This document shows, piece after piece, positions 1 to 64,000 of a DNA stretch of 64,000 bases; position 1 is the stretch's first letter, and every line of letters begins with the position of its first letter. Position numbers and translations under genes: made by a program. The DNA is from Eledone cirrhosa. Taxonomy: Eukaryota. The stretch spans positions 23,560,001-23,624,000 of the forward strand of contig OZ024749.1 of assembly GCA_964016885.1 (NCBI GenBank), given 5' to 3'. Under the pieces are notes generated by a model. The model saw only the letters and a list, made by a program, of their open reading frames with translations. It had not been told where the DNA came from and did no database searches.

Positions 1-14553: not shown

Positions 14554-17500
14554 ATAAGTGAAGAAGACGCACGAGGTGGCGGAGGTCATGAAATCGCTCC
14601 CGTAAGTTTTGAATTTTTAACATATTTAAATCATTTGTGAAATAACAACTCTTAGTACAAATGCTACGTAAAGCACCCGGCTTGAGCCCCAAAAAATTCG
14701 GACCCAAAATATATTGTTATAAGGCTCAACTATTCCAATATTCAACTTTGTATTGTACACTGTATATCCAAAAAAGAAAATGGCTATAAATGGAAGAAGA
14801 CCCCCCCCCCCCTCCTCTCCTCTGTCTACACTATATAGAACAGCCAAACTCACCAACACCAGAAACTAGATACACCACCCACCTCATCACCTGTGTACAC
14901 TAAACACAACAGCCAGATAACGGCAATTTCACCACCACCGCTCACTACTGCCATCATTACCACCACTATCCCATCACCGCCGCCACCACTCTTCACCCCT
15001 TCACTGACCACCACTGCCTCGGTATCGACATCACCACCACCACTGTCTCAGTATCGCTACCGCCGCCAGTCCTCCACCACACACAGCTGGCTGCTGCCAC
15101 CACATTATAGAATTCCTACTACTAAAAAGGAGGAAGGCATCAAAATATATAGATAGACTCAAAAGAAAAAAGAAAAAACAAACAGCAAAACCAAAGCAGC
15201 ACAGCAACAACAGCAAAAAACGAGAAAAACAAACAGAGAAAAACAAAAACAAAAAAAAACAAAAAACGTAAAGAAAATAAGAATGAAGAGAGAAGCAGGC
15301 GGACGGACAGAGAAGAGGGGGGAAACACTAAAACTAAAAAAACAAAAACTAAGTCAGACATTCGAACACTACATTACAATGAAACTTATGCTTATTCATT
15401 TTTGGGGCCCTTTCTGCCTGTGTGTTTGTTTGATTATGTGTGTTCGTATACAGCGTGGTGATAATGCCACACAAGGGCCAAGTGGAACGGCTATGTAACC
15501 ATACATTCGCCATTCCTCGATAAGAGTGTTTAAATATCGAACATAAACAGTTCGAATAACGGTGAAATGGAGACTAGAACGTCATGTGACAGACTCTCAC
15601 CCAACAGGTGCCCCCTGGCTCAGCAGCAGGAACCTGACTGTCAACCAAATACTGCTGATGTTGGAGGAAGAAGAAGAAGGAAAGGGGCCAGAACCAACTG
15701 GACGAAAGAATTGAATAGAACTGTTATGCAATGTTACCTGAAAAGTAACCCCAAGGAGAGGGGCTACAGGAGACGGATGCATAACATCTGGAACGAGATT
15801 GGTCTATTTAAATTAGATGAACAAAAATTGGCCGGGCAGGCTCAGGTAAAAAGAACTAATGGGTGGATAAGCGAGCTGGAACTGGAGGAACTGAGCAGAG
15901 AGAATGGCTTGGAGATGGCGGGTGTAGTATGCCAGACATGCGAGCCAGTGGGAAATGAAGGTGAAGAGGTCCTGAGAACGGAGGAACCACCCGAAGCAGA
16001 CAATGATCTGAATACTGAGATAAATAATACCTGGAACAGAGATACGGACGCTGAGGAGATGAATGCTGACGGGCTAGGACAAGATTCGGTTGACAACCTA
16101 AATTTAGTGGTAGATGAATTGAACAATGATAGTGGGAGACCTATGAACCTAAGATTTGTAGACAGGAAAAAGTTAAAAGAAACAACAGCTAAGGTAAACA
16201 AAGTCATCCCATACCTTGAGGCGAGGAGCCTTCACCAGTGCAACAATATCCTCAAAGCAATAGCAAATACGGTGAGGAAACTACTTGGTATAAAAGCGAG
16301 AGGAAACAACAGACAAGAAAAAGCAGAGCCGTGGTGGAAGAAACGACTGAGTGGTCAAATCGGGGAAATGAGAAATGACATAGGAAAGCTTGAGTCACTA
16401 CTGAATGGGACACTAAAAAACATAGGCACTAAAAATAGACTGGAAATAAAGTACAAAACTAGGAGGAAAAAGCTAAATATTATCATAGAGGAACTGAAGC
16501 AACGCATTGTAGCAAAGAGTGCAAAAATCAGGCGATACGAGAACAGAGTCAGTCAGTATAAACAGAACCGCATGTTCGACAACAACCAGAAGATGCTGTT
16601 TGGACAGCTTGAGGGGAAAGAAAGAGGCAACGACTTGATCCCTGGGGCGGAGCAAACTAAAACATTCTGGAGAGGAATATGAGAGCAGGATGTTAGACAT
16701 AATGTCCAGGCAGGGTGGATTGAGACAGTACAGAGGGAGATCGGTGAGCAGGCACACCAACAAACTGATTTGAGTATCACAGTTGAAACTCTTAAGGGGC
16801 AGGCCAAAAAACTAACCAACTGGAAATCACCAGGCCCAGATGGTGTGCAGGGGTATTGGATTAAAAATTTAACATCCCTCCACCCGAAGCTGACGGCCAT
16901 GTTCAATGACTGCTTGGTATCGGGTGAGGTGCCAGAGCGGTTGACAAAAGGTACCACAGTTCTGATAATGAAAGACCGAATCAAGGGTAATGATGTTACC
17001 AACTATAGACCTATCACATGTCTGTCCGTAATGTGGAAACTGTTGACGAACATTGTGTCTGAGGAAATCTACCATCACCTCCACACAAACAACTTGTTAC
17101 CGGACGAACAGAAAGGATGCCGAAAGAAGTCACGTGGAACAAAGGACCAGTTACTTATTGATAAGATGGTAATGGGGAATTGCAGGAGACACACTGATCT
17201 TGCCATGGGATGGATAGACTACAGAAAGGCATTTGACATGGTGCCTCATTCTTGGATCACCAAAAGCCTGGAGATCTTCAGGGTGGCAGATAACATCAGA
17301 CAGTTGCTGGGCAGGAGTATGGGGTCCTGGGAGACAGAGTTGACATCAACTGGAGTATCCTTGGGAAGCGTGAAGATCAAGAGAGGTATCTTCCAGGGAG
17401 ATAGCCTGTCCCCTCTGTTGTTTGTCCTTGCCCTGATGCCCTTGACAATTATGCTGCGAAAGGTGAGAGCAGGATACAAGTTGGGAAAGGGAGAGCTTAC

Positions 17501-19030
17501 CATCAATCACCTCCTCTTCATGGACGATCTTAAGCTCTTCGGGAAAAGTGAGGAGTTGGATGTGCTTGTTGACACTGTCCGTATTTTCAGCGGTGATATA
17601 TGTATGCAGTTTGGTATTAGTAAATGTGGAGTCATTGTGATGAGGAGGGGTTGGTTGAGCAGAAGTAACGGGATCCAGATACCAACAGGTGAGATGATAA
17701 AGGAAATTGACTCTGAGGAAGGATACAAGTATTTGGGCGTTCTGGAGGCTGATGGCATAAAGAACAAAAAAATGAAGGAATTGTTAAGAACTGAATACAT
17801 TCGGAGAGTAAGGAGCGTATTGAAGTCACATCTGAACAGCAGAAATGCCATAAGCGCAGTAAATTCCCGAGCTGTGTCTATTATTAGGTACAGTGCGGGA
17901 ATTCTGAGATGGAATGTTGCTGAACAAAAAGAAATGGATAGGAAGACTAGGAAGCTATTGACTATCTACAACATGTTCCACAAGAGGAGTGATGTCGATA
18001 GACTCTACCTAAGGAGATCTGAGGGTGGAAGATGTCTTATCAGCATAGAGGACTGTGTTCAGATGGAGAAAAACAACCTACACAAATACGTGACCTATAG
18101 TAAGGAGCTAATGCTCAGAACTGTACTGAAGGAGGGGTAGGTAGGCCAGGGGATGTCCAAGGAGGAAATAACATCAAGGAGGAAGAGCAGCCTTAAGGGA
18201 AAATCCCTTCATTGTACCTTCTTTGAGAAAACTGAATTTAGAGATCCACAGACATGGAACTGGTTGAGAAGAGGAGACCTCAAAAAGGCTGCAGAAGGAA
18301 TGCTAATGGCTGCGCAGGAGCAGGCCCTCAAAACGAAGTGGTTGAAGCACCATATTTACAAGGAGGAGGCTAGCCCACTGTGCAGGATCTGTGGAGAGAG
18401 AGAGGAGACTGTGGCTCACATTGTGTCCGAGTGTAAACACCTAGCCCAGACCCACTATAAGGGCTGGAGACACGATGTGATTGGCAGGGTGATCCACTGG
18501 CACCTGTGCAAAGTAAACAATTTACCACATTCTGAGAAATGGTATGAGCATAGGCCAGAGGCGGTGATGGAGAACAATCAGGTGAAGGTGCTGTGGGATT
18601 TTAGGATACAGACGGACAAAAAACTGGAACACAATAGACCTGACCTGGTGGTTGTGGACAAAGAAAAAAGATCGTGTCTGATTGTGGATGTGGCCTGCCC
18701 TTTCGACACGAGAGTGCAAGAGAAGGACAGGGAGAAAATTAACCGATACCAGGATCTAAAGTGGGAGGTGAAAAGGATTTGGAACTGCCATGAAGTCAAA
18801 GTGATCCCGATTGTCATAGGCGCACTGGGGACTATCTCCAAAAGTTTCCAGGGATGGTTAAAGAAAATCGGCCCCTTCACGCTTTTTGGAACGCTTCAAA
18901 AGGCATGCTTGCTGGGAACAGCAAGAACACTCCGATACGTCCTGAATATCTGAGGCTGCAGGTAGTGGCTTGATATTCATACCAACGGACTTTCCAGTTA
19001 ACCAACATCAATGACTGAGATTCAAGGAAT
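14554..19030 (+). mobile_element. R4/Dong-clade retrotransposon copy 3 (full length), followed by (TAA)n to ~19110
   Basis: Collinear with copy 2 across leader, ORF and 3' UTR. Confidence 0.9.
15567..18953 (+). pseudogene. Dong polyprotein pseudogene with two in-frame stops
   Basis: ORFs 15567-16682, 16770-18140 and 18153-18953 share one frame; TGG>TGA at 16680-16682 and ACA>TAG at 18138-18140 relative to copy 2. Confidence 0.93.
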
Positions 19031-19036
19031 AACAAC

Positions 19037-19111
<75 letters not shown>

Positions 19112-19451
19112 CAAAATAATAATAATATAATAATAATATTGATAATATATTGACAGTATTATAAGAGATTTATCCCAATTTTTAAAGTAATTGACTTATA
19201 GACGTGTTTAAACGTACTTCGGCTCCAAGCTAAATTTTTCTATTTTCGCTCTCTCAGACGTAGTTTAACAGAAATGACTATGGCAGCGTTGCGTACGGTA
19301 AAATATCGCCCCACTAGCCCACTAGCCAACGGCATAATGCCGCCACAATGGAGTTTAAATATGCATATAAGCCTATATTTACAGTTATACATATGTACAT
19401 ACATATATTTACAAATACAGATGTATATGAACATAAATGTAAATAAACCTT

Positions 19452-19594
<143 letters not shown>

Positions 19595-19641
19595 GGCCAT
19601 ATATATGCATATATGGACATATATTATATATATATATATAT

Positions 19642-19764
19642 AACGAAGGAAATGTGGTAAGGAACCAGCTGGACCATAACGCACCAAAGTACTCAATACT
19701 TAGGGTAGTAGAGTGGGTAATAGGAACGAGTAGGACCCCGACGGCTGAGCTCAAGCCATTTCGA
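19642..19764 (-). mobile_element. PLE pLTR-type fragment with the 3' half of a hammerhead (family C)
   Basis: Matches 20476-20610 and 48718-48815; minus strand GAAA-(T/C)GGCT(TGAGCTC)AGCCG-TC-GGGG. Confidence 0.65.
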
Positions 19765-19811
19765 TATATATATATATATATTTATGGAATATATATATAT
19801 ATATATTTATA

Positions 19812-19945
<134 letters not shown>

Positions 19946-20420
19946 GAGAGAGAGAGATAGAGAGAGAGAGAGCGAGAGATGTATATATATATATCAGTAT
20001 ATATTGCCATGCTGAAAGCACTTTTGAAGAGGGAAGGGAAATGTTGATGGAGACGTTGTTGTCTTGTCATGTCTATGGACTTAAAACTATCCGATCTCGC
20101 TTTCTGATTTATTCATTTTCTTGTTTAGTAGAATGTCTTATTAGCTTTGTTTTCGCTTCCGTTTATCGACATATTTCTTGGTCTAAATATATTTATACAT
20201 ATACTTATTTGTTAACGTATACGTCTGCTCACACACATACACAATACATATATATATACATATATATATGTAAGTATAAGAGCACACACTCACAGTCAGA
20301 GAAATACATACATACATATATGTATATGTGCGTGCGTCTGTGTGTGTGTGTGTGCACCTATATATATATATATAGAGAGAGAGAGAGATAAGTATAGATA
20401 TATGTGTATATATGTTTATA

Positions 20421-20475
<55 letters not shown>

Positions 20476-20477
<2 letters not shown>

Positions 20478-20672
20478 GAGGAAATGTGGTAAGGAACCAG
20501 GTGGACAGTAACGAACCAAAGTACTCAATACTTAGAGTAGTAGAGTGGGTAATTGGAACGTGTAGGACCCCGACGGCTGAGCTCAAGCCGTTTCGACGGC
20601 TAATTCTAGACTGGTCCAGAATTAGCCGTCGAAACGGCTTCAGCCCAGCTGTCGGGGTCCTACTCGTTCCTA
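20476..20672. mobile_element. Family C fragment folded back at hammerhead stem II
   Basis: Inverted arms ~20552-20607 / 20618-20673, each ending in GAAA-CGGCT...AGC(C/T)G-TC-GGGG. Confidence 0.7.
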
Positions 20673-20716
20673 TATATATATATAAATATATATACTTATA
20701 TATGTACATATATATA

Positions 20717-20833
<117 letters not shown>

Positions 20834-20834
20834 A

Positions 20835-21533
20835 ATAATGGAGCTGCGGCGCTGCAAATGGGTTACATATGAAAAAGTTTGTCCTCATCAGTGGCCATCC
20901 AACCGTCGTAAGCATTTCCTCGCATTAAAGGCCATATACCTCAGGTTGGTGCGAGCAACGGCTAAAAATAAGTCGTTGGGACACGTAAATAATGGGGACG
21001 CTAGGGTAGACGAACAAAATGGTTTAAGCAGCAGAAAGTGATGAAGAAGGAAACAAGTCCCAGATTTCTATGAATATAAATTCGGTGGAATCGTGAACGA
21101 GAGAATAAAGACCATCAAACCCGGTTGAAATGTGAGCCAGGAAGGAATTTCGCACAGGACTAACGGGAGGAAGAAGGGGTCTGGTCTGCGAATTCGGTAA
21201 ACATAAGTTCTGTGAAGTCGCAGACGAGAGAGAGAGAGAAAAGAAATTCATACCGGCTTGGACAAGTGCCCGCGAGAAAAGGATTATGGACAGGTCAAAC
21301 GGGAAGAAAGGGGAGAAGGAGAGGTAGCAACAGAGAGTGAGTGAGTGAAAGGTGAGGAAGAGAATAACAGAGAGAGAAACTGCTAGAAAGGGTAAAGACA
21401 CAAAGAACGAAACAGACTGGTGGCAACGGAGGAAAAAATATATGTGTAAATATCATAATACTGGAGCTGCGGCGCTGCAAATGGGTTACATATGAAAAAG
21501 TTTGTCCTCATCAGTGGCCATCCAACCGTCGTA

Positions 21534-21538
<5 letters not shown>
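20835..21538 (-). mobile_element. Terminally redundant non-coding unit (623-nt period) carrying the scrambled hammerhead-like motif
   Basis: 20839-20915 ~ 21462-21538; pyrimidine-rich minus strand; flanked by (TA)n; no credible ORF. Confidence 0.7.
20881..20982 (-). ncRNA. Putative scrambled-order (pseudoknotted) hammerhead-like RNA, copy A
   Basis: Minus strand GTCC-CAACGACT/AGCCGTTG-CTCGCA-CCAACC-TG-AGGTAT-A-TGGCC-TTTAA-TGCGAG-GAA-ATGCTT-ACGAC-GGTTGG-AT-GGCCA-CTGATGA-GGAC. Confidence 0.65.
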
Positions 21539-21787
<249 letters not shown>

Positions 21788-22594
21788 TTTTAAGTGAAAG
21801 TCTGCAACGGCAAAATGTTTAACGGGGCAGAAACGATATCACCATAGATTAAGTCCGTATTACTAATGGGACTCCTTCCTATGATGATATTGTTTTTATT
21901 ATTGCTATTATTTTGTCTTTCATAATTGTGATACGTAGTTTCTGATGTCGAAAACTTCTTTTTCTGACTACTGCTGCTTAAGAGTGTCTCATAGCAACAA
22001 TATATTTCTTCGTGGCATTTCTTTTACCAATTTACGCCATGATATCAGAAACTGCGAAGATCAACGCCGCCTATTATCTTTTCTGAGTAGCTAAATTATA
22101 TTACCAGTCAAATACTTGGGTCTAAGTTATCCATTTCTTCTTCCCTTCCCCCCATCATCCTCCAACACCTCTAATTCATGGCCTTGTACCAACCTTAGAA
22201 ACCGTTATCATTGTTTGACGCAACTTGACCGTTCATCCTCTCGGGGTTGATAAAATGACGCACCATTAAAATTACTACCCATCTCTTTTAATGTTTTACC
22301 TGTTCCAGCCATCTTACTGAAACCATGCCCATTATGCATAAATTAAACGGCATTGTAGTTGTTTTGTTGTTGTACTGATGTTTGTTGTGTTGTTTTTGTT
22401 GGTGTCACGGTTACTGTTCTCGTTGTTATAATTTCGTCTTTCCTGTTTCGTTTTTTTACATTTTTTTGGTTCTATTTTTAAATTTTATGAGATACATGCC
22501 TGTCTTACGGTTTATCTCCTGCTATTCTTAATCTTCACTATATTCTTATGACTTCAGGAAAAGATTCGAAAGTAAATTTGCTGCAATATATACT

Positions 22595-22925
22595 TTAATG
22601 CTTAGTAGTTAAGAAATTGGATTTGCAATTGTGAAGCTGAGAGTTCGATTCCCGGTCTGGAGCGGGCGCATCGTTATGTCCTTGAGCCAGAAAGCTTATT
22701 TATTTCACATCACCCTTTCTGCCAGGATTTTCAGATAGTATAAGCAATGGAAAGACCAATAAAACATCGATTCCTTGGTCCGATATAAAGGAAACTCTGT
22801 TTCATATTCTACATAAAGACACGTGGCTTACTGGTTAGGGAACTGGATTTGCAATCGTGGGGTTACTCTTTCTGCCAGGATTTGCAACCTGTATATAGCA
22901 TAAGCAATGAAAAGACCATCCAATT
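22595..22925 (+). mobile_element. Two degenerate tRNA-derived SINE copies (family S2)
   Basis: GTGGCTTA.TGGTTA A-box-like and GAGTTCGATTCC B-box; related to 54830-55605. Confidence 0.55.
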
Positions 22926-23339
22926 TGATGAGTTCAAACCCACTCGGTAAGTGAATGGGATCTGGGATTTTGTCGAACAATTCCATCATTATCTACGAGA
23001 CCATGCTATTCTATACATACCGGCGCCGTTGCATTTATCGAGAATTCTTCGTTTTGTTTAAGACAAAAGTGTGTGATGTAAGAGATAATTCTATTTCTAG
23101 CAACGCAAATGTCAGCGTTGTATTTCACATGTTAGTTGTACAGTTCTTTCTTTTTAGAAGATAATACAGTGTGATTTAAAGGCAACTTAACTGCTAGTAT
23201 AACGAAAGTAAAGACTGCATGGATGGGCATTTTGTTGGTTCTTATTTCGATTTGTAAAGTGAGAGGGTTGGTTTTGATTGAGATTTATCTTCTAACAATA
23301 TCGTATCAAGAAACGCACAGCTTAATGGCGCCTGAAATA

Positions 23340-23553
23340 CGAGTGTCGGCTGATAAGTTCATAAACTGAAAAGTTCCTTGACTGACCAAGTTATTCTCAT
23401 GGAATTACCAAATCAGGTTTATTTTTCGACATAGACCTTTGAAAAACACAATGCAGTTATTAATAAGAAGATTTGAAAGTAATACCTGCAAGACTTCACT
23501 GATCTAGCATCACTGCTTCATAGTCAGCTTTTGAACTTGTCAGCCGACATTCG
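23340..23553. mobile_element. Tc1/mariner-type MITE
   Basis: TIRs CGAGTGTCGGCTGATAAGTTCA / TGAACTTGTCAGCCGACATTCG, with TA on both sides. Confidence 0.8.
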
Positions 23554-24126
23554 TAGTAGTATTATGTTTGACAAAATTATGAGGGATTCGAGTACTAATG
23601 ATCGCAAATCAATCAACTATACAGAATATGTATGTATGTGTGGGCAGATCATATTGCTGTTGTATGTGTTTCGTTGAAAATCGGCTGCTATTTCTATCGA
23701 AGTGAGATACAGAAGATAAATATTTCCTATTACGATATTATGTAATTTTAAAGGCATCATAAATTCTAATGGATTCTTAGTGTTGCCGTTGTATAGACAC
23801 CATGTGTCTTGTCTATTTTAAACTTGGGGGAAACCATATCTTTGCAGGTCAGAGTAGATCACATATCTTTCAGTGAATGAGAGAGAATGAGCGAGAGAGC
23901 GGGGAGAAAGAAAGACAGAAAAAGATAGAGAAAGATAGATAGAGAACGAAAGAAATGATATACACCAGTACTGTACTGTTAAAGTGTTTATAGACCTCCA
24001 AACGACAAAAGACAAAGATCACCTCGACGTGGTTCAAAGTCAGAGCGAATTGAGCCGAAACAAGAAGCGAGGTGTATCTAATCTGACGCCCTGACGACTT
24101 AATTATTTATAACCTTTGGTAAAATG

Positions 24127-24390
24127 TCTAGTCTAAACTCTGGCCAGAAGGCTCTTTAGGACGGTGCTTATCCTGGTTTCATGGCGTGAAGCGAATGAGA
24201 GTACAATACTTCCCCCTGGACAGGACGCCAGTCCATCGCAGGGTTAAGCACGCAACTATTGTTGGTACACATTTTCAGCTGAGTATATTGGAGCAAAGTT
24301 AAATTAAGTGTTTTATCAAGAACACAACACACAACCCAGGAATCGAATTCACGACATTATGATCATAAATCCAAGGCCACGTGCCTCCAC
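24127..24390 (-). mobile_element. tRNA-derived SINE with conserved central domain
   Basis: Minus strand: tRNA-like head (TTCGATTCCTGG B-box) and a TGCGATGGACTGGCGTCCTGTCCAGGGG block resembling shared SINE central domains. Confidence 0.6.
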
Positions 24391-24416
24391 TCGGTAAAAT
24401 GACAGAACAGTAATAA

Positions 24417-24600
24417 GTGTTTCTACTTTTGGCACAAGACCAGCAATTACTCAGTATATTACTGGTACTTTATTTTATCGACCCCGTAAGGATGAAAGGC
24501 AAAGTTTACCTCGACGGGATTTGAACTCAGACCGTAAAGGGACGTAACTATGCTAGAAAGCATGGCGTCCAACCCTCTACCTATACTGGTAACTCACCGA
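24417..24600 (-). mobile_element. tRNA-derived SINE (family S1)
   Basis: Homologous to 897-1085. Confidence 0.8.
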
Positions 24601-26134
24601 CAGAACAGTAATTATATCAGAGAGATATTTCGACTACTATTTCTAAGAAGTAAGGCAACTCTAGAGAACGTATGTGTTTATGGGCGTACGTGTGTGTTTG
24701 GTGTGTTAGCGTGTTTGTGTGTTTGGGTGTTTGTGTGTTTGTGAGGGTGAGTTTACGGAATTCTTATTGGTAGTGTGCCTGCTTCATTGAGAGATTTCCA
24801 CAGGCGTTGGTTAAATATAGTTGATTGGAAATATTACTTCATTGGTTTCTACGTTGAGAATGGACATTTATCTTTGTTTAGATTCCTGAGATTTATCTCG
24901 GCAAAAGAAGATCTCCCAAACCACACCAAAATAAACCAAAATATAAATAACGCAAAAAGAAAAAAACAGCCAATAAAATTTATTTTATCTCAGATGCTAC
25001 TCATCGACCTAGCAATTTCAATAGAAATTTGTCTTCTATCTGATTTTCGGGTGACAGTAGAAAATACATTCGAGAAAGAAGCCCTAGAAACATAGGTGAT
25101 TCGTAATTTCCTCATTGTCAGAAATGCTTCATAAATGGTTCTTCATAGAAGAAACTGTTCAACAGAGAGAAACCATATCTGTTTATATTGCAGCATCTTA
25201 ACGTTGTGGATGATGCTGAAGGAGATTGGGATAATAATATCGGACCTACAGACCAAAACGAAACTTAAGTTAGTGATTTCGCCTCTCACGCGCCATTAAG
25301 GCGTTAGTTTGCGTAATTACTCACAAAACAATTTCATTTCTGTAGTCCATCTCAGCTCTGTGGATTGCTTGGAACCTTTACGTTTCGAGTTCAAATTCCG
25401 CTGAGGTCAAATTTGGTTGTCATTCTTCCAATACTGATAGCATAAAAAACGAATAGGCGTATATGATTGACTCTCTCTCTATCTATATATATATATATAT
25501 ATCCTCTCTCCCTCCCTCCTTTCCCTCTCCTCCCCCTCGCTCTCCTATCTCCCTCCTCTCTATCTCTACCCTATCATTCTCTCTCTCTCCGCCCTTTCAC
25601 TCTCTTTCTCTCGCCCCTCTCTCTCTCTCTCCGCCCTTTCACTCTCTTTCTCTCGCCCCTCTCTCTCTCTCTCTCTCTCACACATACACACACATATCAT
25701 GTAAGTTATGTTTTTAAGGATTTATTAATTTGTTCTCAAACTACTAGCTTTCCTTACCAGAGACATAACACAACTGGTACTACTATCCATTGGCTTCTGA
25801 GCAAAAGAATGTAATTTCCTCATTATTAATAACAAATTTTATTGAGTCTATATCTTGCATATATATTTTAAAAAATCTGCTATTTTCAGGTGTCACTGTT
25901 AGGGACCACATTTCTAGTCCTTCTAGCCAGTAAAGGCACCAGAAGTTATGGCACTATATTGGCGTTAGCATCATAGCTATACCAATGAGGGTTTCATTTG
26001 GTTATTTTCATATAGTATAACTGATGGACGAGTTTGAGCCCTTGGCGTTTGCAAGTTCTCTGAGATCAGAGAGATTCACACCGTTCGTGTTTCATCTAAA
26101 ATGTTGCAGGTTTGTTCACTACCCTACTACTAGA

Positions 26135-26199
26135 ACAACAACAACAAAAACAACTGCTGCTACTACTACTACTACTACTAATGCTACTACCACTACTAT

Positions 26200-26235
<36 letters not shown>

Positions 26236-26256
26236 AAAAGCTAGCAACATCTGACT
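26135..26256. repeat. (ACA)n/(CTA)n microsatellite
   Basis: Direct reading. Confidence 0.9.
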
Positions 26257-26562
26257 TTGAAAAAAATATATGTCGGCCTTTCACGCATATTTGTCGTACG
26301 TAAAATGAGATTAAGATTTGCTAGCCATTACCATCGTGCCAACCATATATTAATAAATGGAAACTATATTTATAGACTATATTTATAAACTATGTTTATA
26401 AATATAGTTTCCATTTATTAATATCATTGATATTATACTCCAGAAAACCTGCCGGAATATAATACTATTCGATTCGTTTGCAATTAATGCAAACAAACTC
26501 TTTAAAGACATATCTGTAGATTGACCAGGACATTCTAGCTCTTGTGTTGGCATGTAAAAAAA

Positions 26563-26609
26563 ACTGCAGACAATAACATTTCTGGGTGACTACCCTTCAT
26601 CAGTACAGT
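26563..26609 (-). ncRNA. Type I hammerhead ribozyme motif
   Basis: ACTGTA-CTGATGA-A.GGGT(AGTC)ACCC.A-GAAA-TGTTATTG-TC-TGCAGT; GUC triplet. Confidence 0.7.
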
Positions 26610-26762
26610 ATACTGCTTACCTGCGAAGTGTCAGAGAGAGTGAAAATATATATTTACTGAAATATACATTGACTGATCAGCCTGTATATGTTTGTTAATA
26701 TACTTGTTAACAAAATATATTTGTTAATAAAACTATTTTTTAACACACACACACACACACAT

Positions 26763-26827
<65 letters not shown>

Positions 26828-26839
26828 TATATATATAGG

Positions 26840-27410
26840 TAAGTTCTTGCGGGTTGAATCGGAGGTAACCACAGTAAATAAGGTACTCGATACATAGCAG
26901 AGTATAAATGTTTTAATATAGATGAGATTCTACAGGACTAGAACTGTTTCATTCTTTAGAAATCATCAGGAATCTGGGTATCAAAAACTAAGTATGGTAT
27001 TTATAGGTCTCTTCAAGTGATAGGAGAGGGTAGGGAGTGGGATGGGTGTAGGTCATTGGTTGATAGAAAAGGGAATTCATTAAAAGCTAATTCTTCAAAG
27101 CTATAGTTTATTTTTAGAGTAACAAAGGCAGAAAGAATTCTATAAACAGGTTCAGAATGGAGTGCCACTCCTTATATTTTAGTTTCGCTTAAGTTAACAA
27201 TGCCTATATTTCAGGTGTCTATAAAAAGGTTGGTAGTTGGTCATGGTTGATGGATTTAAAGAAAAGGGAAATTCTTTAAAAGCTAATTCTTTAAAGCTCT
27301 ACTTAGGGTGACAAAGGCCAAGAGAATTCTATAAACCAGTTCAATATATTGGGTGCCTATCATATCATTATTGTCATATTTCTCTTAAGCTATATTCCAG
27401 GTATCAACAG
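26840..27410 (-). mobile_element. Family B pLTR-like element with hammerhead at 26925-26975 and internal subrepeats
   Basis: Reverse complement of 1-368; HHR core intact. Confidence 0.75.
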
Positions 27411-27446
27411 ACACATTCACATATACACACATATATATATATATAC

Positions 27447-27537
<91 letters not shown>

Positions 27538-27733
27538 AAGATATACATGCATATATACATATATACACATATATACACACACACACACACACATATATAT
27601 ATACATATATACACACACACACTTACATATATATACATACATATATATATATATACATATATATATACACACATATACACATACATACACACACATACAC
27701 ACACACACATATATATATATATATACACATATA

Positions 27734-27995
27734 TATTGTTATATTTGGGGAGGGTGATATTTGCGTAATATTGCCAGAATTAATAACAGAACACACTCAC
27801 TGTTTGGCTGGTTTTCGCTTCTCGCTGTCTTTTATATCTGCGATCTAACTTACTCGGTCCTCAATGTTGCCATTGACTGACCGGCGGTCAAAAATAATAC
27901 AGATACAATATAGACGCAAACACATATATATAGTTTACATATATATGTTTCGACACACGATTTCATATAAAAAACCACGCAAAACTAATTCATCG
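27734..27995 (-). mobile_element. Diverged copy of the Naiad-like 3' terminal region
   Basis: 27734-27937 ~ 28526-28720. Confidence 0.7.
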
Positions 27996-28000
27996 CCGCT

Positions 28001-28061
<61 letters not shown>

Positions 28062-28204
28062 CATATATAAACATATATATATATACAAATACATACACAT
28101 CTACAGAAATATACATATATATACACATACAAAATACATAAACACATACACAAAAAATATATATATATATACATATATATACATATATATATACACATAC
28201 ATAC

Positions 28205-28238
<34 letters not shown>

Positions 28239-28278
28239 ATGCATATACATACATATACATATATATACATATACATAC

Positions 28279-28350
<72 letters not shown>

Positions 28351-28399
28351 CACATACATATATATATATATACATACACACACACACATACATTTATAT

Positions 28400-28533
<134 letters not shown>

Positions 28534-28719
28534 ATACTTGGGGAGGGTCATATTTGTGTAATAACAGAACACACTCGCTGTTTGGTTGGTTTTCGTTTTT
28601 CGCTTCTGTGTCTTTTATATCGGTAATCTAATTTATTTGGTCCTCAATGTTGCCATTGACTGACCGACGGTCAAAAATAATGCAGATACAATATAGACAC
28701 AAACACATATATATAGTTT

Positions 28720-28761
28720 ATCAAAGTTCTTTCGTTGCACATCTGCAACATCGTCAGTGGT
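28720..28761 (-). ncRNA. Minimal hammerhead motif in the PLE 3' region
   Basis: ACCA-CTGACGA-T-GTTGCA(GATG)TGCAAC-GAAA-GAAC-TT-TGAT; one helix I mismatch and an extra nt before stem II. Confidence 0.65.
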
Positions 28762-29080
28762 GCTATTGTTTCCTCCCGTTACATTGTATGTTTACGCCAT
28801 TTTTATTTAGTCTGTCTATATATTTATTTATTTATTTGTTTGTTTGTTTATTTTATTTTGTCTTCTTTGCGCATGCGTTTGCGTGTGTGTATAGTGTTTT
28901 GTTTGATGTGTGTTCGTGATTGTATTCTATGTATTCAATGTATTCTATCTTTACTAGTGTGTGTGTATATGTGTTTGTTGTTATTGTGCTTGTGTATGTA
29001 TTTATTTATTTATTTATCTATTTATTTATTTATCTATACTCTCTTAGGTCAGTGTTGTTTGTTTGGGTATTGTTGTTATT

Positions 29081-32062
29081 CTATTCATTCTTTCTGTTTA
29101 GTCTTGGCCTTCTAAGTTCTATTTCACTGGCCTCTCTGATTTGCCTAACTGCTGGGTCATTTTTATGTTTAGATATTATTCTAATTTCTATGTTGTCTAT
29201 GTTGCCGTCGTTTTCTTGTCTGGCATGTTCGTATAGTACTGATCCGTTTTTTCGTCCTTTTAGTTCCCCCCAGTGTTGGTCTATCCTTTCACCTATGCTA
29301 CGAGCTGTCTCGCCTATGTATGTAGTTGTCATGTTTCTGCAAGTACCCTCTGTACATCTTATGCTATAGACTACGTTTCTAGTTTTACAGATTATCCGGG
29401 GTTTACCTTACATATGATACATTTCATATTAGTACAGTGGGTTTTCTTAAAAGGGTAGGTTTTGCTGATAAGGGATTTTATGGTGGTTCCTGGCCTTTCT
29501 ACCACCTTAATCTTTAAGTGGGTCTTTCTCAGGGCCATTCTACACTGGTTAGCTAATTTCCCTCCAGGGGTAGCGTCCACAAACATGACACTCTGGTATC
29601 TCTGGTTGTCGTACCATGAGGTGGCTTTCCTTATCTCATGTCTAGCCCTATCTAAGCTATTCCATCATTTGCTCCTGTATAATGGGCAAATTCCTTTCAT
29701 GTCCAGTTCTATGAGGGTCTTATACTTCTCCATGTCTCCTACGTATACTTTGAATCTGTCTCTTTGGTTGTAGGCAGAGAACTGCATGCGGTTGAGGAAG
29801 TGTTGGATGTGTCTTTCCATTTCTGTTGGGTCGCACATGCGGGACACATTCTTCATCACTCGTACCAAATCTGCGATCAGAATATTAAATTTAGCACTAC
29901 TGGACATTGCTGAGTTTTTGAGTATCAGGTATTTGGAGGCCATGGGTTTAGCATAGTTTGAGTGGAGAATTTCGGCTCTCTCGTCTATAGTGTTAATCCA
30001 GAGTTCCGTGTCTAATACAGGTAGTCTATTGTTAGGGTGATTGGAAGGGAAGTCGATATTTACAGTTATACTCTGGTGTATGGAATTAGCTATCTGCTGG
30101 ATGCTTTCCATTGTGCTACGTTCTAAATCAAACTTATTAGTGCTCTCTAGTGGGGATGTTCTTAGAACTATATTGATATCGTCTACGTAACGAGAGTACA
30201 TGATGAGGTCTATGGAGCTCTCATTAAGGAGATCTTTAAGTCTCCTTTCCCACCATACCATGAAAAGGTTGGCAACATCACCAGCTATGCTGACGCCAAT
30301 GGCTGCTCCCTCATTTTGGGTGTAGATCTTCTCGTTGAACTTGAATATGTGGCCCTTTAGGGTAGTTTTGATACTAGCTCCTATTGCATGTGCGACCATT
30401 TTTCTTACCTGATCATGTTTTGGGGGGTCCGTATAGCTTTGATCCACCCAATCCACCTTCCCATGGGAGTCTTTTTTGCCATTGAGGTTATGGTGGGGGG
30501 TCTACCTCTTATGGGTCTACTAGGGCAGAAACATCTAAGGTCATGGCTGTCTAGGTAGTCAGTGTCGTAGGTAAGTCTAAGTAGGAGTCCCAGTTCGTCT
30601 GTGTCGACGTCGCAGAACTCCACCTCACTCTCAATGATCATCTCCACACATTTTTCCACAGCAAAATCAATGTTAATGGATGGGTACAGTGATAACACAT
30701 GCATGCTGCCTATTATGCAGTTGGATAGGTTCCTGTTTTTGTTGCACTCACTGATTCTGCTGAGGAGGTCCTCTGTACTGTCACATACATCTGGGGACAT
30801 CTTGATTATGGGGCGTATAACCATTGAGAGGAAGTAGGAGATCCTGTAGTTGCTAGCTAAATTAGCTCCGCATACGGGTTTTGTTGGTGGTCCTGTTGTC
30901 GGGTCGTCGACTGTCTTGTAGTCTTTGCGGAGCCCATACAAGGGTGGTATGCCATTGTTAGACGCCTGGAAGTTGTTGGCAGTGCGTCTGCTTGGCTTTA
31001 GGATGTCAGTCCACATCATCATGTGAGCGTTGAGGATTTTCTCTCTCCCATCATGTGTTTGCTGTGCAATTTCGCTCGTGTTGGTGATGTGGGGTTGCAG
31101 AGCCTTGATGTAGTTCGGCATGCTATCTATTGACATCCTACCAGACTTATCCGTGGGTAGACATACTACCTCACCATCCCTTGTGCGCTGCTTGAGGCTA
31201 ACCAAGCCTTCTACAGGTTTCCTCCCAAATTGTTGGGCCTCTGGTCTGCTCTGTCTCTTAGTACACCGGCCTACTATTTGTCTAATCTTATTTCTAGTTA
31301 TGGTGAACTGTACATCTGTCTCGTCATCTATTTGTTGTGGTATGCAAACTCTTTTATTAAAGAGTAGCCTCGTAGGATAGATATTACCCATCTTATATGT
31401 TTTGTCAGCTGGGTTGAAAAATAGTTTCTCTAAGGGTTTGTCATTATATCTATCGTCATAGTTGGGTGTTGCTATTATTGTTATCATGGTTGTTGTTGTT
31501 GTTCCTATCATTAGCATTATTATTAGTGTTATGATTGCTAGATGTATTGTTGTTTACTTCACCGTTATTGTTGTTGTTACTGTTATTTCTACCATTGTGG
31601 TTGTTACTTTTATTATGTTCCTTGTTTTTGTTGTGTCTATCATTAATGTTGCTACACGTATTGCCACTGTGGTTATTGTTGTTGTTCGTATTGTTACCGT
31701 TATTACTACTGTGGTCGCTGCTGCTGTGTCTGTGGTTAATGTTTCTATTATTATTATTATTGTGGTTGTTGTTGTTGTTCTGTCTATCGTTAGTATTATT
31801 ACCATTATTACTATTTCTCACTCTCCTGCTATTGTTATTGTTATGGCTGTTATTTCTATACTCAGAGTTATTGTTTATATTACTACTACCGTTATTATTG
31901 TTGTTGTTGTTGTTGTTTACTTTTGCATTCCAACGTATTTCTGTGAAACACTTTTCCAGCTCCGTTTTGCACTCAATAGGGTTAATCTTTTTGTAGATGG
32001 CAAATTTTGGTGGTAGCTGCAGGATTTGTTGTTCTTGTTCACTGTTTAAAGTGTTCTCATAA
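29081..32062 (-). pseudogene. PLE RT/GIY-YIG polyprotein pseudogene (3 frameshifts, 1 in-frame TGA)
   Basis: LPPKFA, PTDKSG, PPLYGLRKD, PPTKPVCGA, CDSTEDLL, GSM(H)VLSLYPSI, GAAIG..A.LFMVWW, YSRYVDD, LPVLD, MFVDATPGG, C..C zinc motifs, VVYSIRC...YIGETARSIGERIDQH, QIREA. Confidence 0.9.
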
Positions 32063-32086
32063 ATATTTATATATATGTATATATAA

Positions 32087-35044
<2,958 letters not shown>

Positions 35045-35050
<6 letters not shown>

Positions 35051-35335
35051 CTTGTGAATAGTGCAGTTTTAAATCAAACATATGTTGATTTAAAACTGCA
35101 CTATTCACAAGTGTGTTTTAACCTTCATATCATGTCTCCCTATTTTATCTGACGAAAACGCAAATGTTACTGCATGATGATATTTGTTTTTGAAATGCGC
35201 TTAATAAAATACATGGAACTCTTTTAACCATCTTTTGATCTTATATATTATTTATACTCCAGTCCTACAAACTGCAGAGTGTTTCTTAACCGATATCTGC
35301 ATTGCTTTATTGTAATACAATAAAACTCACCTCCT

Positions 35336-35337
<2 letters not shown>
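35045..35337 (+). mobile_element. Family A pLTR fragment with short fold-back and hammerhead (35143-35209)
   Basis: TTTTAT-CTGACGA-long stem II-GAAA-TGCGCT-TA-ATAAAA; homologous to 43610-43776 and 47143-47418. Confidence 0.75.
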
Positions 35338-35408
<71 letters not shown>

Positions 35409-35459
35409 GATATCCACGGTGTGTCGTGGGGTCCACATACACACACACAGACATACATG

Positions 35460-35828
35460 TTTTCCTATGGTGTGTGCATTCTCCAACTGACATTATTACG
35501 ACAAATATGATTATGACATTTGCGAAGGAAGCCTGCTTGCAGCATTTTCCAGGGTACATTATATACACAACTTATACAACACTAGCATAAAACACCCGAG
35601 AATACTTTCATGAAATTGATGAGCGTAAACGTAGCATTTAATAAATCCACAATTTCTTTGCTTCCAGTCTGAATTCATAAACATACCTTAACATCATGTT
35701 CATTTAAGCATTGACTTCAGCTTGATAAACAGAGCACCAATATACACAGGTGGTAAATTACACGTATAGAATATTTCTAACCTAATACTAGGGAATAAGG
35801 AAATATTGTGAACTATAATCAAAATAAC
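35460..35828. repeat. Unclassified ~360-bp repeat, inverted copy at 40483-40835
   Basis: Direct reverse-complement similarity with small indels. Confidence 0.8.
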
Positions 35829-35980
35829 GCCACAGATATATCTTGCATTTTCTACATACATTTTCTACATTTTCACACAAATACAAATTCGTGTATATCC
35901 ATGTCTATATCTTTATATACATGCATATGTTGAGATCTATCTAACTTATCTACGCATCTAGCTATCAATCTCTCTCTCTC

Positions 35981-36011
<31 letters not shown>

Positions 36012-36073
36012 TAATATATAAAACTATTTTTTAACATATATATATATATTATATTATATTATATATATATAAT

Positions 36074-36200
36074 TGTTTCTACGTTTTGGCACAAGGCCAG
36101 CAATTATTCCAGGGTATTACTGGTACTTTATTTTATCGACCACGTAAGGATGAAAGGCAGAGTTAACCTCGGCTGGATTTGAACTCAGTCCGTAAAGGAT
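36074..36200 (-). mobile_element. SINE S1 fragment
   Basis: Homologous to the other S1 copies. Confidence 0.75.
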
Positions 36201-36233
36201 ATATATATATATACATTTTCTTTGTTTTTATTA

Positions 36234-36309
<76 letters not shown>

Positions 36310-36364
36310 CGTATCTGAATTTGTTTAGCAAGATTCTTTATTCGAAAACGTGTGTTGAAACCGA

Positions 36365-36739
36365 TATTGTTATGCTTTGGGAGGGTCAAGTTGACAATAA
36401 GTAACACACGCACCAGTTGCGTTCACTCCAATTATTATAAATTAAATTTATAAATTTCCGGTTGGTTTGTTGGTTCCACAACCGGATGGTTGTTCATATA
36501 TTGTTAAAGTTCTTTCCTCACACATTCTGTGACATCTTTAGAGAAAAGAATCCCCAGTCACTGAAGAGGTCACATAATGTGTGACAAAAGAACATTGACA
36601 ATATATGAACAACCGCCCGGTCGTGGCACCAACCGGAAATTTATAAATTCTTAAATTTATAAATTTAATTTATAATAAATTGGACTGAAAGCACCTGGTG
36701 CGTGTGTTTATTATTGTCAACATGACCCTCCCAAAGCAT

Positions 36740-36748
<9 letters not shown>
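36365..36748. repeat. Old imperfect fold-back of a Naiad-related terminus with degenerate hammerheads
   Basis: Ends ATATTGTTATGCTTTGGGAGGGTCA resemble 28526-28550; GTCA-CTGAAGA-G-GTCAC../GTGAC-(A)AAA-GAAC-..-TGAC at 36557-36599. Confidence 0.65.
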
Positions 36749-36771
<23 letters not shown>

Positions 36772-36776
<5 letters not shown>

Positions 36777-37293
36777 AAGAAGTAAAAAATTGCTTATTGT
36801 GATCAAGTTTTTGGTTAAGAAAGTCAGTTTCATGGATGGTTTCAACATACGGTTAGGGGTAACTCCACTAGTTTGTAAGAATTCCGTTCAATCTTGGAGT
36901 CTAAAGTATAAAAGAGAAAACACAGGTAAGCATTAAGAGAAGGATTTTATCCAGGTATTCACGACCGTTTCATTGGTAAGTGCAACCTTATATTGCTATA
37001 CTACAAATAACACCCACTCAATTATAATTGTGATCAACAATTATAATTGAGTGGCTGCTATTTGCAGTATAGCAATATAAGATTGCACTTACCAATGAAA
37101 CGGTCGTGAATACCTGGATAAAATCCTTCTCTTAATGCTTACCTGTGTTTCTCTTTTATACTTTATACTCCAAGATTGAACGGAATTCTTACAAACTTGT
37201 GGAGTTAACCCTAACCGTACGTTGAAACCATCCATGAAACTGGCTTTCTTAACCAAAAACTGGATCACAATAAGCAATTTTTTGCTTCTTTAA

Positions 37294-37297
<4 letters not shown>
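36772..37297. repeat. ~260-bp-arm inverted repeat (pLTR fold-back with half-hammerhead)
   Basis: Arms 36772-37030 / 37038-37297; GAAA-CGGTCG-T motif ~60 nt from the centre. Confidence 0.85.
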
Positions 37298-37392
<95 letters not shown>

Positions 37393-37405
37393 CATATATC
37401 TATAT

Positions 37406-37730
37406 CTATGAGTTCCCAAACATAGGAGGCGAATGTTTTGTCTGGTTTGATCTGACAGGTCTCCTGACGGAATGAGTATGGGCATACCACCGGGTCATAA
37501 AGTTATTGGAAGTCATGCCGATGTAAGTCTTTTTGTTCTTGCAATCATCGGTGTCTGTGAAGACATCGCATTTGTATACGATATCATTTGTCAGGCATTT
37601 GTTTTCAAGTGGGCAGGCTTCCTTATTTAAGCAATTACACAAGGCCCCAGTCCGGGGATTGGGTTCGGAGGTGGTTGGTTTATTTAATTTTTTAGAATTG
37701 TGATTGGCTATATTCCTAGCTAGATTAGGT
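37406..37730 (-). pseudogene. PLE linker/GIY-YIG fragment
   Basis: RLSYS..N, CNCLNKEACPLENKCL, IVYKC...TYIGMTSNNF..R...H. Confidence 0.85.
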
Positions 37731-38233
37731 GTGGTGGAGTAGGAGAGTCTTATTGTGGTGGAGTAGGAGAGTCTACACAGGTAAAAATAAAAATGTAAAA
37801 AACATAGATATAAAAAACATAGATATAAAAACACAGATACACACACACATATATATATATATATACGTACGCACGCACACATACGGAGGCATTCGTATAC
37901 ATATACAGAACGTATACACACATAAGCACACTCAGACACGTAGATACAGCCATATGAATAAATGAGTACAAATATAAAATCGGCTGCGAAACAACAGAAT
38001 ATATCTGGAGTGGAAAACGCAAGTGACATGTGGGATCATGTGGTGAAAGAAAATGTGGAAGTAAAATGTGGAATGTGAAGATATTAGGTAAGTGAAACGA
38101 AAAGTAGGCGGCGGGGTTCTGGTGGATGTGAAGTAAAAATAAAAATAAAATTAAAAATAAAATTAAAAATGAAAGTAAATCAGAAAGAGAAATCTGTAAA
38201 GAGGATAATTTAAGGAAAGTGAAGAATAAGACT

Positions 38234-39510
38234 TTATGGAGGATAAGTATCTGAAAGTGAGTTAAGTTTATATGAGCTGGAAAGCAAGTGTGATTTTATG
38301 TGTGGGCAACTGGTGAAAATTTCTGTTTTTGTATTTAGGCAGATTTTTGGCGATTTAAAGTTCTGTAAAATCCAATATTTTTCACTTATGCAGAGTGTGC
38401 ATCTTCTTGTTCTTCTTACATATTCTTTAGGTTGGTTAAAAATTGACCAATACAATTTATATTGGATACCTTGGTCTTTCAAATCCCATATTCTGCTAGC
38501 CAGAGCTGTTGTGAATCTTTTTTCTGGATGTCGGAAAGATGCGACATGTGAGTAATAACGTGTTTTGAATTTGTCTTGTGTCATACCCACATATCGTTCG
38601 CTGGTGGCGTGTTGGTTGTTGCTGGTGGTTGTCACTTTAGCTGCATATACAATGGCTTTGGTGTTGCATTTACCTTGTAATAGGCATTCACTTTTGACTC
38701 TACAGTAGCATTTTTGATGTTCTATGTGTGAGTTCTTATTGATGATATAATATTTAACAGGGGGACCGCAGGAGTAGCTAATTTTGACACAGTTTCTATT
38801 GAAGATCTTATAGTATCTATGTGTTCTAGGGAAATGTTTATCTAAGAGCTCTAGGAATGTTTGCCTAATTAGTTTTAACTGCTAGAGAGTAGGGGTGTGA
38901 ACCAGATTATTTTTCTTTTCCTATTATTATGTTTAAAAGAGTTAGTATTGTTGGGTATGTACTTAATCGGTTCGCTAAATCCGCTATTTTGAAGGGCTTT
39001 ATTATTGTAGGGGGATGCCTTATTGAAAATAGCTTCTGAGGAAGAGAGGGTGGAGATCCTACGGCTAATATTAAGGTAGAAGGTTTTAAAAACTATAGGA
39101 GGATGACAAGAGCCTTTATTTATACATTTTAAATTTTCATTAGGTTTATGGTATGGTTCATAAGAAGCAGTAGGCAAATCTAGGTTTATATCTAGAAAAT
39201 TAACATTGGAAAGGTTAGTGTCAATAGTCATTTTAAGATTAAAACTAGCGAAGGTTTTTATTAAGTCTTTCCTTAGTCTATCTAAGTTATGGCGTATGGT
39301 AGTATGGGAAAGTATTAGACCATCGTCGCGATAAACCCGCAAAATATGGTTAGGGATTTTTTCTTTAAGTGTGTGTAGGAGGAATAGGCCGACTAAATCA
39401 CAAACATCAGCACTGTCAAAAGAGCCCATTGAGACATCGAATGGGTTCTCTGGGTTAGATATTTTTACCCAAGTGTCACTATCAGTAAAGAGTAGAGGGT
39501 TTCTAGCTTG
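38234..39510 (-). pseudogene. PLE RT (YRDD-type) + GIY-YIG fragment, 5'-truncated; clade probably Nematis/Neptune-like
   Basis: FDVSMGSFDSADVCDLVG, VYRDDGL, VNFLDINL, YHKPN, RKIIWF, KHFP..KIFN..VKISYSC, CYCR..CLLQGKC, IVY...YVGMT..FKTR, CTLCISEK. Confidence 0.9.
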
Positions 39511-39559
39511 TTTCTAGCATGTTTCTCGTGTTACTTCCCCATTTTCTTTCACTACCTGA

Positions 39560-39965
39560 TAACACTTGTTACTTGCGTTTTCTACTTCAGATATATTCTG
39601 TTGTTTCGCAGCCGATTTTATATTTGTACCCATTTAATCATATGGCTGATTTATAATCTATATCTACGTGTCTGAGTGTGCTTATGTGTGTATACGTTCT
39701 GTATATGTATACGAACGCCTCCGTATGTGTGCGTGCGTACGTATATATATGTGTGTGTATGTGTGTTTTTATATCTTTTTTTTTTATATCTATGTTTTTT
39801 ACATTCTTATTTTTACGTGTGAGTGTATGCGGGTGAATGTATGTGTATGTATATGTGTATATATGTATATGTATGTATGGGTGTGTATGTATATGTGTAT
39901 ATATAGTCACGTACGTACGTGTGATTAGCTATACATGGGGCGATATTTATATATATATATATACG
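39560..39965 (+). repeat. Inverted pLTR segment upstream of the truncated PLE
   Basis: Reverse complement of 37780-38028 and of ~34460-34900. Confidence 0.75.
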
Positions 39966-40359
39966 TGCCTCGTGTTACGATCGTTTCTAGGATATATATG
40001 TGTGTTGGTATGTATATCATATAGATCTATGTAAAAATATTACAACTATCAGAGGAAATATACATACCTTCACATATATATATGCTGTCTTTAGAAATGA
40101 TGAGATTTGTTTATTGAAAAAACCAACAACGATTTGATATAATAGGTCTGTTTGGGAAGAGGTTTTGAATTGACCAATAGAAAAGTAGTAAGAGGTCAAG
40201 TTGATAGAATAGTAGTAGTAGAAATTTAATTTAGGGGTAGAGGAGTGCAGACTTATGTTTTGAATGGAAAGAATATTTTGAATGAAAAGAATACTTTGGG
40301 GATGAAAAGAGGTCAAGCCGGTTAAGGGTTCACGAAAATTTGATATATATATATATATC

Positions 40360-40482
40360 TTTACGGACTGAGTTCAAATCCCGCCGAGGTTGACTTTGCC
40401 TTTCATCCTTACGGGGTCGATAAAATAAAGTACCAGTAATGCGCTGATAATTGCTGGCCTTGTGCCTAAAGTAGAAACAGTT
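40360..40482 (+). mobile_element. SINE S1 fragment
   Basis: B-box GAGTTCAAATCC and S1 body. Confidence 0.8.
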
Positions 40483-40949
40483 ATTTTGATTATAGTTCAC
40501 AATATTTCCTTATTCCCTAGTATTAGGTTAGAAATATTCTATACGTGTAATTTACCACTCGTGCTCTGTTTATCATGCTGAAGTTAATGTTTAAATGAAC
40601 ATTATGTTAAGGGATGTTTATGAATTTAGACTGGAAGCAAAGAAATCTTGGATTTATTAAATGTTTCGTTTATGCTCATCAACTTTATGAAAGTATTCTC
40701 GGGTGTTTTATGCTAGTGTTGTATAAGTTGTGTATATAATGTACCCTGGAAAATGCTGCAATAAGGCTTCGCAAATGTCATAATCATATTTGTCGTAATA
40801 ATGTCAGTTGGAGAAAGCACGCACCATGGGAAAACGTTCTAACTTGCAATGAAGGCGGATATTAAATAATGCCGATTCACATATTATATCGTTTACACCA
40901 TACACATATATATCATAATTTCTTGAGCACTCAGTTTAATAAAAATACA

Positions 40950-41033
<84 letters not shown>

Positions 41034-41037
<4 letters not shown>

Positions 41038-41775
41038 AAGGTTTAGCAAATAATGAAAAAGTTTCAAAATAAATTTAAAAAAATTGACTTTACCTACTAT
41101 AGTTACCTTTACCGATCGGTTTCGAATCCCAAAAATAAACGGAGACCATACGGCCTTCGTTGCAAAGAAAGATTCTCGTCAGAAGGTTCTTTTCATTCAA
41201 AGAATATAAAATTCTTGAATTTAAATTACGAACTGGCGCTATCAAAACTGTTCCCGGGATGAGAGTGGATGAAGAAACAATTTTTTCAAGGGCCGAAGTA
41301 AAGATAGAGGCAGAGGGAGGTAGGTCAAACCGGCCGCAACTATCACTAGCAGCAGTCGGAGCGACCCAATTTGTCTCAACAGTAGAGGAGAGTGGTAATA
41401 ATAGGATATGTGTTCCTTCACGCACAAGGCGCTAAGGGACGCATGTATTGTCCAACCAAATGCCAATGTGGTTCAATGGCAGGTTAATAAATTAACGAGC
41501 CAGAACATATATAAACAAGGTTTAGCAAATAATGAAAAAGTTTCAAAATAAATTTTAAAAAATTGACTTTACCTACTATAGTTACCTTTACCGATCGGTT
41601 TCGAATCCCAAAAATAAACGGAGACCATACGGCCTTCGTTGCAAAGAAAGATTCTCGTCAGAAGGTTCTTCTGGCTCGTTAATTTATTAACCTGCCATTG
41701 AACCACATTGGCATTTGGTTGGACAATACATGCGTCCCTTAGCGCCTTGTGCGTGAAGGAACACATATCCTATTA
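41034..41775 (-). mobile_element. Retrozyme-like unit: two identical hammerheads 479 nt apart plus an inverted 5' segment
   Basis: HHRs 41105-41187 and 41584-41666: ACCTT-CTGACGA-GAATC..GATTC-GAAA-CCGATCGG-TA-AAGGT. 41669-41775 is the reverse complement of 41399-41505. Confidence 0.85.
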
Positions 41776-42235
41776 TATATATATATATATATATATATAG
41801 ATATATATAATAACTATAAATTGATTAACATATAAATATACATGAATAATCACAGGAGATAATTTTTAGACGCGTGTAACCACGCATAGCTAGTTTGGGT
41901 AAAAATTAAATTTATACCTTTAAGTATAATTAACCTTCCTTGTATATATCCCATTAAAGAAATATATTTCACCAATTAATCAGATGGCAAGTCACGGAAA
42001 GTGGATATTATTCGATTGTCAACAAGGAAGATTAATAATGTCCAGCTATCCGTCCTTACACTACGAGTTCAAATCTTTATCTAGCCGTTACCACGTGTTG
42101 TGTCTACACATGATAGCGGTTTCGTTTCAGTGGTGTGAATAGGTATTCGACAACTAGAAATAGCAGTCAAATTCTCTTCAACAGAAATAGCTCTACAATT
42201 AAGGAGCCGTATATATATATTATAGATATATATAT

Positions 42236-42424
42236 GGCGGTGGATTGGCAGTATCGGTAGAGGGTCGGACGCTATGCTTTCCAGCATAGTTACGTCCCTT
42301 TACGATCTGAGTTCAAATCCCGCCGAGGTTAACTTTGCCTCTCATCCTTACGGGGTCGATAAAATAAAGTACCAGTAATGCACTGGATAATTGCTGACCT
42401 TGTGTCTAAAATAGAAACAATTAT
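42236..42424 (+). mobile_element. tRNA-derived SINE (family S1), full length
   Basis: GGCGGTGGATTGGCAGTATCGG A-box, GAGTTCAAATCCC B-box, ATTATT tail. Confidence 0.85.
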
Positions 42425-42429
42425 TACTC

Positions 42430-43776
42430 TTCCTTGTTGATAATCCAATAAATCATCATTTGTCTTTTAAATGCAAACTTAAAAGAACCAACACGGCTCT
42501 CTCAGAACTCATATGGTCCTTGAAAGACAAAAATATTAAATATAGCATCTTTTGGAAGAAGCTTTCTTCTGCGTCTTTATACTTGAACAGTTCTCTATCC
42601 AAGATTTGCAATCTCTGTCTAAATGAAAAATTTACCATTATATCTAATTTAGATTCTATAATAAATAGACTCACTGACTTGTTCTCTATCTGCTTGCATA
42701 AATTCCACAAAACATTCCACAAAGTATACAGCTAATATCCAAATCTTTATCAATTTAGAATCTTTTTCTCAAAGGCATATATATATATAAACACTTCTTT
42801 AAAAATATACATTATATAATACTTGTCACTCATTCTATAATACTTGTTACTCATTCTATATCGCTCCTATTTATCACTTCCCTTTCTTCTCTTTTTCTTT
42901 TAGTGTCTAACTCCTAATCTGTACCTTTTCTAACTGTTGCCTAACATAGAATCAATTATTACATAATACAAAACATTCTTACTCTATATCACCTTGTAAA
43001 AATCCTTCGTAAACATAAACATTTTTTTTACCTTAGATTATTCATCCTTATTTCATTATTCTTTTCTCCCTTTCATCTAACTCATTCATGCTCATCTCAC
43101 AATATATCCTTACTTAAATTACCTGTTGTTCTTTTTAATAATACACATCAACATTTTCTTTCCATCGCACATATTATTAAACCCTTAAATATCATTCTTA
43201 ATACGTATTAACTTTTTCTTTCCATCGCACATGTTATTAAACCCTTAAATATTATTCTTAATACATATTAACATTTTCTTTTCATCGCACATATTATAAA
43301 ACCCCTCAATATACAAACCTTAACTTTACATTATTTTTCTCTTCGTTAATTTTCAAATTCTTTTAATTTGTACATTATCTTCCAACGGTTTTCAACCTCT
43401 CTATGTAAAACAATATATCTTTCTCAGTTATAAAAGCTATTCTCTCTCTCTATCACCCATCTCTCCTCCTATCTCATCCTTCCTCATTATACTCCTCCCT
43501 CTCCACTTTTTACTCTCATCTCCTCCTCTTTTTCATCCTTTCCAACCTCCCCCCCCCTCAAAATAAAATATTTTTCCCAATATCACACATCAATCTAAAA
43601 CTACTTCTCATATGTTGATTTAAAACTGCACTATCCACAGTGTTTTTTAACCTTCATATCATGTCTTCCTGTTTTATCTGATGAAAACACAAATATTATT
43701 GCATGATGATATTTGTTTTTGAAATGCGCATAATAAAATACATGGAACTCTTTTAACCATCTTTTGTTCTTATATT
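42430..43776 (+). mobile_element. PLE 3' end: endonuclease C-terminal fragment (42460-42735), pyrimidine-rich UTR and family A hammerhead (43672-43738)
   Basis: TALSELIWSLK...CNLCLNEK..I aligns with the 38234 PLE. TTTTAT-CTGATGA-stem II-GAAA-TGCGCA-TA-ATAAAA. ~60-bp triplication at 43140-43320. Confidence 0.8.
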
Positions 43777-43832
<56 letters not shown>

Positions 43833-44620
43833 TATCTTTCTTTATTTGCCACAGGGGCGTACACAAATGGGACATTACAAGACGCGACTGCGGGGGTTTT
43901 ACATAAAAATAACTTTAACATTAATAAATAACAATAAACAATATATAATAAAATAACAAATAAAATCCCCAATAGATATAAACGTTACTGCAGGGTTGTT
44001 ATACACCCCGTGGATAGAATATCACTCAACACCAGGAACACGTTTTTGTAGGTGTTCCTGCCTTCCCTCTGTTTATCTTCCTCAACCTACAGGTTTATAT
44101 ACAGAGAAGGCCCATTCACTCGAGCCATTTTCGCCACATTCACCCCCCTTTCAACGAATTTACTGGGGTGTAGCACCTCTTTCTCCACTCTCACCTTCCT
44201 TCAGAAGTGATACTTAAAGAAGGGGATAAGTTTTTGTCCGGAGAGAAAGGTGTTTGCCACCAGTCCTTTTAACCTCGTCCACCATATTACCTCTTTCGCC
44301 ATAGCTACCAAACAGAGGAAAACCGCCTCTCATTTCGTTCTTAAATGAAGGCGGCGGGGTGATCCCCATGATGGACTTGGCTGACAACTGGATGCGTCCC
44401 ACACGTGCCAGTAGCTGTTCGACATAATTCCACAGGTCGGTCACCCCCGGACACTCAACAATTGCGTGTTGAACGGTTTCGATGTCCTGCTGGCATCTTG
44501 GACAGGTCCTTTTGTCAGGATCTCTGACAGGGAGTCCGTGCCTGTAGATTTTGTCTCAAACTGGTAGAGCTCCTCGGTCGCACTGCCAGTGACCTCTGGA
44601 AGTTATCCATAGGCCCTGGA
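43833..44620 (-). mobile_element. Tx1/L1-like LINE 3' fragment
   Basis: Minus strand RGALPV..CPRCQQDIETVQHAIVECPGVTDLW (zf-RVT type CCHC); 3' end GGCAAATAAAGAAAG running into (TA)n. Confidence 0.75.
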
Positions 44621-44735
44621 GATAGATATAGATATATAAACATATATTGAATGATGTATTCATACATATACGTATAAACATATGACAGTGACTTCGAGTT
44701 TCGGCTACAAGAGCCTATATTTATATATGTATGTC

Positions 44736-44811
<76 letters not shown>

Positions 44812-44837
44812 TGTATTTACGTATTATATATATGCAT

Positions 44838-44887
<50 letters not shown>

Positions 44888-44911
44888 ACTGTATGTATAT
44901 ATATATATATA

Positions 44912-46123
44912 TATAATGAAACAATTGTTTGGAAAGAGAGATATACTATAACTTTAATTATATCTCATAAAATAATACAACTGGTTTTTCCACATTATAC
45001 ATATTGTTAGCACCCCAAACACTTAAATTGGGTTTATATTTTAATATAACCTAATGTTTGTTGAGTGAGATGGTTACCAGTCAGAGTTTAGCTTTAAACT
45101 ATCTCTGTTATTGTATTAAATAGTTACTCTTGATTGGCCAGAGGTGTTTATTTCCAGGTACCTTATGAATTTGACTTTCCGTATTTATTACTGTTGTGAA
45201 ATATTGTGGCTTTTGGGGGGTTGTAACTTCTCTGTTTTTTAGCCTAGGAAAATATATATATATGCCTACGTATATAATTACATGCATATATGTATTTATT
45301 TTCTCTTATTAATTGAGTTCTTTACACGAGGAATTAATATTGGTTTTGAAATAACTAATTAACCCGCGTGTGTTTTATATTTTACTCTTAATAATTCGGC
45401 CGGAGAATTATATTCCCATTTGCCCTTTATAGCATAACTTTCTGCATTTACTGCGGTTATGAGAAGCGGTTCTTATTCGGGTACAACTTCTGATTTAGCC
45501 TAAGAAAATATCTATATGCGTGTGTAATTTATACAAGCATATATATATTTTGTTATTTTCAATTGAGTTCTTAAACACGTTGGATTGATAATGTTTTCAA
45601 AAAAACTAATTAACCCGCGTGTATATTATTTTTTTCCTCATTTCGTGGGTTGTCTCCCCTTCCCGCTTCGTGTCGCTATGATACTTCCTCAGTCAAAAAC
45701 TGCTGGAATTTCAAATTTGGCGGTCATTCGAGGCGGGAGAGAGCTACTTTAGGGACATGATTTTTGACAGCGGTAAGAAATTGTTTTCTTATATCAATGT
45801 TTAATGGGCTTCCACTGATGATTTATAAGTGCCCACCTAAATATATTCTTACATGAATATATATTAGGCTTCTACATAAACTGGAAACATTCTCCCAAAC
45901 TCGTAGAAAACTTATAATGAAACAATTGTTTGGAAAGAGAGATATACTATAACTTTAATTATATCTCATAAAATAATACAACTGGTTTTTCCACATTATA
46001 CATATTGTTAGCACCCCAAACACTTAAATTGGGTTTATATTTCAATATAACCTAATGTTTGTTGAGTGAGATGGTTACCAGTCAGAGTTTAGCTTTAAAC
46101 TATCTCTGTTATTGTATTAAATA
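44912..46123 (+). mobile_element. Terminally redundant non-coding unit (1001-nt period) with a long-stem-II hammerhead (45810-45935)
   Basis: 44912-45122 ~ 45913-46123. TTCCA-CTGATGA-T.TTATAAGT..ACTTATAA.T-GAAA-CAATTG-TT-TGGAA. Confidence 0.8.
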
Positions 46124-46344
46124 TATATATATATATAGGACTGACTTAATGTACACGTGCTATTTCTCACATATTCTTTTCTGTTCTTCCTATTCTAACT
46201 CTCTATCTTTCTATTGTATCTGCTGATTTCACTGCTTTAGCGTCACTGCTACATAGTCGGCTTATGAAACTGCCAGCCGACCCTCGTAGGTGTATTATTT
46301 TTGATAAAACTATGATGGATTCATGTACTACTGATCTCAATTTA

Positions 46345-46380
46345 TCTTCCGACGAAGAACTAGAGTCCGAAACGTTAAGA
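46345..46380 (+). ncRNA. Minimal Penelope-type hammerhead motif (U4C)
   Basis: TCTT-CCGACGA-A-GAACT(AG)AGTCC-GAAA-CG-TT-AAGA. Confidence 0.65.
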
Positions 46381-46481
46381 CACTTTTCCTACTATATCAA
46401 GTGTCAAAATAATATACTTCTTCATTGTATTGTGTCGCTTGCTTTAATCTTTCTCTTTACTCTTTATATACCTACATGTAA

Positions 46482-46576
<95 letters not shown>

Positions 46577-46809
46577 GAGGTTATATTTAATTTGTTGGGA
46601 ATCATCAAGCTTAAACATTTTTAAAACTGCTATAAAGCACTCAACAATTTAGTGGAGTAAATACACAATATATTAATAAATGGAGACTATATTTATAAAA
46701 CCATATTTCATTTATTATATATATTTCAAGGGCAGTCAAAGAAGCTCCAACCGTTAAGGTTGTCTTTTTTTCCGGGTATGTCAATATTTATTTATAAAAC
46801 AAATCTGTA

Positions 46810-46874
46810 TTTTATCTGATGAAAGGGCACCATAATTTGCCTTGGTTGCCCTTGAAATATATATAATATATAAA
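46810..46874 (+). ncRNA. Hammerhead motif (3' side truncated into TA repeat)
   Basis: TTTTAT-CTGATGA-AAGGGCA..TGCCCTT-GAAA-TATATA-TA; inverted partial copy at ~46705-46735 supplies the ATAAA helix I strand. Confidence 0.65.
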
Positions 46875-46969
46875 TATATATAATATAATTAATATCGTTT
46901 CATAAATATATATATATATATATATATAATGTAGGAGGTGAGTTTTATTGTAGTACAATAATATATATA

Positions 46970-47414
46970 TATAATATAAGATCAAAAGATGGTTAAAGGA
47001 GTTCAATATATTTTATTATGCGCATTTCAAAAACAAACATCATCAAACAATAATATTTGTGTTTTCATCAGATAAAACAGGAGAACATGATATGAAGGCT
47101 AAAAAGAACACTTGTTGATAGTGCAGTTTTAAATCAACATATATGTTGATTTAAAACTGATATGTTGATTTAAAACTGCACTATCAACAAGTGTTTTTTT
47201 TAGCCTTCATATCATGTTCTCCTGTTTTATCTGATGAAAACACAAATATTATTGTTTGATGATGTTTGTTTTTGAAATGCGCATAATAAAATATATTGAA
47301 CTCCTTTAACCATCTTTTGATCTTATATTATGCATACTCCAGTCCCACAAACTGTAGAGTGCTTCTTATCCGATATCTGCATTGCTTTATTGTACTACAA
47401 TAAAACTCACCTCC

Positions 47415-47418
<4 letters not shown>
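46970..47418. repeat. Family A fold-back with two hammerheads (47011-47077 minus, 47225-47291 plus)
   Basis: Arms 46970-47141 / 47161-47331 are essentially perfect, with a 19-nt duplication at the centre. Confidence 0.88.
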
Positions 47419-47476
<58 letters not shown>

Positions 47477-48424
47477 TATATATATATATTTATATATATA
47501 CTTATATATGTGTGTGTATGTGTGTGTGTGTGCGTATATTTATGTGTCCGTAATCGTCAGACATTTTTTTTATGCGGTTTATGCTTTGTGTGTTTGTTGA
47601 GAGAACAGCTTCGAGAACATTATAAAGTTAGTGGCCATATGTTCTCAGGTTTGGTCATATCAGGAATTTGTCTATATAGAAAACATTTGAAAGTTCCTTC
47701 ACACATACGTGATATATAGTTGCAAATCTCCTTGTGTATGCAGTTATGTATTAATATTTTTTCATGTGTGTTTTGTTAGATTTTGTTACTTAAATCCGTG
47801 TTACACATGAAGATATCAGCATGATACTTTTTTGTTGTTGTTGTCAATATCACATGATATCTGAATGACGATAACTAATAAAAAATCGCACGGTTAGTAT
47901 TGATAGGAATTCGCTGGAAATCATTAGTATTTGTGTTATTATATATCATGTTATGGTACGTGTATGTTTATGGTTTTTCCTTTTATTTTTGATATTTTTT
48001 ATTCTTCTCTTTCTGCAATCAATAATTGGAAAAAATTGTAATGTCAACTAACAAGGAAAACGTGAAAATGGAAAAAATAAAAGCGCTAAATGAAATAATA
48101 ACAATAAACATCTATATTATAAAAGAATGTATTGGATGTAAAAATTGATGATATTAACACGAAAGAAAGAAAAAATTAATTTCAAATATAGGATGTTCGT
48201 TGATTGGAAGCTGTTGGAAGCCGTTATATTCCCAAATAATTTGGTTTTATATTGATGAAATGCATTGTCTAATTTAGCTGGTGGATGAGATAGTTCCCTT
48301 CCTGCCGCGTTTATTGATTAGTCTTACAATATAATACTACCCCCCAAAAAAATGGCGGCGTGTATTTCGTCGTGAATATCTCGTTAAGCAATAAAACGTG
48401 TTTACTTGATTGAGTGTACTGCTG

Positions 48425-48518
<94 letters not shown>

Positions 48519-48519
48519 G

Positions 48520-48650
48520 TTATTCCGGGTTGAATCGGAGGTAACCACAGTAAGTAAGGTACTCAATACATTGCAGAGTATAAAAGTTTTAATATAGATG
48601 AGATTATACAGGACTAGAACTGTTTCATTCTTTAGAAATCATCAGGAATC
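48520..48650 (-). mobile_element. Family B fragment with hammerhead 48601-48650
   Basis: Matches 26845-26975. Confidence 0.75.
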
Positions 48651-48671
48651 AATATATATATATATATATAT

Positions 48672-48813
48672 ATAGGAACCAGTAAGACCCCGACGGCTGA
48701 GCTCAAGCCGTTTCGACGGGGTCTTACTGGTTCCTATTACCCACTCTACTACCCTAAGTATTGAGTACTTTGGTGCGTTATGGTCCACCTGGTTCTTTAC
48801 CACATTTCCTTCG

Positions 48814-48815
<2 letters not shown>
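48672..48815. mobile_element. Family C fragment with fold-back junction
   Basis: Antisense piece 48672-48717 joined to a sense piece from 48718. Confidence 0.7.
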
Positions 48816-48906
<91 letters not shown>

Positions 48907-49039
48907 TTTGTTGTAGTTGTTGTTGCTCTTATTCTTGTGGATATAGTTATTAGTATTGGTATTGTTGTTGTTAAGTAGTGGTCGTGTTTGTTCTCTGTGG
49001 TAGTGTCATGTGTTATTGTTTTCACTGGTGCTGTTGTGT

Positions 49040-52000
49040 TGTTGGTGTTGTTATGTGATGGCGTTGTAGGTGATGGTGTTGTTATGTGGTGGGGGTGTTG
49101 GTGATGGTGTTGTTATGTGGTGGTGGTGTTGGTGATGGTGTTGTTATGTGATGGTGGTGTAGGTGATGGTATTGTTATGTGGTGGTGGTGTTGGTGATGG
49201 TGTTGTTATGTGATGGTGGTGTAGGTGATGGTGTTGTTATGTGATGGTGGTGTAGGTGATGGTATTGTTATGTGGTGGTGGTGTTGGTGATGGTATTGTT
49301 ATGTGGTGGTGGTGTAGGTGATGGTGTTGTTATGTGATGGTGGTGTAGGTGATGGTGTTGTTATGTGGTGGGGGTGTTGGTGATGGTGTTGTTATGTGAT
49401 GGTGGTGTAGGTGATGGTATTGTTATGTGGTGGTGGTGTTGGTGATGGTATTGTTATGTGGTGGTGGTGTAGGTGATGGTGTTGTTATGTGATGGTGGTG
49501 TAGGTGATGGTGTTGTTATGTGGTGGGGGTGTTGGTGATGGTATTGTTATGTGGTGGTGGTGTTGGTGATGGTGTTGTTATGTGATGGTGGTGTAGGTGA
49601 TGGTGTTGTTATGTGGTGGTGGTGGTGTTGTTGTTATGTGATGGTGTTGTAGGTGATGGTGTTGTTATGTGGTGGGGGTGTAGGTGATGGTGTTGTTATG
49701 TGATGGTGGTGTAGGTGATGGTGTTGTTATGTGGTGGGGGTGTTGGTGATGGTGTTGTTATGTGGTGGTGGTGGTGTTGTTGTTATGTGATGGTGTTGTA
49801 GGTGATGGTGTTGTTATGTGGTGGGGGTGTAGGTGATGGTGTTGTTATGTGATGGTGTTGTAGGTGATGGTGTTGTTATGTGGTGGGGGTGTTGGTAGTG
49901 GTGTTGTTATGTGGTGGGGGTGTTGGTGATGGTGTTGTTATGTGGTGGGGGTGTTGGTGATGGTGTTGTTATGTGGTGGTGGTGGTGTTGTTGTTATGTG
50001 ATGGTGTTGTAGGTGATGGTGTTGTTATGTGGTGGGGGTGTAGGTGATGGTGTTGTTATGTGATGGTGTTGTAGGTGATGGTGTTGTTATGTGGTGGGGG
50101 TGTTGGTAATGGTGTTGTTATGTGGTGGGGGTGTTGGTGATGGTGTTGTTATGTGGTGGGGGTGTTGGTGATGGTGTTGTTATGTGGTGGGGGTGTAGGT
50201 GATGGTGTTGTTATGTGGTGGTGGTGTTGGTGATGGTGTTGTTATGTGGTGGGGGTGTAGGTGATGGTGTTGTTATGTGGTGGGGGTGGGGGTGATGGTG
50301 TTGTTATGTGGTGGTGGTGGTGTTGTTGTTATGTGGTGGGGGTGTTGGTGAAGGTGTTGTTATGTGGTGGGGGTGTTGGTGATGGTGTTGTTATGTGTGG
50401 GGGTGGGGGTGATGGTGTTGTTATGTGATGGGGTGTTGGTGATGGTGTTGTTATGTGGTGGGTGTGTTGGTGATGGTGTTGTTATGTGGTGGTGGTGGTG
50501 TTGTTGTTATGTGGTGGGGGTGTTGGTGAAGGTGTTGTTATGTGGTGGGGGTGTTGGTGATGGTGTTGTTATGTGGTGGGGTGGTGTTGTTGTTATGTGG
50601 TGGGGGTGTTGGTGAAGGTGTTGTTATGTGGTGGGGGTGTAGGTGATGGTGTTGTTATGTGATGGTGGTGTAGGTGATGGTGTTGTTATGTGGTGGGGGT
50701 GGGGGTGATGGTGTTGTTATGTGGTGGTGGTGGTGTTGTTGTTATGTGGTGGGGGTGTTGGTGAAGGTGTTGTTATGTGGTGGGGGTGTAGGTGATGGTG
50801 TTGTTATGTGATGGTGGTGTAGGTGATGGTGTTGTTATGTGGTGGGGGTGGGGGGTGGTGTTGTTATGTGATGGTGGTGTAGGTGATGGTGTTGTTATGT
50901 GGTGGTGGTGGTGTTGTTGTTATGTGGTGGGGGTGTTGGTGAAGGTGTTGTTATGTGGTGGGGGTGTAGGTGATGGTGTTGTTATGTGATGGTGGTGTAG
51001 GTGATGGTGTTGTTATGTGGTGGGGGTGGGGGTGATGGTGTTGTTATGTGGTGGTGGTGGTGTTGGTGATGGTGTTGTTATGTGGTGGTGGTGTTGGTGA
51101 TGGTGTTGTTATGTGGTGGGGTGTTGGTGATGGTGTTGTTACGTGGTGGGGGTGTTGGTGATGGTGTTGTTTTGTGGTGGGGGTGTTGGTGATGGTGTTG
51201 TTATGTGGTGGGGGTGTTGGTGATGGTGTTGTTATGTGGTGGGGGTGGTGGTGCTGTTATGTGGTGGGGGTGTTGGTGATGGTATTGTTATGTGGTGGTG
51301 GTGTTGGTGATGGTGTTGTTATGTGGTGGGGGTGTTGTTATGTGGTGGTGGTGGTGGTGATGGTGTTGTTATGTGATGGTGGTGTAGGTGATGGTGTTGT
51401 TATGTGGTGGTGGTGGTGTTGTTGTTATGTGGTGGGGGTGTAGGTGATGGTGTTGTTATGTGATGGTGGTGTAGGTGATGGTGTTGTTATGTGGTGGGGA
51501 TGGGGGGGATGGTGTTGTTATGTGATCGTGTTGTAGGTGATGGTGTTGTTATGTGGTGGTGGTGGTGTTGGTGATGGTGTTGTTATGTGTAGGTGGTGTT
51601 GGTGATGGTGTTGTTATGTGGTGGGGTGTTGGTGATGGTGTTGTTACGTGGTGGGGGTGTTGGTGATGGTGTTGTTTTGTGGTGGGGGTGTTGGTGATGG
51701 TGTTGTTATGTGGTGGGGATGTTGGTGATGGTGTTGTTATGTGGTGGTGGTGGTGGTGTTGTTATGTGGTGGGGGTGTTGGTGATGGTGTTGTTATGTGG
51801 TGGGGGTGTTGGTGATGGTGTTGTTATGTGGTGGGGGTGTTAGTGATGGTGTTTTTATGTGGTGGGGGTGTTGGTGATGGTGTTGTTATGTGGTGGGGGT
51901 GTTGGTGATGGTGTTTTTATGTGGTGGGGGTGGTGTTGTTATGTGGTGGGGTGTTGGTGAAGGTGTTGTTATGTGGTGGGGGTGTTGGTGATGGTGTTGT

Positions 52001-52050
52001 TATGTGGTGGGGGTGTTGGTGATGGTGTTGTTATGTGGTTGTGGTGTTTC
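49040..52050. repeat. 31-bp G/T-rich minisatellite, consensus GGTGATGGTGTTGTTATGTGGTGGGGGTGTT (~95-100 units)
   Basis: GTTATG recurs every 31 nt (e.g. 49081, 49112), with shorter variants interspersed. Confidence 0.95.
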
Positions 52051-52670
52051 TGAAGGATTTTGCTGATCCTGTGGTTTTGTTGTTGGTGGTGTTGGGGATA
52101 GTGATGTTATGTGGTGGTGGTGGTGGTGGTGATTTTGGAGATGGTGTTACTATGTGGTGGTGGTGCTGTTGGTGATGGTGTTGTTTTATGGTGGTGGTGG
52201 TGGTGGTGGTGGTGTTCTTGATGGTGTTTATTGTTGGTTTTATTGTTGGTGTTACTAATATTGTTGTGACTGTTTCATGGTGTTGTTGTTGGTTTTATTT
52301 TTGTGTTAGTCTTTGTTATTCTGGCATTGTCTTTTTTGTCATCGTTGGAATCCTTCAAACGTGGTGGTAATGGAACTACTGTCGTTGTAGTAGTTGGTAT
52401 TGTTGTTGTCATAGCACTCGTAGCTTTATACATTCTGTTTTGGGGGCTGCTGCCGTCGTAGCTGGTGGTGTTGGAACTCCTGACGTCGTGGTTAGTTTTC
52501 TTGTTGTTGTCATAGTAGTCGTTCCTTGTGTAGTTATGTGTATGGAGGTGTTGGAGCTCCTGGTGTTGTAGTTATGCTGTTATCATTGATGGCTTGTTAT
52601 GTGTCGGGATTGTGGTGCTGCTGTTGTTGTTGTTGTGTCAGTTGGAGAAGAATGTTGTTAAAACAGAAAA

Positions 52671-52761
52671 ACTCACAAACCTCATTATAGTAGTACAAAC
52701 ATCTGATTGGAATCTAATTAAAACTGCCAACAGAGCCAGAACCTGCAGCGTTGCCTTTATA
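52671..52761 (-). promoter_or_regulatory. Possible TATA promoter and short first exon ending in a GTGAGT donor
   Basis: Minus strand TATAAAG (52761-52755), CAGTT Inr-like at ~52725, ATGAGGTTT|GTGAGT at 52685-52671. Motifs only. Confidence 0.3.
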
Positions 52762-52804
52762 ACACACACACACACGCACATACACATACATACACACACG
52801 CACG

Positions 52805-52845
<41 letters not shown>

Positions 52846-53031
52846 ACACACATACACTCACACACACACTCTCTCTCACCCTCGCTCTCTCTGACTCTCA
52901 CTCTCTCTCTCGCTCAGTCGCAGACATGCGTACATCAATCACTTATATAAACACACACCCACACAAGAGCAAAGATCCATATAGATTAAAAGAAGTAACC
53001 ACTATGAAATGTACACACACACACATATACG

Positions 53032-53090
<59 letters not shown>

Positions 53091-53123
53091 TTCTTAATAC
53101 ATACATGCATATATATATATATG

Positions 53124-53233
<110 letters not shown>

Positions 53234-53760
53234 AATATATATATATATTTATATATATACATATATATATATATATATAAATATATATATATATTTATAT
53301 ATGTATATTTATATACATATATGGTGAGACCATGCTTGGGCACCGCCTTTGTTGTTACACTTTCTATGGCACCTACCTTCCTTAGTTGGCCTTTGAGGAA
53401 TGAGGGAGTTTCTCCACGCTCCTCTCATTAGTGTTTCTTGCCGTTAGCAAATTGTCAAGTGTTAAACGCTGAAAAGGAAACATGAGAATGGAAAATTGAA
53501 TGAGAAAATAGAATATAAATGCATATAAATGAATGAATAATTACATAAATAAGGAAACACATAGAAATAAATATTAAAAAACAAAACAAATATTCATAAA
53601 TATAAAGAGGTTGTTATGAAATTTCAGTTTGACGGAGAAGAGTTATAATTGAAATACACACGGATTGTTATTGAAGTTCATATTCCTCGTTAGTTTTCCT
53701 CATAATATTGTGTTACCACCGTTATCTTCGGCGATGAGTGCTACAGTTGTTTGATTAACG

Positions 53761-54094
53761 CAGTGATTCTCAACCAGTGTGCCGCGAGATTATCCAAGTG
53801 TGCCGCGAAATTTTGAATGCCCAAATTTCTCACTAAAGAAGCCAGCTATTTCACTGATGAAATTCGAAACACTGCAATAAAGTAAGTTCATAGCTGTGTT
53901 TTTCTTTATTTAGTTTGAATCCTTCTATGTTACTATGACTAGTCTGTGTCTACGGCTGTATGCCGTCTATGACTTGCGGTGTTTTTATTTTGTAAAATTC
54001 AAATATTTTTTATATATTTTTAGCCAGGTGGGCCGCTATTTTTTCATGTGTTCTAAGGTGTGCCGTTGGCAAAAAAAAGGTTTGAGAACAACTG
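53761..54094. mobile_element. hAT (Charlie-like) MITE
   Basis: TIRs CAGTGATTCTCAA / TTGAGAACAACTG, subterminal GTGTGCCGC repeats, 8-bp TSD GATTAACG / GATTAATG. Confidence 0.9.
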
Positions 54095-54257
54095 GATTAA
54101 TGGACGACCAAAGAATGAAATTATTCAGTAAATATTTTGTCTCTAACACATCTACTCGTAACGTATCTCTCAGAAATATTCAGCTTATCACAGCTATTGC
54201 GTTTCATGCTTTCGTGCTGGATATTATGAAGATTAGTCCGGTACTGGGGTTGAATCT

Positions 54258-54318
<61 letters not shown>

Positions 54319-54829
54319 GCGCTCTCTCTCTGGAAGAAATCGGCGGAAATCCAATCCGGAGATGGGTACGATCCACCAGATTTTAAATGCCCAAGGCAGC
54401 TCGTGTGTTAGAAGTGCGCGCCTACAAGTCCTTCAGCAGTTAAGTGACATCTATCTCTCTCACTACCTTAACAAAACAAATACTCCTTTGCAAGTTAATA
54501 TAGAATATAATGCAGTGGAAGTAAATGGAACTACAGCGGTTTTCCTGACGCAATGGGTTGTGTTCAGACCTGGAGAGAGAGGATATGTCTCTGCCAGGTT
54601 TAATAAAAGTGCTCAAGTAAGGACGTATGTTACAACAGAGCTCCTACAATTACATCAGTAGTTACGGGTATATACATACATCTCAGTTATGTGTGATATC
54701 ACTGCCCCTTTCAATTCGAAGTTCAATCAAGGCTAAGAAATTTTGAATAATTTCCATCTTCCCGATTTCGTGTCTAAAGTTTGGCTTGATCCAAGGCGAT
54801 GATAAGTGACATTTATCCAAGAAATCGAC

Positions 54830-55110
54830 AGTCGATAGACTTTCGTCAAATAGGACCGATTAAACAAGGATTCCATTGGTCTTTCCAATTGCTTATACTA
54901 TCTTTCAGTCGCAACTCCAGGTAGAAAGAGCACATATATATATATAAGTATATTAGTATCGGCGCTCTGAAATAGCGATTTATGTATGAATGTATGTATA
55001 TTTGAACATCGCTATTTCAGAGCACGGATACTAATTGATACAATAATAAGAGCAACAACAAGAAGAACACCCCACACTAACAACTACAACAACAAAGAGA
55101 ATAACATATG

Positions 55111-55190
<80 letters not shown>

Positions 55191-55605
55191 CGTGTGGCAA
55201 TCGTGAGGTTGTGAGTTCGATTCTTGGACCGGGCGATGCATTATGTCCTTGAGACTTTCTTATGACCTTGACACTTCCTGGAGTTGCAACCGATAGATAG
55301 TATTAGCAATTGGAAAGACCAATGGAAACATTGTTTCCTCGGTTCGATTTGACGAAAGTCGATCGTTCCTTTAATATATAGACAGTCAGTCGATCGACTT
55401 TCGTCAAATCGGACCGAGGAAACAATATCTCCACTGGTTTTTCTAATTGCTAATACTATCTTTCAGTCGCAACTCCGGGTAGAAGGAGCAAATGAAATAA
55501 AGTGTATTTCTCAATGATATAATGTATTACCTGGTCTGACGATTAAACTCATAATCTCACGATTGCGAATCCAATTTCGTAACTACTAATCCACGCGCCT
55601 TCACC
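54830..55605. mobile_element. Cluster of three SINE S2 pieces (54830-54932 minus, 55190-55365 plus, 55388-55603 minus)
   Basis: Mutual similarity; tRNA-like head GCGTGGATTAGTAGTTA.. and GAGTTCGATTC. Confidence 0.65.
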
Positions 55606-57766
55606 AAGATATAACGTAGATTAATCGAACATGGGTCGTTATAACTGTGAATCTAACTTACTAACGATTTGCCCAGACCTACGTACAGGCCATCCAATCA
55701 TAGACAAATAATTACGTAATTCGAGATAAAGCCTCCAGAAGCTACGATTTCTCTGAATTTCATTTTATATAGTGTTTAGTTTCGATATATATTCTGAGAA
55801 GAAATCCTACTAATTAGCTAAAATCCCGTAAGAAACATTTCTATTTCCAGTTTACAACCCGCAAGCCAACAATTTAAATAGATAATTAATTTATAACTAA
55901 GAGACATAGATTGAAATTACATTTGTTTGTATTAAAGTTTGAACAAAGGAGAAGAATAGAGATAATACGAGGAGAAAGAAAATGGCGATAACTGAAGGGA
56001 AGGAAACGAGTTGTGTCGATAGACGTTTAATTCCCAGAAGTGTTTGTATTGTAAGTAAACTGAAACGGCTTCATATCGCCTTTCCAAAGTTTATCTCATA
56101 CAACGCATTATATTAGACAATAAAAAAATATATATATAAAAGATCATCATTATCTATACCTCTATATGATCCGATAATTTGATTTAATGATGTTTGTACG
56201 CATGAAACTGTAAATCCAGTTTGAGTCGTTAGAGAGCCGTAGCGGACAACGACGTTTTCTGATTACTTAAAACATGGCTGATTTCATCTCTCAAGGTCTT
56301 GATACAGAAATTTCTTCCACAGGAAGAGAAAGAGTAATAGAAAGAATAATTGAGAATGAATATAGTGGAAGGATTGCTCTCAGTACTTGATTGACACTTC
56401 TTTATCAACCTCAAAATTATGTAAGATAAAGTTTAATTTCATGTCTGGAAGAATAGTGCAGTGTATTCTATTTACAGTTCTAATGGCTCTGCTAATTCGC
56501 TATCACATAATAAAGCTATTTTACGATATTAGATCAAATTTATCTGTGGTCACAATGGCATTTCAGCATTCCCCGGACGGTAAAATAAATTAATTGTCCA
56601 GCAATGGCGATGGGACTAGAGAGGCTCCGCCCCATCAAATATCGTTGGATTTTTGCCTGAATTAGAAACCTTTGTTATGCGGGTAGTAGATAGGAAGAAC
56701 ATTTATAGAATCGGACTATACACATTGAGACATCTGAGGTCCCATATTCCCGTAGTAAAGTTAGACTTCCACCTTACCCCTTTTTTTATAAAATAAGGTA
56801 GCAGTAATGTATTTCTATACCCTCACTTTTTAACCCTCATGGAAGAAATCTTCTGTATTCAGACATGGAGAAGAAACAGGGTCCACCAGGTTTTGAAAAT
56901 GCCCTAGATACACTGCTCCTTTCAATTCGAGATTCAATCAAGGCTACGGAAATTTAAATAATTTCCATCTCTCCGATTTCATCTCTACGACTCCCCGAGG
57001 AGTTACAAATCAATAATATGATGTATTGAGACCGATGAAATCGAATCTTCCTCCTCCCTCCAATTGCTGTCCTAGCGCCTGGATTAGGAACCGATAGTAT
57101 TATCATTTATTTATTTATTTATTTATCGATGCACTAGAGCGGATAAGTAGAGTCTATTAGTTGACATGACATCAGTGATCAAAGCTATCAATCAACGCGT
57201 GATCAACACTATTGATTTTGTGAAAGGAGGAAATTGTCGATTAAATCAGCACACGTGTGTGATTGGTACATTATTTCATCGATCTCAGAAAGATCGTGAT
57301 CAAAGGCAACCTCGGCCTTCGCTTTTGAAGTGAAAAACGTAAAAAAAGTTTTCTTTATTTAAATATTGCCAGTCATTTCCTCTGGCACTCCTAAGATTCT
57401 GGTAATCCATCAGTTTTAACTATGAGTTTCCCAGTTGTTTCATCAACGAAACATACTGTATGGAGAATTACTGTGCAAGTGACCGAGCATTCTACAAACA
57501 CATATATCTATACCCGTTATGTAGTTCTCAGAGAGACTTTCGTGACAATGTGTTTAAAAGGCTGGCACATTTGAATTTCAGATTCTCTGTATCCGGCGAG
57601 CTTCTGAACATTTTCAGTCAACCAAATTCCACTCACAACTCATGGGTCGTCTCACGTCTATGTTAAAATGACACATGCCCATGATCAAAATTGCGGGGGA
57701 TTGAACGCGGATCTTAATAATCCCGAAGCGAAACTCTCGAAAATTTGTCCATGACGCCTGATATAA

Positions 57767-57827
<61 letters not shown>

Positions 57828-57941
57828 AAAATAACAGATTAAAGTTTAAGCAAAGAATCGCTGCTACGGTTCTTATATATTTGATATATAGTTATCCTTA
57901 TCGAGCCCTCTTTGGATTTTAGTCTTCGAATTTATTATTAT

Positions 57942-58024
<83 letters not shown>

Positions 58025-58405
58025 AATGTTATATTTAATTTGTTGGAATTCAACAAAGTTTCATAACTGATATATATATATACATATAAAAATGTATAGT
58101 TGAACGAACAATACAGAAATAGGCTTGCAATAAAACAAAGACATATATATATATGTGGATGAAAATTTTGTATTTTGTCTGTGTGTTCCTTCCTCCTGTC
58201 AACAGTTTCTTCTTGTCATGATACATGCGTTTGTTAGCAGAAGCGTGCTGTGTCTCACCGTTTGTTTTGCTAACATAGTTGCCTGTTATTGTTTTTGTTT
58301 TGCTTAATATATGCAGTATTCATTATAAATAGTTACACTACATGAAATATATATATGATTATATGTATGTGTATGTTTGTATTTATGTATATATATATAT
58401 ATGTT

Positions 58406-58533
<128 letters not shown>

Positions 58534-59011
58534 CTTACATACGTACATACAACCATACATGCTTTAGTGAACGTTATGACGTTTAGGAATTTCAATGTTA
58601 AAGACATATGTTGGATGGGAGGAGGTCTCGCCTAATTATATAACATTCTAGAACAGATCTGTTGGGGCTTACAATAACTCCACCCACGCTCGTATGCTGA
58701 GTGCAGCCCTTAAAATAATTGTTCAGTCACCACGGCAACATATAAATTATGATAATGAGTTATTTATTAACCACGCAAGGCGTATATCTAATGAGCATAA
58801 AGACATCACACGACGCCTTAAGGTGGGTCTGTAGGGTCCTGCGTGGCACATTGCTCTACATGGTACCCGAAGGTTGCACTGCATGGTGTGTGGTGGCACA
58901 TGGCCTTGCGTATTGGCCCATAGTCAAATAAGGCTGCAGAGGGTGACACAAGGAAGTATATCGACGCTTAGGTTGGCACGGTGCCGTACATGGCTGCATA
59001 GGGCAGGTCAC

Positions 59012-59050
59012 CTACTACTATTACTTTTACTAATACTACTGTTGCTGCTG

Positions 59051-59113
<63 letters not shown>

Positions 59114-59170
59114 TTACTGCTACTACTACTAGTACTACTACAACTACTACAACTATTACTACAACTGCTG

Positions 59171-59246
<76 letters not shown>
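59012..59246. repeat. (CTA)n microsatellite
   Basis: Direct reading. Confidence 0.95.
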
Positions 59247-59556
59247 CATCATCACCAGTGTTCGACCAAATAAAAGATCCACACAATTACAGGATACCAT
59301 GAAACTCTAAGAGTTAGCTACAGCAGAGAAATGGAGGGAACGATATATAAACCGTTCATGTCAGTATAACATTTTCTATCATTGATGTCGCCAATATTGT
59401 TGACATGAGACAATAAAAGTCAGACAAGAGGAAACTGCACCCGCTGCTTACTGAGAAAGGACAAGAGAGGTTTGATTGTTAAGGAATATACTGTGGAAGA
59501 CATAGCAATAAATACACTGTCTCCTCCTCATATACACTCATATACACACTAATGCA

Positions 59557-59604
<48 letters not shown>

Positions 59605-59625
59605 ATGTGCGTGTGTATGTATGTG

Positions 59626-59754
<129 letters not shown>

Positions 59755-59982
59755 ATAATAATAAAATTGACGACTAAAATCCAAAGAGGGTTCGATAAGG
59801 AAAATATATATCAAATATTGCGCGTAATTGTTTTTCACCGCTCCTATTAATGACGTATTATTCGTTTGTTCCCGTTCTTTGCCAGCGAACGTTACCACGA
59901 ACCAAAGTATCGTCTTCCTGTCTTCCTCCGGTTGCAACGTTTTTCGAAATATCCAGTTCTGCGTTTACAGATTGACTTTGTT

Positions 59983-60033
59983 AGTTTCAGAAGATCCCTT
60001 TAAGGGTGAAAGCAGCGATTCTTTGCTTAAACT
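59983..60033 (+). ncRNA. Hammerhead-like motif with U4A core change
   Basis: AGTTT-CAGAAGA-T.CCCT..AGGG.T-GAAA-GCA(9 nt)TGC-TT-AAACT, inside element 59751-60050; an internally deleted inverted copy lies at 57826-57945. Confidence 0.55.
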
Positions 60034-60049
60034 TTAATCTGTTATTTTA

Positions 60050-60107
<58 letters not shown>

Positions 60108-60182
60108 TTAAATATTTATATTTATATTTATATATATATATTCATATATATATATATATATATGTATATTTATATACAAATA

Positions 60183-60257
<75 letters not shown>

Positions 60258-60299
60258 GATATTAAATAAATGGAAACTATATTTATAAAACCATATTTA

Positions 60300-60361
60300 T
60301 TTCATCATATATATTTCAGGGATATCATATTAACAATATGTTATGCCTTCTTCAGACAAAA
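60300..60361 (-). ncRNA. Degenerate hammerhead motif (AUG triplet, probably inactive)
   Basis: TTTTGT-CTGAAGA-AGG..CCT-GAAA-TATATA-TG-ATGAAA; related to 46810. Confidence 0.55.
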
Positions 60362-60609
60362 TACAATATAGACAGTTTTATAGATAAATAGATTTGACAT
60401 ACCGTTATATCAGTTATAAATATTTACTAGTTGTAACCCAACAATTTAAATATAACTTTCCATAAATATATATATATATATTTATATATTATATATATAT
60501 ATTTTTTTTTTTTTTTTGGGGGGGGGGTTTCATATATATATATGTTTATTTGTATACATATATTCATATAGAATTCACAAGAATTAAAGCTATGATCAGA
60601 GCAATTATT

Positions 60610-60656
60610 CACTTACAATTGTTTCATCCAAACCTAGGTTTGGAGTCTTCGGAGCA
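60610..60656 (-). ncRNA. Hammerhead motif (U4C), relative of 5214-5260
   Basis: TGCT-CCGAAGA-C.TCCAAA(CCTAGG)TTTGGA.T-GAAA-CAATTG-TA-AGTG. Confidence 0.7.
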
Positions 60657-61423
60657 TTTTTCAATGGTTGTACATATAATTGACCTCCTATCCAAAGTAA
60701 GAGACATACAGACACATATATATATATTGATGTACAGTGGAGTGACATATATTATACTATACTATATTTGTACAGTAATTCAAATTTAAAATCAAAATTA
60801 AAATACATGCGGCAGATAGCTCAGATAATGCAAGAGGATAGTTCGATAATCAGATCTAGTAGATAGTGTATGCGTTAGTCATACATGGAGCATGCAAGTG
60901 TGTCTCATTTATATACGAGTATTGTGTGGCAAGGTGTTACATATAATGCAAGCATTTTAAGCGGGTAAGCAAGAGTATTATGGTGGTTGTAGTGGGAGGG
61001 TATTTTTTGTATAGATAAAAAAAGTATGTGTGCAGACAAAGAAAAAAGAAGAAAAAAAGAATGTTATAGTTTTTGCATCCACCACCATTTTCACATTCAG
61101 AAAAAGGGAAGTTATAGTTTTCACATCCATCACATATGTTACGATAAATTCGTATTGAATGTTTGATGTAGTAAATGATTGTAACGTATTGAGGCTCAGT
61201 GTTATTTAATCCATATTTATAGAATATGATCTTTCTGCTGCGAGAATTTACTGTGGTTTATTATCCGGAAGTAGCTGTGTAATTAAGGGGAGTTAATGCG
61301 TAAGGGGAAGTAACTAGCTGATTCTCATAACTAAATTCATTGTTCTAACATACATTATATGGTGCCTCAATTGAGTCCCTTATATTTCATTTCATTTCAT
61401 TTCATTTGAGTTTGAGTCCATGC

Positions 61424-63345
61424 TCAGGCCAAGTCGAGGGTTTTCATTGTTGAGGTATCTCTTGATTTGAAGGTGCGCAAGATCCACCCGCTGTACTTTC
61501 TTGCAGTAAGACAGACCGAGTCAAGGTGTTCTCTGAATTTTAGGCTGGTTCCCATGTGGATGCTTTGATCTTTCACACACTGTTTTTCCATTATTTGTTG
61601 TCCTGATGGGTTTCTGTAGTTTGTTGTATTTTTCAGATATTGATCTGTTCCGTAGCGAATTAGTTCAAACTTCTTATCATTGAACAACATCTTGTTTGTT
61701 TCCTGCCATTTGTATATGGTGCTTAGGTCCTTTTGTAAGGCCTCTGTATCCACCTCGTCTTTGATTTGTCTCATGACCCTGGTGTCATCAGCAAAGGATG
61801 AGACGTTGCTGGTTGTATCTTCATCTATGTCAGAGATGAGGATGAGAAACAGGATTGGGCCGAGTACTGTACCTTGAGGAACACTGCTGGTCACAGGTGA
61901 TGGTGTTGAATGGGTTCCATTCACAGTGACTGTTTGAGTTCTATTTGTAAGGAACACATGTATCCATGTACCAACGTTTCCTCCTACTCCTAGCTTTCGA
62001 AGTTTGTGTCCCAGGATGCCATGATCTACCTTGTCAAATGCCTTGGCAAAGTCGAGGTAAATAACATCTGTGTTGTATCCATTCTCTAGATTTTCTAGGA
62101 TTTGGTCATGGTGTGCCAGTAGTTGGGAAAGACATGATCTACCTAACCTGAATCCATGCTGATTGCAATTCATCAGATTGTTGGATTCCAGGAACTCAAC
62201 CAGTTTTTCACGAACTATTCTTTCGAAGACCTTGATAATATGTGATGTCAGTGAGATTGGTCGGTAGTTCTTTGGTTTTGATTTGCTGTCCCCTTTATGT
62301 ATTGGAGTTATGTGTGCTTCTTTATATGTATTTGGTATTTTGCCATTCTCCATAGATTCCTTCCATATCATGCAAAGGGGTTTCAACAATTGTACCTTGC
62401 AGTTTTTAAGTATCATGGCATTGAAACCATCAGGCCCCGCAGCCGAGTGCATGGAGAGCTTGTCTATGGCTCTTTCTATGTCTTCTGGGTTGAAATCAAT
62501 GTAGGATAGGGTAGGTTTAGTATGGTCGATATCCTTGAAGAATTCTCCTGGGTCATGGAACTTCATGGTTTTAGATGGCTCACTGAAGACACTTTCATAC
62601 TGTTGACCCAACATTTCTGCCATTTCAATAGTGTTATTCACTACATCCCCATTTTGTCTCTGGAGAAGTCCTATTGTTGACTTGGTATTCGAGTATTTCT
62701 TTGCAAAACTGTAGAAACATTTTGGATTTTTATTGATGTTTTCTATGGCTCTCTTTTCTGCATTGTTACGTTCTTCATCATAGTGTTGTTTTAGATTGTC
62801 TTCTAATCTGTATATTTGGTCAAGGACTTTCTGTAGTTCATGTTTTGATGTCAGCTTAGATGTTTTGTTTCTTAGTCTTGACCTTTTGCGCATCAGGATC
62901 TTTCGCTCCCGTGCTACTGTTTTTTGTGGATTTGGTTTTCTTAAGAGGAATATTTTTTGCACATATTTCTTCGATCTTGTTTAAGAATTTCTTGTGTTTA
63001 TCTGGCCCAGTAAGGTAGAGATCCCAGTCAATGATTTGTAACTGGTTGTTAATAGTTTCCCAATTTGCCTGGTGATAATCATACCTGCATAGCTTTGGCA
63101 TGTCCTTTTGTTTAAGAGTTGTGGCATTGGGCTCATTACCAAAGTGTAAATGCATTTCAATAATATTGTGGTCTGAAAGGATTGTTGGGGTTGAGTGAAG
63201 GTCAAATAGCGTGTCCTCGTTGTTGGTGAAAACCAAGTCGATCGCATTGTTATTTCTAGTTGCTTCTGTCATCATTTGTTTGAGGTATAATTTCTCTGTG
63301 ACTTCCAACAGTTTGGCTGCCTGTATTTGTTCAGCTTTTGTCCCC
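61424..63345 (-). pseudogene. CR1-like LINE ORF2 fragment (APE end + RT), frameshifted near 62960, truncated at both ends
   Basis: ATRNNNAIDLVFTN, LSDH (APE); SAAGPDG, NYRPISLTS, QHGFR, YLDFAKAFDKVDH, VPQGTVLGPILF, FADDT. Confidence 0.92.
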
Positions 63346-64000
63346 AGTTTTAGTATGTAAAAGGTTATATATTTATATTTAATTTTAATTACAGTCTACT
63401 CTATCATAATGTATTAAAGGTACCTAAAGGAAGTTGATTACTCCTTATTATATATCGCTATAATTGAATTTCCCACACAAAGTGCTATATCATTGTAAAT
63501 ACAGTCCACTCTCAAAACATATCAAAGGACCAATTAGAATTTTGTCTACATAACTCCTGGTAAGCTAAGGAGCAGCGTACGGCTGTTTGCATGATAAAAT
63601 CAAATACATCTCTTGGGTAAACAAATACATCCCTCATTTACAATGTCATTAATCTATCCTCAAGTTATACATGCATATATAAATTCATATATAATTTATT
63701 GCACCACCCTACATACAAGTTAGACAGATCCCTAATGTTAATAAATTAATCCTATATATATCTGATGTTATTACTCTATACATTTAATTACACATGCATA
63801 TATAATTCACTGTCGTATCTAGTATTTAAAGTTTATATAAACTGTATTATATTTCAATCCCTATATAATTATAAGTAATTAAAAGTAATTATATTAAAAG
63901 TTGGTGTTTATGGGGATATTTCTAGGGTATAAAGTTATAGATAGATAGAATGATTTGTGTCGAGGAAAGGGTGGATCAGAGGGTGTAGTGTAGTGGTGGA

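Follow-up and report, generated by a model that had tools for sequence, protein, structure and literature searches.

Results

A reversed-order hammerhead core in a repeated element

The 64,000-nt window of Eledone cirrhosa DNA analysed here (contig OZ024749.1, positions 23,560,001 to 23,624,000) carries on its minus strand what is very likely a self-cleaving hammerhead ribozyme of reversed strand order, with a split helix II, which recurs in every repeat of its carrier, a non-autonomous Penelope-like retroelement that probably descends from Naiads. The whole insertion (20815–21538, minus strand, as are all ribozyme features below) is flanked on both sides by (TA)n and consists of the 3′ half of a 5′-truncated unit, followed by a complete 623-nt non-coding unit that ends in (AT)n. 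The upstream repeat noted in the first-pass annotation is present at 21458–21538, but it begins inside the GAAA block and hence runs only from the helix III 5′ strand through CUGAUGA and the tail, without the cut site or the helix II strands; the locus holds one whole ribozyme and one 3′ half. GAAA sites downstream of the upstream core offer 0–1 bp for a conventional stem II.

Every strand listed at first pass is found by direct reading of the sequence between 20982 and 20881. In 5′ to 3′ order the whole ribozyme starts with the P0 strand UGUC (20980–20983, pairing with 20880–20883), a side hairpin with stem CAACG/CGUUG and a U-rich loop (20956–20978), the displaced helix II 5′ strand UCGCA, which supplies positions 10.2–10.6 (20950–20954), and the 5′ strand CCAACC of helix b, which ties helices I and II (20944–20949). 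The non-bulged strand of a k-turn-like loop follows (3n U, 2n G, 1n A; 20941–20943), then the helix III 3′ strand GGUAU with U16.1 as its last base (20936–20940), A17 with the predicted scissile bond AUA^U (20934–20935), the helix I strand 3′ of the cut, UGGCC, extendable by a U (20929–20934), and a UUAA link from helix I to helix II (20925–20928), whose conservation is partly imposed by our search patterns and filter. The second half comprises the helix II 3′ strand UGCGA with position 11.1 (20919–20924), G12 A13 A14 A15.1 with the helix III 5′ strand (20911–20918), the bulged k-turn strand of a 3-nt bulge, G1b, A2b and C3b (20905–20910), the helix b 3′ strand GGUUGG (20899–20904), the helix I strand 5′ of the core, GGCCA (20892–20896), the putative catalytic CUGAUGA, C3 to A9 (20885–20891), and G10.1, the partner of 11.1 in a lone pair, followed by the P0 3′ strand GACA (20880–20884).

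The core nucleotides of the hammerhead class, CUGANGA, GAAA and NUH, are thus all present, each adjoins the right helices, and they run in the order NUH, GAAA, CUGAUGA, as had been claimed from the first reading. Helices I, II and III adjoin the core, with helix II built from three strands; the cyclic order CUGANGA, GAAA, NUH with nested helices that marks types I–III is not what is seen here. By analogy with known hammerheads the cut is predicted between 20935 and 20934, the same bond as first proposed.

On a descriptor of four 5-bp helices placed around GAAA and CUGANGA (maximum 20), the window site scores 20/20; when the window was dinucleotide-shuffled 200 times, the best of the 293 candidate sites that arose scored 19, a value seen once. 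No hammerhead family appears among the 150 of 205 matches listed from an Rfam scan of the window, all 150 being microsatellite-driven or unrelated, in agreement with the earlier expectation that standard searches miss the ribozyme. Plain free-energy folding gave no signal (z −1.56), which is expected because the helices cross.

The copy in the window differs from the other copies of its family at 20 positions, two of them within the ribozyme: G20919, where 65 of 70 other copies have C, and U20911, where 69 of 70 have C. Both are private to this copy, and G20919 affects how the helices are drawn. The CTCGCA/TGCGAG pairing of the first reading is indeed helix II, but its sixth pair involves G20919 and is not the family state, in which C11.1 faces G20884 directly after CUGAUGA. 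In the window copy G20884 stands opposite G20919 and the pair is not formed; G20919 may pair with C20955 instead, and the mismatch may lower the predicted activity of this copy. Base 10.1 is the first G of GGAC in the window family, and its closing helix is therefore GACA/UGUC and not the GGAC/GTCC first drawn, although sister families do have a full GGAC/GUCC or, in L190, L205 and L207, GGAU/AUCC. Helix III had been drawn one pair too long; it is present and covaries, but it is 5 bp, with A20941 in the k-turn-like loop. The lone 10.1–11.1 pair, the k-turn and the Penelope/Naiad context had all been overlooked.

Covariation across diverged families

Diverged families were collected with loose patterns that specified only the UUAA link, GAAA and CUGANGA, with the first 100 places listed for each and a subset of these fetched. 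Two such patterns matched the 3.0-Gb genome (G000) 1987 times versus 138 in the reversed control and 17,293 times versus 574, counts that are upper bounds and include unrelated repeats. The commonest match of the first pattern (L032 and similar) is apparent retrotransposon coding sequence with descriptor scores of 11–13/20 and was discarded, and two ordinary-order hammerhead candidates in other repeats (L037, 1500–1570; L060, 1500–1620) were set aside. The anchor GAAA-N23-CUGANGA yielded 89 distinct 71-nt blocks, of which 64, in 19 clusters, passed a filter that took no account of pairing (U16.1 and UAA both required); truncated blocks, blocks with indels and chance blocks are among the 25 removed.

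Weighted pairing in the 64 blocks is 84%, versus 25–45% when slid, and each helix exceeds a family-swap control (0/2000 draws as good). A 35-copy ungapped alignment was chosen from better-pairing blocks, and its copies are related, so the shuffle comparisons that follow are not p-values: 88.6% of 805 cells are paired, versus 66.8% when shuffled (0/500) and 28–46% when slid. Both sides have changed in 199 cells versus 60 in the shuffles, and in 18 of the 23 pairs, although two of five whole-structure measures, pairs with both-side change (48/500) and pair types (18/500), lie within the shuffle range. Among the helices, b has 89.5% of its cells paired and 5 of 6 pairs varying on both sides, III has 92% and I, over 6 pairs, 91.4%, whereas helix II is merely 77–81% paired, with its last pair broken in 12 of 35 copies, many of the older copies having decayed. 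The displaced upstream strand pairs as helix II, with 11.2–11.3, in 53 of the 64 blocks. The lone pair joins 10.1, after CUGANGA, to 11.1, before GAAA, 35 nt apart, and takes G-C, A-U, U-A and G.U forms; it is formed in 56 of 64 blocks, and in the 35 copies 11.1–10.1 is C-G in 10, U-A in 8, U.G in 7, A-U in 6 and unpaired in 4.

Four helices and the lone 10.1–11.1 pair therefore covary across diverged families in this genome, and the conserved RNA structure is real and not a product of chance. This supports helices I and III and the CCAACC/GGUUGG helix of the first reading, and its junction with a side hairpin at helix II is also borne out, in that P0 and the hairpin change in step in several families; the hairpin stem is CAAUA/UAUUG in sister families and is missing from the family of L069, L087 and L110. 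A fossil or chance pairing in a repeat that spreads regardless of what these strands do would accord with the drift that most genomic copies undergo after insertion, but compensatory changes between families have set new pairs in every helix, and the pattern counts, some unrelated repeats included, stand well above their reversed controls. We consider this explanation, already largely refuted by covariation, next to negligible.

The 71-nt spacing is retained among the blocks at a mean column identity of 73%. Similarity among distant families is largely limited to the ribozyme, and window positions 2240–2108 and L067 align there only, although within the young family the ribozyme is barely more conserved than the body (1.5% vs 1.9%). 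Families with other spacing (L043, L053, L092, L102 and L192) parse into the same four helices, and in some of them the upstream strand can supply the whole of helix II. An older reversed-order ribozyme at 2135–2205 (minus strand) of the window belongs to a sister family with A10.1–U11.1, and L172, L196, L200 and L220 represent further such families with units of 630–706 nt. These A10.1–U11.1 families account for the majority of the first 100 places listed for the 17,293-match pattern and look far commoner than the window family.

A k-turn consensus between helix III and helix b

In the standard k-turn consensus a 3-nt bulge is followed by G.A and A.G pairs between two helices (PMC5061560). 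The loop between the 5-bp helix III and helix b has NNN-G-A-Y facing N-G-A, with G1b in 64 and A2b in 62 of the 64 blocks, the opposite G (2n) in 54 and A (1n) in 60, and all four purines in 50, in agreement with that consensus; the GA of the bulged strand was not required by the retrieving patterns. C-G is found at −1b/−1n in 42 of 64 blocks. Position 3b–3n is C.U in 30 of 64 blocks, including the window copy, and U.U in 18, in sister families. The box C/D k-turn carries U.U at 3b–3n. A C at 3b with U at 3n fits the rule for k-turns that fold in ions alone, and box C/D and U4 k-turns fold only with an L7Ae-family protein (PMC4382518). From the consensus we infer a kinked fold of this arm.

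These features raise the question of whether the RNA could instead be a non-catalytic k-turn or box C/D-like RNA that binds 15.5K/L7Ae or a retroelement protein, its hammerhead-like words being due to descent or coincidence. The CUGA at 20944–20941 and the CUGAUGA do look like boxes D and C, and the sister families with U.U at 3b–3n would suit such a role. However, the partner of the CUGA strand is the loop strand that precedes helix b, not CUGAUGA, so that by covariation there is no pairing of box C with box D into a k-turn. In the 64 blocks all four bases occur at position 7 of CUGANGA (51 U, 6 G, 4 A, 3 C), and G is absent from position 17 (55 A, 8 C, 1 U), both as in hammerheads, and helices I and III and the 10.1–11.1 pair covary exactly around the catalytic words. 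A purely protein-binding RNA thus seems to us highly unlikely, and the hammerhead reading is retained below.

The carrier has Penelope-like anatomy

The ribozyme site lies in a repeat: of 2356 candidates in G000, the 40 scored gave 90 matches, and a 35-place exact pattern for the ribozyme 3′ half matched 966 times versus 0 in the reversed control. At 30 loci adjacent units are 615–626 nt long, 5′-truncated, often in tandem, and have an (AT)n end, and some loci carry an inverted 5′ part. Among 37 ends measured past the predicted cut, 12 lie at 104 nt, 8 at 112 nt and 8 at 64 nt, the others being scattered over 72–124 nt. Inverted parts end at 64 nt, whereas forward ends are mostly at 104 or 112 nt, which gives a tail of 40–48 nt. 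Such a tail and insertion anatomy have been described for Penelope-like elements (PMC8557442; PMC11167929), and the combination of non-coding tandem units, 5′ truncation, an inverted 5′ part with tail and a microsatellite target is that of a non-autonomous member of the group. Only one frame of at least 120 aa is listed for the unit; it spans 142 aa from stop to stop and abounds in F, S and L. Contigs of two runs contain sequence of the element, an indication of presence only. The carrier is probably a non-autonomous Penelope-like retroelement, derived from Naiads, with a ribozyme in each repeat.

No autonomous partner was found in G000, nor in particular a Naiad-type one with N-terminal GIY-YIG and RT that shares the pseudo-LTR. 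One Penelope family of the window was rejected as a partner on the grounds that CUGANGA is missing from the 520 nt that follow the ORF in 30 of 30 loci, and a second on the grounds that most of 30 loci have an ordinary-order core. Penelope ORF fragments near ribozymes (L069, L098, L100, L201, L205, L209 and L217) are, as far as inspected, of opposite orientation, located downstream or set apart by (TA)n. A search for RT near nine further loci gave no match, and two Naiad-derived patterns had 0 matches in G000.

Relationship to published hammerhead types

Reversed block order is itself already known, and the first-pass view that this topology was undescribed does not hold: type SGC (HRIMA-1 and variants; Eckert, Friedrich, Weinberg and Weinberg 2023) has been published and cleaves in vitro at the bond predicted here (PMC10085705). 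That report describes type SGC from metatranscriptomes only, with none in genomes of known organisms, while the element described here is a high-copy animal retroelement. The two share the S-G-C order, the core, a short link from helix I to helix II (4–5 nt here, within the 0–8 nt of the published type) and an extra helix, here the covarying helix b, that ties the other strands of helices I and II, and they pose the same distance puzzle between this tying helix and helix III (PMC10085705).

The difference lies in helix II. In the model of Eckert et al. CUGAnGA is inseparable from its helix II strand, which follows it directly, and their descriptor demands at least two such pairs (PMC10085705). 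Here helix II is split, with only 10.1 after CUGAUGA, block C is interrupted, and the helix II 5′ strand and the helix b partner have moved to the 5′ end. At least two helix II pairs straight after CUGAUGA(U)G are found in 1 of 64 blocks, and in 0 of 64 with one inserted base. Helices III and b are moreover joined on both strands through the k-turn consensus. Judged by its sequence, the window element is an SGC circle reopened between 10.1 and 10.2, and it should work like an SGC hammerhead although it lacks one of that type's defining features. Published descriptors miss the element because they assume that the helix II strand always stays with CUGAnGA. The split-helix-II form breaks this stated rule, and helix II split in this way together with a k-turn is a new form. 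Non-circularly permuted hammerheads are now placed in animal genomes at high copy number, beyond rare environmental RNAs.

Type CSG, described from two metagenomic sequences, shares the reversed cyclic order but is opened elsewhere, and its helix II is unsplit (PMC10085705). The hammerheads of non-LTR retrozymes and of Penelope pseudo-LTRs are of type I, mostly minimal, and dimerise through a short stem III (PMC7229834; bioRxiv 10.64898/2026.07.22.740005; PMC6765202). The element resembles non-LTR retrozymes in its non-coding tandem units with one hammerhead each, its Penelope-like insertion and its presumed processing to unit length, but in place of a type I hammerhead per repeat it has the reversed order and a stable helix III of 5 bp. 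The text of the 2026 retrozyme preprint uses type I only (bioRxiv 10.64898/2026.07.22.740005), and that of PMC13725137 only cites hammerhead permutations. A search of the open-access literature, judged by title, abstract or passage, gave no report of permuted hammerheads in Penelope-like elements or of a hammerhead with a k-turn.

Candidate reversed-order hammerheads in Naiads

Naiads are stated by Craig et al. (2021) to lack canonical hammerheads, with core words in some (PMC8557442). We parsed the supplement of that study by eye around CTGATGAG (8 of 8 places), CTGATGA (places 3–62 of 62) and CGAAAC (places 1–60 of 81); its Naiad rows number at least 53. At the places so examined, among the matches listed, 16 consensus records of the Naiad part parse as reversed-order hammerheads: 8 read as split-helix-II SGC and 8 as CSG, the latter from nematodes wherever a host is named. 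A further record parses more weakly as split-helix-II SGC. In two of the 16, both from Octopus, the reversed order stands at the end of the consensus together with the k-turn pattern, as in the window element. The element also shares with Naiads the (TA)n targets, 5′ truncation, inverted 5′ parts and tail, although Naiads encode GIY-YIG and RT and the element is non-coding (PMC8557442). Because no Naiad ORF turned up in G000, descent is argued from these sequence likenesses, on which we think it probable that the element derives from Naiads. The records offer a testable answer to why Naiads seemed to be without the ribozyme borne by other Penelope-like elements.

A proposed fold and the choice between cis and paired units

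One unit would fold as a rod, built of P0, helix b, the k-turn and helix III and capped by a terminal loop of 20 nt. The cut site, GAAA and one strand each of helices I and II would lie in the loop; CUGAUGA, 10.1, the displaced strand of helix II and the second strand of helix I would lie at the rod's base, so that docking of the loop on the base could rebuild a standard hammerhead core. The k-turn may bend the arm back and let a unit dock on itself; we put the prospects of such cis folding at about even. The tandem scheme of the first-pass annotation, in which the GAAA strand comes from the next unit, is disfavoured, since within a unit the cut strand and the GAAA strand would be kept in one active site by the UUAA link, which is short and conserved. 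Another assembly of two units is possible, in which the ribozyme is active solely as a strand-swapped dimer or in tandem, with helices b and III formed within a unit and helices I and II between units. The loop of each unit would be cut by the CUGAUGA of its neighbour, two k-turns and two core bends could close a two-fold ring, and cleavage would then depend on tandem copies.

The geometry is finely balanced. In a crude model (with an A-form rise and three core layers assumed) a kink of 40–60 degrees leaves a gap of 24–36 Å versus ~25 Å allowed, which makes cis folding borderline, while helix b stacked on helix II sets the ends 59–69 Å apart, so that docking must be between units. Helix II abuts helix b without a linker, which favours stacking and hence the dimer, but its top pair is often broken, as would suit a hinge, and a k-turn, with an included angle of 50 degrees, is a ready device for folding back (PMC5061560). 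Copies of the element are often in tandem, one Naiad consensus has by eye a near-straight 15-bp rod of helices III and b that would be unable to fold back, canonical Penelope hammerheads are thought to be dimeric (PMC6765202), and Eckert et al. raise the same distance problem for SGC (PMC10085705). Against this, the SGC RNAs of the published work cleave nearly to completion when made from single-unit templates, although no concentration test was seen in the main-text sections consulted (PMC10085705). We regard the strand-swapped assembly as a serious contender that falls a little short of an even chance, and a fold that is neither cis nor dimeric or tandem as improbable.

By either route, tandem transcripts cut at A20935 would yield RNAs one unit (~620 nt) long, possibly circularised, as is suggested by the processing of canonical Penelope ribozymes (PMC6765202), and a Penelope-type RT/endonuclease could then copy them into (TA)n. 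The biological role of cleavage may be no more than secondary, because insertion of RNA by a Penelope-like protein went ahead in vitro when no ribozyme had cleaved (PMC11167929). As a natural candidate ribozyme with a built-in k-turn, the element is a compact case for cis versus strand-swapped catalysis and for protein gating. More speculatively, non-circularly permuted hammerheads may be the standard ribozyme of Naiads and their non-coding satellites in several animal phyla, the window form being a fourth strand arrangement (split helix II) with the k-turn as a gate, so that cleavage would require an encounter of two units or, in U.U families, kinking of the arm by a protein of the 15.5K/L7Ae type. 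This is a tentative proposal that may well prove wrong; if true, it would amount to a natural copy-number- or protein-gated self-cleaving ribozyme with on the order of ten thousand genomic copies.

Other repeats in the window

Another short repeat, at 307 (plus strand) and 26969 and 48645 (minus strand), has by eye an ordinary minimal type I hammerhead. A broken Penelope-like RT/GIY-YIG element lies at ~28700–31553 (minus strand; 24,166 first-look candidates in G000) and has an ordinary-order core at 28757, with CUGACGA, a helix II hairpin and GAAA. Penelope-like fragments with a C-terminal GIY-YIG occupy both strands of 37406–39513 (65,867 first-look candidates), with no CUGANGA in the first 520 nt past the ORF. 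A short repeat flanked by (TA)n, with a tail and a partial copy in inverted orientation, an anatomy also Penelope-like, is found at 20480–20670, 19640–19760 and 48650–48830, and again in L065, L082, L098 and L102.

Three tandem copies of a non-LTR retrotransposon of ~4.6–5 kb each, with (AAT)n ends and an RVT_1 match in an 869-aa frame, span ~6965–19150 (plus strand); we take this element to be R4/Dong-like. LINE-like frames of 518 and 179 aa at 61424–63395 (minus strand) were read as RT and endonuclease. A G-rich 31-bp minisatellite of ~99 copies, with extreme strand skew, fills 49043–52216.
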